64,000 bases of DNA from a virus. How positions within the stretch are numbered: the stretch's first letter is position 1; every line of letters begins with the position of its first letter. This document shows positions 1 through 64,000 of the stretch, one piece after another. Made by a program: the position numbers and the translations under genes. Below the pieces are notes generated by a model. It had not been told where the DNA came from, did not search any database, and worked only from the letters and a program-made list of their open reading frames with translations. The stretch lies in IMG/VR virus record IMGVR_UViG_3300010354_000001, positions 49,975-113,974 of that record, one strand, 5' to 3'.

Positions 1-439
1 TTTCATTCTACATCTATCATTAGAATTATGTCCAGTAGTGCTTTTCAGCGAATTTAAACTTTAAATGACTGGCCCATTTATTGTCGTGAAAGCCTTTTAT
101 AGACTGGTTTTCAGTGTCTTAAGAGTAGGGAAAGTTCCATGCTTGGGCCGATTTTTTACATCTACAGAGTAGAGACGGAAGCGGTAGCTTTATGCTCTTA
201 ATTAAAGTGTAATACATTGATTATTGGGAATTTAGACAGGGCCAGAAGGCTCTAGGACGAACGAAAATAGGTCTAAAGGTATAAATACTAGGCTATGGTA
301 TTTATTACGCTCCTAGCCGATAAGTAAATTATTTTGTTAATTTGTAAAGCGTAAATATAGATTTTTTACTGGAAAATGGGTATTTTGGGGCCCGAGATTT
401 ATATATTTCATTCTGAAAGCCTTTGCTGGAAAGGGTTTT

Positions 440-630
440 AAGCTGTAAAAAGCCATATAAAAAAGTTTTACCCGCAACATACAAGCCCCCCCAATAAAGC
501 CATAAAAAGCCCCAAAAAAGCCATAAAAAAGAGCTGATAAGCTCTTAAAAGAGCCGTAAAAAAGAGCTGAAATAAAGAGCTGAAAAGCTTTTAAAAAAGA
601 ACTGGAATATAAAGAGCTGGAATAAACTTT
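440..630. repeat. Phased A-tract / AAAGCC-AGAGCTG low-complexity repeat tract
   Basis: A4-6 tracts followed by GCC/GAGCTG recur about every 10-12 bp (e.g. 491-600); no ORF. Confidence 0.7.
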
Positions 631-894
631 TAAAATATCCCTACTACTGGATACTTTTTAAATATCTCCCCTACAAGTACAAGGGCCCATAAAAGGCCCG
701 ATAAATACTTCTAAAATCCTTTATCTAAGCATGTTCTAAGCTATTTTAGGCCCTAAGTAAAATATTAGGCCTTATAGATATTCTTAAAACTCTTTACTGA
801 TGAAGGTTCTAAGCTATTTTGGGCCCGAGAAAGTTATATAAAAAGAGCTGGTATAAAAAGCTAAGTAATTACATTGTTATTACTTTTACAAAAT

Positions 895-933
895 AAAAAA
901 AGAGTTGAGATCTTTTAACTTCTCAACTCTTTT
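895..933. terminator. Bidirectional intrinsic terminator
   Basis: AGAGTTGAGA (901-910) / TCTCAACTCT (921-930) perfect stem flanked by A- and T-runs. Confidence 0.75.
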
Positions 934-1047
934 ATAGTGTATCGGGGGGCCTAAGGCTATATTAAGCTAAGCCCTGTCTTCCTATCTGTTATAGATAGGG
1001 TATTACCTGCGAGGCCGTGAAAATAGACCTCTGCCTGTTTATACCCC

Positions 1048-1167
1048 TTAGCACTCAAAATGCACTAGCGTCTTACCGCTAGCCGTTATATAAACAACTT
1101 GACGGTATCCATCAATGATTATTGAATCGTTCATTTGTACTACTCTATTAATTAATTTATTTTCCAT
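1048..1167 (-). CDS. Small hypothetical protein (39 aa, MENKLINRVV...), probably leaderless
   Basis: Read by eye; ATG 7 nt after TGT-TAAAAT extended -10. Confidence 0.45.
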   Translation of the reverse strand: MENKLINRVVQMNDSIIIDGYRQVVYITASGKTLVHFEC

Positions 1168-1174
1168 ACCTACT

Positions 1175-1243
1175 ATTTTAACATATTTAATTAAGATCTG
1201 CTTAAGAAAGTAATATATTTTTAGTTTATTAACTTTATTTAAT
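1175..1243 (-). promoter_or_regulatory. Early-type promoter: extended -10 plus 11-bp-period TTAA repeats
   Basis: CTTAAGCA-gat-CTTAATTA-aatatgt-TAAAAT; upstream 19-mer identical to 2357-2375. Confidence 0.6.
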
Positions 1244-1380
1244 ACTTGTTAGTGTTATGCGGCCTTATGGGATTGTATTAAAATTGCTTATCGGCTTAGG
1301 GGTTAAAATCTTGCAGTTGCTACATATGTATCTTTTTTAAATTTACTAGCTTATGCCGATAAGCAGAAATATAAGCAATA

Positions 1381-1408
1381 AAAAAGCCTAGCGGGGGGGC
1401 TAGGCTTG
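1381..1408 (-). terminator. Intrinsic terminator after 1426..1611
   Basis: AAGCCTAGC/GCTAGGCTT stem followed by a T-run on the minus strand. Confidence 0.75.
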
Positions 1409-1425
1409 GGGGGGTTTATTGGGGA

Positions 1426-1611
1426 TTAGTTAGACTTAGCTAACCTAATCCAGGTATTTACCTCCGCCATTTCTGCAGAAGTGAACTCTATGAATTTTAT
1501 ACCCATCTGCTCAGCTTCTTGGGTAGTGGCTTTAATTTTAGCTAGTAAAGCTAAATTAGCTTTAGTAGCTTTAGTAGCTCTTATTAAGTTTAGCACTGCA
1601 TTTTTTCCCAT
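1426..1611 (-). CDS. Small hypothetical early protein
   Basis: 61-aa ORF with AAGGAG RBS, own promoter and terminator. Confidence 0.7.
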   Translation of the reverse strand: MGKNAVLNLIRATKATKANLALLAKIKATTQEAEQMGIKFIEFTSAEMAEVNTWIRLAKSN

Positions 1612-1665
1612 AATTTACTTCTTTTAGATTTGTTTTAGCTGTTTACTCAGCTCTCTATACTTCTT

Positions 1666-1719
1666 ATATTAGCATATAAAATTAAGCTATGGTTAAGAAC
1701 ATGCTAATAAATCGTTAAA
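1666..1719 (-). promoter_or_regulatory. Early-type promoter with four 11-bp-period TTAA-like repeats
   Basis: TTTAACGA-ttt-ATTAGCAT-gtt-CTTAACCA-tag-CTTAATTT-tatatgc-TAATAT. Confidence 0.6.
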
Positions 1720-1722
1720 AGA

Positions 1723-2040
1723 TTATAAGGATTTTTTTAAAGAAATTATAGTCTCCTTTAGTTCTAACAGTTTAGATAAAGGTAATTTTACTCGCACATA
1801 GTCTCCTAGATTATTAATAACAACTAGAATATATTTATCTAGGTCTTTAATATCTTCTAGCTCCCTGTCACAAGAGCTAAAATCGGGAGTCCCGTCCCAA
1901 TTATTAACATAGGCCAGATGGTCATCTATTAGATCAAATAACCTATCTTCCTCCGAACCTTCATAATCGCTAATACTAGCGATTCTATCGGGGGAGACTT
2001 GCCGCTCTTTTGTCCCCTTGTATATAGTGTTAAATAACAT
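1723..2040 (-). CDS. Hypothetical early protein
   Basis: 105-aa ORF, AAGGAG RBS. Confidence 0.75.
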   Translation of the reverse strand: MLFNTIYKGTKERQVSPDRIASISDYEGSEEDRLFDLIDDHLAYVNNWDGTPDFSSCDRELEDIKDLDKYILVVINNLGDYVRVKLPLSKLLELKETIISLKKSL

Positions 2041-2112
2041 TTTTTATTCTCCTTTACCTAGTTTTAAGATACTAGGATCTATTTTTAAGGGCCCGAGTTA
2101 GGGCCCCTGCTA

Positions 2113-2280
2113 CTACATCTCTACTGCGATTAAATCGCTGAACCATACTCTCTCAGCAGGAGAATTTCTAACTACTCGGTTAGAATACACGTCATACGGC
2201 CGTATTATAGCAAACGTCCCCGTAAATCCTACTAGTTTATACACTAGGCAACTTCCAGACTTTCTACATAATTTACTCAT
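2113..2280 (-). CDS. Small hypothetical protein (55 aa, MSKLCRKSG...)
   Basis: Read by eye; AAGGAG RBS and promoter at 2307-2340. Confidence 0.55.
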   Translation of the reverse strand: MSKLCRKSGSCLVYKLVGFTGTFAIIRPYDVYSNRVVRNSPAERVWFSDLIAVEM

Positions 2281-2306
2281 AATTTTTCAGCTCCTTTATA
2301 CCTATA

Positions 2307-2375
2307 ATATTAACACATAAAGTTAATAAGTGGTTAAGAATATTTAAAAATATTCTTTTATTAACTTTATTTAAT
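2307..2375 (-). promoter_or_regulatory. Early-type promoter: extended -10 plus 11-bp-period TTAA repeats
   Basis: CTTAACCA-ctt-ATTAACTT-tatgtgt-TAATAT; same spacing as 1175 and 1666. Confidence 0.6.
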
Positions 2376-2722
2376 TTTCAAAAAAATTAGCCTGCTCTTT
2401 TACATGCCGCCTAAATAGTTTTTTGGCTTCTGTTAAACTATAAGCTGCATACCTTTTTTTATAAAATACCCCTTTATAATGGGTAGTTAAAATAATATCC
2501 CCGCTAGGAAATAATTTTTCTATATCTATTTTCATTTTGGCCTTTTACTGTTTGTTGAGTTTACCAGCTCTCTATACTATGCTATATTATTAAAATGGTA
2601 TGCCTGGACTTATACATATACAATATAACCAGTCTGCTGTATGCCACGCTGCTATAGTTAGGGCCATAGCTGCTAAGAATTGTACTAGTGTTATTTTGTT
2701 ATCCATAGTTTTATTATTCCCT

Positions 2723-2905
2723 TTATTTTAATATTATATTTTTGTATAAAGTACGTCCGTGTCCATCTTGAACATTACTCGGGATAGTTACCTGAGTTAT
2801 CACGTAACCTAGCTTGACATGATTTTTAAGCATAGGTAGGTCATGATAACTATTAGTTAGTCCTATAACATGTGTTTCTTTTTTTAACGTATAATATTTT
2901 AGCAT
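2723..2905 (-). CDS. Small hypothetical early protein
   Basis: 60-aa ORF preceded by the repeated TAAAGGGAATAAAAAAACT-ATG RBS cassette. Confidence 0.6.
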   Translation of the reverse strand: MLKYYTLKKETHVIGLTNSYHDLPMLKNHVKLGYVITQVTIPSNVQDGHGRTLYKNIILK

Positions 2906-2944
2906 AGTTTTTTTATTCCCTTTATTTATTGTTTTTAACCTATT

Positions 2945-3694
2945 TTAATCATTATTTTTTATAACGGGCATAATCATAACTGTAATATTATCTTGTTCTA
3001 TGAATACAGGACTCTTAAGGATTCTCTCCCCTTCTGCATGCGTATAAAGTAGAATACCTTCCTGATTAGAAGTTTTAACAAGAGTTAATAAATCCTTAAC
3101 ATAAAAATTAACCTCCTTGGTTGCTTCGTCAAAATCTATAGAATCCTTTGCATTTAAAGTAATTGAATCATTTTTATTTTTAAAAGCATTTAAAGTTTTA
3201 AGCAAAGAACTTTTTTTAAAAATTCCCAATACTTTTTTATCTTCAATTAAGCACCCTAAATAGTTAGGAGCTTTAATGTCCAAGGACTCAGCACTATAGG
3301 TAAGTTTAACTTCTTTATAGCAGTTTAAAACTTTAAAAGTAACTGTATTATCTAGTTTTTCGATAGTTACTTTAAAGCCCTTTTTATCCAACTTGTTGAA
3401 AGCCTTTAAAGCAGTAGTTAATACTGCTACATCCTTACTATCCAGTAATACATAATTATTACTGGTAGAATCAGTAGGGCCTAATTTAGTTAATACCAAT
3501 TTGCTGCTATCGGAAGCTGCTATGTAAGCCCCGGATATGTAAATACTGTTAAGTATACCAATTGATTTGGTATTTACATAATCCAGGCTACTGCTAAGGC
3601 AGTTAACTAAATCTAAACTATTTATTTCTAAGATTGTTTCTGTCATTGTTTTTATTCCCTTTATTTTATTCCCTTTATTTTTAAATATTAACAT
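2945..3694 (-). CDS. DNA polymerase III beta-clamp-like protein (shortened; likely start ATG 3646)
   Basis: ILNSIYI...IAASDSSKL resembles the DnaN 'L.gi....ATDghRL' block; C-terminal VMIMPV matches DnaN 'liMPv'. Confidence 0.55.
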   Translation of the reverse strand: MLIFKNKGNKIKGIKTMTETILEINSLDLVNCLSSSLDYVNTKSIGILNSIYISGAYIAASDSSKLVLTKLGPTDSTSNNYVLLDSKDVAVLTTALKAFNKLDKKGFKVTIEKLDNTVTFKVLNCYKEVKLTYSAESLDIKAPNYLGCLIEDKKVLGIFKKSSLLKTLNAFKNKNDSITLNAKDSIDFDEATKEVNFYVKDLLTLVKTSNQEGILLYTHAEGERILKSPVFIEQDNITVMIMPVIKNND

Positions 3695-3831
3695 ATCTTT
3701 TAAAAAAAATATGGTCTTATAAAAAAATTAAAAATTAAAATAAGCACTGCCCCGATAATTGTCAATACATTTATAAAAACGTATATACTGAAAGCATCTA
3801 AATCGTATTTACTCATTGTTTTTACCTTTTT

Positions 3832-4134
3832 TTAATTATTTGTGTAAATAAATTCTAAATTTTTCTCTATTATTTCTTTCTTATCTAGAATTTCAGCAGT
3901 ATCAGCATTCAATTCGTCAATACCCATTAGGTCTAACATATTATCTAGAGCCTCGTAAATCTGTTCTATATTTTCTGAAAAATCTGGAAGTCTTGGAGCT
4001 GGTACAGATTCGCTAATACATATTCGGTATCTTAACCTGAGCTCATCTTCAACTTTATCTATATCTTGCTCTCTTAATGTTATCTTAATAATATCTTCTA
4101 TCGTCATTTTTACCTCCATTTTTAATATTAACAT
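3832..4134 (-). CDS. Hypothetical acidic protein (likely start 4107)
   Basis: ORF with GGAGG RBS before second Met. Confidence 0.65.
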   Translation of the reverse strand: MLILKMEVKMTIEDIIKITLREQDIDKVEDELRLRYRICISESVPAPRLPDFSENIEQIYEALDNMLDLMGIDELNADTAEILDKKEIIEKNLEFIYTNN

Positions 4135-4404
4135 TTACTCATTTATCTATTAGGGATTTATACAGTTCTGAAAGCCTGTCAGGGATTGGGTTTCAGGGGA
4201 AAATCCTCTACAATCAATTAAAATTAGCATGGATAGATATTCATACAGGCTTGTTAATTTTCGTTGATTCTAGAGGAATGACCTCTACAACCCTGTCACT
4301 GAAAGGGTTTTAAAAACACTAATTCTAGATAATATACATTTAGTAATACTTATTAGTGTTTGCCTACCCTAAACGATAAATGAGAGATTTTTAATGTTGT
4401 TTTC

Positions 4405-5268
4405 CTAATAAGTAAATCCTAGTTTTTCCATATCTGATTTAAAATTTTGCATTAAAGCTGGTAAACGCTCTAGTAACAATTTTTTTAAATCTTCCTTGGG
4501 TAGTGACAGCTGCTCATCTGTGGCCTCGGGCCATACGGCCGAGTTTCTAGCTGCTTTAAAATCTCGGTCTTTGCCTTCCCCCCAAGAAGTTGGCTCCTGC
4601 ACTATTTCCACTTTGCAATTAGTCATAGCCGCTACAAAATTATTAGCTTCTTGTACACTATCAAACGGGGCCCTGTGCCACTCCTCCGTATCCATGCCGT
4701 TAAAAGAATATTTAGGAGAGAATTGATACTCGTTTTTATGTCTGCTGTTTTTATGATGAATTTCAACAATTTTAAAATCTTTCCAATCAGCGGCCACTCC
4801 TACTAAGTCAATAAAATTTAATAATTCTCTACTAGGTTTATATAAAAATGGACTGTTATTAAATTTTAATTTTCTAGTAAAGTTATAAGGCTCTCCCTTC
4901 TTTCTGCCCCAACAGTCAAGATCTCCAACATTATATAATGTATTAGCTAGATAGTGCATAGGACCATCACTGGATACGTTATGCCATTTTATTAGGTAAG
5001 CAAGTTCTGGAGCATATTTAGCTATTTCGTCATGCAGGCAACCGCAACTTATTAAATTTTGCTCACTTGCTGGCTCAACTTTATAACTCCCTTGATATAG
5101 AGACCCTGTTATAGCAAAGGTATTATGTCCATTATTGCATTCGTCATCAAAGCGTAAATTAATAAAGAGAGTATAATTTTTATCATTTTCTCTAAAATGT
5201 TTAACTATTTGCTTTTTCTGTTTTTTAGTTAGTATGCTGATAGGTAGTGTATTTAGTGTATTTTCCAT
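4405..5268 (-). CDS. Phage hypothetical protein
   Basis: 287-aa ORF; motifs DDECNNGHNTFAITG, CGCLHDEI, IKWH..SSDGPMHY typical of a phage early-region family. Confidence 0.8.
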   Translation of the reverse strand: MENTLNTLPISILTKKQKKQIVKHFRENDKNYTLFINLRFDDECNNGHNTFAITGSLYQGSYKVEPASEQNLISCGCLHDEIAKYAPELAYLIKWHNVSSDGPMHYLANTLYNVGDLDCWGRKKGEPYNFTRKLKFNNSPFLYKPSRELLNFIDLVGVAADWKDFKIVEIHHKNSRHKNEYQFSPKYSFNGMDTEEWHRAPFDSVQEANNFVAAMTNCKVEIVQEPTSWGEGKDRDFKAARNSAVWPEATDEQLSLPKEDLKKLLLERLPALMQNFKSDMEKLGFTY

Positions 5269-5291
5269 TTTGTTTATTTTCCTTTTATTTT

Positions 5292-6014
5292 TTAAATTAA
5301 ATCTAATTCCTTAATCATTTCTGAATATTCCTTAAAATCTGCATTTTGCAAACATTCTAGAATATTGTCTAGATCTTCTGTCTCGGTAGCATAGTCAATA
5401 AACCTGTCAATACTGTAATAATAATTATTATGAGATCTCATGTCATTACTTATTTTATCCTCGATTGAGGATCTTATTCTATCGGCTAACTCGAAATACA
5501 AATTAGTTATCTCTTCTGAGTCAGGATCTTTTAACTCGTAATACGTACCATCTACTTCTACGTTAACCCAACAAGTGCCAAGCAATTCTTGGCCTTGCAA
5601 GCCATACCCATTTCTTAAGCATTTCTTAAGAATTTTAAAAGCTCTTGAATCAGTTTTTTTATTTTGAACAAGATAGCAGTATGCAAGATTGTTAAAATCT
5701 TTATTTTCCATATCTAGGTCAAAATTTATTTTGCAGGAATTATAGTTAAAATCCCATTTTTTTAATTCTACATTTTTAACGCTTTTAACTGCGTTACGAG
5801 GTAAGTCTTTAAGATAATAATCTTTAATAATTTCCTCATCATCTAATTCATGCTTTAAATCATAAATAAACAACTCGTAATACTCATCATCTTCTAAAAT
5901 TGCGTAAAAATTATTATCTTTACAGTATTTTAGGACTTTGTTAATTTTCTCTCTATTTAAATTTTTATTAAGAGCTGCTTTGGCCCTGCTTGAGTAAGTT
6001 TTAACTATTGCCAT
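5292..6014 (-). CDS. Hypothetical early protein
   Basis: 240-aa ORF downstream of sigma70 promoter and conserved leader. Confidence 0.8.
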   Translation of the reverse strand: MAIVKTYSSRAKAALNKNLNREKINKVLKYCKDNNFYAILEDDEYYELFIYDLKHELDDEEIIKDYYLKDLPRNAVKSVKNVELKKWDFNYNSCKINFDLDMENKDFNNLAYCYLVQNKKTDSRAFKILKKCLRNGYGLQGQELLGTCWVNVEVDGTYYELKDPDSEEITNLYFELADRIRSSIEDKISNDMRSHNNYYYSIDRFIDYATETEDLDNILECLQNADFKEYSEMIKELDLI

Positions 6015-6075
6015 TATTGGCCCCTTTTACTGTTTTTTAAGAGTTTATCAGCTCTCTATTTATCTTATACCCATA

Positions 6076-6104
6076 ATCTTATCATAGCTAACACGCCTTA
6101 GCAA
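6076..6104 (-). promoter_or_regulatory. sigma70 promoter for early operon
   Basis: TTGCTA-17 bp-TAAGAT with TGn extension. Confidence 0.6.
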
Positions 6105-6881
6105 GATATTTTAAATTAACTTTTATTAATTTTAGTATTAGGGTTAATTCTCATAATTACCTTATATCAGATCAATATTAAGAAATAGTTATGAAAAATA
6201 GCATTTATAGCTTATCGGCGTAACGATTTAAAATATATAAAGGTATAAACACTAGGCTACTGCCTTTTTAATTGCTTATAGGGCATTTTAAAGAGAGAGC
6301 TTAAAAGCCTTTTTGGGATTGTGTTTTTAAGCTTTTTTTTGCTTAAAAATAGATAGTTAGTATCCCAATCTAACTAAAAAGCTAAATAAGATAGTCTTAT
6401 CCTACTGCTCTTTTTTGTTTTTTAGCTCTCAAGAAAAAAAAGTTTAAAAATTATCCTATATAGAATTTTAGCAGGCCTTACTAAGGCCTTTGGGCCTGTG
6501 TCGGGCCTATAATAAATAAACTAGTATAGGTTTGGGCCTGGCCTTGGCCATAAGTTAATAGCGTAACCCTGTCATAGAAAGACTTTCAGAAATATAAAAA
6601 TTAAAAATAAAACTATTGGGCCTGCTACATAAATAACTTATTAAAATATTCTAGTGCTTGGGCCACGGCTTTAATTAGAAAGCTGTCCTAGACGGGGTTT
6701 AAAGAATAAAATTTTATACAGTTCTGGAGTTGTTGGGCCACGTGCTGGCCCTAAAAAATAATTTAAAAAAGCTGTTATAAATTTAAAAATTGTGGCATAG
6801 TAGAAGTATGAGCAACTTAGAGATTTTTAAACATTTAGCTGCTAAAGAGCTTTTTTTTAGAAAAAAAATTTTAAAAAACTC

Positions 6882-6910
6882 TTGACAGCTTAACCAAGCC
6901 TTAGTATAAT
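6882..6910 (+). promoter_or_regulatory. Perfect consensus sigma70 promoter
   Basis: TTGACA (6882-6887), 17-bp spacer, TATAAT (6905-6910), A/T-tract UP region. Confidence 0.85.
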
Positions 6911-6970
6911 TAAGGCATAAAGAGATTAAGAGATAAATCTTCAATCTCTTAGTAAACTGAAAAAAAGAAT

Positions 6971-7080
6971 AGCCCCCAAGCCCAAGCCCCAAGCCCAAGC
7001 CCCAAGCCGAAGCCGAAGCCCAAGCCCCAAGCCGAAGCCGAAGCCCCAAGCCGAAGCCGAAGCCGAAGCCCTAAAAGCCG
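6971..7080. repeat. Tandem AAGCC(C/CC/G) 6-7 bp repeat array
   Basis: About 16 imperfect units AAGCCC/AAGCCCC/AAGCCG in an otherwise very AT-rich region. Confidence 0.9.
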
Positions 7081-7530
7081 CTCTGGGCCTATATTCCACC
7101 AATTATTAAATTTTTATAAAATTTTTTAATCCGAAATACGTATTACACATTAAAAAAACTCCAAAAATCCAACCTTAATAAAAAACATAATTCATTTTAA
7201 AAAATCATGGGAGTTCGGGAGCCTCGAAACTAATTCGTTTTTAAAAATCTTGGGGAGTCTGGCAGGTTTTGTGTCTGCTGTTCCCTTTGCAGTTTTCCCT
7301 ACTCTATAATTAAGTTACTATACTTTATAGCTTTTAAATTTAATATCTTTGCACTAAATACATACATAATGTAGTATATGATAACTTGTAGTTGCTTCTG
7401 CTCTATGCTTGTATAGAGTATCCTACTAGGGTAGGTACGTATGTAGTTTAAAGTATCTTATAATGAGCGTTACCTGCGGTTTATACCTGTTATATAGTAT
7501 CTTATCCTATATATTATGTATATAATACAT

Positions 7531-7591
7531 ACTCCGCAAAAACTCCGCAAAAATTATTTTTGGGCGATACTGTGGCGAAAACTCCGCAAAA
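7531..7591. repeat. Three copies of ACTCCGCAAAA
   Basis: 7531, 7543 and 7581. Confidence 0.7.
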
Positions 7592-7592
7592 T

Positions 7593-8222
7593 CTAAACAC
7601 CACCTTCTTTTGGGCGAAAATGTAGACTTTTCCTGTCGTGCAATTTATACACATAGCAATGTTTTGGAGGTAATGTTATAGGAGTTAGTAATCCTTGTTC
7701 TAACTTCTCTCTGAGTCTTTTAACGAAAGGTTTATACTCCCCTTTGTGTTTAGTTCTTAAAGCTCTTGAATGGTAAGTTTTACCTGTTTCTGGATCTAAA
7801 TATCCTTTGTCTTTACTACCTAAGCCTAAATACTCAAAGTTAGAAGCTTTGTAAATAATTCCTGTATGCCCATATAAGGGATCCGCATAAGATACTATTA
7901 CTTTGATAGTAGGATCTGTTTGTTTAATATGCTTTATACACTGGGCTATAACCCTACTCTCAGAATTTTTTGCAGTCTCGTCTACTAATACTAATCTCCG
8001 CAATTCTAAAACCTCATGCTCGTTCTGGGCGAAGCGTTTCCATGCCGTGGTAGACATAGCCCCAAACAGCACCGCTCCTACAAGATACCCTTCATGCTCT
8101 ACTGCAAAAGAGTAGGATACTTTAACTCCGTTAATACTGTGAGAGTAGTGTTTATTTTCAATAAAAGATTTAATCTCTGAAACCTTACACTCCCTTATGG
8201 TTAAATCTTTAGCTGGGATCAT
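7593..8222 (-). CDS. Mom-like (GNAT-fold) DNA adenine modification enzyme
   Basis: HYSH, ELRRLVL...NSESRVI, VSYADP..GHTG.IYKASNF motifs of Mu Mom family. Confidence 0.8.
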   Translation of the reverse strand: MIPAKDLTIRECKVSEIKSFIENKHYSHSINGVKVSYSFAVEHEGYLVGAVLFGAMSTTAWKRFAQNEHEVLELRRLVLVDETAKNSESRVIAQCIKHIKQTDPTIKVIVSYADPLYGHTGIIYKASNFEYLGLGSKDKGYLDPETGKTYHSRALRTKHKGEYKPFVKRLREKLEQGLLTPITLPPKHCYVYKLHDRKSLHFRPKEGGV

Positions 8223-8448
8223 TCTAATTTACAGAAAAAGGTAACTTAGTGCTATTATGCCCGCACCTAAAGCACCTAATATATAGTGTGTCTGTGAGTA
8301 ATCTCCACCTGCCGCAGCATTTATTATATCAGTTACCATAATCAAAGTAAACATTACTAAAGATACTGTGTTAAAAGTACTCATTTATTTCCTCCCTCTA
8401 TTTCTTCCTTTACTCTCTCGAATCTATCTATTGTGTAATCTATTTCTA

Positions 8449-8937
8449 TCATGTGCCTACCTTCTCCTTACCGCCTAAACTAATCATCCGTATCTCCCAA
8501 GTATCCTGTAACTTCATTACTACTGAACCAAAAGCAGGAGACTTGGCATTAGCCCCTATACCACTTTCAAACTTTATACGCCCATCTGGAATGAACAACT
8601 TGCCCCCTCTAGACATGCCGCAAAACCTTTTAGTGGTTATGAACTCTATAGGAAATAATACATATATTTCATTCTTTGCTTGGTTGTAGGTTTCCCAAGC
8701 TTTTTCCATAAATTTATGTTTGATGGTAAATGGTGGATTTATCCAAATTCTTTTATATGTCGTCCAGTCCTTACTTAAGCCATCAGTGTCTATAGTGTCG
8801 AAGTTTTCAATCCCGAACTCTTTAGCTTTCTCTTTAGTGGTAGCTGGATCATAATCAAATACACCAAACTGATCAACAAACCATTTAGGCGTATACCACT
8901 CATTATTTTTTGTAAACTCTACTAAACCTTTAGCCAT
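8449..8937 (-). CDS. Phage N6-adenine DNA methyltransferase (Dam_phage type)
   Basis: EWYTP, FDYDPA, DGL..DW, IWINPPF, GRIKF. Confidence 0.85.
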   Translation of the reverse strand: MAKGLVEFTKNNEWYTPKWFVDQFGVFDYDPATTKEKAKEFGIENFDTIDTDGLSKDWTTYKRIWINPPFTIKHKFMEKAWETYNQAKNEIYVLFPIEFITTKRFCGMSRGGKLFIPDGRIKFESGIGANAKSPAFGSVVMKLQDTWEIRMISLGGKEKVGT

Positions 8938-9628
8938 AATATTCTGCCTCGTCTGCCAATAAATCTGCCCTTCTTACTGTTATTAGAAAATCATTAATTA
9001 ACTCTAAGTCCGCCTTTTTATCGTTTACATAATCCCTAAAGTCTAATAATAAACCTTCATAGTAATTACATAAATTTACTGCTTCTCCTTGAGTATAGTC
9101 TTTAGCTTTTCTTATGTCAAGTAAATTTTTATAAACTTCTGTACCTTTAAAGTCAATTATATACTCGCCGTGTCTTAAGTAATGCAGTGCTTGGTAAGTT
9201 ACTCTAAGCCATGCAGAGGTATATTTTCTAGCTTTCCTGTCTTTATTTAGATCCCAGTCTCCATGCAATAATTTATTTTTTTGATTCTTAGCGTACCCTA
9301 AATGAGAGTTAAGAAGAAGTTTTGGGTTTATTATGTGTGGTAGCAAGTTTCTTAATACAGTGCCAAAATATGTTTTAACTTCTATTGGGGCGACAAACAC
9401 CTCTAAAATGGTAGGGTTATTTTGTAGGGCCATAGATAAGAAATGTTTTAACTCCCATGCTGTATTATCTTCGTTGCCTTCTATCCAGCTAGTGTTTGCT
9501 GGTTTATTGCCTACGCTTAATAATTCTCTTGTAGGAGTTGTGAATACTGCTCTATAGTCATAGTCACTGTTTTCATCAGCTAACCCATGTGCCCTAGAGC
9601 CTACTAATACTTTTAATATTTCTGTCAT
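8930..9628 (-). CDS. Pol-beta-superfamily nucleotidyltransferase (RlaP/YcgL/NrdC.11-like)
   Basis: VGSRAHGL....SDYDYRAVF, NPTILE. Confidence 0.85.
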   Translation of the reverse strand: MTEILKVLVGSRAHGLADENSDYDYRAVFTTPTRELLSVGNKPANTSWIEGNEDNTAWELKHFLSMALQNNPTILEVFVAPIEVKTYFGTVLRNLLPHIINPKLLLNSHLGYAKNQKNKLLHGDWDLNKDRKARKYTSAWLRVTYQALHYLRHGEYIIDFKGTEVYKNLLDIRKAKDYTQGEAVNLCNYYEGLLLDFRDYVNDKKADLELINDFLITVRRADLLADEAEYYG

Positions 9629-10029
9629 GTGTCGTTCTCTAATGTCTCTGCTAGTATCTGTTTAAGTTCCTCTATCTCTTGTTTGAGCTTTTCGTTTTCC
9701 TTAGCTACTATACTTTCCTTGTAGCTCTTTAGCTTAAAGTCAAATAGATACCTTAATGTCTGCCAAGGGGATATCTCCCACGCTTTTTTAATGTTCTCGA
9801 TTTGTCTTCGGATACGAGTATTTGTTATCTTCTGGCAAGTCACAAGCCACTCAATACCGTCCGAGCCTTCGTGTGTTAACTCGTAAACCTCGCAGTCAAA
9901 GGCTTTGCAAATGCGAATTAATTCTTCACACTCCTCGTTGCCTAAAGTCTTTAATTTTTGTCCTGTTTCTTTTGCGTTTACGCAATTACTTTTATAGTTT
10001 TGTATATCTTCAAATGTTATTTTTTCCAT
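9625..10029 (-). CDS. Hypothetical protein
   Basis: 134-aa ORF coupled to neighbours. Confidence 0.7.
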   Translation of the reverse strand: MEKITFEDIQNYKSNCVNAKETGQKLKTLGNEECEELIRICKAFDCEVYELTHEGSDGIEWLVTCQKITNTRIRRQIENIKKAWEISPWQTLRYLFDFKLKSYKESIVAKENEKLKQEIEELKQILAETLENDT

Positions 10030-10628
10030 ATACTGCCTCCTAAAAACTCAAATAATTTACTCAAGAGACTTTTTTGCTCTTTCTGCTCTGAGGCAGCATT
10101 AACACCGCTAACGTACATACCCACTACATCTTTTATAGTGACTGGAGTCCACCGATACCTGTATGCCCTAATGTTTTCATAAAACTGTTCGTCTGAGATT
10201 TCTTTTGCTCCTTCATAGATTAAGGGACTCTCTACGCCAAAGTGTATAAATAATTCATTACCTCTTTCGACAAGTATGTATCTTACTAAGTAAATCTGGT
10301 TCTTAGTGTACTCAGATAGCTTCAGTAGCGATGTGTGAAAATGTATTTCTTGTCCTGTGGTTAGTGTAACTTCGCTATCTAGAGAGTATGTTGTATACTT
10401 GTTTAACTCCTCTTTATATAAGTAGTCTTTAATTGCTTCAGCTACATAATCAACAGCTCCAAAAACAGCTATAGTATTAACTCCTCTAGGAAATATTAAT
10501 TCTCCCGATAAAGTAATTTTAGTAGGGAACTTATCCTGATTAATATTGCGAACTACTGGGGGAGTTAGTTTGTTTAAGTTTATACTTTTTAATTTTTTAG
10601 TTTTCATGGGGTTCCTCTCTGCTTGCAA
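10017..10628 (-). CDS. Hypothetical protein (likely start 10607)
   Basis: ORF in tightly packed operon. Confidence 0.7.
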   Translation of the reverse strand: MQAERNPMKTKKLKSINLNKLTPPVVRNINQDKFPTKITLSGELIFPRGVNTIAVFGAVDYVAEAIKDYLYKEELNKYTTYSLDSEVTLTTGQEIHFHTSLLKLSEYTKNQIYLVRYILVERGNELFIHFGVESPLIYEGAKEISDEQFYENIRAYRYRWTPVTIKDVVGMYVSGVNAASEQKEQKSLLSKLFEFLGGSIWKK

Positions 10629-10851
10629 GCAACTTGTCTGTAGCTACAGTATTTCTAGAAACCAGATCCCTCAAAGAGAGTATTTCTTTTTTGTTGTTAC
10701 TTAACTCATAATATAAAGTGGATCCGAATCTAGGCACTAGAAAGTTATCTTCCTCTGTTATGTAGATAGGGTTGCCCTCCATTACGAAAGACAGTTCATA
10801 CTCCTTGACCTCTGCTTTATTTAAGAATATTGTTTGTTTAATTTTGTGCAT
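10597..10851 (-). CDS. Hypothetical protein
   Basis: 84-aa ORF with AAGGA RBS. Confidence 0.65.
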   Translation of the reverse strand: MHKIKQTIFLNKAEVKEYELSFVMEGNPIYITEEDNFLVPRFGSTLYYELSNNKKEILSLRDLVSRNTVATDKLLASREEPHEN

Positions 10852-10906
10852 TTGTTTCCTTTTAGTTAAATGTTAGCACACTTTGGATTTTTTTGCTAAA
10901 AAATAC

Positions 10907-10963
10907 AGCAGGCATCAACGTGTTAGATTAAAAGTCTAGTGTTGTTTTTGCTGTGAGCCTGCT
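10907..10963 (-). ncRNA. Y-like RNA 3 displaying a tRNA-Lys(UUU) anticodon stem-loop mimic
   Basis: AGCAGGC-TC-ACAGCA...AT-GCCTGCT closing stem; internal TAGA-CTTTTAA-TCTA hairpin. Confidence 0.7.
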
Positions 10964-10994
10964 TAGTTAATGACGTTAGCTAGACTAACAATAT

Positions 10995-11072
10995 AGCTAC
11001 TGGTAGGATTTGAACCTACGACCTCCTCGCCCATAAAATATGCAAGGTGCTCTACCTCTGAGCTACAGTAAC
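10995..11072 (-). tRNA. tRNA-like gene with aberrant 13-nt anticodon loop (isotype undetermined)
   Basis: GTTACTG/CAGTAGC acceptor, GCTC-AGAGGTA-GAGC D arm, GTAGG-TTCAAAT-CCTAC T arm; CCTTG-CATATTTTATGGG-CGAGG anticodon arm; no CCA. Confidence 0.75.
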
Positions 11073-11080
11073 GTGATTAC

Positions 11081-11198
11081 ACCAGTCATTTTGTCTACAG
11101 ACGCCTTACCTCTTGGCTACCCTTGTTTTACGAAGGAGTTGGATTTGAACCAACGATACTCTGTCCCTAATAGATGTTTTTTGTGCTGTTAGACTGGT
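11081..11198 (-). ncRNA. Y-like RNA 2 with circularly permuted tRNA module (YrlA-like topology)
   Basis: ACCAGTC-TA-ACAGCA...AT-GACTGGT stem; order T arm (GTTGG-TTCAAAT-CCAAC), closed acceptor hairpin, D arm (TA-GCC-AAGAGGTAA-GGC); ACAGA/TCTGT stem. Confidence 0.8.
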
Positions 11199-11208
11199 TG
11201 AGTGAGAC

Positions 11209-11336
11209 TGAAGACATTTTGTTGTTTTTTGATTTGCCTTACCGATCGGCCACCACTCCTTGCGGAATGGGTTGGATTTGAACCAACATACACATCTTGT
11301 TTTTGTTTTTGTTTGTTGTGTTGCTGTCTGTCTTCA
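11209..11336 (-). ncRNA. Y-like RNA 1 with circularly permuted tRNA module (YrlA-like topology)
   Basis: TGAAGAC-AG-ACAGCA...AT-GTCTTCA stem; T arm, CCATTCC-GCAA-GGAGTGG acceptor hairpin, D arm TG-GCC-GATCGGTAA-GGC. Confidence 0.8.
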
Positions 11337-11344
11337 AAGAGAAT

Positions 11345-11459
11345 CGGACTTGACTCTCAGCTTCGCTGAGGGAGATTATCGGCTTCACAGAGTCTGCTTT
11401 TACTCTCGTATGAGTAAGTAGTCTTATTAACTCTCCACCTACGCCCATCCTAGGCGTAT
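11345..11459 (-). ncRNA. Orphan TnpB omegaRNA scaffold, copy C
   Basis: Near-identical to 37429-37544 and homologous to the tnpB 3' end; terminal hairpin replaced by CTCAGC-GAA-GCTGAG but AAGTCCG end kept. Confidence 0.75.
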
Positions 11460-12910
11460 GTTTTAATTATAGCATACTTTTCATCATTTACTATATTTTC
11501 CACTAAAGATTCTGGATTTGCATCAGCTTCTAATACATATTTCATCACTGAAGGTGAGTACCCAGAAATTAACTGAACATTTTTATCTTTACTTAAAGCT
11601 GGCATGTTTCCTGTACGCCCACTGACGTTCCAAAATACTACTTTAGGCATAGCATAGCCTGAAGCTCTAAATAAATCTTGTATATGCTCAAAGTTGGTTT
11701 TGCTTTTATTGGCTACATCAAACTCCATATCAGAGATTATTAATATGCTTTTAGGCATTTCTGATTCTGGAGAATTATGCTGTTTAGCTCTTCCTAGTAA
11801 TAACTCAAATACTTTAGTTAAATCAGTGTTATAGCTCCAATTAGCCTTTCTTAAAGCATCTACTTTTTCAAGTAAAGTGCCTTCAGGAATAGTAAAGAAA
11901 GCTGGATTCTCACTGAAAGTGCAAACTAAGTTTTTAAAGTCTCCTACTAATCTTTCTGCTAAATAGATACCTAGTCCGACAGATACATCCATAGGTTCTC
12001 CTGCCATAGACCCAGATACATCACACACTACCAGAGTAGATGATGCTTTTCCTTGTAGATAGTCTGGTAAAGCTTTCCATTGGGCATCTGCGGTTGCAGG
12101 ATCTTTATCAGTAGCTTTGACTAGATCAGAAGGAAATAATACTGAGCTATTTATCTTCTTTTCTCCTTTAACTACTGCTTCTAAATACCCGTTAAACCTC
12201 TCCTCTGAGTGTTTTCTGAACGCTTTAGAGTAGTTGCTCATGGCCTTGGAAGGAACATGCTCGTATTTTATCTCATCCCACTTCTTAGCTGACATTTGAG
12301 TCTCTACTACTTTAGTATTAGCTGCTAGTTTCTGTCTGTAAGCTTTCGGCCCGCCTGCCTGCTCTGTTAGTTTCTTTCTTAGCTTAGGATATTTTTTAGA
12401 CTTCTCCCTAGGTAGCCACTTGAAAAGTAAACTGTCAGTTGCTTCGCCAAAAGCTTCTTGTATATGTTTAAGAACTACAAGCTTAGTAAAATAGTGAGTA
12501 GTATCGCTCTCGTAGAGATCGAATAGATAATCCCATCTTGTGAAAGAGACTATGTTGTCTACGTTATTGATAATCGCACTATCGCTGACTACTCTTACTA
12601 TATCCTCTGAGTTTATCTGGCATTGGGTAGTTTCGTGTAAAGTAGCTAAGTAGTTAAGGGCCAGTTTAAAAAATCTTCTCTCTCCTAGTCCTCCCCGAAT
12701 AGCTCCTGCCCAAAAAATTAACTTAATAGTCTTTTCTCTGTCGAATTTGTAAGCTTTATCTATTAATGCAGTTATATCTACATCGCTCATCTTCCTAGAG
12801 GCTCCTGCTAGGAACACAAAATCCACTAAGGGGTTGAAAGATGATTTATTTGTTACAGCACCATTGTCTGTGTGGCCTGTGTTAGTTAAATTTTTGATTA
12901 GATTATTCAT
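11450..12910 (-). CDS. Ro60/TROVE-like helical-repeat + vWA protein (DUF2828-type)
   Basis: TDNGA, IRGGLGERRFF, KWLPRE, VVETQMS..KW.EI.YEHVPSKAM; vWA MIDAS CDVSGSM, IISDMEFD, VVFWNV. Confidence 0.85.
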   Translation of the reverse strand: MNNLIKNLTNTGHTDNGAVTNKSSFNPLVDFVFLAGASRKMSDVDITALIDKAYKFDREKTIKLIFWAGAIRGGLGERRFFKLALNYLATLHETTQCQINSEDIVRVVSDSAIINNVDNIVSFTRWDYLFDLYESDTTHYFTKLVVLKHIQEAFGEATDSLLFKWLPREKSKKYPKLRKKLTEQAGGPKAYRQKLAANTKVVETQMSAKKWDEIKYEHVPSKAMSNYSKAFRKHSEERFNGYLEAVVKGEKKINSSVLFPSDLVKATDKDPATADAQWKALPDYLQGKASSTLVVCDVSGSMAGEPMDVSVGLGIYLAERLVGDFKNLVCTFSENPAFFTIPEGTLLEKVDALRKANWSYNTDLTKVFELLLGRAKQHNSPESEMPKSILIISDMEFDVANKSKTNFEHIQDLFRASGYAMPKVVFWNVSGRTGNMPALSKDKNVQLISGYSPSVMKYVLEADANPESLVENIVNDEKYAIIKTYA

Positions 12911-12962
12911 AGGTTTGTTCCCTTTGCTTTTATTATAACAGACGTTCTAGTTTTTTGTGCTA

Positions 12963-13280
12963 TTAAATTTTACATACTTCCCGTCGACTCACTATGAGAA
13001 CTATAGCTCCTGCCCAGAAAGAGAAGAAAAGCATACAGTAATACACGAAATAATCTTCTTTTATTTTTCTTTCTGCATACATCAGGTCTACTAGATGGTT
13101 AATTCCATCCTGCCCCACCTCTAAGCACTCTGTAGCTTCTTTGTAGCATACTAATTTTTCTGTTGGGTGGACGGTTACGTAGTTTAGTGTATAGTAATCG
13201 TGTCCTCCCCCTGACCCATAATACCTTGCTTGTGCAGGGTTAGTTATTAATAATAACAACGCTAAGAGTAGAGTTCGCAT
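12963..13280 (-). CDS. Exported/membrane-anchored hypothetical protein
   Basis: Signal peptide (AQA site) and C-terminal TM helix. Confidence 0.7.
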   Translation of the reverse strand: MRTLLLALLLLITNPAQARYYGSGGGHDYYTLNYVTVHPTEKLVCYKEATECLEVGQDGINHLVDLMYAERKIKEDYFVYYCMLFFSFWAGAIVLIVSRREVCKI

Positions 13281-13726
13281 TAGCTATACTCCTGATATAT
13301 ACAAGTCTTTCTTACTTCAGGCTTAGTAAGCATAGCTACTTCGGCAAGTCTTCTTCTAGTTAACCCTTCTTCTTGTCCTGAACCCTTCTTAACATGCTGC
13401 CTCATAAGCCTAGCTGCTACATCTTTCTTACCTTGAGCTGCTAGTTTAACCACATCTGCGCAGCCTCCTCGGCCCATGTTATAGCAGTAACTAACTAAAG
13501 AGTCATGTTCATGCTGCTTAACATTTTTAAATATTAATTTAACGTGTTGAGAGTCAAGCTCCATGTGACTCTTCATTCGTTTTTTAGCTTCTACCTCATC
13601 TATACATTCCCATCTACTTCTAGCTTTAGTGCCAAAGCCGTTAGACCATTGAGATCCATCAGGGTATGCACAGCTTACGAAGCCTTCAAAACCTATTACG
13701 AAAGTCATTAATGTTTCAGTTATCAT
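13280..13726 (-). CDS. Lysozyme-like protein (GH24-related)
   Basis: FEGF...AYPD...WSNGFG, DSLVSY.YNMG, GLTRRR.AE. Confidence 0.8.
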   Translation of the reverse strand: MITETLMTFVIGFEGFVSCAYPDGSQWSNGFGTKARSRWECIDEVEAKKRMKSHMELDSQHVKLIFKNVKQHEHDSLVSYCYNMGRGGCADVVKLAAQGKKDVAARLMRQHVKKGSGQEEGLTRRRLAEVAMLTKPEVRKTCIYQEYS

Positions 13727-14223
13727 CTCATCGCCTCCTCGAATTTTTTTCTAAGCTTTTCTGGGTAGTTTTTGTGACACCATGCAAAGGCTTCGAATAT
13801 TGATTCAAGTTTACTGCTTCTATTTGGATCTAGGTCGAGAATCATCCAAGTCCTTAGATCGTTTATGAGCCAAGTTGAGCCACTTAGATCAGGTAAGCAC
13901 GCTTCAAGTGCAGCTTTGGGGATTATTGGGATAAGTGGGGTATACTCATCCCCCATCTTGTAATTTTTAAGGTCGGCTAAAGCTTCCTCCAAATCAATGG
14001 TGTAGGTATTTAACAAATCTACCTCATGGTGCGTCAGCATGTCAGTGAGTGTTGGGTTGACTAAATGTTCACCAAGTCTAAACCACTTTACAATTTTACC
14101 TTTGCTGGGATCACCGTTTGGAGGATAAAAATTATGCTGCCATTCAGTACAAATTTCAGTAAAATCATATCCAAGCTCAAGTATTTTTTTAGACTCTTCG
14201 TAAGTACAGTTAAGTTCAATCAT
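13723..14223 (-). CDS. Hypothetical protein, tandem paralogue A
   Basis: Shares three conserved blocks with 14220..14765. Confidence 0.8.
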   Translation of the reverse strand: MIELNCTYEESKKILELGYDFTEICTEWQHNFYPPNGDPSKGKIVKWFRLGEHLVNPTLTDMLTHHEVDLLNTYTIDLEEALADLKNYKMGDEYTPLIPIIPKAALEACLPDLSGSTWLINDLRTWMILDLDPNRSSKLESIFEAFAWCHKNYPEKLRKKFEEAMR

Positions 14224-14765
14224 TTCATCACCTCCTTGAATTTCTTTCTAAGCTCTTCTGGGTGGTGTTCATGACACCATATGAAGGCTTCGTAGGCTGA
14301 ATCAAACTCTTCTAGTAGTAGAGATGTTACTAAATCCCCATCCCTGCACAGTCGATATTCTAGAGGGTTACGAGGGATATACCACGTCAAATCCCCGTGA
14401 TAAGCATCTACGATATCAGGCAAGCACGCTTCAAGTGCAGCTTTGGGGATTATTGGGACGAACCCCTCCTCATTTGGATTGCAGAACATTTCTCCCTGTA
14501 CGAAATATTCGTTGTGTTTGTTATTATAGAGAGAATCTTCATAGTCTATAGATTGCCTCTCTAACGTGAACTTCTCAACATCAGTATTGAAATACTCCTC
14601 TGGGACTCGCATATATTCCTGTGCTTTTACTTTATAGTATTCAACTAAAATGTATTTATCTGAGCAGTCTCTTTTCTTGTATACGTCTCCAAACTTTTTT
14701 CCGAAGTCATATCCTAAGTCTAATATCTTTTTAGACTCTTCATAGCTACAGTTTAACTCTATCAT
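14220..14765 (-). CDS. Hypothetical protein, tandem paralogue B
   Basis: MIELNC.YEESKKIL.LGYDF / PIIPKAALEACLPD / EAF.WCH...PE.LRKKF. Confidence 0.8.
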   Translation of the reverse strand: MIELNCSYEESKKILDLGYDFGKKFGDVYKKRDCSDKYILVEYYKVKAQEYMRVPEEYFNTDVEKFTLERQSIDYEDSLYNNKHNEYFVQGEMFCNPNEEGFVPIIPKAALEACLPDIVDAYHGDLTWYIPRNPLEYRLCRDGDLVTSLLLEEFDSAYEAFIWCHEHHPEELRKKFKEVMK

Positions 14766-15100
14766 CTGCTTACTCCTACATATCTAATTCCAGTACGTGC
14801 TTGTTGAGGCTTGTACTCGAAAGGCTTATTTATGCTTGAATGAAAGTTCATACTGCTTGTTTGAGTAGCAGGGCCTTGCCTGTCAGTTCTTTGCATAGCT
14901 GTCAACTCATCCTCTAAATCGTTTACCATCTTATTGGCATCTCTAAGAGCTTCTTTTGCCCTATCTACTGAATATGATATTTGTCTTCTGTATGCCCTTG
15001 CAGCATCTAGTTCTTGTTGTTTTAAATATGTACTAGGTACATCTGCTGCTAGTGCAGTTTGTCCTGCTAGTATTAATGTTATTAGTATTAGTTTTTTCAC
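14762..15100 (-). CDS. Secreted coiled-coil hypothetical protein (start re-set to GTG 15100)
   Basis: AAGGAG RBS then MKKLILITLILAGQTALA signal peptide. Confidence 0.65.
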   Translation of the reverse strand: MKKLILITLILAGQTALAADVPSTYLKQQELDAARAYRRQISYSVDRAKEALRDANKMVNDLEDELTAMQRTDRQGPATQTSSMNFHSSINKPFEYKPQQARTGIRYVGVSR

Positions 15101-15164
15101 TGATTCTCCTTTTGTTTTTCTATTAAAAATTTGGGGGAAAATTCCCCCTTCCTTGCGGAACGCC

Positions 15165-15707
15165 TCACGCACTACAGTGTGCATTAAAAACTTTTTTCTC
15201 AAATTTGCAGACTGAGTCGTATATCCTCGTCAGGTCTTTTTTTAAATTTGCTAGATTTAGATTCTCTTCCGAAGCTTTACTTAAAATAAATTCCTTGTAA
15301 TTTTTTGTCACATAAATGTGTATGAGTAATTTAAGCATCTCTCTGCCAAAATCATGCTTGTATCTTCCAGTATGGTTAGAGTAGCCCTCGTTAGAAAAAT
15401 CAAAATACTCTAATTTTATTTTTTTGATTTGTTCTTTGATCTCATCTAAACTAATATCTGTCGGATTTGTAGAAGAATCACCACGAAGGAACTTAAATAA
15501 CTCTTTTTTGAAAACATTAATTTTTTTAAAATTTTCTTTTTCGATTTTAGTTATATTAAGTTTTGTGTGGCGGATTAAGTCTAGTAGCCTCTCGTAGTCC
15601 TGAAGCTCGCTAATCTTTATCTTCTTTAATAGGCGATTAGAGTCCATAAAAGTAAAAGTCTTATTGCTTAAGCCTAATATATCCCTAAACATCTTTCTTT
15701 CGTCCAT
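15165..15707 (-). CDS. Hypothetical protein
   Basis: 180-aa ORF with upstream extended -10. Confidence 0.7.
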   Translation of the reverse strand: MDERKMFRDILGLSNKTFTFMDSNRLLKKIKISELQDYERLLDLIRHTKLNITKIEKENFKKINVFKKELFKFLRGDSSTNPTDISLDEIKEQIKKIKLEYFDFSNEGYSNHTGRYKHDFGREMLKLLIHIYVTKNYKEFILSKASEENLNLANLKKDLTRIYDSVCKFEKKVFNAHCSA

Positions 15708-15865
15708 TTAACTTTTTCTCTCCACCCTTTCAATATACCACAAAAAATAAAACTCTAACATTAGAAAATGTTAATTTATGGACTTACACAAGTGGTTTTT
15801 CTTACAGTTGCTTTTTGTTCATGGTTTTGAACCATTTTTTTGTTACTCTCATTTAGACTTACCTT

Positions 15866-18034
15866 TTAAAATATTGATACCGATTGTAAAATTTGGCTCC
15901 AAACCTTCTCTACAAAATTACCTCCTTCTAAACCTTCAAACTGTTCTTGTGTGTAAGTCAGTAAGAAGCTTTTAGTTATTGGTAGATCGTTATACTTAGT
16001 TAATACTTCTTCTCTAGAAATCTTATCCCAGTTGCCTTTTTTATATATCTCTCTAAGCACTCTAATGTCTTTATAGATGGGAAGTTTAACTTTTAGAAAC
16101 TGACCTTCAGAATCTTCTAAGACGAAACCTTCGTCTAGCGAGTCTTTGGATCTCTCTATTAGCTTAGTCAATTCTGTAACAGTATTAGCTGTAAATACTT
16201 TAGTCTTAGGCTTAACTCCTATTGCTTTTGCTATAGATTTTACTTTCTCATAAGGCTCCCTGATAAACTCTAAGGTGTTATGCACTATATCCAGTAATAC
16301 TAGATGAGCTTTGTCGTACTTGACTATATGTGGATCTCGCACTGGGTCTATAACCTCAAACACAAAAGTAGTATTGGTGTCTTTAACATACTTAGTTAAG
16401 AACTCTACATCTAAGGTAGCGTGCAAAATGTCTTTTAAGTATTCTGAAAAATCAGAACTAGGGGAAGTTTTAGAAGTTATAAATAATTTATCTTTTTCAT
16501 GATCGTAACTAACTAAGCCTAAAAAACCATTCTCTTTAGTAAATACTTGTACTGGGTAAGTTAAGCTAGTTAGTTCTAATCCACGCTCTCCTAGATTAAA
16601 GAACTTCTCGTATCCTCTGGCTACTAATTTATTAGTTTTGTTGTTTATGAATAATCCTCTTGTTTTTATAGTTACTGAATCCCAAGATTTATCATAAAAG
16701 GCTTTTCTGGAAAAAGAATAAGAGTCTATATGATCGTATGTTTTCTTATTTATAAGTTTGCGATTTATATAGCTCTCTAAACTTTTTAGGAACTCTGGAA
16801 TATTCTCCTCTTTGCTCATAGGTGCTTTTGGGTTGTGGTATTTGATTATCTCTTGCCTATTTACATCATAAACTGAAAGATATCCTCCATGCTCTACAGA
16901 AGACTCTAAGCATACTGCACCATAATCAGTTATATAGCTATCATTACTCATGTTTCTGTGTCCGAATACTTGAGTAAAGCAAGTAAGTTCAGAACTGTGC
17001 CCATGGGGGTATAATTCCCTACCTAAACGCATATTTATACCTTTAGGGGTATAGTTATAGCCTTTTACCCCAGTCCACAAGTGTGCTGAAGGTTTTAATA
17101 CTATATCGTAGAAATTCTCTAGGTTCTGTTTCGTATCTACCCCAGCGTGAGTCACCAATATATTATTTCCCTCCTCTAACTGGACTACACAAGCATCGTA
17201 TAGTTTCTTTAGGAAATCTCTTATAGATTTTTTAGTTATCCCTGCTATTTTAGGTAGTGTTACGTTATTAAATGTACCTGATCTTGCTTTCTTGCCCATA
17301 CAGTAGTCTCTTAGATGTAGTTCGTGATTCCCCATTAATAGAGTTACGTTAGGCTTATCTGCTAATTCCATCATTCTGCGAAGCACGTAATTCTCATCAT
17401 CGCCACGATCTAAGTAGTCTCCTACAAAAACGTAATGAGTACTATCATCAAATTCACTTAAAAGTTTTTCTAGAGGTTTTCTACATCCCTGTATGTCGCC
17501 TACTATTAAAACCTTAATACTGTGCCTTTCGTACCTTATGCAAGGAATAAACCTGTTGGTCAAAAAATATGTATACAGAGTTTCTTTTAGAGTTTCCCCC
17601 TTAATGTGGTTATGATTATTTACAGCCTCATACCTTTCTTTCTGCCTATTTACCACTGATTCAGGAACGCTGTGTATTCCTCTAGTGGTATTATCTACCA
17701 GTGGAGTATTCCCAAAATCTAATACTAGAGTGTCATATAAATAGTTATCAGCTAATTCTTTAAACGGCTTCATGTCACTTTCTTTAGTGAATGTTGCATC
17801 TAATATAATTAGCTGCCCTTCATGCATTCTATATTCTACAGCTTCTTTAACTATAGCCCAGATAGATTTATCCATTCCCTGAGAGATAGTAGTTCTATCT
17901 AGTTCTACGTTATGTGTTACCCCTGCTACTGCATGTCTTATTTTATCAGGGCTTATTGTGTAGTCCTCATAGCCTTTAACGTAAGTGCTTTTACCTGTGC
18001 CTGAGACACCTCTTAAAAATATTAATAGTCTCAT
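15866..18034 (-). CDS. RNA end-healing/sealing fusion: polynucleotide kinase + metallophosphoesterase + Rnl1-type RNA ligase
   Basis: GVSGTGKST P-loop, LDATF; GDIQG/GDYLDRG/GNHE/THAG; RGLF, RGYEKFFN, KENG, FVFE, EGFVL, LKVK. Confidence 0.9.
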   Translation of the reverse strand: MRLLIFLRGVSGTGKSTYVKGYEDYTISPDKIRHAVAGVTHNVELDRTTISQGMDKSIWAIVKEAVEYRMHEGQLIILDATFTKESDMKPFKELADNYLYDTLVLDFGNTPLVDNTTRGIHSVPESVVNRQKERYEAVNNHNHIKGETLKETLYTYFLTNRFIPCIRYERHSIKVLIVGDIQGCRKPLEKLLSEFDDSTHYVFVGDYLDRGDDENYVLRRMMELADKPNVTLLMGNHELHLRDYCMGKKARSGTFNNVTLPKIAGITKKSIRDFLKKLYDACVVQLEEGNNILVTHAGVDTKQNLENFYDIVLKPSAHLWTGVKGYNYTPKGINMRLGRELYPHGHSSELTCFTQVFGHRNMSNDSYITDYGAVCLESSVEHGGYLSVYDVNRQEIIKYHNPKAPMSKEENIPEFLKSLESYINRKLINKKTYDHIDSYSFSRKAFYDKSWDSVTIKTRGLFINNKTNKLVARGYEKFFNLGERGLELTSLTYPVQVFTKENGFLGLVSYDHEKDKLFITSKTSPSSDFSEYLKDILHATLDVEFLTKYVKDTNTTFVFEVIDPVRDPHIVKYDKAHLVLLDIVHNTLEFIREPYEKVKSIAKAIGVKPKTKVFTANTVTELTKLIERSKDSLDEGFVLEDSEGQFLKVKLPIYKDIRVLREIYKKGNWDKISREEVLTKYNDLPITKSFLLTYTQEQFEGLEGGNFVEKVWSQILQSVSIF

Positions 18035-18045
18035 TTTGTTTCCTT

Positions 18046-18252
18046 TTACGAATTTACTTCACCTAAAGCTACTGAGTAATCATCAATAACCCAGAAGATT
18101 GTTTCTGGTTGCTGTCTCAATAACTCTAAAGATCTTATCACACTTTGTGGGTTTGTAGTTTTTATAATATGCTTAACGTGCACTGCATCCTTATCTGTAG
18201 GTTGTTCTACTGTGAAGTTTTCAAACTCTTTAAGCTCTTGTAAATCTATCAT
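18046..18252 (-). CDS. Small hypothetical protein
   Basis: 68-aa ORF with RBS. Confidence 0.6.
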   Translation of the reverse strand: MIDLQELKEFENFTVEQPTDKDAVHVKHIIKTTNPQSVIRSLELLRQQPETIFWVIDDYSVALGEVNS

Positions 18253-18292
18253 TGTTTTTGGTTTTCCTTTCCTACATAATAATCTACCACGG

Positions 18293-19135
18293 TTAAGAAA
18301 CCTTTATATTAAGTTTTTTTAATTTATAATCTTGATTCTGCCATGGGTATCCTCTAGGATTACAGACACAAGTTAAATTTTTACCTGCTATAGGCTTGTA
18401 AGTTTTTGCACTGTGTGTATGTCCGTAAACCCAGTACTGTGCAGTAGTGCCTTTAAGTAACTCTTCTCCATCAAAATTATAGAAAGATGTAGTTACCTCA
18501 TCCCTAAACTCTTTATCTTGGTGTTTTCTTTTATTACTAGGATTTATATGACTTACCATAATATCTGCTAGCTTATGCACTTGCTCTAGCTTCCTATATT
18601 CTTGTTCTGTTAGCTGATCGAATACTTTCAAGCTGGTGTATGTAGGTTCGTTCATGGTTCGCATCCAGATATCCTGTATACTCTCGTAGGTAATTAGCTG
18701 CTCAGATATATAAGATCCGTCATACCATCCCATGGCTCCTGCGATTACAGCATCGTCTATCAGCACATAACTGCCGTCAAGTAGATAAACTCCGTCTATC
18801 CCTTTTATGCTTTTAGCTAAATCTTTTACCCTATCCCAAGAACTCACATGGGTAGGTGAGTATATAGTCCATAGATCATGATTCCCTGTAACTACACATA
18901 TAGTCTCATAAATTTCTTCTCTGAGCCATTTTAAACAGTTTATAATTTGATAGTTGTGATGTCCTAAATCTCCTGCAACAATTAAATTTTTAGATTTAGG
19001 TTGCCAAGATCTAAATAGCTCCAGAAAAGTTTCTTTATTGTCAATATCTACTCTGTCTAGATTATATCTAGGAAAATTATGATCGAAAAAATCTAAATGT
19101 ATGTCTGAGCATAAATCGAAACTGACTGTCTTCAT
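18293..19135 (-). CDS. Calcineurin-like metallophosphoesterase
   Basis: SDIH, AGD, GNHD, SH, GHTH, NPRGY. Confidence 0.9.
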   Translation of the reverse strand: MKTVSFDLCSDIHLDFFDHNFPRYNLDRVDIDNKETFLELFRSWQPKSKNLIVAGDLGHHNYQIINCLKWLREEIYETICVVTGNHDLWTIYSPTHVSSWDRVKDLAKSIKGIDGVYLLDGSYVLIDDAVIAGAMGWYDGSYISEQLITYESIQDIWMRTMNEPTYTSLKVFDQLTEQEYRKLEQVHKLADIMVSHINPSNKRKHQDKEFRDEVTTSFYNFDGEELLKGTTAQYWVYGHTHSAKTYKPIAGKNLTCVCNPRGYPWQNQDYKLKKLNIKVS

Positions 19136-19164
19136 GTCGTTAATTATAGCATAAAAAGTACAAT

Positions 19165-19650
19165 TTGAGTATGAGATTATCGCCTAAAGGAATTAAATTA
19201 CTGCATGATAGGGAAGGTTGCGTTTTGACAGCTTATAAAGATACTGTAGGTGTCTGGACTATTGGGTACGGTATGACTTTCTATCCTAACAAAACTAGAG
19301 TTAAGCAAGGGGATAAATTAACACAGAAACAAGCAGATGATATGTTTGCCTATGTTCTAGAAAATGATTTTGAGAAACCTATAGAAAAGCTTCTAGTGGG
19401 TGTTACTTTAAACCAAGATCAGTATGATGCTTTGGTTAGTTTTGCGTTTAATGTAGGAGTTTCTGCACTATCTACATCTACATTGTTGAGAAATCTAAAA
19501 GCTGGGAAAATAAAAGATGCTAATAAGCAGTTTGCTAGATGGGTGTTTCCTGTTGAGATAACTTCTCGTAGAAAAGCAGAATCTAGGCAGTTTGCTGGAA
19601 TTGAATTTTCCGACAAGGCTGACCTAGACCCTTTGGTTGGTTGGTTATAA
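19165..19650 (+). CDS. GH24 lysozyme/endolysin (likely start ATG 19171)
   Basis: E-X8-D-X5-T triad (REGCVLTAYKDTVGVWTIGYG), QYDALVSFAFNVG. Confidence 0.9.
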   Translation: MSMRLSPKGIKLLHDREGCVLTAYKDTVGVWTIGYGMTFYPNKTRVKQGDKLTQKQADDMFAYVLENDFEKPIEKLLVGVTLNQDQYDALVSFAFNVGVSALSTSTLLRNLKAGKIKDANKQFARWVFPVEITSRRKAESRQFAGIEFSDKADLDPLVGWL

Positions 19651-19652
19651 AC

Positions 19653-20111
19653 TTACTCTTTAATCATTACGTTATAAAATAACGCTGAAGCTGTTGCCAG
19701 TGTGATTATTACGTATGGGAACCCTGGCATAGTCAGGGTTTCTCCGCCTGTACTCGCAGTGCTTATAGCAGATACCACTATAGATATTACGGCAGCTAAA
19801 GATAACAACACTAAAACTAGAGAGACTGGGTTTTCGTAAGCTCTATTAATCCACTCGATTCCAGCATCTTCCGCTAAAGAGTATTTATATTTTTCTAAGC
19901 TTTCAATAAACTCCTCGTCTTCCGTATTTTTAACTTCTTTAGCTAATCTAGATATCGTAGAAAGGCTCAAGCCTGTAGTTTCACTGATCTCTTTTCTAGA
20001 TACTCCTGCAAGTAACAGAACCCTAGCTGACTCTCTTGCTTCTGGAGTTATTACTGCTCTCTTCTTAGTTACTTTAGTAGCTTTGGCTACTGGTTTTTTC
20101 TTTTGTACCAT
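19653..20111 (-). CDS. HTH protein with two C-terminal TM helices
   Basis: GVSRKEISETTGLSLSTISRL HTH; two hydrophobic segments. Confidence 0.7.
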   Translation of the reverse strand: MVQKKKPVAKATKVTKKRAVITPEARESARVLLLAGVSRKEISETTGLSLSTISRLAKEVKNTEDEEFIESLEKYKYSLAEDAGIEWINRAYENPVSLVLVLLSLAAVISIVVSAISTASTGGETLTMPGFPYVIITLATASALFYNVMIKE

Positions 20112-20410
20112 TTTTCTTCTCCTTGTATCGTTATTTTGGTATATTTTCTTATGAGTTCTTTCAGATCTGCTCTAAATTCACTTATTAATATCTTAGCATC
20201 TTTTCCAGTTATTTTGCTTATTTTTACTAAATGATCTTTACAGCAACAAACTAGTATAGAGTACCCATACTCTACAGCCTTTGCACTCAGCCCATACTCA
20301 TACCTAAAGTCAAATACTTGGATTAGGGATTTAAACATGCGATCTAAAGAATATAGAACTAACTCTATATTTTCTGCTTGCATTTTCCACTTAATTCTAG
20401 GTCTTGCCAC
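20087..20410 (-). CDS. Hypothetical protein
   Basis: 107-aa ORF. Confidence 0.6.
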   Translation of the reverse strand: MARPRIKWKMQAENIELVLYSLDRMFKSLIQVFDFRYEYGLSAKAVEYGYSILVCCCKDHLVKISKITGKDAKILISEFRADLKELIRKYTKITIQGEEKWYKRKNQ

Positions 20411-20560
20411 TGCTCTTTAAACTCTCAAGTATAGAATAAAACTCATCCATAGCTTCTTTATTACCGCTAGGTATAGCTAGCCCACAAAGTAATAATAACA
20501 TTCTTAATATAGCTCTTTGGGTTTCTGCTAAACTATCTAACTTCTCTTCTAGATCTCTGT

Positions 20561-21154
20561 TCACGATTTCAACCCTACAACAAATTGAACTGCTGTGTTT
20601 AATGTTTCTAAATCTCCGCTATTATGAATAGTATAGCTGATTAAACTTCTTCTCTGTACCCACTCAATCTCAGAAATATGCACTCCTTCTGGCTTAGTCC
20701 CCCAAACAATTAGATCATTAAGCCATTGAGGATCGTTTCTGGATACTCGCACTAAAGTCACCCCTGCTTTATAGAGAGCTTCCATCTCATTCACAAACCT
20801 TACATCTGTAATAACTACATTCTCTTCATCTTTAATCCTAGCAAGTAAAGATTCTACCCAAATATCTTCATGGTAATGCTGTCTTACTACCTCTGTACCA
20901 AATACCTGAAGCTCATTCCTTGGGATTATATCTATCCCTAGCCTTTCTGACCAGTAGGAGTCTTTTGTTTCCCTAAATACTCTAGACTCTTCTGTGTCTC
21001 CTTCTAGTAGAGCTCTATCCCAGCCATATATGGCAGATAAAGTATCTTTTAAAGGTTCTGCAAATGAGTGCTTTTTATACCCTAAAGACTTCTCTAATAT
21101 GTCTCCTACAGTATTTTTACCACTGCCTATTAATCCTATTAATCCTATTTTCAT
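20561..21154 (-). CDS. Deoxynucleoside monophosphate kinase
   Basis: GLIGSGKNT, SFAEPLK, LQVFGTEV.R, ITDVRF.NE, HISE. Confidence 0.9.
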   Translation of the reverse strand: MKIGLIGLIGSGKNTVGDILEKSLGYKKHSFAEPLKDTLSAIYGWDRALLEGDTEESRVFRETKDSYWSERLGIDIIPRNELQVFGTEVVRQHYHEDIWVESLLARIKDEENVVITDVRFVNEMEALYKAGVTLVRVSRNDPQWLNDLIVWGTKPEGVHISEIEWVQRRSLISYTIHNSGDLETLNTAVQFVVGLKS

Positions 21155-21163
21155 AATCCCTCC

Positions 21164-21352
21164 TCAATCGTGTGATGTAGTTACTACTGATAAAACTGCT
21201 GATAAAATACCTATTAAAGGAACTGTGTAGTTATCCTCTGGAGGTCTGTGCATTATGGATAGAAACATAAATGTTCCAGTGCAACCTAGCAGGAACGATT
21301 GCATAGCTTGTAATATTATTTTTTCTTGTCTTTTATGATTCTTGTTAGTCAT
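21164..21352 (-). CDS. Small 2-TM membrane protein
   Basis: Two hydrophobic stretches. Confidence 0.6.
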   Translation of the reverse strand: MTNKNHKRQEKIILQAMQSFLLGCTGTFMFLSIMHRPPEDNYTVPLIGILSAVLSVVTTSHD

Positions 21353-21737
21353 TATCTGAAAGTCCTATAGCTTTTTTAGCTTTCTCAATCCTAGCATTTA
21401 AATCTAAACCTTCAAACGCATCTATTTCTTTTTTCAATTTTCTTGCAGATTCTTTAGTGAGCTCAAACTTGAAATAGTGGCTCTTTGGATCTAAAGGTAT
21501 AGGAGTGGTGTATATCTCTAAAGTTATTTTCTTACGCTCCATGTTAGCAGATTCGTGATTTAATATATCGGTAGTCTCTAAAAAAAACGTCTTTCTGCTA
21601 GAGTGAAAATCCACACTTACGATTTTGCCGCTAGAAGAACATTCTAGGGTATGTAGACCCCATCCACGATACTGCCTCAAAAAATTAAAGTTAACCTTCT
21701 TGGTTTCTCTCTTCTTAAATAATTTAAACATTTTCAT
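21345..21737 (-). CDS. Hypothetical protein
   Basis: 130-aa ORF in operon. Confidence 0.65.
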   Translation of the reverse strand: MKMFKLFKKRETKKVNFNFLRQYRGWGLHTLECSSSGKIVSVDFHSSRKTFFLETTDILNHESANMERKKITLEIYTTPIPLDPKSHYFKFELTKESARKLKKEIDAFEGLDLNARIEKAKKAIGLSDND

Positions 21738-22008
21738 TTTCCTTTTTAGCTTCTATTTCTTTTTCTTTCTCTTTTTCATTCTGTGCATTTAGTTCTAAGT
21801 AGGTGATATCGTCCTTTAAAACGCCTATAGAATAGTTTATGGCTTGTTCTAACCTACATATAGAATCCATATCTGGGATAGCCTTAAGCATACTATCTAT
21901 GCTACCTGAAGAGTTTTTCAGAGTCTTTACTAATCTAGTTTTTACTTCTGCTTTCATTAATAAGAGCCTATCTATTGCTTTATCATGTTCCGCGTATAAA
22001 TCTTCCAT
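21724..22008 (-). CDS. Hypothetical protein
   Basis: 94-aa ORF, AGGAG RBS. Confidence 0.7.
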   Translation of the reverse strand: MEDLYAEHDKAIDRLLLMKAEVKTRLVKTLKNSSGSIDSMLKAIPDMDSICRLEQAINYSIGVLKDDITYLELNAQNEKEKEKEIEAKKENENV

Positions 22009-22051
22009 ATTTTCCTCCTAAATAAAAAGTCTAAATGTCCTGTCACTGCTG

Positions 22052-23665
22052 TCACCCTGTCACCCTCCATGTACCATCGACTAGGGTGATTAACTGTAAC
22101 GGGCCTACTGATTTCTTTTCTCCTTTGTACTGAACTGCTAATGTTTGAGTCCAGCTACTTGGGCCTTTATTATACCCCATTCTGAGCTTACTCATAGTAC
22201 CAACCATTGCAGTATTTCTAAGCCTTCCCATACTGTGGGTATGTCCTATTATAGCAGCTCCGTGACACTCTTCAAAATTTCTTAAATTTCCCCTAGATCC
22301 ATTAGACCCCATATCCCCGTGACTTGCAAACTGCCTGCCACTTAAAATAAAGTCCTCATCTCTACTTAAAAATCTTACGTTACTAACTTTCTTACTCTGT
22401 AAAATGCTATTACAGTATTTTTCTAATGGGTTGTATCCGTCTAGCATATCTAGACTTAACTCAAGTCCTGCCCTATAGTTTAAAGGGTCGTAAATAAAAG
22501 CACCAGATTTAAGATACCTATCAAGCCACTCATCGTGGTTAGACCGTACTACTAAAACATTCTTAGCTAGCTTAGAAATTCCTACTAACTCTGAAGCTAC
22601 TGAGCCTATATCGTCATAAATCTTACTCTTCTCAGGTTCTTTGGTATATTTATTTGCTTTGTGTATTAAGTCCTTAGATTCGTGATGATTAACTGCTGCC
22701 CCATCATATAAATCATGCAAGAATAAATAATCAGGCTTTAACAGCTCACACACTTCCTTACCCATAGCAAAAGCTTTCGGACAGGTATTACCAATGTGCA
22801 TGTCCCCAAATACCACTGCTTCTGCATTAACTTGCATTTTAGTCTTTTCTGGAGTATACTTAGTACCCAAATCTATGAAACTGCCATCCTTATAAGCTTC
22901 TATGTGTCTAAAATGAAACTTATCTACAGTCTCGGTTTCTACCACTATAGCTGCCATGACATGATCTGTCTCTGCTAAGTATCCAGTACGCTCTGACATA
23001 TACATTTCGGTGTTATAATCTGGTTTGGTTATGGCTCCAGAAGTCATACATACTTTAGGATATTTGTTGTTGCCCCCTGGAATAGAGTCTAGAATTAACT
23101 TAGTTCCTGCTGAAATAAAAGATTTACTTTTCCCTGCGATTCTCTTAAGTCCTGTGAGTGGATTAATTTGTTTAGCAGAAGTTTTAATGTTACATAGGAA
23201 TAAATTATTATTTAAGTAAGTTTCAGTTGGTACTATGTATTCCTGTAGTCTTTTATCTATGTGCCCTAAGCTAGACCAGTCAGAGTTTCTTTTAGCTGGA
23301 TCTGCACAAGTTAGTATTATCAACCTAGCTTTATTTACTTCACAATAGTATTTAATAGCTTCTAAGAAACCTTCATGCACCATGCAGCCCATTACTGCGG
23401 TTGTTACTACATAGCGGTTGTACTGTTTTATTTCCTTGTTTATCTTTGCAGTATTTGTAGTTCTTAAGGCATCTTCTATAGCTACGTCATGGAAATACTC
23501 TGGGTTGAGCTTTCTTACCTGTGCGTGCAAGTCATGTAGGTTTACAAACTTCTCCCTAAGCATTGCCCTAGTGACTCCTAATTCTTTTAGGGTTTCTAGT
23601 GTTGGTGCTTTATGATTTTTCTTGTAAAACTTTAAATAAACTGAAATTATTTCATTCTTCGTCAT
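22052..23665 (-). CDS. Metallophosphoesterase-fold protein, T5 A1-like
   Basis: GDMH, HDLYDG...NHH, SNHDEW, HGD.G.NG.RG, GHTH, YNKGPSSW. Confidence 0.7.
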   Translation of the reverse strand: MTKNEIISVYLKFYKKNHKAPTLETLKELGVTRAMLREKFVNLHDLHAQVRKLNPEYFHDVAIEDALRTTNTAKINKEIKQYNRYVVTTAVMGCMVHEGFLEAIKYYCEVNKARLIILTCADPAKRNSDWSSLGHIDKRLQEYIVPTETYLNNNLFLCNIKTSAKQINPLTGLKRIAGKSKSFISAGTKLILDSIPGGNNKYPKVCMTSGAITKPDYNTEMYMSERTGYLAETDHVMAAIVVETETVDKFHFRHIEAYKDGSFIDLGTKYTPEKTKMQVNAEAVVFGDMHIGNTCPKAFAMGKEVCELLKPDYLFLHDLYDGAAVNHHESKDLIHKANKYTKEPEKSKIYDDIGSVASELVGISKLAKNVLVVRSNHDEWLDRYLKSGAFIYDPLNYRAGLELSLDMLDGYNPLEKYCNSILQSKKVSNVRFLSRDEDFILSGRQFASHGDMGSNGSRGNLRNFEECHGAAIIGHTHSMGRLRNTAMVGTMSKLRMGYNKGPSSWTQTLAVQYKGEKKSVGPLQLITLVDGTWRVTG

Positions 23666-24329
23666 GCACTAATTCTAGCATAACATCAACAAAAAGTTTG
23701 ATATGTTCCTTGGTAAGTTCAGCTAATTCTTTATTAGTTAAAAGCTTCATCAAGCATACTATCTCGGTTCCTATATCAGTAGATACTATGTCGTTTTGAC
23801 TTTGAGTAAACTCTCTAAACTCTTTTTCGATAAACTTTTCGTTATTACTTTTGTTAGGGTTAGCCTCTGCAAATAGTACTCGGTTGCATGTCGCCCCTTG
23901 ATTAACATAGTTTACTGATCCTGCTGAGTCTTTGTACTTGTAATACTGATACCCCTCAAATATTACCTGCGGAGGTAATAACTCCCATATTATCGGATCT
24001 ATAGAAATATATTTCCCTTGAAAGGCAGGAGGTTCCCCAGCTACCAATACATTTTGGTCGTGCACTTCGTCATAGCTGAGACCTTTTGCGTAATGCTCTA
24101 TGTCTAACTCTTCTACTATATACTGCTCATCGGTCTCGATGTTAGGAGTAGCGTACGCCATAGCTTTTAGTGGCTCTTTGCTGATACTTTCATGTACTAT
24201 CAAATCCCCGATTATCTTGCAGTGGAACGGGTATAGCGATGAGTTGATATCTACTACTTTATAGAATAATTCATCACCTAAGTGCTTCCTAATTTCTTCG
24301 TTTGCTGCGTAGCTGATATCGGTATACAT
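23652..24329 (-). CDS. Hypothetical protein
   Basis: 225-aa ORF, leaderless-type start. Confidence 0.75.
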   Translation of the reverse strand: MYTDISYAANEEIRKHLGDELFYKVVDINSSLYPFHCKIIGDLIVHESISKEPLKAMAYATPNIETDEQYIVEELDIEHYAKGLSYDEVHDQNVLVAGEPPAFQGKYISIDPIIWELLPPQVIFEGYQYYKYKDSAGSVNYVNQGATCNRVLFAEANPNKSNNEKFIEKEFREFTQSQNDIVSTDIGTEIVCLMKLLTNKELAELTKEHIKLFVDVMLELVHDEE

Positions 24330-24346
24330 CTGCCTTAATTATACCA

Positions 24347-26296
24347 TTAAGTTGGGGAATTTCCGTAACGATCTCTTCGTTTTAAGTCTCTTCTGCTAGA
24401 TTCTTTTCTTTGTGGTCTACCGTTCTCGTACACCCTTGCCTGAGTCTTAATACCCCTAGTTGTAGTGAGTAAAAATAGGGAACTAACCATAGAATCTGAT
24501 ATGTCATTATGATGTCCTGGGGCGTGGTCAATTCTACCAGTCTTTTCATCTTTCTGTAAGAATATTAACTCTTCAAACAAATCCTCATTGTCTGGCATTA
24601 TTACCCTTCCTGCATATACTTCGCTCTTAAACATTTCATAAGCTCCTGGCTCGAGTCTTGTACTAAATTCTTTTGTCTTGAATCCTAACCTATTAATTCT
24701 CTGTCTTGCTGCTTTACTCTGCCACTTATCGAAACTAAATAAGACTATGTTAAGTCCATAATATTGTTTGAGCTTTACTATAAAATTAACTACTTCATCT
24801 ATATTTACCTCTATACCTTTGCTAGCTTTAATAGATATGGCAAACTCTACGATAAAGACAGGTCTTTCTTGAGATACTTTTTTACCTTCTTCGTCAAGTA
24901 CTACCTCTATAGATTTACCTAAGATCCTAGACATAGATATACCGCAAGCATCACCGCTGGTAGCTAAGTCAGTAGAAATTACTCTAGCTGCATTTTTATC
25001 CGTAGGTAAATTCTCTTCTATTACTACAGGCATACCTTCTGTGCCTGTATTGTAGTTATAATGATTAAGGAAGTACTTAAAGCCCATATCTGAGTATTTA
25101 AACATAGCCTCCTTAATAGCTTCTGGCTTACGAATAAATACGTCTACTGCTGTACTAGATACTCCTAATATATCTCTCTGGGCTTTAGGAAAATCACGTT
25201 CAAAATCTACAAGCCATGTGGTAGGCACATGCTCTATTCTTGCATTAGCTGGGTACTGTTTAGTTGCTACCTCTTCTGGACTTAGTATCTTACCTGCGTA
25301 ATCCTTGGTCGATACGAGAATAGGAAAGGTTTCTTTAGAATACTTCCACTCTGGCATAACATCCCATGCCCTTTGGTCAAATACTAATTGATTCGGACTT
25401 TTACCTAGCTTTTTTATTTGAGCTTTAACTTTACTTGTGTAATCATTCTCATGGTTTGCCGAAGAGACTACATATACACCTCCAAGTGCTATGTTTTTCT
25501 TTTCTTGTGTAGCGAACCTACTTTTATATCGGTTGAATGCCTCGTGTATAATCTTCTCTGCTTGGTCATAAGTGGCATTATCACCTCCCTCCACAGCTTG
25601 CTTAGATTTCTCTACGATAAGCATGGTGTTAGCCTCCTCTACGGAACAGGCTATCAAGTCATGCCCTAGAAGATTATTTGCATCTGGCCTAAATACTGTA
25701 AAAGTTACATTGAGATCTGTGAGTTTTAGGTCTGCCTCCAAATCCTTATCGTAGTTAACTTTATGTCTCTGGGTATATTTCATACCCAGAAACATACTTC
25801 TCACTGGATTATATACGTTCTCTCTTGCGGTTTTCACCTTGGCGGCAGTACATCCTAGCACTATAGGTTTATCTTTCAATAACCCAAATACTAGATGTGG
25901 GTTAGGAAAACAAGTCAAACAGTATAGCGTGTAACATAAAGCTATATTAGTTCTTAAAGTCTTACCTATACCGATAGCCCCAGTCAGTATTACTTCTGTA
26001 GGTTGAATTTCCCCAGTCCAAATATCGGGACACATTACCTTTAGATCTGCTACTATTTGCGGCCAGTAGGTGTTAGTTCCCAAGTATTCGGGATCTGTCA
26101 GAAACTGTTCGATAGTTACTGGTAACCTAGTCATTAACCTTATAGCTTTTATAAAGTTAGGGTTATTCCTATATATAAGTTCATCTACAGCATTTTCTAA
26201 AACACGCCTAAGTCTAACAGGATCTTCACTAATCCCAGCATCTATAGCTTCTTCTAAACTAGCTAAAGTTTCTGCTCTTATCTGTTCTAACTGCAA
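24347..26296 (-). CDS. terL: Terminase large subunit
   Basis: LTGAIGIGKT Walker A, SVEE Walker B, STDLA..GD nuclease, FDKWQS, IDHAPGHHNDISDS. Confidence 0.85.
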   Translation of the reverse strand: MQLEQIRAETLASLEEAIDAGISEDPVRLRRVLENAVDELIYRNNPNFIKAIRLMTRLPVTIEQFLTDPEYLGTNTYWPQIVADLKVMCPDIWTGEIQPTEVILTGAIGIGKTLRTNIALCYTLYCLTCFPNPHLVFGLLKDKPIVLGCTAAKVKTARENVYNPVRSMFLGMKYTQRHKVNYDKDLEADLKLTDLNVTFTVFRPDANNLLGHDLIACSVEEANTMLIVEKSKQAVEGGDNATYDQAEKIIHEAFNRYKSRFATQEKKNIALGGVYVVSSANHENDYTSKVKAQIKKLGKSPNQLVFDQRAWDVMPEWKYSKETFPILVSTKDYAGKILSPEEVATKQYPANARIEHVPTTWLVDFERDFPKAQRDILGVSSTAVDVFIRKPEAIKEAMFKYSDMGFKYFLNHYNYNTGTEGMPVVIEENLPTDKNAARVISTDLATSGDACGISMSRILGKSIEVVLDEEGKKVSQERPVFIVEFAISIKASKGIEVNIDEVVNFIVKLKQYYGLNIVLFSFDKWQSKAARQRINRLGFKTKEFSTRLEPGAYEMFKSEVYAGRVIMPDNEDLFEELIFLQKDEKTGRIDHAPGHHNDISDSMVSSLFLLTTTRGIKTQARVYENGRPQRKESSRRDLKRRDRYGNSPT

Positions 26297-27115
26297 TTAA
26301 TTCACCTGCATTGTGTCTAGCACTTCTGCTAATTCTATAAGTCCTTCTTGAACTCTACGCTCAAATTCTTTTCTGGTTATCTTTAATTCTGCGGCCATTT
26401 TAGTGTCGGATAAGCCCTCAGCGTAGTATCCAAACTTCCACTTTAGAGATTCTGCTAATTCTGCAGGCAACTCAGCTAGAGCCAAGTTAACTGATCTTCT
26501 TCTATCTAAATCTTCCTCCGCAATTTCCTCTACTGCTTCTAGTGTCTCCACTAACGTAGTGGTACTACTATCCTTAGTAGAAACAAATTCGTCTAGGGAG
26601 TCTATTGTAGTTAAGCCTTCTTTAACTAAATCTAACTTATCTTTATTTATCCCTAACCCTAACATTAGTTCTTGGTCTGTTGGGGTTCTTTCCAGTTGCT
26701 TACTTAAATTAGCATAAAGTTTTTTAAACTTATTCATGGTATCTACCATGTGGTTAGGTATTCTAATAGATCTTGCTTTATCTGTTAAAGCTCTAGATAT
26801 AACTTGCCTAATCCAAAAAGTAGAATATGTGCTAAACTTATTGTTCGTGGAAAGGTCAAACTTATCTAAAGACTTAATCAAACCTGTGGTTCCTTCTTGT
26901 ATTAAATCTAAAAATGAAACTCCCTTGTTTACATGCTTTTTTGCGATAGATACTACCAACCTAAGATTATGTTTTATTAACAAATCCTTATAGTGCATAT
27001 CGCCTGCTTGATACTTTCGCAAATAGTCATACTCAACCTCTTTGCTGAGCACCTTATACTTATTTAATTTTCCTAAAAATATTTTTATTTCTTCATCATT
27101 TACTTCATTCAACAA
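26297..27115 (-). CDS. RNA polymerase sigma-70 family factor (RpoD-like regions 1.2-4)
   Basis: [19 protein letters not shown]...KFD, KFSTY..WIRQ.I.RA, R.IRIP.H. Confidence 0.92.
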
Positions 27116-27118
27116 TAT

Positions 27119-27439
27119 CTACCCCTCGACTATGCTATCCACAGCCAATACCTCTCCTTTTTTAGTCAAACTCCAGACATCTGTAATCCCATCAACATAG
27201 AAAACTACTTTGTTAATTAATCCGCCCTCTATATACTCAGCCCAAAATTCTGATACGTTATCGTCAGAGTTAAGAAACTTTTCCTCTGCAAATACTTTGA
27301 CAGATTTAGATTCGCTTTTATAGACAGCTCTACATCCCATGATTTTTCCTGAGATGATATACTCATCCCCAAAAGATGTTTTAATCTGTCCGTCAATATC
27401 GTCTTTAGTTACAAAGTACAGCTCGTCTCTTAAGTCCAC
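27119..27439 (-). CDS. Hypothetical protein
   Basis: 106-aa ORF, GTG 7 nt after TGTTATAAT. Confidence 0.65.
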   Translation of the reverse strand: MDLRDELYFVTKDDIDGQIKTSFGDEYIISGKIMGCRAVYKSESKSVKVFAEEKFLNSDDNVSEFWAEYIEGGLINKVVFYVDGITDVWSLTKKGEVLAVDSIVEG

Positions 27440-27472
27440 TAAAATATTATAACACGAAATACGTATTTTTGG

Positions 27473-28093
27473 TTAAATTTTTTCGATTATTTTTATAGAA
27501 TCTATGTGCGAGTGCCCGCCTTTGTGGGCTATAGACACAACATTCTCGGCTCTTTTAGCTAGTAATTTATCAGCGTTAGCCATCTCTTTGGAAATAAAAT
27601 CATCAGTTCCGTAAATATTAAATATGTTTACGAAGCTTACGCACTTTCTTCTGAACCATAAATAAGACTTAATATATAGTCTTAATGTCTTAAGCCCTAT
27701 CCCTATGGGGCTGTTTAAGCAATAAAATGTATTCAGTTCCATACTCCTATCCTCAGTACCCAAGCAAAGAGTTATTAGAGTTCCTAAGCTATGTGCTACC
27801 ACATCTACTTTGTAGCCTTGTGTAGTTAAATTAAGAATCTCGTTAGTAATTTCTGCGTTAATCATCCCTGCCACATAACGATTATTTAAGTAGCCCCAAA
27901 TGTCTGCAGCATAATCTTTAATATGGGGAGGAAGCCATTTTAAATAAATAGGTAAATTTTCTTTTACTACTTCAAAATACTTTTCGGACTGTGCATAATA
28001 TACACATTCGTATTTAGCTGCAATGTTAGCTAAATCCTCTAACATATATCTAGGTTTGTCGTTTATGCCTTGAATAATAATTAGAGCTTTCAC
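27473..28093 (-). CDS. Alpha/beta-hydrolase-fold protein
   Basis: IQGI, VAHSLG nucleophile elbow, NSP, D and H triad candidates. Confidence 0.75.
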   Translation of the reverse strand: MKALIIIQGINDKPRYMLEDLANIAAKYECVYYAQSEKYFEVVKENLPIYLKWLPPHIKDYAADIWGYLNNRYVAGMINAEITNEILNLTTQGYKVDVVAHSLGTLITLCLGTEDRSMELNTFYCLNSPIGIGLKTLRLYIKSYLWFRRKCVSFVNIFNIYGTDDFISKEMANADKLLAKRAENVVSIAHKGGHSHIDSIKIIEKI

Positions 28094-28107
28094 ACTCCAA
28101 GTGTACT

Positions 28108-28815
28108 CTAGGATTCTATTTGAGGGGTGTCTGCCCTTTTAATCTCATGAACTCTGGATATTAATAAGTCTATAGAAGAGTCTAAAGCTGCTTTTTGTTT
28201 AGCTCCTGGATCGTCTATGTTATGAGCTTTATTTTTAACTGGATCTAAAAGTCTCAAATCGAAACTCCACTTCATTTTATCATTAACGGTCTGCAAAGCT
28301 AATTTTAAATAAGTAGCACCCTGCGATCCGCCCTTATTTGTGTAATAGTCTTCCATAGCTAACTTAGTTATCATGTCATATTGAGCAAAGGTGTTAGTTA
28401 GTGCAGCAAAAGCATCGTAGCCTTCTAGTTTATGGGAATTAATCTTTCTTATGGATTCTAACCAGCCATTTATTATTTTAGGCGTAACCCCGAAGGCTAG
28501 TGCCATTTCGTCATCTCTAAATCCTTTGAGGAAAAGATCATAAATATAAGGAAATATAAAAGTTTCTAACTCTTCTCTTGTTAGTTTCTTGTGGTAATTT
28601 GCTAAAAGTCTTAACTGTTTTACTCTTTCCTCGGAATACCCTAATGCTGAATCGCTTGGAGTGGCTTCCTTCATAAGTTCCCTTATGTTTGAGGCTAGAG
28701 AATTATCATCTGCTCTAGCTCTAGGGGCTTCTGCTATTGGATTTTCTTGATCTAGTATTGGTTTAACTTCTTCTGGGGTTTTTGGCCCTGAAAGGTCTAT
28801 TCGTTTTTCACGCAT
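28108..28815 (-). CDS. Hypothetical HTH-containing helical protein (possible terminase small subunit)
   Basis: GF.DDEMALAFGVTPKII..W HTH; 2 kb upstream of terL. Confidence 0.45.
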   Translation of the reverse strand: MREKRIDLSGPKTPEEVKPILDQENPIAEAPRARADDNSLASNIRELMKEATPSDSALGYSEERVKQLRLLANYHKKLTREELETFIFPYIYDLFLKGFRDDEMALAFGVTPKIINGWLESIRKINSHKLEGYDAFAALTNTFAQYDMITKLAMEDYYTNKGGSQGATYLKLALQTVNDKMKWSFDLRLLDPVKNKAHNIDDPGAKQKAALDSSIDLLISRVHEIKRADTPQIES

Positions 28816-28817
28816 CT

Positions 28818-29561
28818 TTATTTAGTGTACTGCTGAATGAAGTTCCTTTCATCTATAGTAATACTTGTTAAACTTAAAATCCAAGTTAGATAACTCACTA
28901 ATTCTCTTTCGTTATGTCGCACTAAGTCATCCATAGACTGTCCTTTAAACTTACCCTTGTTGAATACATACTTGCCTAATCCTTCTTGGAAAGTAAACCA
29001 GTCACCTAAAATAAACATCTCACCGAAACCTATCACTTGAGCAGTCTCAGGAATGTTTAACTCTTCGTACATCTCTTGCATCTTTTGGAATATCTGAAGT
29101 GTTGCAATCGCATCTACTTTAGCATCGTGAGCCCCTTCCATAATTTTCCCCGTATAAAGCTTATATAAGCTCTCTAGATTACATCTATTTAACTTTTTAT
29201 GTATTGCGTAAGGATCTATAAGATTTTTGTCTGATAGGGATAATTCAAAACCGCACTCTTTTAACTGCCTAGACAGTATAGAAAAATCAAAAGTAGCGTT
29301 AAACATGATTATGTTCTTATAGGCGTTTAGTATTTTAGATATTCTAGGAGCTACTTCAGAGAAACTTGGAGCATCCTTCAAATCTAATATAGAGATTTTA
29401 TGTATTTCTTCTGCGTCTGGAGATATGGGTACTGTAGGTTTTACATAACTGGAATACGATTTCCCGTCACTAGAAACCAGTGCTATCTGCACTATCTCGT
29501 CCCTCCCTAAATCGAGCCCAGTGGCTTCTATGTCTATAGATAAATACTCGTTTTCTCTCAT
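28818..29561 (-). CDS. DEDDh 3'-5' exonuclease (DnaQ-like)
   Basis: DIEATG, FNATFD, AHDAKVD; C-terminal GKFKG motif. Confidence 0.9.
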   Translation of the reverse strand: MRENEYLSIDIEATGLDLGRDEIVQIALVSSDGKSYSSYVKPTVPISPDAEEIHKISILDLKDAPSFSEVAPRISKILNAYKNIIMFNATFDFSILSRQLKECGFELSLSDKNLIDPYAIHKKLNRCNLESLYKLYTGKIMEGAHDAKVDAIATLQIFQKMQEMYEELNIPETAQVIGFGEMFILGDWFTFQEGLGKYVFNKGKFKGQSMDDLVRHNERELVSYLTWILSLTSITIDERNFIQQYTK

Positions 29562-29572
29562 ACTAATTAGTC

Positions 29573-29691
29573 CGGACTTGTCCCATTAACATACGTTAAG
29601 GGAGATTATCGGCTTCACCGAGTCTGCTTTAATCACCTCGTATAGTGAGTCTAGTCTTACTAACTCTCCACCAGCGGCCATCCTAGCCGCT
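29573..29691 (-). ncRNA. Native TnpB omegaRNA scaffold, copy A (overlaps tnpB 3' end)
   Basis: Canonical position; conserved with covarying stems in copies B and C; putative guide GACTAATTAGTATGAGAG follows. Confidence 0.8.
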
Positions 29692-30761
29692 TCCTTTGCT
29701 ATATTGATAGAAGCGTTCCTGTCTCTGTGGTGCTTTGCACCACATTTACAAGTCCACTCCCTATCAGACAGTTGCAAACTATCATTTATTCTACCACACT
29801 CTGAACAAGTTTTACTAGAAGGAAAAAATCTATTTACCTCTATAACTTGTTTGCCAACAGAGTTGGCTTTATAATTTAAGTAGTTAAGGAATAATCCCCA
29901 ACCAGAGTCAGCTATTGACATAGCTAACTTATGGTTTTTAACTAAACCTTTAATATGTAAATCCTCTACAGCGAATGCTTGATTCTCGCATTCGCTTACT
30001 AGAGAATTAGAAACTTTATGAGAGAAATCTTTTCTCTTATTAGCTATTCTCTCGTGTAGCTTTGCTACACGGATTCTAGCTTGATTTCTCTTTTTAGAAC
30101 CTTTCTGCTTTCTGCAAAAATCTCTTTGAGATTTTTTTAGTTTACTTAAATTTTCTCTTAAAAACTTATTAGGTTTAACTCTAACTCCGTTAGAAGTAAT
30201 TAAAAAATCTTTTAGACCAAGGTCTAAACCTGTTATACCTTCTTTATGTTTAATATTAGATAAATCTAAATCTTCTACTTCAAATAAACAAACTGCATAG
30301 TAACTACCAGAAGCAGATTTTTTAACTGTTACTTTCTTTAACTTGCCTTCAGGCAAGTCACTTCCTCTAAACTTAACTAAGCCTAGCTTCGGTAGTTTTA
30401 TTTTATTACCAATTAAGGAAGTTCCTTGTATTATGGAGTAAGATTTTTTGCAATACTTGTTTTTAAATCTAGGAAATTTACCTACCCCTTTAAAAAATCT
30501 ATTATAAGCTTCTGCTAGATTACCGCAGGTAATCTGTAATTGTGCTGCTGAAGCAGCACTAAGCCATGTATATTGCTTTTTAAGTTTAGGTAAAAGGTTA
30601 TTCATATCATAATTAGATAAAGATTTACCTGTTCTTAAATATTTCTTTTTACAAATCTCTAACATTTTATTATAGATAAATCTAGAACAACCAAACTCAA
30701 TCTCAAGTTGTTTAACTTGTGATTGGTTTGGGTAAAGTTTAATTTCTCTTGATCTAAACAT
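29586..30761 (-). CDS. tnpB: RNA-guided endonuclease TnpB
   Basis: HTH_OrfB N-terminus, FPRFK, RuvC GLDLG / VEDL / DRNAS all intact, CSEC..C.C zinc finger. Confidence 0.95.
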   Translation of the reverse strand: MFRSREIKLYPNQSQVKQLEIEFGCSRFIYNKMLEICKKKYLRTGKSLSNYDMNNLLPKLKKQYTWLSAASAAQLQITCGNLAEAYNRFFKGVGKFPRFKNKYCKKSYSIIQGTSLIGNKIKLPKLGLVKFRGSDLPEGKLKKVTVKKSASGSYYAVCLFEVEDLDLSNIKHKEGITGLDLGLKDFLITSNGVRVKPNKFLRENLSKLKKSQRDFCRKQKGSKKRNQARIRVAKLHERIANKRKDFSHKVSNSLVSECENQAFAVEDLHIKGLVKNHKLAMSIADSGWGLFLNYLNYKANSVGKQVIEVNRFFPSSKTCSECGRINDSLQLSDREWTCKCGAKHHRDRNASINIAKEAARMAAGGELVRLDSLYEVIKADSVKPIISLNVC

Positions 30762-30801
30762 TATAATTGGAGGTGTCTCCTGATTATATTATACTACGTT
30801 C

Positions 30802-31245
30802 TTAACGTATGTTAATGGGATAAGTGTGGATTCTAATAAATCTATCCATGTGCCTAAAAGGAAATTTATTGGCTATATACATGGTTTCCTGCAGTTCTAC
30901 ATTATCTATATAGTAGTGGGGTTTCTCTGGATCAAACTTAATCAACCCTGACTTTATAAGTCCTGAGATTATTTTATCTAACTGTTTGTGTAGATCTGCG
31001 TGAATCTCCCTATCAAGTATTATTAAGTTTCCGTTAAACCCATTCTCTCGATCAAAGTCTATATGGTGTATATCAAATCTGTTGTCGGGGTAAAATCCGT
31101 GTTTAGCTTCAAATTCATCAGCTAAAGCATAGCGATCATCATAATTACGCTTCCTGCTTGCAGTCCATCTTTGGATGTATTTAGGATAAAAAAGTCTCTT
31201 CTTCTTTTTCAAGCGTACTTTAATTGTATCCTCAGAGGTCAGCAT
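30802..31245 (-). CDS. HNH endonuclease-like protein; C-terminus supplied by element end
   Basis: DIHHIDFDRENG...NLIIL...H..LH; ends TYPINIR inside the TIR. Confidence 0.75.
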   Translation of the reverse strand: MLTSEDTIKVRLKKKKRLFYPKYIQRWTASRKRNYDDRYALADEFEAKHGFYPDNRFDIHHIDFDRENGFNGNLIILDREIHADLHKQLDKIISGLIKSGLIKFDPEKPHYYIDNVELQETMYIANKFPFRHMDRFIRIHTYPINIR

Positions 31246-31311
31246 GACAGGATTTGAACCTGCGGTATCGGGGTCACAGCCCGACGCCTTAGACCACTAG
31301 GCGACATGCTG
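31239..31311 (-). tRNA. tRNA-His(GTG), atypical (no G-1, A73, no encoded CCA)
   Basis: CAGCATG/CATGCTG acceptor, TCGGG-CTGTGAC-CCCGA anticodon arm, GCAGG-TTCAAAT-CCTGT T arm. Confidence 0.85.
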
Positions 31312-31346
31312 GCCTCTGAAGATAGTTAAATTATACCATCTTTAAG

Positions 31347-31529
31347 CTACTTCTTTGAAATTAAGGCTATAATTGCTGTAAGTGCCAGTAGCCCCATACC
31401 TACAGCATATGGAATCAGCACTCTATGGGAATAGTCGAAATCAGTACACAAATTTATCCACATGGATACCACTACAGTAAATAGCACTGATATTGCTATG
31501 CCTATCGAACTTACTGACACGCTACACAT
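31347..31529 (-). CDS. Small 2-TM membrane protein (start uncertain)
   Basis: Two hydrophobic helices. Confidence 0.5.
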   Translation of the reverse strand: MCSVSVSSIGIAISVLFTVVVSMWINLCTDFDYSHRVLIPYAVGMGLLALTAIIALISKK

Positions 31530-34423
31530 TCCTCGGTATTTATCTTAGCGGATAATACTGAATCAGATCTCAAGTAATACAAGGTCTTAACTCCAGTTTC
31601 CCAAGCTTGGTAGTGAACTTCGTGTAAGTATTTACCGTCTATGTCACCTTTTTCTGTTCTACCAAAGAATAAATTTAAAGACTGTGCCTGACATATATGT
31701 TTCTGTCTTGCTGCTGCCTGCTTAATTATAAATCTTTGATCTAACTCATAAGCTGTCTTGAATAGTTTCTTTTCTTCCTCTGTTAAAAAGTCTAACTGTT
31801 GAACACTGCCAGCATTTTTAATTATAGACTTCCATACTTTAGCAGTGTTTTGTCCTTTTTCTTTTAGTAGATTTTCTAGGTAAATATTTTTAACTAAGAA
31901 GCTTCCGCTTAAAGTTTTTTGTAAGTATGCGTTACCTGCTATAGGTTCTATGCAAGGAGTACAGTTACCTGCGATTATAGATATATTAGCAGTAGGAGCT
32001 ATAGCTGTTAAATAACTATTCCTGTTACCTGGATTATCCTCACACTCACCTTTAATCTTAGCAAGTTCTATAGATTTAGCTCTAGCTGCATTTTGAATCT
32101 TCTCAGAGATTATTTTAGCTAAGGCTACCGACTGAACTCCCTCAAAAGGAATCTTTTCTCGCATTAGGTATCCATGCCACCCCATCAGTCCTAAGCCTAT
32201 AGATCTTTCTTTAGAGGCTGAGTAAATAGCTCTTTTATAGTCTCTAGGATTTGCAGTTTTAAGGAATAGGGTGAGTACGTTATCTAATGCTTCTGTCGCT
32301 ATAGAGGATACATACTCTAATTGGTCTATTGGGCATTGTTCTAGGTTTATGCTGCCAAGTACGCATATGGCCGTTCTGTCTTTGCTTGTTGGCAAGACTA
32401 TCTCAGAGCAGTTGTGCACTAAAACTCCTGAGCAATTTAAGTATTTGTCATCTTGAGTGGAAGTTATTATGTAGAAATTGTGATTATCTTCTACAGTGAG
32501 ATCGTAAACTTCTTGCTCCTCATCAAGCTCTATAACACTTACTACTTTGTGATTACCTATCACTATGGATTTATAGTTACTCCAACTACCACCAAAACGC
32601 ATCTCGCTAAAAGTGTAAGGTATTTTGATTCCAGTCTCCTCCCTGTGTTTAGCTAACATACTTCGAGTTAAATCCCCATGTTTATTATATAATTTTTTGC
32701 CTATGGCAATTAATTCTTCGTTAGTTATACCGTTATAATTAGGGTTTAGCTCTCCTTTAGCCATCTTATTCTTACTACTTAACCACCTTTCCCTAGAAGA
32801 CTTATCCATGCGGTAAACCCAGTTGTTAGTGCCAGATATCTCACTGCTAGTCTTTTTTCTGTGTTCTTTGGCTGAGAGCATCTGTAAATTAGCTATGCCG
32901 TCATTTCTGATATCGTTATCTATGTGATCGATGTGATACCCTTTTGGAATATCCCCATTATAATAACTCCAGATCAGCCTGTGTTGTTTGGTATGCCCGT
33001 TACTAGATGACCCTATATGCCTGTAGGGTGTCTCTTTATGCAATCTAGTATACGTGTTGAAAGGCTGTAAAGAATCTCCATTCTTTAGGTTTCCTGCTTC
33101 TATATACTCGCCATTTTTTAGAGCTATTAAATGATCTTTAGTGCATTTGAATTGGCTATTATCATCCAATAACACTTGCACTAACTTCTTAACCCCAGTC
33201 TTAAACGCTACTGCTGCTTTGACTTCATTAGTCCAGAACGCCTCCTGCACCCCGCCCCCACGAACTCCCCTGCGTTTTATTTTAGCCTCTCTGGCACAAT
33301 ATACTGGGAATTTTTTTCTACCTTTAGACTCTTCCGCAAGCTGCTTTATAGTAACCCCGTTACGTCCGTCCGCTACAGCTACAACAGTATCCCCTGAAAA
33401 ACATAAATTACTTTGTTTTATCTCTAACCCTTTCTCTGAGTGGCTTTGCAGTATGTCTTTATTAGACGTGTCTATGTAGTGGATGTAAGGTTCTCCAGTT
33501 TCAATCCTACTCTTTAAAATCCCCTTCCATAAAGTTCTGGCATCTACAGTCTTAACTACCTCTTTTGTATGTGGGCATATTAAATTAAATGATTCTTTTT
33601 TATTTACCGCTTCCATAAAGTCATCAGTAATGTTTATCCCGTGATGAATATTTAAGCACTTTCTATTCTCATCCCCTCCAGTAGGTTTGCGAATGTTTAT
33701 ATATTCCTCGCAATCTGGATGACTAACATCTAGGTAGATAGCTGCCGAAGCTCTTCTGGTCGAGCCTTGGGATATGGCTAATGTATTAGAATCCAAGACT
33801 TTCATGAAGGGGATAGTACCTGAAGATTTTAAAGTCTTCCTAATAGGTGCTCCATGACCTCTTATGTCTCCCATAAAAACACCTAGCCCTCCTCCGCCTG
33901 CTCCTAAGTGGGCACACTCCTCTATAGTCTTATAGATGTCTGTGATAGAATCTCCCATGTAATTTAGAAAGCAGGAAACTAAATTTCCTTTGTTAGTGGC
34001 AGTGTTAGTTAAAACTGGAGTAGCTGGCATGAACCATAACTTAGATATAACTTCATAAAGCTCTGTGGCCTTAAGTATTAATCCTTCAGTTACTTCCACC
34101 TCATCTTTATCATACTGATCTGCTAAAGTAATACCTGCTGCTACTCTAGCAAAGAACTGCTGTGGCCCTTCTACTAGCTTTAGGTTATCTGACCTTAAGA
34201 AATATCTATCTCTTAAAGTCTCCAGCCCAAAATAAGTTAATAGCTTATTTCTGCTGTTATCTAACGGTATATGTTTTTGTAGAGTCTTTACTTTCTGTGT
34301 GTAATTAGGGCTGTCCCAAGAATTACTATCTCCTACCTCTTCTATGGTCTGTGCAAGTAATATGTCCCTAGCTCCTTCTATATCACCTTTATCTAAAGCT
34401 GCTAATATGTCTTTCTTCATCAC
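31511..34423 (-). CDS. nrdA: Class Ia ribonucleotide reductase alpha subunit with intein
   Basis: PATP, SCF, NL|C...N|CSEI, AIAPTA, TLYY, C-terminal CVAC. Confidence 0.95.
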   Translation of the reverse strand: MMKKDILAALDKGDIEGARDILLAQTIEEVGDSNSWDSPNYTQKVKTLQKHIPLDNSRNKLLTYFGLETLRDRYFLRSDNLKLVEGPQQFFARVAAGITLADQYDKDEVEVTEGLILKATELYEVISKLWFMPATPVLTNTATNKGNLVSCFLNYMGDSITDIYKTIEECAHLGAGGGGLGVFMGDIRGHGAPIRKTLKSSGTIPFMKVLDSNTLAISQGSTRRASAAIYLDVSHPDCEEYINIRKPTGGDENRKCLNIHHGINITDDFMEAVNKKESFNLICPHTKEVVKTVDARTLWKGILKSRIETGEPYIHYIDTSNKDILQSHSEKGLEIKQSNLCFSGDTVVAVADGRNGVTIKQLAEESKGRKKFPVYCAREAKIKRRGVRGGGVQEAFWTNEVKAAVAFKTGVKKLVQVLLDDNSQFKCTKDHLIALKNGEYIEAGNLKNGDSLQPFNTYTRLHKETPYRHIGSSSNGHTKQHRLIWSYYNGDIPKGYHIDHIDNDIRNDGIANLQMLSAKEHRKKTSSEISGTNNWVYRMDKSSRERWLSSKNKMAKGELNPNYNGITNEELIAIGKKLYNKHGDLTRSMLAKHREETGIKIPYTFSEMRFGGSWSNYKSIVIGNHKVVSVIELDEEQEVYDLTVEDNHNFYIITSTQDDKYLNCSGVLVHNCSEIVLPTSKDRTAICVLGSINLEQCPIDQLEYVSSIATEALDNVLTLFLKTANPRDYKRAIYSASKERSIGLGLMGWHGYLMREKIPFEGVQSVALAKIISEKIQNAARAKSIELAKIKGECEDNPGNRNSYLTAIAPTANISIIAGNCTPCIEPIAGNAYLQKTLSGSFLVKNIYLENLLKEKGQNTAKVWKSIIKNAGSVQQLDFLTEEEKKLFKTAYELDQRFIIKQAAARQKHICQAQSLNLFFGRTEKGDIDGKYLHEVHYQAWETGVKTLYYLRSDSVLSAKINTEECVACQ
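32411..33403 (-). mobile_element. Intein (331 aa) with HNH homing endonuclease in NrdA
   Basis: CFSGDT...VLVHN|C; TKDH block B; HRLIW...HIDHIDNDIRNDGIANL. Confidence 0.9.
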
Positions 34424-34431
34424 TTAACCCC

Positions 34432-34824
34432 TTATTTAGTTTTTGGATGGAAAACTCCATCTTTGTCCTTATGCCCTACTACCTCATAATTTGAGTGAGA
34501 TACAAACTCTTCTTGCGCAGAAAACCAATCATAAAATTTATCGTCGGTATCTAATATGATAGGCACTCCATCTGGGCCTGTGAAGTAATCATTATCCCAT
34601 TCTTCATTATCTATCTGTCCGCAGTCATAGAGCCACCAACCTAATTCTTCGCTTGCATTGTCTCCGAAGGTCTGGTCTATTAAAGTATCAGATATCTTGC
34701 TCGTACTATCGAACATATCGCAGTTAAGTAAGTCTATCCCTTGTGCATATAACACATCTCTTATCTTAGCTGCTTCTCTTGCGTGTTTAAGTACTAAATC
34801 AAATATTTGTCTTTTGTCTTTCAT
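34432..34824 (-). CDS. Hypothetical protein (start re-set to ATG 34824)
   Basis: Lies between nrdB and nrdA; longer call overlaps nrdB. Confidence 0.7.
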   Translation of the reverse strand: MKDKRQIFDLVLKHAREAAKIRDVLYAQGIDLLNCDMFDSTSKISDTLIDQTFGDNASEELGWWLYDCGQIDNEEWDNDYFTGPDGVPIILDTDDKFYDWFSAQEEFVSHSNYEVVGHKDKDGVFHPKTK

Positions 34825-34825
34825 G

Positions 34826-36796
34826 TTAGAAATCTCCCCAATCTGTGTCACCTTTACTGTATTCTGTTGCTCTCGCCTCGAAGAAGTTAGCATGTTCTTT
34901 GCCAGACATCATTAGATCCATCCAATCTAAAGGATTATCCTTAATGCCAAAAATAGCTTTTAATCCTAAGTTTTTAAGTCTGTAGTCTGCGATATATCTT
35001 ATGTAGTGCTTTAACTGTTCTGGGGTTAGCCCATCTACAGCCCCCATCTCGAAACAGGTGTCAATAAAATTATCTTCCAGTCTAACTATCTCTTCACAGG
35101 CATCATAAATTTCTTTTTTAAAGTCTGGATTTCTCAGTAGTTCATACTCTTTGACTAACTCTCTAAATAGGTACGAAACCCCATCAGAGTGGCAGTTCCC
35201 TACTATTGCGTGCTTAAGTCCTCTGCGTACAATTAAAGATCCTTCAGGCATAGTAAAACAGTACACTTTTCCTTTATAATGCTTTCTTTCTTGGTTTACA
35301 GCCTTCCACTTTCCTTCTTTAAGCTTTTTATTTATAGAGACTTTGTAGCTAGTATTGAATTTATCACTCCTATCGCCTGGACGTTCTTGCACAGTACACA
35401 AATACCCTGCTAATATAGCCACAGCTTGGACTTTGTCCCTAGATACTTCGCAAGTAGTTACATAATCTATGAATGAACCGTCCCCATACCTGTCATGCCC
35501 GTCCCAGTGCCCTATTTCTGATATTATGTCTTTGGCTTTTGCTGAACTTAGAGTTTCTAGGTTTATCCAAGATAAAGACTTATCCCTAAATATTATAGGA
35601 ATAATAAAGTGGTAGTTGGCGTACCCTTTCCTATCTAGACTAACTGTATATTTAATACCAGACTCAAGCAATAGCCTTTCTATCCTTTCTTTTTTGCGAT
35701 CTTTTTTTATGTTTAAATTAACACTAGTTCCGCCTGTCCTTTCCCCTAAATTTTTTGGACGTAAGTCCAATGACCCATATGCCTGAACTGCTATTCTTAG
35801 CCTCTCTAGAGGAGTTAACAGACCTTCCCCACCTACCCCACGCCCAGCTAATGGGTATGTGTATCTATTAGAACTTTTAATCTTTGCTAAATCTTTAGCT
35901 TTAATCTTTTGCAGGCTGCTAAATTTGTACCCATCCAGTGAGTCTGAAGGATTGTACTTATAGTTAAATAGTAAATCATGATCTTCGGTGCAGGCTATGT
36001 TTAGCCTAGCTTTACCATCCTTCATGTAAATCAGCTCACCATCAAAATCTTTTTCTATATAATTTATAGGAGTGTCAAACGATATCCCTCTAGTCGTTAA
36101 GTCCATCTGTGCTACTTTTTCCCCAAAAGCGACATCCCTAAATAACTTCCAGCCGTTCTCAGTTAATACCTCGGTTTTATCGTCAAAACAGTTCTCGTCT
36201 TTCACGCTCCAGGTTACTATCTGCCCAACTCCCTTCATTAAGCCCCTTCTAGGAAAGTTCATTAATACTGCGAAAGATGCGAATAAGCTTACCCCTTCTA
36301 TAAATCCGCCAAACACAGCTAAGTTTTTAGCTAGTTGCCTCGGAGTCGGTGCGATGTTAACTCTAGTACCGTCATCTAGAGAGTTTAGGTGCATCATATC
36401 AAATTTATCTCTCATAGCTGCGTAATCTTTAAAAGCCTCATACTCGGAGTCTGGTAAGCCTAAAGTATCATTTAGTTGGCTATATGCCCATGTATGTAAG
36501 ACTTCTGCGTTAGCAAAAGCTGTGAGCATCGCAGCTATTTCAGGCTTAGGAAAGTTCTTTATTAGAGAGGTATTGTAGTTATTCATTACCTCTTGATCTC
36601 CAATTGTAAAAAACCTAAGAATCTGAATTATTAAATTTTTTTCTGGCTCGGTTAACTTCTTATTAAAGTCGTAAATATCATCCGTCATCGGCACTTCAGT
36701 AGGAAGCCAGTGGGCCTTCTGCTGGTTAGTCATGTACTCAAAACAAATCGGATACTCTAAAGGTTTAGGAACCTCTCTCTTAGTTAAAATGCTCAT
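34826..36796 (-). CDS. nrdB: Class Ia ribonucleotide reductase beta subunit with intein
   Basis: WLPTEV, FFT.GD, E.LH..AY, EGVSLFASF, DEN|...|CH, NFFE. Confidence 0.95.
   Translation of the reverse strand: MSILTKREVPKPLEYPICFEYMTNQQKAHWLPTEVPMTDDIYDFNKKLTEPEKNLIIQILRFFTIGDQEVMNNYNTSLIKNFPKPEIAAMLTAFANAEVLHTWAYSQLNDTLGLPDSEYEAFKDYAAMRDKFDMMHLNSLDDGTRVNIAPTPRQLAKNLAVFGGFIEGVSLFASFAVLMNFPRRGLMKGVGQIVTWSVKDENCFDDKTEVLTENGWKLFRDVAFGEKVAQMDLTTRGISFDTPINYIEKDFDGELIYMKDGKARLNIACTEDHDLLFNYKYNPSDSLDGYKFSSLQKIKAKDLAKIKSSNRYTYPLAGRGVGGEGLLTPLERLRIAVQAYGSLDLRPKNLGERTGGTSVNLNIKKDRKKERIERLLLESGIKYTVSLDRKGYANYHFIIPIIFRDKSLSWINLETLSSAKAKDIISEIGHWDGHDRYGDGSFIDYVTTCEVSRDKVQAVAILAGYLCTVQERPGDRSDKFNTSYKVSINKKLKEGKWKAVNQERKHYKGKVYCFTMPEGSLIVRRGLKHAIVGNCHSDGVSYLFRELVKEYELLRNPDFKKEIYDACEEIVRLEDNFIDTCFEMGAVDGLTPEQLKHYIRYIADYRLKNLGLKAIFGIKDNPLDWMDLMMSGKEHANFFEARATEYSKGDTDWGDF
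35195..36190 (-). mobile_element. Intein (332 aa) with degenerate LAGLIDADG-type domain in NrdB
   Basis: CFDDKTEVLT...AIVGN|C; TEDH; IGHWDG. Confidence 0.85.
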
Positions 36797-36799
36797 AAA

Positions 36800-37216
36800 T
36801 TATATCTTTTCCCTTTCTGTTTCAAGTATAGCACCTGCCTTGGCTATATTTCTTGGATATTCTCTACCTCGCATAAAAAATTTACTATCTGTTTTAGTAG
36901 GCTTGTAGTATTTCTCTATAGTAGCTGTTGCAAGCTCTATATCAAAATCTTTGCAGCTAAAAATATCTACTGTTATAAATCCATTTTGGTCTGGAAAAGT
37001 GTGTACTGCTATGTGACTTTCTGCGATTAGCACTACTCCACTAACGCCCCACTCTTCTTCTACTTTGCCTTTATACTTAAAAACATAAGGAGGCATTATC
37101 TTTGTCATCCCTATCTCATCAGGCAACTTATCCAGTATATCTGCGGTTATCTCTACTGATCTTGTAGCTTGCTCATCGCAGCCGTAGAGTTCTAATACTA
37201 AGTGTGGTCCAAACAT
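36800..37216 (-). CDS. speD: S-adenosylmethionine decarboxylase proenzyme (pyruvoyl-dependent)
   Basis: GPHL...LYGC, GVSGVVLIAE|SHIAVHTFP, DIFSC. Confidence 0.9.
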   Translation of the reverse strand: MFGPHLVLELYGCDEQATRSVEITADILDKLPDEIGMTKIMPPYVFKYKGKVEEEWGVSGVVLIAESHIAVHTFPDQNGFITVDIFSCKDFDIELATATIEKYYKPTKTDSKFFMRGREYPRNIAKAGAILETEREKI

Positions 37217-37349
37217 TTGTATAAATATTGTTACTTAACTTTTGTGTTTTAAATATTAAGATTTTTGGTAAAATTTTAAGGCACGGACATAAAAGGAATA
37301 AATGGAAAACAATGAAAACTGCCGTGCCTATACTCCTATTATAGCATAC

Positions 37350-37544
37350 CAAACTTATCCCATTAACATACGTTAAGAATGTAGTATAATATAACTAGGC
37401 ATGATAACCAAGTGTCTATTACGAAAAATACGCCCAGGATGGGCGTAGGTGGAGAGTTAATAAGACTACTTACTCATACGAGAGCAAAAGCAGACTCTGT
37501 GAAGCCGATAATCTCCCTTAACGTATGTTAATGGGATAAGTCCG
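37350..37544 (+). mobile_element. 195-bp non-autonomous mini-element: TIR + promoter + omegaRNA + TIR
   Basis: 28-bp TIRs (26/28), TAGCATAC duplicated at 37342-37349 and 37545-37552, TATAAT at 37385-37390. Confidence 0.85.
37429..37544 (+). ncRNA. TnpB omegaRNA scaffold, copy B
   Basis: Homologous to copies A and C; putative guide TAGCATACTACCGAAAG follows. Confidence 0.75.
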
Positions 37545-37850
37545 TAGCATACTACCGAAAGATCTACTACCATAATAAAAAGGTGAATAATGAACTTGAT
37601 AATCTGTCTTTGGGTCTTGCATTAACTCCACATGACATAAAGAACCAAGACAGGGATAATAATCTCGTGGAAAATACGTTATTATGTTATTTTCTAGATC
37701 CTCTCTATCTAAGATAAACCATTGCACTTCACATTTGTCATCATAATTATAGTAAACCGCATAGTCAGTAGTCTCTACGGACTTACATGATGCATAACCT
37801 AACTCTTCCAATACACTCTTACAATGCTCGAACTTATCTATTGGATTCAT
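37518..37850 (-). CDS. Hypothetical protein; C-terminus extended by mini-element
   Basis: Ends RTYPINIR in the TIR; reconstructed empty site gives ...GSML-stop. Confidence 0.7.
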   Translation of the reverse strand: MNPIDKFEHCKSVLEELGYASCKSVETTDYAVYYNYDDKCEVQWFILDREDLENNIITYFPRDYYPCLGSLCHVELMQDPKTDYQVHYSPFYYGSRSFGSMLRTYPINIR

Positions 37851-38364
37851 TGATTAACTGCTCATGTATTGGCTTTGAGAAGTCTAATTTCTTAGTCTTC
37901 CCTTTCTTGTATTCAGAGATTCCCCTTTCTATAACAGACTCTAAGTCATCCCCAAATAATATCTCTGCTATCTTTGGTTTAAAGTAATCTTTACCTTTAC
38001 CGACTTTCCCATCTTCCCTAAACACAGGTTTACCGTCTTCTAGCTTAGATAGATTAGAGTCTTTAACTTCCTCGAAACATCTTTCTAGTATCTCTACAGC
38101 TTTATCTCCATAGCCAGCATCTTCTAATACTTGCAGACCTATATTAAAAGCTACAAAGGCTACATCACATACACCATCTATGGTCTCTACTAAACATTCT
38201 TTGTTGTAGGCAGTGTCTACCACAGACCAAAGATAAGAATTAAGCCCTTGGCTCAGTTCTCCTACTTCCTCATCTAAATACCTTAGATGATCTTGTGCTG
38301 ATTTTAAAGGATCTGGATTACCTACTCTTACTATCTTATCTATAAACTGTTTAATTTTTTTCAT
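37834..38364 (-). CDS. MazG-like NTP pyrophosphohydrolase (PRA-PH/dUTPase-like)
   Basis: EEVGE, DGVCD, EV.DSNLSK..DGKP.FREDGKV.KG..YF.P. Confidence 0.85.
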   Translation of the reverse strand: MKKIKQFIDKIVRVGNPDPLKSAQDHLRYLDEEVGELSQGLNSYLWSVVDTAYNKECLVETIDGVCDVAFVAFNIGLQVLEDAGYGDKAVEILERCFEEVKDSNLSKLEDGKPVFREDGKVGKGKDYFKPKIAEILFGDDLESVIERGISEYKKGKTKKLDFSKPIHEQLINESNR

Positions 38365-38372
38365 GTAATCGC

Positions 38373-38711
38373 CTATCCTCTCATGTCTTTAATCTCATAA
38401 TCCTTAGAGTTCCAACCACGCTCTCTTTGTCGGTTAGCATAATCGTGAAGATAATCATAAATATATATGTCTTCTGTAATGTCTCCTGTTGTTACATCTA
38501 TAACTAGACACCCTGCGTACACATCTGATATAACAAAGCAGTTATCTCTTCTATGTACGAACTGGCACAAATGATTCTTTAGGTAATTTAAACCGCCCCA
38601 AATCTTAGGTCTTTTACCCCAGCTAAAATTGCTACCAGTTCTACCTCTAGAGAATAGTCCAGTCTTTGGATTGAGTATTGCGTAGCCTTTTAGTGTTATT
38701 GGAAATTGCAT
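38373..38711 (-). CDS. Hypothetical protein
   Basis: 112-aa ORF. Confidence 0.7.
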   Translation of the reverse strand: MQFPITLKGYAILNPKTGLFSRGRTGSNFSWGKRPKIWGGLNYLKNHLCQFVHRRDNCFVISDVYAGCLVIDVTTGDITEDIYIYDYLHDYANRQRERGWNSKDYEIKDMRG

Positions 38712-38713
38712 TG

Positions 38714-38932
38714 CTAATCATCCATCTTTTCTATGAGTTGAGCTATAAATAAAAACACTCCACCGCATACTAACATCACTAATCCTATAAACGCTGTAAC
38801 CAAGAAGATTACTAAACCTATAGCTAATTTAAGAAGTGCAATTCCTATAGCTATTCCTATTAAAAGTAATATTATATCTGCCCATAAAGGAAATATAGTT
38901 AGACTGTCTATTAAAGTTATTAAGTTATCCAC
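38714..38932 (-). CDS. Small membrane protein
   Basis: Highly hydrophobic 72-aa ORF. Confidence 0.65.
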   Translation of the reverse strand: MDNLITLIDSLTIFPLWADIILLLIGIAIGIALLKLAIGLVIFLVTAFIGLVMLVCGGVFLFIAQLIEKMDD

Positions 38933-39912
38933 TATTTCTTACCTTTCTTCTCTACACTTGCCCTAGCTTCTTGAGGAGTGAAGTTAGTGCCATAAATAGC
39001 ATTTATGTGCTCCAGCACTCTCTCTAGAGGCTGTTTAACACTATTCATCATGCAGTATTGCCCTATGATATGCATTAATGCTTTGTTTTGATTGTTCTCT
39101 ATGGTCTGCATTGGCATTACTGTCGCTATAGTATCTAGTACATGCTGATAGTCAGCAGGACTTAATCTGAAACTTAGATCTACGTGAGTTTTGTTTTTAG
39201 TCTTAACCTCTTCCTCTTCTTCCTCTACGAACTCTTCAGGAGTCATATACTTGGCCACAAAAGCTCTAATCTCCCTAACTGAATGAGTAGCTATGTAGTC
39301 TAGTATCTCATCCTTATTATCATTTCTTATGATGTCGGCTACAAGCACACACTTCATGTAAGATTTAACCCTAAGCATATCTTTTCTAGTTACGCCTGCT
39401 GCTGAGAACTTTCTATAGATCGTTATGTAGTGATAAGCTTTCTTGTGTTCTAACTCCCCCATAATATCTATGATATATGCTTTAAAGGCATTAGCTCCAG
39501 TACCCACATACTTGCCTTCATATCTGGAGTTTTCGTAAAGTTTGTTTTCTTGAACTAAGGATAACATACCCCCCACGTCAAAGTAAGTCTGGTAAAGAGT
39601 CTCTATTTGATTTTCTAAACTATCTAATAAATCATCCTCTGAAATAGAATCTAGCTCTTGATCTAAGAACTTATCTACTTCTTTAGGTAGTATAGAATCT
39701 TCGGTTGTGGGTTGTGTGATTACGAACTGCCCAGTAGTTTCTACTTCTTCAAAAAGAACCCATCCTGGTTCTCCATCATCATTCCTTACTTCTATTTGAT
39801 CTTCTGCGATAGAGACAACTGTCAAGATATCCCCTTTAGTATAGATCATATCTTTCTCTTCTACGCCTTCTGCGTATCCTTTGAATTTTAGTATTTCGCC
39901 TTTAGCTACCAT
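38932..39912 (-). CDS. Hypothetical protein (SH3-like N-terminus)
   Basis: YTKGDILTV....GEPGWV pattern; acidic linkers. Confidence 0.7.
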   Translation of the reverse strand: MVAKGEILKFKGYAEGVEEKDMIYTKGDILTVVSIAEDQIEVRNDDGEPGWVLFEEVETTGQFVITQPTTEDSILPKEVDKFLDQELDSISEDDLLDSLENQIETLYQTYFDVGGMLSLVQENKLYENSRYEGKYVGTGANAFKAYIIDIMGELEHKKAYHYITIYRKFSAAGVTRKDMLRVKSYMKCVLVADIIRNDNKDEILDYIATHSVREIRAFVAKYMTPEEFVEEEEEEVKTKNKTHVDLSFRLSPADYQHVLDTIATVMPMQTIENNQNKALMHIIGQYCMMNSVKQPLERVLEHINAIYGTNFTPQEARASVEKKGKK

Positions 39913-40309
39913 GTTTCTTTCTCCCTGAAATCAATTCTAATAAGTATTTTGCATCTATTACAGCTAGTGGTTGCCTTCTATTCTTCTTCATTATTAATAG
40001 AGGCTCCATTGGGCTAGATGTCTTTTTATTTACCTTTGTACAGTTTACTACTGCTTGCTCAAAGGCTGCCCAAACATTTAACTTCTCTACATTTTTGCAC
40101 TCAAATGAGAAAGGTATTAGCTTTCTAGCAGCAGGAGAGAGTTTTATGTCCTCCCCTGACTCCCCCATTATAGCACAGGTAACATCGTCTGGTTCTAGGG
40201 AAGGGAATATCTCCCTTAGGGTATCCCTAACCCAGTCCTGTAAGGCTCTGCCTTTTGCTTTTCGTGAACTTGGAGTCATACTGAAAAACACCTCGCCACA
40301 TAAGGGCAT
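39902..40309 (-). CDS. PD-(D/E)XK nuclease, Holliday-junction-resolvase-like (likely start 40279)
   Basis: KAKGR.LQ.WV, GESGEDI.LSPAAR, FECKNVEKLN.W. Confidence 0.75.
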   Translation of the reverse strand: MPLCGEVFFSMTPSSRKAKGRALQDWVRDTLREIFPSLEPDDVTCAIMGESGEDIKLSPAARKLIPFSFECKNVEKLNVWAAFEQAVVNCTKVNKKTSSPMEPLLIMKKNRRQPLAVIDAKYLLELISGRKKHGS

Positions 40310-41181
40310 GTCTTAGCTTTAGAGCAAGAATCTGTTAAGCAGTGAGTTCTTGGCGGAATAGTCTTTGCTTGTATAGACTCTATAGCTAATTTTGACTCTT
40401 CTAGTAAACCTCTAACCTCTGTCTCATAGTCTAGCATAGGTGTTACAAATTCACGATACATGGAATCGTAATTATATTGCTTTTCTTTATCGTGCTTTGA
40501 TCTCCAGTCTTTACAGACATACACTATCTGCCCATACTGGTTTATGTCTAATTTGTTTTCTTTAATAAAAGGTAAAGTTCCTAGCCTATAAACATAAGGT
40601 AAAACTTGTTCTTTATGTTCTTTTAGTGCGTGGATTTTATTAGGAGCTTTCAGAAAATGTAACTCCCAGTTTTTAGAGGATATGGATTTAATCTCTACTA
40701 CTGTAAGCTTTCCATTCTTATCTAGGAATACCCAGTCTGGATGTCCTTTGATTTTATTTTCTTTATCCCATAGGTCTATCTCTCGGAAATTAACTAGCTT
40801 GTCAGACTCTTCCCCAAACCTTAACTCTAAAGTCTCCATTATGTTCAAATCTTTATTAAATACTTCATAGGTATGCTTGCCATACAAAACTCTATTCCAC
40901 ATACCTAGAACTTTGGTTATAGACATTTGCGTTAATAACTGCTCTCTCACATGCTCTTCTATAGCTCTGCCCATTTTAAAAGTAACTCTAGTGTTAGAGG
41001 CTACGTACTGAGCTGATCTGATTTTATTTTTATGCTGGTTAGTAAAATAGTATTCTCTTGCACATAACTTAGATAGTGCAGAAACATTAACAAACTCTGG
41101 GTTTGCTCTAGACTGAGATAATGCAATCTCTTTGTCTGCGTTTTTTAAGATGTCTACTATGCTTGTGAGTGGCTTATCCAT
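40276..41181 (-). CDS. Cas4-like PD-(D/E)XK exonuclease
   Basis: C.R, GHPD, VVEIKS, H..Q...Y, C-terminal Cys cluster. Confidence 0.75.
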   Translation of the reverse strand: MDKPLTSIVDILKNADKEIALSQSRANPEFVNVSALSKLCAREYYFTNQHKNKIRSAQYVASNTRVTFKMGRAIEEHVREQLLTQMSITKVLGMWNRVLYGKHTYEVFNKDLNIMETLELRFGEESDKLVNFREIDLWDKENKIKGHPDWVFLDKNGKLTVVEIKSISSKNWELHFLKAPNKIHALKEHKEQVLPYVYRLGTLPFIKENKLDINQYGQIVYVCKDWRSKHDKEKQYNYDSMYREFVTPMLDYETEVRGLLEESKLAIESIQAKTIPPRTHCLTDSCSKAKTCPYVARCFSV

Positions 41182-41663
41182 GGTAATACTTCAGACAAAA
41201 ATATACTTTCCTCGAAAAAGAAAAATATACGTCCGTTCATATTAAATAATAGCACATCTGGAAAATTTTTATTAATTAATATAGACTTTTTATTTGCAGT
41301 TATTAGGGGTGTGTTAAGTTGGAATTTAGTGATTACTTCTTCAGGTAAAGTAAACATCTCTAAAACATAAACTTTCCTTATACTTTCCCCTAGAAAATCT
41401 ATCTGCATACAAGGCAGCTCTGCACACGTTAAAGCTTGCTCTTTTATCTTATCTATTACTTTATGTGTTAGGACATACTCGGGCTTCTCTGTAGCTTTGC
41501 ACTCTATCCTAAGTAAGCCTTTGAGCCTTATGTCGCCCTTGATCTCCTTAGCTCCTGAAGCTGGGGTGTTCTTGCCCCCTACTAGATTAGCTACTCTGCG
41601 TTCTTGCTTTGGAGAGTAGTTCGCTGCCTTATGTTTCCTGTTCTGTCCCTTTGGATACTTCAC
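41157..41663 (-). CDS. Holliday junction resolvase-like nuclease (start near 41634-41663)
   Basis: QERRVA...GG..TPASGA...KGD....IECKAT. Confidence 0.75.
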   Translation of the reverse strand: MKYPKGQNRKHKAANYSPKQERRVANLVGGKNTPASGAKEIKGDIRLKGLLRIECKATEKPEYVLTHKVIDKIKEQALTCAELPCMQIDFLGESIRKVYVLEMFTLPEEVITKFQLNTPLITANKKSILINKNFPDVLLFNMNGRIFFFFEESIFLSEVLPWISHSQA

Positions 41664-42855
41664 TCTGTCTCAACCCCCCTAGTAGATCAACTCCCACATA
41701 CTCTAGCATGAAGTCTGGCTCTGCTTCATTATATGCAGACTTACCTATTCTTTCTCTATGTTTAGAGATTATTAGTGCTTTAAGTCTGGCGTACACATCT
41801 TGATTATTAAAGAGATATTTTTCTATCTCATCCATAGTCTTAAATGTGACATCATCTATGCCTATACCTAGAAGCTTTTGCTTATTAGCTCCGCCAGAAT
41901 GTATCCCAGCTTCCTTAGCTCTTCCAATAACACCTCTGAAATCATTTACCGTACCTCTAGTAAAAGGATCTTGATTACTCACATACATAGACCATTCTAT
42001 GCGTGACGGTTCCCCAAGTCCTAGTTTATTCTTTTCAAACCCTACACTAAAGTTCTTTAACTCTACAGCTTCGAGTCCTTCCCCACGTTCTCTTTTTAGT
42101 TTCCCTGTCTTTAAAACTAAATAAGAAAAATCTAATATTTTTTCTCCTCCAGCGATTCTATATGGATCACCTTTGAAACCTTTATCGAAATTAGCCCTTA
42201 AGTGATTAATCATTAATAATGTAGGCTTGTCTAGTCCTTTCTCATTTAATCCCCTAATTACAGCTTCATACTGTTGGCAGAAGGTAGTCATTACTTTTGC
42301 TGTAGAAGCTATAGTCCTGTCTTCTACACTCTTATCTAAAAGAGCTGCATCTGTCATTGCTGTTACTGAATCTATAATAATTAAAGATATTCTACCTGGA
42401 AATTCTTTTGCGTAGTCTACGATCAAATCCCCAGCCTGCTGCCCTGTCTCAGGCATTAGCACGACAAATGCGTTAGGATCCATATTAATGCCGTGTTCTA
42501 TAGCCTGATCTGGTATTAGATGACCCTCCATGTCAAAATAAATTATTATTTTATCTGGATACTTTTTTTGAGCTTCTGCTGCTAGTTTTTGGCATAGGGT
42601 AGATTTCCCAGATTCCCTTAAGCCTACTAACATAGTAGGAACATGCTCTGGTATTCCCCCACCTGTGTAATAGTCAAGCTCAAACACTCCTGTAGGTATT
42701 CTCTTTCTTTCCATTACTAAGTCTCTGTTACTTAAGTCTTTTTTGTAACCGCAACGCTTATTATAGGTTGCGTTCATCGCAGCTAACATATCTGCATTTT
42801 TATGTACTTTTACGTTGAGTACATCTATAGATTTTTCAGGTTCTTTCTTGGTCAT
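41629..42855 (-). CDS. recA: RecA/UvsX-like recombinase (start ATG 42855)
   Basis: IPTG..ELD...GGGIP, GLRESGKST, D.E, IIIDSV, INH.R, GG. Confidence 0.85.
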   Translation of the reverse strand: MTKKEPEKSIDVLNVKVHKNADMLAAMNATYNKRCGYKKDLSNRDLVMERKRIPTGVFELDYYTGGGIPEHVPTMLVGLRESGKSTLCQKLAAEAQKKYPDKIIIYFDMEGHLIPDQAIEHGINMDPNAFVVLMPETGQQAGDLIVDYAKEFPGRISLIIIDSVTAMTDAALLDKSVEDRTIASTAKVMTTFCQQYEAVIRGLNEKGLDKPTLLMINHLRANFDKGFKGDPYRIAGGEKILDFSYLVLKTGKLKRERGEGLEAVELKNFSVGFEKNKLGLGEPSRIEWSMYVSNQDPFTRGTVNDFRGVIGRAKEAGIHSGGANKQKLLGIGIDDVTFKTMDEIEKYLFNNQDVYARLKALIISKHRERIGKSAYNEAEPDFMLEYVGVDLLGGLRQSEVSKGTEQET

Positions 42856-42861
42856 ACACCT
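42832..42861. repeat. 30-bp direct repeat, left copy (recA 5' end)
   Basis: TTTTTCAGGTTCTTTCTTGGTCATACACCT identical to 46995-47024. Confidence 0.9.
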
Positions 42862-42958
42862 TTTATTATAACACAAATGTATTAGCTATTTACAAGTTGT
42901 GAAATTGCTAAAAATAAATGGTAAGTACCCCTTAGAGTATAGTATAATAAATCTCTAT

Positions 42959-43087
42959 ATGGGATATACGATTCAAGATTTCAATAAAGAATTTCCAGAT
43001 AACGATTCTTGTTTACAGTATTTGTTTAATCGAGGAAGTCTGAGAGTCCTTTGTTTTTGGGATTGGTTGAGAAGCTTTTTTAAGTAG
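42959..43087 (+). pseudogene. Truncated IS1595-family transposase N-terminus
   Basis: MGYTIQDFNKEFPDNDSCLQYL matches the 'F...FP....C..YL' start of IS1595 transposases; truncated before the zinc ribbon. Confidence 0.65.
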
Positions 43088-43129
43088 TTGGTGAAAAGTT
43101 GGCATGTAGGACATTGTATAATATAGTTA

Positions 43130-44197
43130 GTGCCTATGAGCTTTATAAACTATATACATAACGGGGATACTTTAGAGCATCTAAAATCTTTGCCTAATGA
43201 GTGCGTTGATCTTGTAGTGTCCTCTCCTCCATATAATATTGGTAAGGAATACGAGAGCAGAGTAGCTTTAGGTAAATACTTAGCCCAACAAGAAGAGGTT
43301 CTAAAAGAGTGCGTGCGAGTATTAAAGAGTTCTGGATCTATTTTTTGGCAAATAGGGGCTTTCGTTGATAATGGTGCTTTTTATCCTTTAGATGTAAAGT
43401 TTTTTAATATACTAGAATCACTAGACTTAAACCCTGTAAACAGAATAATATGGGCTAAGCAGCACGGGCTTCATGCGAGAAATAAATTTTCTTGCAGGCA
43501 TGAAACTATACTCTGGTTTTCAAAAACTAAAGAGTATAGATTCTACTTAGATAACATAAGAGTGCCCCAGAAATATCAAAACAAAAAACATTTTAGAGGG
43601 GATAATAAAGGTACATTATCCTGTAACCCAGAAGGAAAAAACCCTGGAGATATATGGGTATTCAGGAATGTAAAACACAATCACGAAGAGCAGACTATAC
43701 ACCCTTGTCAGTTTCCAGAAGATATGATTACACGCATAATACTCTCTACCACTGAGCCTAATGATTTAGTCTTAGACCCTTACATGGGGACTGCCACCAC
43801 TGCTGTAGTAGCTAAAGACCTTGGGCGTTTATACACTGGTGCGGAGTTAAATGCTGACTATTTCGAGGTGTCTTTAAGAAGATTATCTGGACTTCCTGAT
43901 AAAGATGGACGGTTCGCTAATCTTAAATGCCTACGAAAACATGTAACTGAGACTGGCGAAGACGTAACAAAATACTCATTTGATCAACAAACCACAAAAA
44001 CCCCCTCTATGTCCTCTAAAATATTTGGTGAAGAGTACCATCTAGAAGAATTATACGAGAGGTTATCTTATGAAAATGACTGTTTTGTTAATAAGCTAAA
44101 CGGGATGCCCCCTCCTGAGAACCTTAGATACGACAAGCTGAAACCTAGACCTGAAGATATTTATGAAAGACCCTTATTTAAAAAGCTTTCTCGATAG
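43130..44197 (+). CDS. Beta-class amino (N4-C) DNA methyltransferase
   Basis: SSPPYN, HETILWF, HPCQFP, VLDPYMG...T. Confidence 0.9.
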   Translation: MPMSFINYIHNGDTLEHLKSLPNECVDLVVSSPPYNIGKEYESRVALGKYLAQQEEVLKECVRVLKSSGSIFWQIGAFVDNGAFYPLDVKFFNILESLDLNPVNRIIWAKQHGLHARNKFSCRHETILWFSKTKEYRFYLDNIRVPQKYQNKKHFRGDNKGTLSCNPEGKNPGDIWVFRNVKHNHEEQTIHPCQFPEDMITRIILSTTEPNDLVLDPYMGTATTAVVAKDLGRLYTGAELNADYFEVSLRRLSGLPDKDGRFANLKCLRKHVTETGEDVTKYSFDQQTTKTPSMSSKIFGEEYHLEELYERLSYENDCFVNKLNGMPPPENLRYDKLKPRPEDIYERPLFKKLSR

Positions 44198-44861
44198 TAA
44201 CCTTCCCGATACTGTCCTCATTGCGGCAATCCATCACATACTTACTTAAAGACCTACTGCTTACATCCCTAGAGTAGCGCTCAGATTTATAATCAGTCCA
44301 ATAGCACGGAATTTCAACCCCTACCGCACTGTCTATCCCAATAAGAGCGATAGGGCACTCAAATACGCTGTATTGGCTTAAGAAATTTACTTGCCTACAC
44401 GCTTGCTCATAGTACAAGGTGCTATTTGATGATGGGAACTTTTTCGCTTTGGTTATTATGCAGACTGCCATGACTTTATGCCCACAAAATAAGGTTTTCG
44501 ACTTGAAGAATAGCTCCGATCTTACTAGATTATTCAATAGGAAGGGGTAATTAGAGAATTGAACCTCTACAAGCAGCCCATTTTTAAAAAAATCTACATC
44601 TTTCCCTAGAAAATTATACTGCTCTGGGATTTTAGTATTACAAGACCAGCCTTTAGCTTGTAAATACTCTTTGATTGCAGCGTTGGTTCCTACTGTATCA
44701 AATATAGGCGAACCAACCTTGCCCCTCTGGTCGGATGCTTTAAAGTAAATGCTTAATTCTTGTGTGCAAGAGTAAACCTCTAACCAAGCCGCATTTAACT
44801 CGCCGATACTTTCTATTACGTACATGTAATCGTTATAGCTAGAAATAGATAGTATAGGCAC
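44178..44861 (-). CDS. Type II restriction endonuclease, BstYI/BglII family
   Basis: DVDF.K.GLLVEVQFSNYPFLLNN..RSELF (D...ExQ active site), SNSTLYYEQ. Confidence 0.85.
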   Translation of the reverse strand: MPILSISSYNDYMYVIESIGELNAAWLEVYSCTQELSIYFKASDQRGKVGSPIFDTVGTNAAIKEYLQAKGWSCNTKIPEQYNFLGKDVDFFKNGLLVEVQFSNYPFLLNNLVRSELFFKSKTLFCGHKVMAVCIITKAKKFPSSNSTLYYEQACRQVNFLSQYSVFECPIALIGIDSAVGVEIPCYWTDYKSERYSRDVSSRSLSKYVMDCRNEDSIGKVTIEKAF

Positions 44862-45071
44862 TTACAGTAAATCCACAGGCTGGAGACCAAGTGCCTTAGC
44901 AATCTTCTCAATGTTTAAAAGAGTAATATTCTTTTCTGCACGTTCAATCATGCCAATATAAGTACGATGAAGACCTGCACGCTCAGCTAACTCTTCTTGG
45001 GAGATGCCGAGTTTTAAACGCTCTTCTTTTACTCTATTGCCAAAAGCTTCTAGTATCTTCGACTTAGACAC
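44862..45071 (-). CDS. R-M controller (C) protein, XRE HTH
   Basis: SQEELA..AGLHRTYIG.IER.EKNITL.NI; directly upstream of REase; leaderless start. Confidence 0.9.
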   Translation of the reverse strand: MSKSKILEAFGNRVKEERLKLGISQEELAERAGLHRTYIGMIERAEKNITLLNIEKIAKALGLQPVDLL

Positions 45072-45094
45072 GAGTAAAAGTATAAAGTGTAGAT

Positions 45095-45120
45095 GACTAT
45101 GATTCTACATACTACGATTA
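45095..45120 (-). promoter_or_regulatory. C-box operator pair
   Basis: TAAT-CGT-AGTA-TGTA-GAAT-CAT-AGTC follows the GACT-N3-AGTC-TGTA-GACT-N3-AGTC architecture of PvuII-type C-boxes. Confidence 0.65.
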
Positions 45121-45138
45121 GCTACAAATGTATATGTT

Positions 45139-45603
45139 TTATAGTAAAGTTAAAATCCTGCTAGTTCCAGTAATAGTAGACCATTTTGCGTGTTCAGTGG
45201 ATACCAAAGACTCGACCCTCTCAGATAACATTACCCACGGCTCTAAAGAGCCAGTGTAAGCCCCTGCTTTACTGTTATATAGCTCTTTCTCGTGCCTTAA
45301 AGCCTCACAAGTTGAACGGTAGGTCATCCAGTTGTTCTGGTACTGATTTAAGTGTGATACAGATTCCAGTGTAGTAATAACTATCCCTAAGATGCTTAAT
45401 ACCGATATTATATATGCTGGGTCTATACTCAATCGTAATGCCCCTATGATTCCAATAGATGCTGAAATTAGTAATTGGGCAAATTTTATCTGTTTATAGC
45501 GTTTTTGGTTAAAAACGCTTTTACTGTCATACCAAGAAATTTGATTTTCTAGCCTTTCATAGGCTATTTGTTCAGGAAGTCTTGTATTGTCTGAATATTC
45601 CAT
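45139..45603 (-). CDS. SLATT/DUF4231 two-TM effector
   Basis: RLE.QI.WYD.KS, two TM helices, W..YRSTCE.LR.E..LY, ERVE.L.S.EH..W. Confidence 0.85.
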   Translation of the reverse strand: MEYSDNTRLPEQIAYERLENQISWYDSKSVFNQKRYKQIKFAQLLISASIGIIGALRLSIDPAYIISVLSILGIVITTLESVSHLNQYQNNWMTYRSTCEALRHEKELYNSKAGAYTGSLEPWVMLSERVESLVSTEHAKWSTITGTSRILTLL

Positions 45604-45956
45604 TTATAAATTGTACCCCCTAGCTCTTTGACAATACTCGGATGTACCACGCTTCCAACGGTGTCTTTCGTGGCTATGAATAGTATCGCATTGCCTTGTC
45701 TATGGGATTCCCTAACTTCCCACTCTACCCAATGACTACTTGCCGTAAACGAACTTACCAAGCATACAGTTTTAGATGATCTAGTTATTTTTTCCTTTAC
45801 CTTACTCTTAATATATGGTGCATTATCGCTATTAAAAGGGGTTTTAACAGACTCATCATAAAAATCAATATCTACGTTTGGATTAAGACCCAACAATCTA
45901 AAACCTCTTGCGTGGTCAATATCTTCATAAGTAAAACTCAAAAAAACTCTCTTCAT
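45564..45956 (-). CDS. TIR-domain protein (MTH538/ThsB-like)
   Basis: RVFLSF, YIK..I..S..TVCLV, S.WV.WEV catalytic Glu. Confidence 0.85.
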   Translation of the reverse strand: MKRVFLSFTYEDIDHARGFRLLGLNPNVDIDFYDESVKTPFNSDNAPYIKSKVKEKITRSSKTVCLVSSFTASSHWVEWEVRESHRQGNAILFIATKDTVGSVVHPSIVKELGGTIYKWNIQTIQDFLNK

Positions 45957-46090
45957 CGAAAGTATATTTTAGCTGAGTTGTTGGAGGTTTTGTCTATAAT
46001 AAAACCTAGTGGGTTAGTTTATCCATGTTGCTTCAAGGTCTGTTTTGTGACACCTTAATAGACCGCTCTTTTAAGAGCAAGGAGGTATTC

Positions 46091-46162
46091 ATGAGAACTG
46101 AATTAATTCACCTAGTGGTTAGTTTAATTTCTTTGATAAAAGCTATCATTGAGTTATTCTAA
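46091..46162 (+). CDS. 23-aa hydrophobic peptide, candidate type I toxin
   Basis: MRTELIHLVVSLISLIKAIIELF; AAGGAGGT RBS; TATAAT near 45995-46000; long hairpin 46169-46207. Confidence 0.5.
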   Translation: MRTELIHLVVSLISLIKAIIELF

Positions 46163-46293
46163 CCCCTACACAAGCTAACATATACAAAGGAATTTATGTT
46201 AGCTTGTATATTTATTGTAATACTGGTTAAAAACTATATTTCAGGGGTACTTACCTTAACTAATCCACCAAAAACTTTGTAACCTAGAATACT

Positions 46294-46881
46294 TTATGAC
46301 ATTCCCCAAGTTTTTAAGCGAAGCTTATCATTCTGTTCTTTTTGATGCTGAATCTCTTTTTTGATAAACAGGTCAAAAGTTTTACTACTAATCCAAGTCT
46401 TAGAGGCATAAAATTCTCTTATACGCTCCCGTATAATTTCTTGTACTTTACTTATCTGAACTTTTTCTCTCTCCTCAAGTTCGTAAGGCGTGGGGTCTGG
46501 AATATATATTTCTAATAATAAACCGTTAGCCGCATCCCTCTCATCCCTAACTTTATTATAATCTTCTACTATTTTAAGACTTTCTTCTACTAGGTTAAAC
46601 AGCTCTGTGTTCTTTAAAGTCAAATCTATAGCCTGAACCTTTTCCAAACCTTGCTCTTTTATATCGGATATACACCTAGTAAGCCAAAAGTTTATAAGAT
46701 AAAAATCTATAGCGAAGCATATAAAGAAGAAACACCAATTTATATTAATCGCTGCTTTTATAAATTGGTGAAAAAATGCTAATAGCGTTGTTAATATGAC
46801 ACTTAAAAACATCTTAAACCCCGCCAAATTTACTAACCAGTCTACTGTCTTCTCTATTAATTTCTCGAATAAAACCTTCAC
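46294..46881 (-). CDS. Hypothetical 2-TM membrane protein (island cargo)
   Basis: Between inner and outer right TIRs. Confidence 0.65.
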   Translation of the reverse strand: MKVLFEKLIEKTVDWLVNLAGFKMFLSVILTTLLAFFHQFIKAAININWCFFFICFAIDFYLINFWLTRCISDIKEQGLEKVQAIDLTLKNTELFNLVEESLKIVEDYNKVRDERDAANGLLLEIYIPDPTPYELEEREKVQISKVQEIIRERIREFYASKTWISSKTFDLFIKKEIQHQKEQNDKLRLKTWGMS

Positions 46882-46994
46882 AGATAATCATTATAAACCT
46901 CTCTAGCTAAACTATACTCAAAGGGATACTTACCTTAAAGTTTTCTTTTTCTGAATCACCCCTTATAGGGCATTGCGATAGCTTCCTTTACAGC

Positions 46995-47024
46995 TTTTTC
47001 AGGTTCTTTCTTGGTCATACACCT
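46995..47024. repeat. 30-bp direct repeat, right copy
   Basis: Identical to 42832-42861; opens a short MTKKEPEK... ORF. Confidence 0.9.
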
Positions 47025-47044
47025 GTAATTATAGCATGTTTGTG

Positions 47045-47434
47045 CTATCCTATTCTATCAATTATAGCAAACAATTTAGTGTTAAAACCTATATCCTCTG
47101 ATGGTAGATCGTCATCCCCAAACTCCTCGTTTAGTTGGGTGTCGTGTATCTTGGCGTAGTATGAATATGTACCAGTACCATAGAATCCTAAGTCTAAAAC
47201 CCCCCTTTCAGTTCTCCACAAAAAATTAACTTCCCCATCATTAGCTAGTGATATGTGCGGAATAGTCTGACCTAATAGTTTATGCCTAGAAGCTAACCAA
47301 TATACAAAATCCTTAGCTTCCTCTATAGCTTTAGCTGTGGCTGGTTTAGCATCTTCGCCATCCCAGCCTTCTTGGTACTTCGCTATTGCTTGTATGGTAT
47401 CCAGTAACTTATCTTTTATTGTAGGCATAGTCAT
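47045..47434 (-). CDS. Hypothetical protein
   Basis: GWDG..A.P and DGEV.F.W motifs. Confidence 0.7.
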   Translation of the reverse strand: MTMPTIKDKLLDTIQAIAKYQEGWDGEDAKPATAKAIEEAKDFVYWLASRHKLLGQTIPHISLANDGEVNFLWRTERGVLDLGFYGTGTYSYYAKIHDTQLNEEFGDDDLPSEDIGFNTKLFAIIDRIG

Positions 47435-47437
47435 AAT

Positions 47438-47926
47438 TTACTCCTTTACTAATTCATCTCGCATAGCAGGAACTAACCTAAATCCCCCAACACTATTCTT
47501 TATGAAAGTTCTTTTGTGCCAAGGGTTATTAGATAGGAATACTTTAAAATATTCTATAAATCTCTTAACTTCTCGTTCATCATAAGCTAGATGCCCGTAA
47601 AGTCCTTCTTTGGTTTTAGTTTTAGGTAGTAGTTTAGGGCTACTTTTTATGAACTCTGCAAACACTATATCACTAATACCAAAATGTGCCTTAAGATCCA
47701 TTCTAGTAACACTCTTAACTTTACCTCCATGAACTCTGCGATCTCTATAGGGTATTTTATTTTCTAGCAGTAGTACATCGGGGTCTTGTCTATATACTTC
47801 TTTAGAGACTTTATCAGAAAAGGCCTTGACATTAGATACTCTAGCTATACATTCATTAAAAGTTAATTTCCGTTTTTTGTTCATCCAATAAATTCTACAT
47901 CGAAGCCTTTCTTCTTGTACTCCCAA
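47438..47926 (-). CDS. Hypothetical protein (likely start ATG 47884)
   Basis: Basic ORF coupled to helicase stop. Confidence 0.65.
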   Translation of the reverse strand: MGVQEERLRCRIYWMNKKRKLTFNECIARVSNVKAFSDKVSKEVYRQDPDVLLLENKIPYRDRRVHGGKVKSVTRMDLKAHFGISDIVFAEFIKSSPKLLPKTKTKEGLYGHLAYDEREVKRFIEYFKVFLSNNPWHKRTFIKNSVGGFRLVPAMRDELVKE

Positions 47927-49767
47927 ACTCGACTATTGCACATACCGCAGAAAGCTGAGTATTCCTCATCTCTGATGGTGTGCCATTCAGGTAGTGGTTT
48001 ACCCTTCATTAATCTTCTCACCCTACCTGTTACCTGAACACCTTTGCCTCTTGGAGTTATATCTATTCCCCAATCCAATCTTGGCACGTTTAACCCTTTC
48101 TCGGCCTTCTTGTACGTAGCTAGAACTATGCGGCAGTCTTTAAGTATGCTTTTTACATCTTTTTCTTTTAGGATTTTTCTTTTTCCATTAGCTTGAGTGG
48201 CCGATCCTGTATATAATCCTACATCCTTGCCAGAAACCCCTAAGTTTATAAGCCTTTCTTTAATGTCTTCTAGCTGAGGTATCCTATCCCCTATAACCAA
48301 GATGTGCCTACCTCTGTTGTAAGCCTCCAATACTAGCCCAGTTATAAATTTGTTTCTGTTCTTGTCTTTGGATAAATGACTAATATGTATACTTAGATTG
48401 TTACCAAATGGATACTTGCCGCCGTTGGAGTAGTTATGCACAAAGGCTTTTAGATCCATTGACTTGCCTTCGGCCTTAACTCTAGGTTGCCCCAAAAACC
48501 ACTTATATACTTTATCTGATCCGTCTTTTCGCTCATCAGTAGCAGTTAATCCTAGTCTGAAAGCCCCATAACAATATTTAAAAGCTTCTGAGAAGGTAGC
48601 AGCTCCCATAATGTGAACCTCATCGAAAATCCAAAACCCAAAAGACTCATAGAATTTTTTAGGGTAGAGAGCTGTGCCTTTTCTTATAGATTGAATTGTG
48701 GCTATGCAAATAGGAGCAGTCATATTAAAACCCCCTTTACCTTGCACTATAGCCACGTGATTAGGATTCATTCCTAGTAGATTTATAGCTTCCTGTTTCC
48801 ATTGATCTGCTAAGTTTATTTGATCTACTACTATTAATGTTCTCAAACCTATTCTAGAAGCTACTGCTAATCCTACTGGGCTTTTACCTGAGTTGTGGGT
48901 AACAGTGAAATCCTCTAACAGATACAGACTATCTTCTACAGTAAAGCCATAGAAGTTATCATCCTCTACTCTAGTTACAGTAAAACTGGAAGTCTCTATA
49001 CCTAACCCGTCAGGCAGTACTTTATAGAGCAGTCCATAGTAAGGCCTAAATATGCACTTTAGAGAATTAGCTACATGAAGGACTAGCAAGTATTCACTAA
49101 TAGTTATATTTACATACTCTATCCTATTAGATCCATCCCCGAGATAGTCTGAAGTATTTAGCTGTAGCCTAAGCACGTGATCTGAATTGCATCTAAAGGA
49201 TTGCCCTTTGCTAGGCTTAACCTCATATATCTCCCCATACCCCCTATATAACTTAGTGACTAATTTAGGTTGAGAGTCTTCCCCCATTAAATAATCACCG
49301 ACCCTAACATCCTCTACATTCACTAAGGTTCCGTCATGTCTTATTATTTTAGTGCCTTTTGTATGGCATCCTGTATCCGCAGTAGCTAAACATGAAATTC
49401 TCTCCTCAAGCACCTTTAGGATACCTTGAATAAACTCTGCTTGGCCCTCTGGGGCTTGTTCGTGATAAGGATCTATTTCTTTCTTGGCTTTGAGCCTCAT
49501 AGTACCCATGCAAGTTTTATCTTCCCACGGCAGATGGTCATACCTACCAGGCTTCAAAGCCCACTCAAGAGGAACTCCTAAGTGGGTTGAGTAGCTTGTG
49601 TCATCGTAAGCAGTTATTCTAGTATCTTTACCATCTTCCATAAATTTAGTAGGTACGTGAGTTAATGCATTTTTAATGTTTACTCGTGTATCACTACTAA
49701 ATCTAGATTTGTGCTCCCCTAGCATGTCGTAGGGAATGTAGGCATAGCTGCTTATGAATGGTTTCAT
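47881..49767 (-). CDS. Superfamily 2 DEXH helicase with intein
   Basis: ADTG|...|SGKS Walker A, DEVH, GLTAT, GLNVP.LD, Q..GRV.R. Confidence 0.9.
   Translation of the reverse strand: MKPFISSYAYIPYDMLGEHKSRFSSDTRVNIKNALTHVPTKFMEDGKDTRITAYDDTSYSTHLGVPLEWALKPGRYDHLPWEDKTCMGTMRLKAKKEIDPYHEQAPEGQAEFIQGILKVLEERISCLATADTGCHTKGTKIIRHDGTLVNVEDVRVGDYLMGEDSQPKLVTKLYRGYGEIYEVKPSKGQSFRCNSDHVLRLQLNTSDYLGDGSNRIEYVNITISEYLLVLHVANSLKCIFRPYYGLLYKVLPDGLGIETSSFTVTRVEDDNFYGFTVEDSLYLLEDFTVTHNSGKSPVGLAVASRIGLRTLIVVDQINLADQWKQEAINLLGMNPNHVAIVQGKGGFNMTAPICIATIQSIRKGTALYPKKFYESFGFWIFDEVHIMGAATFSEAFKYCYGAFRLGLTATDERKDGSDKVYKWFLGQPRVKAEGKSMDLKAFVHNYSNGGKYPFGNNLSIHISHLSKDKNRNKFITGLVLEAYNRGRHILVIGDRIPQLEDIKERLINLGVSGKDVGLYTGSATQANGKRKILKEKDVKSILKDCRIVLATYKKAEKGLNVPRLDWGIDITPRGKGVQVTGRVRRLMKGKPLPEWHTIRDEEYSAFCGMCNSRVWEYKKKGFDVEFIG
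48892..49368 (-). mobile_element. Mini-intein (159 aa) in helicase Walker A
   Basis: CHTKGT...NSDH...VTHN|S. Confidence 0.88.
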
Positions 49768-50018
49768 TTTTTAGTTTGTTGGTTGGGAGTTACTTGAATG
49801 TACGTTCCGTCAGAATTGTAGTAGAAATTTCCTCTTTGAGTAGTATGGCTACCATCGGAGCTAAAGTAAGTATTTCCTATTTTTTTAGTTACATTGCCGT
49901 CAGAACTAAAATAGGTATTGCCTATCTTAGTTCCGTCAGCAGAGTAGACTACTGCTACTATAGTAAGAATTACAGGAAGTACTCCTCTAGAGATCGAAAT
50001 CATCAAACCCATCATCAT
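49764..50018 (-). CDS. Small exported protein with KIGNTYFSSDG repeats (start uncertain)
   Basis: Hydrophobic N-terminus and three 14-15 aa repeats. Confidence 0.6.
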   Translation of the reverse strand: MMMGLMISISRGVLPVILTIVAVVYSADGTKIGNTYFSSDGNVTKKIGNTYFSSDGSHTTQRGNFYYNSDGTYIQVTPNQQTKK

Positions 50019-51186
50019 CCTCTATTACTATTTTTTTCTTTTTAGCTACTGGAGCTTGTGGTTCTTCTTCCTCTACCTCTTCTACTTCTTCAAGATCATC
50101 AAACTCATCAACTTCAGTTTCTACTACTAAAGGTTTAGTTAAGTTTAATTTCTTACCTCTGCCACCTGCAGTTCTAGTAGTTACTAGAGTAATTTCCTCC
50201 TCTGCTAGTTCCTCAGTCGCAGTTACATCTAAGCTAACTTCTTCCTCGTCTGAGAAGAAATCATCTACTGAAGACTCATCTAACTTCTCAACATAGTCTG
50301 GATCAAATAGCTTAGTAGCTTCTTCTAGGGATAGCTTTCCAGTCATAACATCGTAACAGTTTAGGGGTTCTGATGCCCATTTGTAATCGTGCACTGGCAC
50401 TAACTCACTACTAAGTAGTTTACCTTCTTTATTAGTAATAGGCGTTGGCTGGATTTGTTTAGCAAGCTTTTCGATGATAGCTTCAGCATTAGCTCCATAG
50501 AAATGGTAAGTCTTAGCGATCCCATTCTTGCCCTTGATAGTGCCTAATGCCCCATGCCCTGCACTGATCTCTGCGGCTGACCTAGTGACTGGAATATACA
50601 AACCTCTGATGGTCTTATGCTCTGCATACACCTCTTTAAGGATGTCGATTAGCCCTTGTCTTGCAGTTGCATTAAATACTGCCCACAGCTGCTTTCCATA
50701 GACTGCTTTACCTTTGCTAACGTAGTTAGGTACTGGAACAAACTCAATCTTTCCGTCTACTGCCTTTCTGTCTACTGCCTTTCTGTCTACTGCCTTTCTG
50801 TCTACTAGCAACACAGTTAACCCTAAAACAAATCTAGCCTGCTCTACATCATTAACCTTTCTACTGCTAGCTTTGCACAACGGGCAGTTTTGCCCCACTC
50901 CTGGATCTGTACTAAAACAACCAGCATAGAAAGTTTCCTTAAAATCTCCTCCAGGAATTACTGGGTGTTCCTTGTAACGTAAAACTTTTTCTATGTCTCT
51001 GTCTAGGATGATAACGCCTAAATCTGCACCCTTCTCTAGCCTAACTCTAGACTTAGTAAAAATTTGTACGTCTTTGCCGTACTTTTTAACTATATTGGAT
51101 TTTTGATCACTTAGGGCTTTAGTCTTCTCCCTATTGATTTGATCTTGTTTTGATTTCTCCTCGAAATCACTGAAACTGAATGTCAT
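49987..51186 (-). CDS. Putative single-stranded DNA-binding/annealing protein
   Basis: H...C...CPLC zinc motif, long acidic tail, position beside primase. Confidence 0.6.
   Translation of the reverse strand: MTFSFSDFEEKSKQDQINREKTKALSDQKSNIVKKYGKDVQIFTKSRVRLEKGADLGVIILDRDIEKVLRYKEHPVIPGGDFKETFYAGCFSTDPGVGQNCPLCKASSRKVNDVEQARFVLGLTVLLVDRKAVDRKAVDRKAVDGKIEFVPVPNYVSKGKAVYGKQLWAVFNATARQGLIDILKEVYAEHKTIRGLYIPVTRSAAEISAGHGALGTIKGKNGIAKTYHFYGANAEAIIEKLAKQIQPTPITNKEGKLLSSELVPVHDYKWASEPLNCYDVMTGKLSLEEATKLFDPDYVEKLDESSVDDFFSDEEEVSLDVTATEELAEEEITLVTTRTAGGRGKKLNLTKPLVVETEVDEFDDLEEVEEVEEEEPQAPVAKKKKIVIEDDDGFDDFDL
50755..50806. repeat. In-frame 15-bp tandem repeat (VDRKA x3.5)
   Basis: GTCTACTGCCTTTCT x3 plus partial. 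Confidence 0.9.
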
Positions 51187-52172
51187 TTTACTTTTCTCCT
51201 TTTTGGTTTGTTTGCGATAACATCTGCATTACTAAGCATACCATAGATTTGATCTTTTGTCAGATCATCTGGATCTTTTATACCTTCTGGGTATGTTACT
51301 TTATATACTACCATATGTTCACACATGTCTTTTAGAGGGGGTAGCTTATTTGTACCTAAGAACATTGCTTTGTTTCCTGAGTCGTCATTGTCTAACATCA
51401 TGTAAGTAGGTAAACTTAAAGAGATTAGAAGCTCTCTTTGTATTTTAGTTACTCCTGTACCCATAGTTGCTAAGATATTATATTTTTCGTCAAGTCCGAA
51501 CTCGTGCAATCTAGCATACATGAATAATCCTTCCACTAGTATTACTGGTTTAGAATTATCTACCTTGTGTATTCCCAGTAAGGTTTTCTTAACTCCTGAT
51601 AATGCAGTAGTTAGTATCTTTGGAACTTTATCTTTGTATTCGCCTGTGATTTTGAAGATGAATCTCCCAGTATGCCCTAGCAGCTTACCTCTGTAATTAT
51701 AAATATTAAATACTATTCTTTTCTTTTCTGGATGATACCCTAAATTTAATCTATCACAAGTCTCTGGGCTTATGCCTCTAGCCGCACAGTAATCCATAGC
51801 CACTTTGTAGTCTGTGACTGGCGGAATTATGTCATAAAGCTCTTCTGTTAATTCTATTATCTTTGCTTCAGGCAGTATCTCTAATTCGTCTGAAGCTTCT
51901 AACTTGGCCATTTCAGGCATTAAATAAATATACTTAGAGTCTTTTGTATATCCGTATAAATCTACTAATAGATCATCTATAGTACCAGTATGATTGCAAG
52001 CCCTACAACCATACCAGTATTTACCTTTGTGTGCGTTGATGGTGAAGGAAGGTCTTGAGTCAGTGCCATTGCCATGAGTCCACGGAGCTAAAGGACAGCT
52101 TGCTTTAACTCCTACCTCTGTAGCTACGGCATTAGTTAATTCTAAGGCTTTGGCTATAGCTGAATAACTCAC
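51183..52172 (-). CDS. DNA primase (zinc finger + Toprim)
   Basis: CP...H...D..PSF...C.AC, GR, LVEG, LDNDDSG, KDPD. Confidence 0.88.
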   Translation of the reverse strand: MSYSAIAKALELTNAVATEVGVKASCPLAPWTHGNGTDSRPSFTINAHKGKYWYGCRACNHTGTIDDLLVDLYGYTKDSKYIYLMPEMAKLEASDELEILPEAKIIELTEELYDIIPPVTDYKVAMDYCAARGISPETCDRLNLGYHPEKKRIVFNIYNYRGKLLGHTGRFIFKITGEYKDKVPKILTTALSGVKKTLLGIHKVDNSKPVILVEGLFMYARLHEFGLDEKYNILATMGTGVTKIQRELLISLSLPTYMMLDNDDSGNKAMFLGTNKLPPLKDMCEHMVVYKVTYPEGIKDPDDLTKDQIYGMLSNADVIANKPKRRKVK

Positions 52173-52666
52173 TTTGCTTTTATTTCCAGTTTTTTACCTA
52201 ACTTATTTACTACGGTCATATCATTTACTTCTTGTTTAGTGAAAGCGTTTTCTACCTTGCCTTTGCCTACGCTAATGTATTGCTGTATTTCTTGTATGTC
52301 TTTAGCCGTAAGAGTTATATCCCCTTTTTTAATCTCGGTAATAGTTCTTAACAGTTTCTCAAAAGATATAACGACTTCTTCATTATCTACAGAAGCTACA
52401 CTAACTCCTGAATGAGAAAATCTAGGCTTTCCAAGACTAGGGAAAAGTTCTGCAATCTCATTCTTGGTAGCAGTCTCTTCTTTTCCTATTTCCTTAGCTT
52501 CCCTTTCTTTATCTAAACGCTTAACTCGTAAGTCGTTATATGTAGCCGATAATGTTTTTAGTTTTTCCTCAACCTCTACATCTACTTTCTCTGCTACTAC
52601 TTCATCAAATTCATCAAATTCATCAAATTCTATTTCTTGCATTTTTGTCTCCTCTAGATAGTACAA
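52169..52666 (-). CDS. Hypothetical coiled-coil protein (likely start 52642)
   Basis: GGAG RBS before second Met. Confidence 0.7.
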   Translation of the reverse strand: MYYLEETKMQEIEFDEFDEFDEVVAEKVDVEVEEKLKTLSATYNDLRVKRLDKEREAKEIGKEETATKNEIAELFPSLGKPRFSHSGVSVASVDNEEVVISFEKLLRTITEIKKGDITLTAKDIQEIQQYISVGKGKVENAFTKQEVNDMTVVNKLGKKLEIKAK

Positions 52667-55600
52667 AAGTCTGGTCTTGTTGCTATCATTTGTATGTTAT
52701 TCCCATCATAGCAGAAATATTTACTTGCTTGCTCTTTAGTTACATTAAATTCTTTACAGAATAGTCTAAAGTCTTTAGCTCTTTCTTTTTTGGGATCGTC
52801 TATTTCAAACTGCAATTCTGCTAACGTGAATACGTCAGCCCAGTTAACCCCTAAGTCTGGATCTGCTACAAAAGGTATAGGTGAGATTATGCCAAAATCT
52901 CTAGCTATGGGCACATTCTCCATATACCATTTTATGTAACTCGCATATTCTACAGCTAATTCTTTTCTCACTTCAAAATATAAAGCATCATGGATGAAAT
53001 TTATGGGTCTAATATTATTTCGATCCATATCTTTCATAATGTAATAGAAAGCCATTAAGCCCATATCACTACCAAATTCTTGTATACACGAATTTATGGA
53101 GTAGCGTTCTGCTTCTAACTTAACCCATTTATCGTGTGAGTGTATGGCTGGTAAATGCCTAGTGCTGCCGTGAAGAGCCTTGACATACCCGTGTTTATGT
53201 GCAAACTCTTTAGTATCTGTATGCCATTGTTCCAATCCAGGGTAAGTCTGAGTCAGTAAAGTCTCTCTGATTATCTCGGCCTCTTCTAAAGTAAAGTCCG
53301 CATTATATAGAAGTTTAGCGTAAACCACAAACCCTTTAGGCAATAACCCATACATAAATCCAAATATAATAGCTTTAGCTTTATTTCTTAACTCTTTTCT
53401 TAATTTGGAGTCTATCTTCCTAAATTCTTCTATAGTTATCTTCAGTAGTATCTCTGCTGCGGTTTTAGCGTGTATGTCTAATCCTTCATTGTAGATCTGT
53501 TGCATTACCTTCTCTTTTGCAGCGATGGCAATACACCTAAGCTCCATCTGAGAATAATCTGCTGCTAGTAAAACAAAACCATCTGATGTTATAATGCTTT
53601 TCTTAAACTGCACGGCTAGATCCCCTTTTGACGGAGGGTTCTGCATGTTAGGTCTTTTGCAGTTTGAGTTATGTGATACTATACCATTAGCTATGTAACT
53701 GTGATCTTCCTCTACTTCTATATCGAATGTCTCTACTAGATCATTCTTTTTGTAATAGAATGAATTAACTTTAGATCCTTTAAACTCGCCATTGGAATAG
53801 GTCATTAACTTATCTGTATAGTCTAAATGTTGAATTTGTTTAAAGTCTCCCGACTCTAACATGAGCTTATGTTTTAAAGTTCCTCTAATTACAAAGCCGT
53901 TATCTAAGCAAACTCCATAAACTTCTTTCTTGCCGTTCTTGAAAATCTTAGCTACTGGCATGTGGCGTTGCTTATGCGTTAAAACTAAATCCCCAACAAC
54001 TATTTGATCTATTCTCTTAGTGATAGTTTTTCTGCCCTGTTTAACTGTAACTAAAGTATCCCCTGTTAAGCATCTACCAGTGTTAGTGTGGATATCGTAG
54101 GTAGGGTGGATTCTGTACTCTCCTGTTTCCTCGTTAAACTTTATATGCTGCCATAGCCCTGTAAGCTTCTCTCTATCACCTGTGTAGGTATCACTCATCT
54201 TGGATATCTTGGAGTAGTCGCAGTACCTATCTATTAGTTCGTAGCCTTGCTCTTTAAAGAATTTTAAATGCGTGTTGACCGCTATAGAAGGAATTTTTAC
54301 TTCTTTGGTTTTACTAGAAGGTTCATAGCCTTTATCTGGAATAGGAATAATCCCTAAACCGTCCTCGGAAAATATCGCATCTCTCATCATCTCTTTATTC
54401 CCTAATCTTAAAGGCTCTTTGGTTTCAGCTTTTTTACCAAACATATACTTACGTCTTATTTTAGGAGGGATGAGTTTAATTATTTCTACACTTTCCTCTT
54501 TTAAATGTTTTAAGTATTCCTTAGATATACTGTCAAAATAGTTAACGTCTACTCTAATTCCAGTACGTTCCATGTCAAAAAATGTCTCTATAGCTCTCAT
54601 CTTAACTTTACTGAATACCTTTAGATTACTTGGATCTTCTTTAGCGATCTTTATTAGAGTCTTGCATAATCTAAAAGTGGCATCTGTATCTCCTCCTGCA
54701 TAGTCTATCATATCTGTAGGATGTACGGCTATCATTTGCCCTTTATCCGTCTCTCTATTAAAATTATCTGCATAGCCAGCAAGCTCAGGCACAAATATTT
54801 TAACCGCATTATCTAGACCTTTCGATGGCATATTCTCGTCTATAGACCATAACATTTGCAATGTGTCTACGTATAAACCTTTAAGTCTGTGTCCTAGATT
54901 AAGTGCCATGTGCATATCAAATTTTATATTATGCCCTATCTTCTTAATGTTAGGATCTTCTATTAACTCTTTCCACTGGTCTCTTAAAGTATCATAACTA
55001 AACTCGCCAAAAGTCTCTCTAAAGTACTCAGGAAAATAATCTTCTGCTACTGGACTTAAAATAGAATGTCCTTCTTTAAAAGTCATCTGATAAACTATCG
55101 GTTTGTTTATCTTCCAGTCAAGTCCAGTAGTCTCCGTATCAAAAGCTATGGCAGTCGGCCTATTCTCTAGTATGTCTGAAATATCGACTCTCCACTCATA
55201 ATTATTCTCAAACTTAAATAAATTATCATTATACTCAAAGTTATTCTGTATTAGCTTTTTAAGCATCATTATTTGAGCTTTAACTAAAGATATAGAATCT
55301 TTATACATAGCTGCATTTCTAATGCTTATACAGCCTATTATAGGGTATGGATGACTTTCAACTTTCCTAATGATGCCTTCAAAGTCTCCAGCTACCACGG
55401 ATCTCCCAAAAACTTGCAGCGCAGCATATTTGGCCACATATAATAGAGCTTTAGGCTTAAAAGTGTTAAAGATTTTTAAGAAGTCAGCTCTACAAGCTAG
55501 TACAAATTCTTTGGCTGCTTTTTCTATTTTCTTGATTTCTCTAGGTATTTCTGGGGCTGGAATTATAAAGGAAACTTTAGATAAATCTACACCAGCTTCT

Positions 55601-55716
55601 TTTAGGGTGGAGGTAAGTATCTTGCCAGACTCGCTAACTATAAATTCCGACATCGATTGATTTGACGGCTCTAATATAACTAAAACATCACATATTCTAT
55701 TTCCTGCTACTTTCAC
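52654..55716 (-). CDS. polA: Family A DNA polymerase with N-terminal UDG-like domain, 3'-5' exonuclease and intein
   Basis: FDTETTG, HNIKFD, YAGGD; TGR|..|SN..PNMQN, ADYSQMELR, R..AKAI.FG..YG, IHDA. Confidence 0.92.
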   Translation of the reverse strand: MKVAGNRICDVLVILEPSNQSMSEFIVSESGKILTSTLKEAGVDLSKVSFIIPAPEIPREIKKIEKAAKEFVLACRADFLKIFNTFKPKALLYVAKYAALQVFGRSVVAGDFEGIIRKVESHPYPIIGCISIRNAAMYKDSISLVKAQIMMLKKLIQNNFEYNDNLFKFENNYEWRVDISDILENRPTAIAFDTETTGLDWKINKPIVYQMTFKEGHSILSPVAEDYFPEYFRETFGEFSYDTLRDQWKELIEDPNIKKIGHNIKFDMHMALNLGHRLKGLYVDTLQMLWSIDENMPSKGLDNAVKIFVPELAGYADNFNRETDKGQMIAVHPTDMIDYAGGDTDATFRLCKTLIKIAKEDPSNLKVFSKVKMRAIETFFDMERTGIRVDVNYFDSISKEYLKHLKEESVEIIKLIPPKIRRKYMFGKKAETKEPLRLGNKEMMRDAIFSEDGLGIIPIPDKGYEPSSKTKEVKIPSIAVNTHLKFFKEQGYELIDRYCDYSKISKMSDTYTGDREKLTGLWQHIKFNEETGEYRIHPTYDIHTNTGRCLTGDTLVTVKQGRKTITKRIDQIVVGDLVLTHKQRHMPVAKIFKNGKKEVYGVCLDNGFVIRGTLKHKLMLESGDFKQIQHLDYTDKLMTYSNGEFKGSKVNSFYYKKNDLVETFDIEVEEDHSYIANGIVSHNSNCKRPNMQNPPSKGDLAVQFKKSIITSDGFVLLAADYSQMELRCIAIAAKEKVMQQIYNEGLDIHAKTAAEILLKITIEEFRKIDSKLRKELRNKAKAIIFGFMYGLLPKGFVVYAKLLYNADFTLEEAEIIRETLLTQTYPGLEQWHTDTKEFAHKHGYVKALHGSTRHLPAIHSHDKWVKLEAERYSINSCIQEFGSDMGLMAFYYIMKDMDRNNIRPINFIHDALYFEVRKELAVEYASYIKWYMENVPIARDFGIISPIPFVADPDLGVNWADVFTLAELQFEIDDPKKERAKDFRLFCKEFNVTKEQASKYFCYDGNNIQMIATRPDFCTI
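53668..54072 (-). mobile_element. Mini-intein (135 aa) in PolA
   Basis: CLTGDT...TLKH...IVSHN|S. Confidence 0.9.
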
Positions 55717-56987
55717 ATCAACTCCTTTAAATCTATGTCTTCATAAGTGAAGCTATTACTAAGGTTACCACCTTCCGTGATAAATCCTGCAAATTCAAAT
55801 TTATGTATGCTCATATCTCTTCGCATTAGCCACTTTCTTTTCTCTTCGGGCGCGTTTCTTCGCACTTTAACTATAGTCATCTCGTAGAAATCGTTATCAC
55901 TTTCATACGTTCTTACCTCAATTACCACAGAGGAGGCATTTATGATGTCTGCCCCTCCTGATATATTAGCTTTACTAGCTTCTTTTCTCTGCATCTTAGC
56001 AGACACGTTCTGCGTAGACATCATAATTGGAATCTTGTATTTTTTGTTTGCTTGTTTAAGTTTCTCTATAACTGCTTTTTGCTTCTCATATATAGAGCCG
56101 TTCCATCCAGTAGTACCATCATTCATAAGATATACCCCGTCTATGAAAATAACATCAGGTTTATAGAAATGAATAGCTGCAAGTAAATCATTTATACTAT
56201 AACTTAGATTACCGTCCACGAATATCATAGCTGGTTTCTCTTTTGCCTTCTCTACTGCCTCCCTAATAGCTTCCAATCCTTTGGGGTTTATCTCCCCAGT
56301 CATAATATAATCTGCATTAATTTGAGTAAGCATAGCTAACATTCTATCAGAGGATTCGTCATCATCCATCTCCATGTTAATATACATGGTTTTATATCCT
56401 GCGTTTTGTGCAGTCAGTAAACAATGCAAAATCATCCAAGATTTACCTTCCCCTGAAGGGGCAGACAGCGTTACTAGATCAGTCTTTCTTAGCCCTAAAA
56501 GCATGGTATCTACTTCGCCAAACCCCATAGGTACACCCATAGACACACCATCTCTGTTCTCATATATCCTGCGTTCAGCTTTGGCTAGATTCTCTGCCAT
56601 ATCGGAATAATAGTTCTTATCACTTAGGGTGGTTAATTCAGAGTAAACTCCAAAAATTAAATCTGCCATATCTGAGCAAGATTTAGTTAATAGAGTATCT
56701 TTTCTTTCTAATAAAGTTGCTATAGCATCTCTAGCGAATCTATCTCGCAGTTTCTCTACGTAGTACTCACAAGGTTGCGTGCAGATAGCCTCTTGAGCTA
56801 ACACTATCCTGTACTCGGTTCTTAAAAACTCTTCATCGGGAATTACTCTGTAACGATTAAAGTAATCCCTAATAGGTTCAAATACTTTTAATTCTTCTTC
56901 CCATAGAAGCTTTGTGTTTATGCTAGTTAAGATCGAGATGTCTTTCTCTCTTACTACTTTGCTTATTAGTATTAACCCTAAACTCAA
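55713..56987 (-). CDS. dnaB: DnaB-like replicative helicase
   Basis: APSGEGKS, INMEM, IFIDGVYL, STQ. Confidence 0.85.
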   Translation of the reverse strand: MSLGLILISKVVREKDISILTSINTKLLWEEELKVFEPIRDYFNRYRVIPDEEFLRTEYRIVLAQEAICTQPCEYYVEKLRDRFARDAIATLLERKDTLLTKSCSDMADLIFGVYSELTTLSDKNYYSDMAENLAKAERRIYENRDGVSMGVPMGFGEVDTMLLGLRKTDLVTLSAPSGEGKSWMILHCLLTAQNAGYKTMYINMEMDDDESSDRMLAMLTQINADYIMTGEINPKGLEAIREAVEKAKEKPAMIFVDGNLSYSINDLLAAIHFYKPDVIFIDGVYLMNDGTTGWNGSIYEKQKAVIEKLKQANKKYKIPIMMSTQNVSAKMQRKEASKANISGGADIINASSVVIEVRTYESDNDFYEMTIVKVRRNAPEEKRKWLMRRDMSIHKFEFAGFITEGGNLSNSFTYEDIDLKELM

Positions 56988-57529
56988 ATTAAACCTCCTA
57001 TGAGATTAGATTTTAACACAGATTGAAACCACTTGTAATATGGGCTTGCCTCTATCTCTAATCTTGGGTTTTTATCAGTTAGTAGAACCAAGCTCTTACC
57101 CTCAGTTAACCACTTAGAAAAGAAATTCTGTATCCTAGAGATATACTCTATATTTTCTTTAGCTGCATCAAACATATCCATAACACCTAGTACATGGTTT
57201 TTACCTAACTCTTCCCTAACGGTAATAGAGCTAATATTATATTCCCCTGAAACTATATCATTTATAGATATTATTTTACAGTAATCTATGCGATTTACCT
57301 TATTTAATATTTGTGCTATAAAAAATAAAGCTTTTTGGTATAGTTCTACTTCCTCAGTCTGCACAACATAAACTTTACCTGGAAATAGTATATCTGGATT
57401 CTCCATGAACTGTCTTAGAAAAATACGAACCTTCTCTCCTTCTGATCCGTAGTCAGCAAAGTTTCTAGAGATGTTTACATTGATACCTATACTCTTTTTG
57501 AGTCGGTGCTGCTGTTTGTCTAATGTCAT
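56984..57529 (-). CDS. Hypothetical protein (possible degenerate helicase loader)
   Basis: Alpha/beta pattern, directly upstream of dnaB; no intact P-loop. Confidence 0.5.
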   Translation of the reverse strand: MTLDKQQHRLKKSIGINVNISRNFADYGSEGEKVRIFLRQFMENPDILFPGKVYVVQTEEVELYQKALFFIAQILNKVNRIDYCKIISINDIVSGEYNISSITVREELGKNHVLGVMDMFDAAKENIEYISRIQNFFSKWLTEGKSLVLLTDKNPRLEIEASPYYKWFQSVLKSNLIGGLI

Positions 57530-57540
57530 TCATTTTCCTT

Positions 57541-58437
57541 TTAGTTAGATGGTTCTTTCTTGGAATCTAGCAAGCTCCAAAACTCTTCATACATCTCATG
57601 CTGAGTAATATACTGCCTAGTCTTTCGGATCTCTTCTCTTCTGGTTTCGTCTGCTTCGTGCCAGTTACTAAATATATCTGTAGATTCTTTGGTCTTCTTC
57701 AAGGTTGCTATAAGTTTATCGGTAATTTTATTTAAGTCTGGAAACATATTTTGCCCTACTTGAAAAGGTCTATCCCCAACTTGCGGTACGCAGTAATTTA
57801 CTTTTGTGGAGTTAGGCTGTAACTGCCCAGTTCTATATTTCTGCACTACATCCTTAAGTTCTCGGATCTCCATATTTAGTCTATCTATTTCTTCTTTATT
57901 CTTAGTTTGTCTGTTCTTCATAGAAGATAGTAAATTACTCATCTGCTCTTTCAATTTAGCATTTTCTCTAATTAATTTTTCTACCTCTACTGGATTAGCT
58001 TTAGGTTTCTCTATATTATATTTAGCTTCTATTTTTCTTTCGGCATCTTCTTTACTCAGTCCTTTGCGAACTAGATCTACTATTTCGTTATGTCTAAAGT
58101 CGCCTGGTATATAGCCTATTAAATCTTTTCGGTCGGCATATATAATTAAGAACTGTTCTATGGCCGCTGCAAAGTAACCTATATGAAATGTCTTCATACA
58201 TTCCTGCTCTCTAGTAGAAGGAGCTGCTATTTTACTCATTATGACTACCCAGTTCTCCATAGTGAATTTAATAAAATCCGCCATGTCTATATTAGTAGCT
58301 TTGCTTAAAAAGTTATAAGTATTTTTAATATGCTCAAAGTTTATACCTGGTGAAATTTTAATAGGTATTTTATAAACTTCTAAATAAGTTTTATCAATTA
58401 TATCTTTTAAGATTAAATATTTAGATCGTTTTGGCAT
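57541..58437 (-). CDS. Hypothetical coiled-coil protein
   Basis: 298-aa ORF, AAGGAG RBS. Confidence 0.75.
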   Translation of the reverse strand: MPKRSKYLILKDIIDKTYLEVYKIPIKISPGINFEHIKNTYNFLSKATNIDMADFIKFTMENWVVIMSKIAAPSTREQECMKTFHIGYFAAAIEQFLIIYADRKDLIGYIPGDFRHNEIVDLVRKGLSKEDAERKIEAKYNIEKPKANPVEVEKLIRENAKLKEQMSNLLSSMKNRQTKNKEEIDRLNMEIRELKDVVQKYRTGQLQPNSTKVNYCVPQVGDRPFQVGQNMFPDLNKITDKLIATLKKTKESTDIFSNWHEADETRREEIRKTRQYITQHEMYEEFWSLLDSKKEPSN

Positions 58438-58468
58438 GTTTTCTCCTTTTCAGCTAGTATACCACAAC

Positions 58469-60097
58469 TCAACCAAATAATACTGCTAGTGCTTCTGGGG
58501 TAAGTTCTTCATACTGCCATTCGGTAGGTAAATCCTCAGGAGGTTTTCGCCTTCGTCTTTTTCTGCCCTTAGATTCTACAGTAATTTTCTTAGTGGTGTT
58601 AACTATTTCAGGAGTTTTTATTTCTTTAACTACAGGTACTTGATGAAACTCTTTACCCTCTACAAAGTTTTTCTTCTCTAGTTCTGCATATTTAAGTCCT
58701 GATAGTTCGGAAGCCTCTTTAGTCGCCTCTGCTGGTATCTCCCCTATAGTGACTACCCCATCGTGCTGATTGGATATCACCGTAAACCCATATTTTTTAC
58801 TTAGTATAGTTAAGTGGTGAATAAAACAGGCTTCCTGCCCTTGCAAATAAAATGCTGCTAATTGTCTCTTTAACTCTGACTTACTGACTATTTTGCCTTT
58901 CTTGTTTATATACTCCCCTAGATGAAAATTTATACCGCATTTATTAAGTACATAATTTCTGCAATTCTTATCTCTAAAAGCTTTCTCTAGTAAGACGTTA
59001 TGCCATTTATCTATGTCTTTTTTTAGCGGTTGTAGCCAGTCGTATACTTTTTTGTACACTTCTGTACTATCCCCTATAGCTCCTAGCATTATGTCATCAT
59101 AGAAAGAGTTATTATGCTTGCACTTGCCAGCTTTCTCAAAGACTGGTAAATCTGCCCCTAATATTACCTCTATTAAAACTTTTTTAAAGGAGTCTAAAGT
59201 AAGCGATAAGTCGGCAGCCGTTTTAGCTTTATCTAATTTTAATATATTATTTATAGCCTCGGTACTTACCCCTGCCTCCTCGAAGAGTTGCATTACCCCT
59301 AATATTTGGGAAGACTTAAGATCGTAGTTATTTATATCCTTCATTCCGAAAAATGCAGCGTGCTTCATAAGTCTGGAACAGGATTGAAACCCTCCCCCAA
59401 GTTCGCTAACCCTTCCAGACATTTGAGTAGCATAGTCCGAATGGTATTCAGCCTCAGCCATATTAACCCACGTAGATCCAGACATAATGTAATTATAGGC
59501 ATGTAAATCAGCTATATATCTAAACTTTTCTGTTTTTGAGTTATGGGATTTACGTCTCATATACTCTATGTGTTCTTGTGTACTCTTAGCGTTAAACCTG
59601 AAAGCTTGCATCGCATTTATAGACTTGGATACTAAGGAACTAGGCATAACCCCTCTAGATCCTAGCGTATCTTTGCTGTTAGTTATTATTTTTCTAGGTC
59701 TTCCGTTAAAGATATTAACAAACTCTTTAGAGTTTCTGTTGTTATCTAAGGAGTCTGTAAATGTTGCCCAGACAGTATCAGAAACCTCATACTCTCTACA
59801 TAGGTGTCCGAATCTGCTATAGGTTTTCCCGAAATCGTTGAGAGGCTTAATTCGTATCAGCCCAATCTCTTCTAAGTTTTTAACTCTTACACTTTGACCT
59901 AACTCTTTACTTATAGCGGTAGACGGTATAGGAATCCAAGTTTTATGTTCCTTATCGTACTCTTTTAGTGTGGAGTTTATTATGTGATAAATTAAATGCC
60001 TGACGGCTACTGTATAATCTTTTAAATATTCTTCCATGTCTAAGTAGGTCTGCTTAGGAACGTAGGAATATTTGTTTATGAATGCTTTTTTTATCAA
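58469..60097 (-). CDS. Divergent family-A-polymerase-fold protein
   Basis: SGRV.....FQ, YDLKSSQ (motif A-like), LQGQE, QHDGV (motif C-like). Confidence 0.55.
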   Translation of the reverse strand: MIKKAFINKYSYVPKQTYLDMEEYLKDYTVAVRHLIYHIINSTLKEYDKEHKTWIPIPSTAISKELGQSVRVKNLEEIGLIRIKPLNDFGKTYSRFGHLCREYEVSDTVWATFTDSLDNNRNSKEFVNIFNGRPRKIITNSKDTLGSRGVMPSSLVSKSINAMQAFRFNAKSTQEHIEYMRRKSHNSKTEKFRYIADLHAYNYIMSGSTWVNMAEAEYHSDYATQMSGRVSELGGGFQSCSRLMKHAAFFGMKDINNYDLKSSQILGVMQLFEEAGVSTEAINNILKLDKAKTAADLSLTLDSFKKVLIEVILGADLPVFEKAGKCKHNNSFYDDIMLGAIGDSTEVYKKVYDWLQPLKKDIDKWHNVLLEKAFRDKNCRNYVLNKCGINFHLGEYINKKGKIVSKSELKRQLAAFYLQGQEACFIHHLTILSKKYGFTVISNQHDGVVTIGEIPAEATKEASELSGLKYAELEKKNFVEGKEFHQVPVVKEIKTPEIVNTTKKITVESKGRKRRRRKPPEDLPTEWQYEELTPEALAVLFG

Positions 60098-60165
60098 TTG
60101 AGTGGACTGCCTATCATAGGATGTTAACCTACTTAAACATTATACTACATTTTCGTATAGACGTA

Positions 60166-60192
60166 AAAAAAGAGGGTTTCCCCTCTTCTCTT
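60166..60192. terminator. Intrinsic terminator
   Basis: AAGAGGG-TTTC-CCCTCTT with A-run. Confidence 0.6.
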
Positions 60193-60281
60193 ACAACATT
60201 TTTTTCTAAAGCAATCTAGAAATTGAAAAACCTCGTATGGCATTCACTCTCTAATTATACCATGCCCAAAGAATAATTTGC

Positions 60282-60539
60282 CTAACTATCTACAGATAAT
60301 TCTATAATATTGTTTGCGTATTGTCCTGCTAATATATCTGTGTAATTATAAGAGGACATTTTCTTAGTTTTATTAGCGTAAGCTTTAAGTTTATCTACAT
60401 CGTAAGTAATAGTTAATACGTCATCAATAATGCTTTTATTTATTATAGACTCAGAAGTTTCTAATAACGGAAGATAAGATATTCTTTCTACGCTAGCTAA
60501 ATAATTAGTAAATGTAATTTTCTTTATGTTTTGTGCCAT
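60282..60539 (-). CDS. Hypothetical protein
   Basis: 85-aa ORF, ATG 6 nt after TGTTATAAT. Confidence 0.6.
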   Translation of the reverse strand: MAQNIKKITFTNYLASVERISYLPLLETSESIINKSIIDDVLTITYDVDKLKAYANKTKKMSSYNYTDILAGQYANNIIELSVDS

Positions 60540-60587
60540 AGCTCAATTATAACACAAATGACTAAATTTTAGCATTCCCCTACCCTC

Positions 60588-60822
60588 CCCCCGCACCCCC
60601 CCACCCAGGATAATAAATCCCTAATATTTCTTCACTTCTCATAACTCCAAAGAGAAGAGAAAGAGAGAGAAATCCTAGTAAGCTAACTTCCTCCATAGTT
60701 TAATATAATTCATATATTTCCTTACCTAGTCTAACTATTCAAGGATACTGAACTCACTTTTATTTATCTTAATTTCTTAGTATTTATTGACGAGTGAAAC
60801 GAGTAGATAGGGGGTGCGGGGG
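60588..60822. repeat. 13-bp GC-rich inverted repeat in divergent intergenic region
   Basis: CCCCCGCACCCCC (60588-60600) / GGGGGTGCGGGGG (60810-60822). Confidence 0.75.
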
Positions 60823-61007
60823 AAAGATTGGACATTGGTAAAATCGCAGAGAAATCAAATCAAACACATCTACGTTCGCCCACAAGAAACAAAAACTTGC
60901 TAAACCTAATACTTTTACCCTTACTTATTTTTCGTAGTTTCTAGGGCTTTCTAGCCCTCTCAAATTTGATAAGTACATAAACTTTGATACATGGTATCAT
61001 TTAATGT

Positions 61008-62282
61008 GTGGATAACGACTTAGAAAATCTATTTAAAATTAAAAGAGGTAAAGTTCTAGTTTTTGCTACTCCCTATGCCAAACAAGCACAATCAGAATTT
61101 TTAAGTAAAGCTAAGAATTTTTTAACTAGAAGTGTAATTTTAACTCCTGAAAAATCTATCCTAGAAATAAGTAAAGGAACAAAGACTGTTTCTCCTAGTA
61201 ATATTAACAACACTTACGAAACTGCACTTGAGGCATATCTACTAAAACCTAATCAAAGAAATGCTGGGGTTACTCCATTTGTGATTATGGTTCCTGAGAT
61301 AACTAAAAGTATCTCTGTTCTCAATAAAGCTTTACAGTCTTTCGTTGAAAAAGATTATCAAGCTAAGGCAGTATTAGTAATCTGCACTGAGCAGGATGCT
61401 TTAGATTTTAAGTTTAAATTTGAGCGAGTAAATCTTACAGATTACTTGGAAGGTTTCTTGGAGGATCTGTGTAAAAGAAATCCTCTAGTTAGGGTACTTA
61501 CCACCTCTACAGAAATAGTAGGAATGAATGGGTTAACTACTTGGCTTAAGAGAAGAGCTATCTGCTTTGATAATAATACAGGAATTAAATTAAAAGGTAT
61601 TTCTATTTTTGGAGTTCCAGGTACTGGGAAAACTATGTCTGCTTTTAAATGTGCTGAAATATTAAACTGCCCAGTCTATCTATTCGATGTTCATTCTGCC
61701 CTAGATAGCTTTCAAGGTAATAGTGAAAAAGCTATAGATCAAGCTTTATCCTATATTGCTACGATAGGCAGAGCTGTAATTCTCATAGATGAAGTAGATA
61801 AGATGTTCTCAAACACCCTTAGCGATCACTCAGGAACTACACAAAGAATACTTAAGAAGTTGTTAGATTTTATGCAGAATAATGGGACATTGTTTTTTGT
61901 TTTAACTGGAAATTCAATTAGCTCTGTACCGCCTGAATTAATAAGACGTGGCAGACTTAATGAATACTTCTATGCAGATTTACCTACAGAAGACAGCATT
62001 GCACTTTTCGTAAAGAGTAAGTCTACTAAATATATCTCAGTACCTCCTGAGTTTTATGCTAAGGTATTTAGTAGTGAAGTAACAGCTAAACTCAAGGAAC
62101 TAAATTACGGATTAACAGATGTGGAATTTTTACTTGAGGAGTGTGTGCTTGACTTTTTAAATGGCGAAGAGATAAAAATAGGAGAACACATGAAAAATAT
62201 AATACCGTCATTTAAACGAAATGAGGAAAGTTATTTAGCTACTAGATTATGGAGTGAACGTAATGCCAGAAATATCAACTAA
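61008..62282 (+). CDS. AAA+ ATPase (Ycf46-like)
   Basis: GVPGTGKT, G.SE, LIDEVDK, T.N....PPELIRRGR..E.FY.DLP, LR.WS..NAR-like end. Confidence 0.85.
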   Translation: MDNDLENLFKIKRGKVLVFATPYAKQAQSEFLSKAKNFLTRSVILTPEKSILEISKGTKTVSPSNINNTYETALEAYLLKPNQRNAGVTPFVIMVPEITKSISVLNKALQSFVEKDYQAKAVLVICTEQDALDFKFKFERVNLTDYLEGFLEDLCKRNPLVRVLTTSTEIVGMNGLTTWLKRRAICFDNNTGIKLKGISIFGVPGTGKTMSAFKCAEILNCPVYLFDVHSALDSFQGNSEKAIDQALSYIATIGRAVILIDEVDKMFSNTLSDHSGTTQRILKKLLDFMQNNGTLFFVLTGNSISSVPPELIRRGRLNEYFYADLPTEDSIALFVKSKSTKYISVPPEFYAKVFSSEVTAKLKELNYGLTDVEFLLEECVLDFLNGEEIKIGEHMKNIIPSFKRNEESYLATRLWSERNARNIN

Positions 62283-62649
62283 TTTAATAGAAATTATAGA
62301 AGGTGCAGTAGGAAAGTATAAAATATCTACTAGTGTTACTCATGCAGGCGAGCCTATAGATAAGGCTGAATACTACCATGCTAAACACTTTTTGGGTAAG
62401 TCTTGGCTATACATACTTAAAGATTTACCAGATAAGAGTTTATTAAAATTTACTATAGAAGATCAAACAGCTAGAGATTTCAACAATATATTACAGACTA
62501 TAGTAGTGCAGTATTCTCCAAGCAACCCGTTCATTGAGATTTTAAATAGAGTGGATGATGGTATAGGTTTTTATGGCAACTTTAAAGTAGGCCCTAAATC
62601 TTCTAAATATATTTTAGAGGAGTGGAAGATTGGAGTTTATGGTGGGTAG
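62254..62649 (+). CDS. Hypothetical protein
   Basis: ORF coupled to ATPase. Confidence 0.65.
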   Translation: MNVMPEISTNLIEIIEGAVGKYKISTSVTHAGEPIDKAEYYHAKHFLGKSWLYILKDLPDKSLLKFTIEDQTARDFNNILQTIVVQYSPSNPFIEILNRVDDGIGFYGNFKVGPKSSKYILEEWKIGVYGG

Positions 62650-63214
62650 TAGTTGGGATTTAGAGAAAGCATTAAGCATAGCAGCTAGCTACCCTGTCAG
62701 GAATGCTGTTAGTGTCATAGTATCTGCTGCTGAGGATCTTTGTTGCTATAATAATGTAAGTAATTTGATTGTTTTAAGATATGCGGAGAGCGTGTTGCGT
62801 ACTAACTATGAATATGCAGCCATAGTTAACGAAGATTACAAAACTAACGGAGCTCATTTTTATATCCTGTTTGATGTTTATAATGATTATTGCAAACAGA
62901 TTAAGTATATGTTATCTCAACGTGGAATAAGCACATCACGTTGCACAGATAGTTTAGTGACAGCAGTTGTTCAGTTACTATCGGACAACCTAGCTTTGTT
63001 GGTAAGTGAGGCTGAGACGGTTAGTGCCGTAGAGAATAAAAAATGGGCATTATATAGACATAATAATGTTACAAGATACTATGCAAACAGTGTTTATTTA
63101 AAGGATAGTATAGAAAAACAAATTAAGTATTTAATACGGGATCTATGGAAACTTGCCCCAGATGAGGTTATTAAGTACCTTAAGGCTTATAATCCCAAAG
63201 ATGCTAGCACTTAG
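62630..63214 (+). CDS. Hypothetical protein
   Basis: 194-aa ORF in operon. Confidence 0.65.
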   Translation: MEFMVGSSWDLEKALSIAASYPVRNAVSVIVSAAEDLCCYNNVSNLIVLRYAESVLRTNYEYAAIVNEDYKTNGAHFYILFDVYNDYCKQIKYMLSQRGISTSRCTDSLVTAVVQLLSDNLALLVSEAETVSAVENKKWALYRHNNVTRYYANSVYLKDSIEKQIKYLIRDLWKLAPDEVIKYLKAYNPKDAST

Positions 63215-63233
63215 ATTTAATGAGGGATGAAGC

Positions 63234-63938
63234 ATGAAATATGTAGGATCTAAAAATAGAATAGCTAAAGATATTTTAGAAATTATGATTCCGTTAAGAG
63301 GAGATCGTACATGGGTAGAACCTTTTGTAGGCGGGGCTAACTTAATAGACAAGGTGTCAGGTGACAGAATAGGTGCTGATGCTAATGCGAACGTGATTAA
63401 GGCTTTAAAGTTTATAAGGGATAATTTAAAAGACATTCCTAAGAGTAGGCTTGAGTTCACAGAGGATATGTATAAAGCTTTGCGATCATCGCCAGACACA
63501 GAGTTGAAGGCATTTGCTGGTTTTACTTATAGTTTTGGTGCTAAATGGCTAGGTGGTTGGAGTAGGAGTGGAAACAGAGATTATGTTAATGAAGCATACA
63601 AAAACGCTGTTAAACAAAGCCCTAAACTGCAAGGTATAAAACTAATCCATAGTGACTACACTGAGTTACAGATTCCACCTAACAGTTTAATCTATTGCGA
63701 CCCCCCATACGCAAGCACTACAAAGTATGCTACTGGAGCATTTGACCATGATAAGTTTTTTGATTGGTGTAGAAGTATGGAACAAAAGGGGCATATAGTG
63801 TTTGTGTCAGAGTATCAAGCACCTGATGATTTTGAGTGTGTTTATGAGAAGAGGATCGTAAGCAGTTTAGATAAGAACACTGGGGGTAGGACTGGGTTGG
63901 AGAAATTATTCCGAGTTAAGGGATTCAAAGCTCTGTAG
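63234..63938 (+). CDS. D12-class (Dam-like) N6-adenine DNA methyltransferase
   Basis: YVGSK, VEPFVGG, IYCDPPY, FVSEY. Confidence 0.9.
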   Translation: MKYVGSKNRIAKDILEIMIPLRGDRTWVEPFVGGANLIDKVSGDRIGADANANVIKALKFIRDNLKDIPKSRLEFTEDMYKALRSSPDTELKAFAGFTYSFGAKWLGGWSRSGNRDYVNEAYKNAVKQSPKLQGIKLIHSDYTELQIPPNSLIYCDPPYASTTKYATGAFDHDKFFDWCRSMEQKGHIVFVSEYQAPDDFECVYEKRIVSSLDKNTGGRTGLEKLFRVKGFKAL

Positions 63939-64000
63939 GGATAAGTCCTGGTAGAATGTCATCTCCGTCACCTTCAGGATCTACGTCATTATCTAACGCA

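Follow-up and report, generated by a model that had tools for sequence, protein, structure and literature searches.

Structure of element A

Element A is a 1.26-kb mobile element at positions 29573-30828 of the window (the whole 64,000-nucleotide stretch of DNA that was analyzed), and it contains only tnpB and a predicted guide RNA. The source phage genome is 114 kb long and complete (direct terminal repeats, CheckV 100%), with lytic-type, T5-like gene content. This genome is also rich in homing elements, with three inteins and HNH genes. The features of element A and of the flank adjoining its right end are as follows.

30801..30828, minus strand: left-end terminal inverted repeat, upstream of tnpB
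30788..30815, minus strand: promoter-like site for tnpB and the guide RNA (consensus match only, 11/12 positions)
29586..30761, minus strand: tnpB open reading frame, 391 amino acids (Pfam matches)
29573..29692, minus strand: predicted guide-RNA (omega RNA) scaffold, about 120 nt (six copies aligned)
29573..29600, minus strand: right-end terminal inverted repeat, with the terminal hairpin CTTAAC-GTAT-GTTAAG and the scaffold tail TGGGACAAGTCCG
29557..29572, minus strand: predicted guide segment GACTAATTAGTATGAG, the 16 nt adjoining the right end (predicted from TnpB biology)

The terminal inverted repeats are 28 bp long and identical at 25 of 28 positions, with mismatches at positions 2, 3, and 8; the left tip reads CACACTT and the right tip CGGACTT. 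The 20-nt core of these repeats, TCCCATTAACATACGTTAAG, has four exact matches in the window (29581-29600 on the plus strand, 30801-30820 on the minus strand, 37358-37377 on the plus strand, and 37517-37536 on the minus strand), where none is expected based on 100 shuffles. A repeat finder returned the same ends of element A as 30-nt arms (29571-29600 and 30801-30830) that are 90% complementary. Because the exact 20-mer, which includes the hairpin loop and its non-palindromic flank, sits on opposite strands at the two ends, these ends are truly inverted and are not a palindrome in direct repeat. This is what the original prediction had claimed for the 28-bp ends.

The element A protein matches the Pfam families Cas12f1-like_TNB (3.5e-23), OrfB_IS605 (4.7e-19), and HTH_OrfB_IS605 (2.2e-11), so that the HTH, OrfB_IS605 (RuvC), and zinc-ribbon TNB domains of a TnpB are all present. 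The D-E-D triad of the RuvC domain (D180/E266/D347) is intact and, like the zinc-finger cysteines C319/C322/C338/C340, is invariant across 33 relatives. The right-end hairpin encodes the final codons of tnpB (SLNVC-stop). At the other end, the -35 box of the promoter-like site, TTAACA, falls within the left repeat of element A, and a spacer of 16 nt separates it from the -10 box TATAAT.

Predicted guide-RNA scaffold

The scaffold of element A overlaps the 3' end of tnpB and stops at the element tip (...AAGTCCG). All six scaffold copies that we aligned end in TCCG after a terminal hairpin, whose sequence varies among the copies while its self-complementarity, judged by eye, is kept. In a separate 5' stem (stem 1), scored over the six copies, 8 of the 20 predicted pairs have compensatory changes. 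No Rfam family matches the scaffold. The alignment agrees with the proposal that the right repeat doubles as the hairpin at the RNA 3' end: the last 28 nt of the predicted scaffold, at its conserved 3' end, are the right repeat. The predicted guide segment next to it overlaps the start codon of an exonuclease gene, and unoccupied alleles of the site show that this flank is native DNA.

Element B, MITE1, and a stand-alone scaffold

The phage genome carries two tnpB elements, which have diverged from each other, and three derivatives that retain only the guide. The second tnpB element, element B, has perfect repeats (24/24, TCGGAATAATCCCTTCATAGACAT). Lineages A and B are diverged, and their inverted repeats differ in sequence (25/28 and 24/24 identical, respectively); the B repeat has no hairpin equivalent to that of element A. 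Their tips, CGGACTTATCCC and CGGAATAATCCC, are homologous (the B tip is CGGAATA), and this favors symmetric recognition of the two ends. The left tips differ between copies (CGG, CAC, and CAA); DDE substrates seldom vary at their terminal bases. Other features in the window that belong to the family are listed below.

37342..37349, plus strand: left copy of the target duplication TAGCATAC, with TTA directly before it
37350..37544, plus strand: MITE1, a 195-bp deletion derivative without tnpB
37545..37552, plus strand: right copy of TAGCATAC, an exact 8-bp match to the left copy
11345..11459, minus strand: stand-alone scaffold copy (scaffold alignment) with the promoter-like piece GTATGCTATAAT and without a left repeat

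MITE1 retains the left repeat with the promoter-like site and the scaffold with the right repeat. It is short and non-coding, has inverted repeats and a target duplication, and is derived from a longer element, all of which are characteristics of a MITE. Like the MITEs of DDE insertion sequences, it is a 195-bp non-coding sequence with inverted repeats and an 8-bp duplication, but unlike them it keeps a promoter-like site and a complete guide-RNA scaffold. Because these are retained, MITE1 may serve TnpB in trans as an extra guide cassette. The stand-alone scaffold, with the terminal hairpin CTCAGC/GCTGAG, is fused to the stop codon of a DUF2828 gene.

Comparison of filled and empty sites

For five insertions of the family formed by elements A and B, the MITEs, and a sister element, contigs of related phages have unoccupied alleles. 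These are five insertion polymorphisms among phages that are 80-89% identical. Because members of the family sit at different sites in closely related phages, the family is mobile, and the comparison demonstrates this directly. All of the elements compared come from one phage lineage and form a small sample.

The MITE1 site in the related phage contig L373 has no element and a single copy of the target, TATCATAC. Because the empty allele has one copy, the 8-bp duplication of TAGCATAC on both sides of MITE1, which had been noted earlier at the filled site, is real; an exact 8-mer would occur there by chance with P of about 3e-5. The sister tnpB element, on IMGVR_UViG_3300043786_000740, duplicates GTGCTG(C), which is 6-7 bp, at a site that is empty in the present genome, and 15 extra nt separate the right tip of this element from the right duplicate. 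We searched for a site matching these 15 nt, as would be expected if they were the guide from a former site, and found none; they have a weak inverted similarity to the nearby flank, which was reached in 49 of 2000 shuffles.

Element A, compared with two unoccupied alleles, has only a degenerate left copy of its target (GAATC where GACTAATG is expected), in line with the earlier observation that no duplication flanks this copy. Element B joins its target directly at both tips, without a duplication, and the site has 2 nt fewer than the empty alleles; MITE2 also has no target duplication. Across the five sites, the duplication thus measures 8 bp at MITE1, 6-7 bp with 15 extra nt at the sister element, about 2-5 bp (degenerate) at element A, and 0 at element B and MITE2, and the expectation of a uniform 8-bp duplication is not supported. 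The right junction is clean at 4 of the 5 sites, with the sister element as the exception, and the left junction varies. At 4 of the 5 sites, the right-flank homologue is immediately preceded by TTA (P of about 8e-6, or 7e-5 for any trimer), and this trimer, just outside the duplication, is a candidate for the TnpB recognition motif (TAM). A 5-nt similarity just outside the left tips of element A and MITE2 was dropped, as only 4 bases are common to them.

Such heterogeneous junctions (0, 0, about 2-5 bp and degenerate, 6-7 bp plus 15 nt, and 8 bp), clean on the right at 4 of 5 sites and variable on the left, would be consistent with movement that needs no dedicated transposase. The elements would spread by TnpB-guided cutting and recombinational repair between co-infecting phages, and would reach new sites by rare illegitimate or microhomology recombination. 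The left repeat would then be there for some other reason, for example as an inverted RNA 3' end that supplies a -35 box, and a -35 box does lie within it. The richness of the phage in homing elements and the lack of a transposase in its complete genome (see below) also point this way. However, a promoter box needs no long inverted repeats, yet two lineages keep them. MITE1, which has no tnpB, still inserted cleanly, and an exact 8-bp duplication at both of its tips is the hallmark of staggered cutting by a transposase. We regard this explanation as unlikely.

The short duplications of 0-2 bp at element A, element B, and MITE2 also bear on an IS607-type origin with a serine recombinase as the mover, as duplications of 0-2 bp would fit IS607 behavior, and IS607-type TnpB elements are known in viruses. 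We consider this extremely unlikely, given the inverted repeats, the 8-bp duplication at MITE1, and the absence of a resolvase domain from the complete phage genome.

Relatives of TnpB and their ends

The element A protein is an ordinary, prokaryotic-type TnpB that is 40-45% identical to cyanobacterial and phage TnpBs. A phylogeny, which had been suggested as a check, separates its clade from every Y1-linked relative by a branch with 100% support. The clade comprises 59 proteins, and the nearest proteins (P0002-P0057) are 47-94% identical. Scans of metagenome, genome, and viral collections returned no tnpB relatives at 45%-90% identity, and blastn and tblastn searches against isolated phages found no close relative (best, 42.5%). 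Comparable inverted repeats are absent from the screened relatives at 33-45% identity (about 240 loci whose flanks were long enough); no other relative has an inverted-repeat score above 15, versus 22 and 24 for the A and B lineages. The locus with the top score among the distant relatives, L020, belongs to the Y1 clade, and its repeat is not terminal, because the right copy is located at the stop of tnpB, with about 110 nt of scaffold beyond it. In the Y1-linked relatives L009 and L043, the hairpins are long, rich in GC, and directly oriented, and in L009, L043, and L293 the scaffold extends about 130-180 nt past the tnpB stop. A motif resembling the TCCG tail downstream of L009 was set aside, as it falls outside the L009 element. 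In the wider family, at identities of at least 40%, 15 neighboring genes are Y1_Tnp.

These Y1_Tnp neighbors are one of several observations that would fit an IS200/IS605-type element, moved by a host Y1 (HUH) TnpA acting in trans on subterminal hairpins, with the inverted repeat incidental and the 8-bp match at MITE1 coincidental. In element A, a small hairpin is located 13 nt from each tip, an arrangement similar to that of IS608; element B and MITE2 have exact right junctions and no duplication; and the target is immediately preceded by a T-rich motif, as with the target/TAM motifs of IS200/IS605 elements. However, the loop and the 13-nt outer segments of element A are inverted rather than direct, its hairpins have just 5 AT-rich pairs, and the B repeat has no equivalent. 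L009 and L043 look different, with GC-rich direct hairpins and a scaffold that runs well past the tnpB stop. In addition, an empty allele confirms the 8-bp duplication at MITE1, 6-7 bp are duplicated at the sister element, the tree places the clade apart from all Y1-linked relatives, and no Y1 gene was found in the phage. We therefore consider Y1-driven movement distinctly unlikely. The inverted repeats, and a genuine 8-bp duplication in at least one family member, which neither Y1 (IS200/IS605) nor serine (IS607) transposition produces, support the earlier view that these are not IS200/605 or IS607 ends.

Search for a transposase

No member of nine transposase Pfam families has a match anywhere in the complete phage genome, which extends to 114 kb the earlier statement that the window holds no intact transposase. 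Y1 tnpA, the resolvase domain of serine recombinases, and the DDE_Tnp_IS1595 domain are each absent from the complete genome in these Pfam searches. Element A is non-autonomous. An autonomous DDE relative with the same ends was found neither in the phage itself nor in viral contigs, plasmids, or five cyanobacterial genomes; exact and degenerate end patterns in the viral contigs found the sister contig alone, and MITE1 had no blastn match among plasmids. A 12-nt tip motif is somewhat enriched in the five cyanobacterial genomes, and we ascribe this to chance or coding bias, as 18 inspected sites have no extended sequence in common.

The original prediction had specified an IS1595-family (ISNha5-group) shell around TnpB. 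The 8-bp duplication at MITE1 is of the right length for this, and the right tip of element A, CGGACTT, fits the putative ISNha5 end consensus CGGnnTT. However, the element B tip is CGGAATA, the phage genome has no DDE_Tnp_IS1595 domain, the partner element was not found in the collections searched, and 8-bp duplications are not unique to IS1595, since IS6, ISL3, IS256, IS1, and IS66 produce them as well. We regard an IS1595 shell as very unlikely, although an IS1595 transposase of the host might act in trans. The broader claim, capture of TnpB by a DDE-type element, is supported in part, by the true inverted ends and the MITE1 duplication, but a duplication that is not uniform speaks against it.

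Discussion

The explanation that we prefer, and to which we give about an even chance of being correct, is that element A is a non-autonomous, solo-TnpB transposon that is moved in trans by a cut-and-paste (DDE-type) transposase. It is favored by the inverted repeats kept in two diverged lineages (25/28 in A and 24/24 in B), by their absence from the screened relatives, by the exact MITE1 duplication with its single-copy empty allele together with the GTGCTG(C) duplication of the sister element, by the five insertion polymorphisms and the TTA found at 4 of the 5 sites, by the fully supported branch that sets the tnpB clade apart from Y1-linked relatives, by a complete genome without any of the nine transposase families, and by the precedent of DDE-associated and solo TnpBs with common ends (PMC10691335). 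Against it, no partner transposase with matching ends was found in the collections searched; the duplication is not uniform (none at element B or MITE2, only GAATC at element A, and 15 added nt at the sister element); the left tips vary (CGG/CAC/CAA); and the elements compared all belong to one phage lineage.

According to this preferred explanation, new sites would be reached when a DDE-type transposase acts in trans, binding both repeats and making a staggered cut of about 8 bp. The transposase would probably be host-borne, since the phage does not encode one. After insertion, TnpB and the guide RNA would take the DNA adjoining the right end as the guide, and TnpB would cut empty copies of the site that have TTA just upstream, either in co-infecting relatives or after excision. 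Repair of the cut would then copy the element back, which would amount to homing or retention. The left tip and left duplication would be dispensable for this homing step and could decay, while the RNA role of the right tip would keep it constant.

Capture may have run in either direction, since it is just as possible that the left end is itself an inverted copy of the 3' end of the guide RNA. A version of this that we consider unlikely is a phage-adapted TnpB family free of classical transposases, in which the left end is the inverted guide-RNA 3' end and TnpB-linked or undescribed movement leaves junctions of 0-8 bp; with three promoter-bearing guide cassettes, it would form a multi-guide homing arsenal against related phages.

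An outline of inverted-repeat TnpB elements of this kind has existed since 2023. Inverted terminal repeats are present in all six of the DDE-associated TnpB branches (DDE-1 to DDE-6) described by Altae-Tran et al. in 2023, their tnpB 3' ends lie within 250 bp of the transposon end, and solo TnpBs share the ends of DDE-associated TnpBs and are presumed to be moved in trans (PMC10691335). Element A likewise has tnpB between inverted repeats, with its 3' end 13 nt from the tip; it differs in its T5-like phage host, its heterogeneous duplications, and the absence of a partner transposase from our searches. Because the DDE-TnpB pairing was published in 2023 (PMC10691335), element A does not represent a new class. 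Fanzors are found in eukaryotic cut-and-paste transposons and viruses, with non-autonomous copies in an ascovirus genome (Bao and Jurka 2013, PMC3627910; Yoon et al. 2023, PMC10711439), and the repeats of Fanzor elements form part of the guide RNA (Yoon et al. 2023, PMC10711439). As in Fanzors, a TnpB-family nuclease here lies in a transposon with terminal inverted repeats and target duplications, and the repeat (and duplication) is part of the predicted guide RNA, but the element A protein is a prokaryotic-type TnpB in a phage rather than a protein of eukaryotic elements or viruses. IS200/IS605 tnpB-only (IS1341-group) elements and their PATE derivatives have no inverted repeats or duplications, and their palindromes are direct (PMC3119063). 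The present family resembles them in its tnpB-only element and short derivatives with both ends, its predicted right-end guide RNA, and the T-rich motif by the target; in contrast, its ends are inverted and at least one copy has an 8-bp duplication. IS607 has neither terminal inverted repeats nor target duplications (PMC6188088).

Cas12 descends from TnpB, which is itself a genome-editing tool, and the role of TnpB beyond IS200/IS605 and IS607 transposons has been little studied. The elements described here are a compact natural set, with occupied and unoccupied alleles in closely related phages, two tnpB elements, and three guide-only derivatives. Together with the candidate TAM, TTA, this allele set makes directly testable both the logic by which the guide would consist of the duplication plus flank and RNA-guided homing between phages.

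Element A has true terminal inverted repeats

The 1.26-kb element A (window 29573 to 30828, minus strand) is bounded on one side by the start codon of a 3'-5' exonuclease gene and on the other by the end of an HNH gene. Its sole protein, a TnpB of 391 aa, matches all three Pfam domains, and its RuvC D-E-D residues and four zinc-finger cysteines show no change across 33 relatives. The window holds four copies of the 20-nt core of the element ends, arranged as two inverted pairs (0 expected by chance), and the arms of element A are 28 to 30 nt long and 90% complementary. Because the exact core match, found on opposite strands, takes in the non-palindromic flank as well as the hairpin loop, we conclude that these are true terminal inverted repeats, which bears out the observation behind the original prediction. 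A promoter-like site for tnpB has TTAACA in the left repeat (the end upstream of tnpB) and TATAAT 16 nt downstream (11/12 sigma-70-like, as a consensus match only). A free-standing HNH endonuclease open reading frame (ORF) (window 30802 to 31245, minus strand) runs into the left repeat, which supplies its last eight codons and stop. In relatives without element A, the same ORF has the C terminus ...LRLMLY-stop.

The guide-RNA scaffold ends in the right repeat

The last 120 nt of element A align with five copies, one in a sister tnpB element from another contig (IMGVR_UViG_3300043786_000740) and four in this phage (L207 denotes coordinates on the whole contig):

L207 7422 to 8679, upstream of the window: element B, a second tnpB element, encoding a 390-aa TnpB
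Window 37350 to 37544: MITE1, a 195-bp mini-element without tnpB, made up of the left repeat, a promoter-like piece and ~115 nt of the right end
L207 12697 to 12895: MITE2, a second mini-element, immediately upstream of a structural-like gene (569 aa)
Window 11345 to 11459, minus strand: stand-alone scaffold with a promoter-like piece, without a left repeat, fused to a DUF2828 stop codon

RNAalifold predicts 20 pairs in the scaffold copies, 8 of them with compensatory changes, and an Rfam search of the scaffold gave no family match. All copies finish with a short hairpin and, after it, a tail resembling GGGAYAAGTCCG. Based on this shared end, we conclude that the right repeat constitutes the scaffold 3' terminus; it also codes for the last five residues of TnpB. 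Terminal hairpins vary among otherwise near-identical copies (CTTAAC/GTTAAG, TCTAG/CTAGA, and CTCAGC/GCTGAG) while keeping their self-complementarity, as judged by eye, since the RNAalifold consensus left this hairpin out. MITE1, MITE2, and the stand-alone copy are three near-identical scaffolds that differ in their terminal hairpins and in the flanking putative guides. The left tip of MITE2 is degenerate, and its right hairpin (TCTAG/CTAGA) is unlike its left hairpin. An S-adenosylmethionine decarboxylase (speD-like) gene (window 36800 to 37216, minus strand) adjoins MITE1.

Element B and more distant relatives

Element B is 57% identical to element A in protein and 70% in DNA. It ends in perfect 24-bp terminal inverted repeats (TCGGAATAATCCCTTCATAGACAT) that are unlike those of A in sequence, with recognizable homology at the tips (CGGAATAATCCC in B, CGGACTTATCCC in A). 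An inverted-repeat screen of ~240 tnpB loci at 33 to 45% identity, drawn from viral, metagenome, and genome collections and counted only if the flank sufficed for scoring, found nothing comparable (best score, 15; A and B scored 22 and 24). The lone exception, locus L020, was rejected, as its right copy is internal and hence not terminal.

In a phylogenetic tree (supports are local FastTree SH-like values, not bootstraps), A and B group with eleven close database proteins at 99% support, and this clade is nested in one of 59 proteins. A branch with 100% support sets the 59-protein clade apart from the cyanobacterial relatives and also from each of the fifteen relatives adjoining a Y1 tnpA. These Y1-linked relatives have classic IS200/IS605 ends, whose long hairpins are GC-rich and in direct orientation, and their scaffold reaches well beyond the tnpB stop (about 130 to 180 nt in loci L009, L043, and L293). 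Mobilization of the phage elements by a Y1 enzyme of the host is quite unlikely.

Filled and empty sites

Five pairs of filled and empty sites, with empty alleles taken from IMG/VR phage fragments at 80 to 89% DNA identity and read in tnpB orientation, are direct evidence of mobility. Site A is empty in the related phage records L368 and L369, where TCA or TTA is followed by GACTAATG CTA TACTAATT GC ATG. The filled site in this genome reads ...TTATTA GAATC [CACACTT...AAGTCCG] GACTAATT AGT ATG (element in brackets). The right junction is exact, and the left has GAATC in place of the expected duplicated GACTAATG. We infer that GAATC arose when the tail of the HNH ORF lost 3 nt in frame and underwent one substitution; this ORF now terminates within the repeat. 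In the empty alleles (positions 3960 to 4000 of both L368 and L369), GACTAATG CTA TACTAATT amounts to two 6/8-identical copies, 3 nt apart, of the 8-mer abutting the right end of A. They may represent either a footprint of excision or a repeat native to the site; with a single copy, the HNH stop would overlap the exonuclease start (ATGA).

Element B is set in a ~14-nt spacer between two genes. The empty alleles in L370 and L371 read CCCAT TAC AAAAAGTG and CCCAC TATAC AAAGTG, versus CCCAT [CGGAAT...ATTCCG] AAAGAAGTG in this genome, which indicates tip-to-tip insertion without duplication; element aside, the filled site is 2 nt shorter than the empty alleles.

The sister element (88.9% DNA identity to A) lies within the last codons of a gene; its site is empty in this genome, and the preinsertion sequence was rebuilt by codon alignment. 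GTGCTG(C) is duplicated (6 to 7 bp), with 15 nt (TAGATACTTTGCAGG) separating the right tip from the right copy. These extra nucleotides (L124, the sister-element contig, positions 4006 to 4020) have weak inverted similarity to the flank 15 nt further on, a similarity matched by 49 of 2,000 shuffles. MITE1 is flanked by TAGCATAC at either side, and its empty allele in L369 has one TATCATAC with TTA before it, so the 8-bp duplication is genuine. MITE2 is absent from three relatives (TAGATA|ACCACATGG), and comparison with these found no duplication.

Across the five sites, left junctions are variable (left tips CGG, CAC, and CAA), and four of the right junctions are clean, the exception being the 15 extra nucleotides after the tip of the sister element. 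The trimer immediately 5' of the right-flank homologue is TTA at 4/5 sites, with ATA at the remaining one (P of about 8e-6 for TTA and 7e-5 for any trimer); the TTA-bearing allele was picked where relatives disagreed, which makes the TTA statistic somewhat optimistic.

Candidate mode of transposition

The exact 8-bp duplication at both tips of MITE1, the 6 to 7 bp of the sister element, and the long repeats kept in two diverged lineages suggest that a transposase recognizes the two ends symmetrically and cuts the target with a stagger. Judged from sequence, the chances are about even that a DDE-type cut-and-paste enzyme moves these elements. The main observation that this model leaves unexplained is element B, with perfect repeats yet no duplication. 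Homing plus illegitimate recombination, without a transposase, is unlikely.

The virus record is a single contig of 113,974 bp (36% G+C; the window is its right-hand 64 kb) and is complete, with direct terminal repeats (IMG/VR class) and a CheckV value of 100%. Its gene content is that of a large lytic-type phage, including a T5 A1-like DNA transfer protein, terminase, free-standing HNH genes, and three intein-containing genes:

Window 31511 to 34423, minus strand: class I ribonucleotide reductase large subunit with an intein and HNH domain
Window 34826 to 36796, minus strand: ribonucleotide reductase small subunit with an intein
Window 52654 to 55716, minus strand: family A DNA polymerase with an intein

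Inteins in both reductase subunits and the polymerase make this genome unusually rich in selfish elements. Profiles of nine transposase families (IS1595, Y1, resolvase, IS630, IS4/5, rve, IS6/IS240, ISL3, and IS256) had zero matches in the complete phage genome, and any such enzyme would thus act in trans; a DDE-type transposase would presumably be host encoded. The original prediction of capture by a DDE-type element is partly supported. Its assignment to IS1595/ISNha5 rested on what we take to be the end consensus of that group, and no defining feature of the family was found; this version, a subset of the DDE-type reading, is very unlikely.

The layout of TTA, duplication, element, duplication, and flank would be what TnpB needs to recognize the empty site: the first bases of the guide would be the duplicated ones, and the motif would lie just outside the duplication. 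This layout suggests a two-step life cycle, in which a host enzyme would on rare occasions transpose the element and TnpB would use its guide RNA for homing or retention among coinfecting phages. A left tip and left duplicate that decay, next to a right tip that stays constant, fit such a division of labor, as only the right tip would be constrained by the RNA.

Relationship to known systems

IS607 elements have neither repeats nor duplications (PMC6188088), and an IS607 origin is hardly credible. Altae-Tran et al. (2023) described six DDE transposase-associated branches of TnpB, each of which has inverted terminal repeats; one, DDE-6, is paired with IS630 and present in giant viruses. The same study described solo TnpBs with nearly identical flanking ends, which it presumed to be mobilized in trans (PMC10691335). 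Fanzors occur in eukaryotic transposons with terminal inverted repeats and target site duplications, where repeat and duplication form part of the guide RNA, and their nonautonomous copies include those in an ascovirus (PMC10711439; PMC3627910). This kind of element is already known. The features that set this case apart are its bacteriophage host, the collection of filled and empty alleles, junctions that differ between sites, the -35 box within the left repeat, and the three guide-only derivatives.

Follow-up and report, generated by a model that had tools for sequence, protein, structure and literature searches.

What does a 195-bp insertion with inverted ends and no gene of its own do in a phage genome that also encodes the RNA-guided nuclease TnpB? 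The insertion, here called the mini-element, lies at 37350–37544 of the window, by which we mean the whole stretch of DNA analysed. It makes up the right-hand 64 kb of a virus record that is complete at 113,974 bp and has direct terminal repeats. The sequencing runs containing this phage are freshwater and lake metagenomes. The neighbouring genes, on the − strand, include those for an AdoMet decarboxylase, a MazG-like pyrophosphatase and a ribonucleotide reductase with inteins. In the last of these, intein/Hint modules split the genes of both subunits (31511–34423 and 34826–36796), the module in the large subunit carrying an HNH domain, and this part of the genome is densely populated by selfish inserts. 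Elsewhere in the window (6962–7075) there is a short tandem array of C-rich 12–13-nt units resembling CCCAAGCC. Positions are those of the window unless they are marked as genome or contig positions.

Anatomy of the mini-element and its empty alleles

The mini-element is flanked on both sides by the 8-mer TAGCATAC (Table 1). Its ends form a perfect 25-nt inverted repeat (37353–37377 and 37517–37541), which extends imperfectly to 37350 and 37544 and so measures 25–28 nt overall. Four copies of the 24-nt end motif are present in the window, where 100 shuffles gave an expectation of 0; two belong to the mini-element and two surround the 1.26-kb TnpB1 element at 29572–30831. Alignment of the two elements gives 92% identity over the left 51 nt and 97% over the right 58 nt. 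The first-pass annotation had already described a left end shared with the tnpB element; the sharing stands, with a measured length of 51 nt rather than the ~42 bp given there. The other parts that it listed, namely the 8-bp repeats, both inverted repeats, TATAAT, spacer and scaffold, are all present. The promoter site consists of TATAAT at 37385–37390 with TTAACA 16 nt upstream, within the inverted repeat, and an identical site is found upstream of tnpB in the full TnpB1 element. In IMG/VR, neither the inverted repeat nor the reconstructed empty site gave a match when used as an exact pattern.

On the opposite strand the right inverted repeat is read as protein. The product of the ORF at 37518–37850 ends in GSML followed by RTYPINIR-stop, and that of the HNH ORF at 30802–31245 (−) ends in TYPINIR-stop, again encoded by an inverted repeat. 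Both translations therefore bear out the earlier statement that the two ORFs terminate in the same repeat-encoded peptide; likewise, when 203 bp are deleted in silico, GSML is followed directly by TAA, as had been proposed.

Table 1 Features of the mini-element and related insertions (window positions unless marked)
Feature	Position	Strand	Remarks	Empty allele and flanking repeat
Candidate TAM, TATTA	37337–37341	+	Directly 5′ of the guide match in the empty allele	
8-bp direct repeat (target duplication), left copy	37342–37349	.		Present once in empty alleles
Left inverted repeat (left end)	37350–37377	+	From end-motif count and element alignments	
Sigma-70-like promoter	37363–37390	+	−35 within inverted repeat, 16-nt spacer, consensus −10; 11 of 12 consensus positions	
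5′ hairpin	37397–37417	+	Common to gene-less copy at genome 12697–12895; loop conserved, stem covaries	
omegaRNA scaffold	37424–37544	+	Ends TCCG; terminal hairpin formed by its final 28 nt, which are the right inverted repeat	
Terminator-like hairpin and T-run	37429–37447	−	Scaffold hairpin 1 read backwards; downstream of the extended ORF	
8-bp direct repeat, right copy	37545–37552		Same 8-mer; first 8 nt of the predicted guide	
Predicted guide, about 16–20 nt	37545–37564	+	Right flank; copies diverge after TCCG	
110-aa ORF	37518–37850	−	Last 8 codons and stop from right inverted repeat; no family match in Pfam or PHROGs	
Solo gene-less scaffold	11345–11463	−	Lacks a left end; own promoter-like motif; core 97% like the mini-element	
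Full TnpB1 element	29572–30831	−	Inverted ends, same promoter, tnpB 29586–30761, scaffold 29573–29693	L102, L103 (10 nt in place); repeat at most 2 bp (0–2 bp)
Gene-less copy	genome 12697–12895			Four related phages, precise absence; 0-bp repeat
TnpB2 element	genome 7422–8677 (L010:585–1840)			Related record G008; 0-bp repeat
L012 element	L012:2945–4208			This genome, 21846–21868; 6-bp repeat and 15 extra bases after the scaffold

Among contigs of four sequencing runs aligned to 36800–38400 there are two empty alleles. A contig of run X5 joins 37341 to 37545 and so skips exactly 203 bases, that is, 195 + 8. One from run X3 continues through 37349, with a single copy of the 8-mer, enters a diverged flank and rejoins at 37571; this flank, though diverged, agrees with the predicted guide over the guide's first 15 bases. 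The two alleles come from different studies and independent lake metagenomes, neither of which is that of the probable source sample. A test set in advance, that empty alleles should carry the 8-mer once, was thus passed in both runs, and a related viral contig (L030, with an AdoMet decarboxylase 95% identical) also lacks the insert, a promoter-like motif running uninterrupted through the site. On the − strand the insertion point falls within an extended −10 motif, a kind of motif that the genome contains repeatedly, and the 8-bp duplication restores the −10 box of the downstream promoter.

Since empty alleles with a single 8-mer are found in two studies, the mini-element is a real, discrete and mobile insertion, and its movement is recent. 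As in homing elements, it is present or absent at one and the same site among related genomes.

The guide-RNA scaffold and its relatives

The scaffold aligns with the RNA overlapping the 3′ end of tnpB in this phage, in contig L012 and in the second tnpB gene of the genome (genome 7483–8655). Its assignment as an omegaRNA is supported by this homology, which extends to both sequence and structure, by its stopping at the right end of the element, where a copy-specific flank (the guide) takes over, and by the presence in the same genome of an intact TnpB in which the catalytic residues are kept. RNAalifold predicts 20 pairs in the aligned scaffolds, 8 of them with compensatory changes, and the terminal hairpin is built from three unrelated sequences with the pairing kept in each. 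A covariance model run over the whole genome finds exactly five copies with scores of 110–138 bits, the mini-element (136 bits) scoring close to TnpB1's own scaffold (138 bits). Two of the five are linked to tnpB genes and three are gene-less: the mini-element, the solo copy at 11345–11463 and the copy at genome 12697–12895. All five end in TCCG, beyond which the flank is specific to each copy, and the predicted guides have no second near-match anywhere in the phage genome. The predicted transcript of the mini-element folds with z = −2.4 relative to shuffled sequences.

No Rfam family matches the scaffold at its gathering score; a match to RAGATH-18 fell below threshold (19 bits, cut-off 45) and was not used. 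A conserved 18-base pattern from the scaffold matched one related contig among viral contigs and gave 16 matches in metagenomes, one of them real (L071, the same phage as L012) and the remainder due to chance. Four related fragments (G006–G009) contain no scaffold within the pieces available. A metatranscriptome library contains one 151-nt contig that spans 37422–37572 with zero mismatches and is specific to the filled allele, in a run that covers few parts of the stretch; this is a weak hint of expression, possibly DNA carry-over.

The solo copy is also found in runs X2, X3 and X5, at loose contig ends. It begins at the stop codon of a gene for a DUF2828/Ro60-like RNA-binding protein (11450–12910), and its guide leads into a row of tRNA-like structured RNAs in which tRNA-Ile at 10995–11072 is the sole call by ARAGORN and Rfam; scaffold and row together lie within 10907–11463.

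The nuclease that could use these RNAs is encoded 6.5 kb from the mini-element, and there are two intact tnpB genes in the 114-kb phage. TnpB1 has 391 residues with HTH, OrfB and zinc-ribbon domains (Pfam), and its RuvC residues D180, E266 and D347 and the zinc-finger cysteines are invariant. TnpB2, encoded outside the window, is 58% identical to it, and the TnpB2 element has perfect 23-nt inverted ends of a different sequence, likewise beginning CGGA. Genes for TnpB are frequent in phages, 610 of ~50,700 records giving a match, with 42.5% identity for the best isolate; a distant DNA search of isolated phages returned short tnpB fragments and nothing more.

Comparison of the scaffold cores bears on the ancestry of the mini-element. 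The gene-less cores are 91–97% identical to one another, 73–75% identical to TnpB1's own scaffold and about 55% identical to that of TnpB2; the core of the mini-element by itself gives about 73–79% and about 57%. The first-pass annotation had taken the mini-element for a tnpB element reduced to its RNA-making parts; as a plain reduction of the resident element this is not upheld, since the core resembles the other gene-less copies at 91–97% and TnpB1 at about 73%, and the ends alone match. The mini-element and the copy at genome 12697–12895 have the same layout of left end, promoter, 5′ hairpin (loop conserved, stem covarying) and scaffold, from which it follows that a gene-less ancestor predated both and moved at least once. 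By its alignments the mini-element is a chimera, with ends like those of the TnpB1 element and a core like those of the other gene-less copies, the ends having later been brought into line with those of the TnpB1 element or swapped for them.

Sister insertions and the 8-bp duplication

Empty alleles are documented for all four of the elements here that bear a left end (the mini-element, TnpB1, genome 12697–12895 and TnpB2). In the four phages that are empty at genome 12697–12895, 19 of 21 positions immediately beyond the insertion point agree with the guide of the gene-less copy. This copy (199 bp, L002, outside the window; empty in L119–L122) has a left end, a promoter and a scaffold and lacks the right inverted repeat. 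The empty alleles of the TnpB1 element diverge from its guide after 7 nt; therefore not every empty allele is a target. The element in contig L012 is of the TnpB1 type, and the 15 extra bases after its scaffold resemble half of the phage promoter motif, as though the element had brought along part of a former flank (the old guide). Because of this filler the sequence following the scaffold does not match the element's own empty allele.

The 8-bp duplication is thus real yet unique to the mini-element among the insertions that were compared with their empty alleles. It had been proposed that each new insertion creates a new guide starting with the duplicated 8 bp. The first half of this agrees with our results, the predicted guide being in each case the element's own right flank; the second does not extend to the four sister insertions, where the 8-bp duplication is absent (0–2, 0, 0 and 6 bp plus a 15-nt filler). 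A staggered cut of the kind made by TnpB was considered as a source of the 8 bp; no TAM-like motif was found 13–16 nt from the repeat on either strand.

In runs X3 and X5 a left-end and a right-end junction of the same family lie ~930 bp apart (15979–16940, −), inside the ORF at 15866–18034 that encodes a kinase–phosphatase–RNA ligase and beside two similar 9–10-nt sites; either the ligase domain has been replaced or there were two separate insertions. Record G004, from a phage more distantly related, has one isolated copy of the inverted repeat (L105:1501–1527), which is placed like a −35 region before a small gene and may be a fossil left end. The inverted-repeat motif is not a recurrent promoter in the present genome, and the L105 copy looks like a gene promoter.

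As to the enzyme that moves these elements, a Y1 TnpA (PF01797) was not matched in the complete phage genome in a search whose positive controls worked, and a host copy is possible; nor were a serine recombinase or an IS1595-type DDE domain (PF12762) found in the phage. The TnpB relatives at greater distance, from viral and bacterial contigs, lack inverted ends and are therefore of no help on the mechanism of mobility.

A proposed homing cassette and its place among known systems

The mini-element is a protein-less, non-autonomous relative of TnpB transposons that carries just the parts needed to make a guide RNA. We consider it probable that this RNA programmes the phage TnpB in trans to cut the empty alleles of co-infecting relatives, into which the insert is then copied; the limits of transcription, the loading in trans, the identity of the TAM, the cleavage and the homing itself are what we infer from the arrangement described above. 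The left-end promoter would drive an RNA made up of the 5′ hairpin and the omegaRNA scaffold and reading into the right flank, of which about 16–20 nt would become the guide. TnpB from the full element 6.5 kb away would bind this RNA. On co-infection with a relative lacking the insert, the complex would cut the empty site, where TATTA stands immediately before the guide match, and recombination with the filled genome would copy the cassette in, with possible exclusion of the rival allele. The filled site would be spared: the guide match there adjoins the end of the scaffold and not a TAM-like motif, and the left copy of the repeat would offer 8 matching bases only.

TATTA abuts the guide match in the empty site of the mini-element and in the reconstructed empty site of TnpB1, the other two sites having AGATA and AAGTA; at the site of the mini-element it is also the reverse complement of a −10 box. 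From these four sites a TAM ending in TA is a reasonable guess. Because the core has diverged from the scaffolds of TnpB1 and TnpB2, compatibility in trans is assumed from the conserved positions and the compensatory changes.

Three other accounts of the locus have to be weighed against homing. The inverted ends of 25–28 nt and the exact 8-bp duplication would suit a MITE derived from a cut-and-paste DDE transposon and mobilised by a transposase of the host, the guide RNA being a passenger; the 8-bp size fits the IS1595 family (IS1595/Merlin-like), in which duplications of this length are typical (PMC8101967), and the perfect 23-nt inverted ends of the second TnpB element (58% identical) point the same way. 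Such a transposon would be expected to leave a duplication of constant length, and here the values are 8 bp against 0–2, 0, 0 and 6 bp plus filler; the copy at genome 12697–12895 moreover lacks the right inverted repeat, the more distant TnpB relatives lack inverted ends altogether and no cognate DDE transposase (PF12762) of the IS1595 type is encoded in the phage. Since the sister junctions are without the 8-bp duplication, a DDE-type (IS1595-like) origin is not supported, and we regard it as very unlikely. A different idea takes in all of these elements. They would form a class with co-evolving inverted repeats (two repeat sequences for two TnpBs) and no Y1 or serine TnpA, spread by another route on which an 8-bp duplication is left behind at some insertions and ~15 nt of the old guide come along at others; this might correspond, in phages, to the capture of Fanzor by cut-and-paste transposons, or else be a move assisted by the nuclease, with the gene-less cassettes multiplying as a lineage of their own. 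We offer it as a speculation with rather little chance of being right in full.

The mini-element might also be an inert relic: a piece of transposon without a gene that underwent a single move and has since been neutral, with an RNA that either is not produced or does not serve TnpB. The core scaffold does differ by ~25% from that of TnpB1, none of the three transposase families tested is present in the phage, and the insert is harmless where it sits, adding 8 codons and a stop to one ORF while its duplication restores the downstream −10 box. A neutral fragment is hard to reconcile with three gene-less cores that remain 91–97% alike with paired positions kept, with a near-consensus promoter and a 5′ hairpin that covaries between two loci, or with the retention of the solo copy in at least three other metagenome strains, and we think this explanation unlikely. 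If, on the other hand, the cassettes are active, their cutting could serve mainly as a weapon against competing phages, by exclusion of alleles or genomes, with the gene-less guides as a dispersed set that benefits the phage. Five guides for two nucleases in one lytic-type genome would fit this, as would a solo copy that, despite the loss of its left end, possesses a promoter of its own and is kept in several strains, and there is a precedent in the free-standing homing nucleases of phages, which kill rivals when conversion fails (review PMC13565253). Against it, no guide matches any other place in the phage genome, and each guide reads its own flank, so that its natural target is the allele without the insert, which is the geometry of homing; that defence is the main role seems to us highly doubtful.

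The homing reading agrees with what has been described elsewhere. According to PMC10691335, citing Altae-Tran et al. 2021, standalone omegaRNAs are mobilised without an effector or a transposase and act in trans. The mini-element resembles these parts of OMEGA systems, as presented there, in having a scaffold without nuclease or transposase, a compatible TnpB in the same genome and its own flank as guide, and in the trans action proposed; unlike them, it is phage-borne and has a near-consensus promoter in the left end, inverted ends, an 8-bp duplication and documented natural empty alleles.

PATEs also encode omegaRNAs, and TnpB promotes homing at empty sites (Meers et al., 10.1101/2023.03.14.532601). 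As in the published homing model, the guide is the right flank, the empty allele joins it to the left flank and the filled allele is protected; like the PATEs of the IS200/IS605 elements, the mini-element is protein-less and keeps both transposon ends and the guide RNA, with the same logic of homing at empty sites. It is nevertheless not one of them. IS200/IS605 elements have no inverted ends, make no duplication and are moved by a Y1 TnpA, which this phage does not encode (no cognate PF01797 match in its genome), whereas the mini-element has a 25–28-nt inverted repeat and an 8-bp duplication, although its sister copies do insert without one; in place of a fixed 4–5-nt motif, the 5′ neighbours are TATTA, TATTA, AGATA and AAGTA.

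Inverted ends have been reported around TnpB linked to IS630 (PMC10691335) and in Fanzor elements with TIRs and TSDs (PMC10711439, PMC3627910). There too, including in the eukaryotic transposons, symmetrical ends bound an RNA-guided nuclease element and the inverted repeat contributes to the guide-RNA scaffold, of which it makes up the 3′ part in the mini-element. The differences are that no DDE transposase is linked here, that sister copies are without the duplication, and that in Fanzor elements a short constant duplication joins the scaffold, whereas in the mini-element a variable 8-mer would start the guide. A further parallel is with the free-standing homing endonuclease genes of T-even phages, known for intronless homing and marker exclusion (PMC13565253). 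Like these, the mini-element is a selfish insert between conserved phage genes, present or absent among relatives, and would be expected to spread in co-infection by cutting of the insert-less allele. Unlike these, it would recognise its target by RNA, and its nuclease is encoded elsewhere; with RNA targeting and a separately encoded nuclease, one enzyme can serve several dispersed inserts.

The guide-only kind of element has thus been described before, as standalone omegaRNAs and PATE-like elements. What is particular to this phage is the combination of inverted ends without a linked transposase, a single 8-bp duplication, a self-contained promoter, a lineage of gene-less cassettes and the empty alleles. 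The inverted ends and the single duplication do not fit textbook IS200/IS605 or IS607 ends and raise the question of their mode of movement in phages. As a guide-only OMEGA element the locus is a clean case from nature: wild populations contain both filled and empty alleles, the small phage genome also encodes an intact nuclease, and RNA-guided homing between phages becomes directly testable there. One phage can scatter several guides for one or two nucleases, which is a step toward guide arrays.
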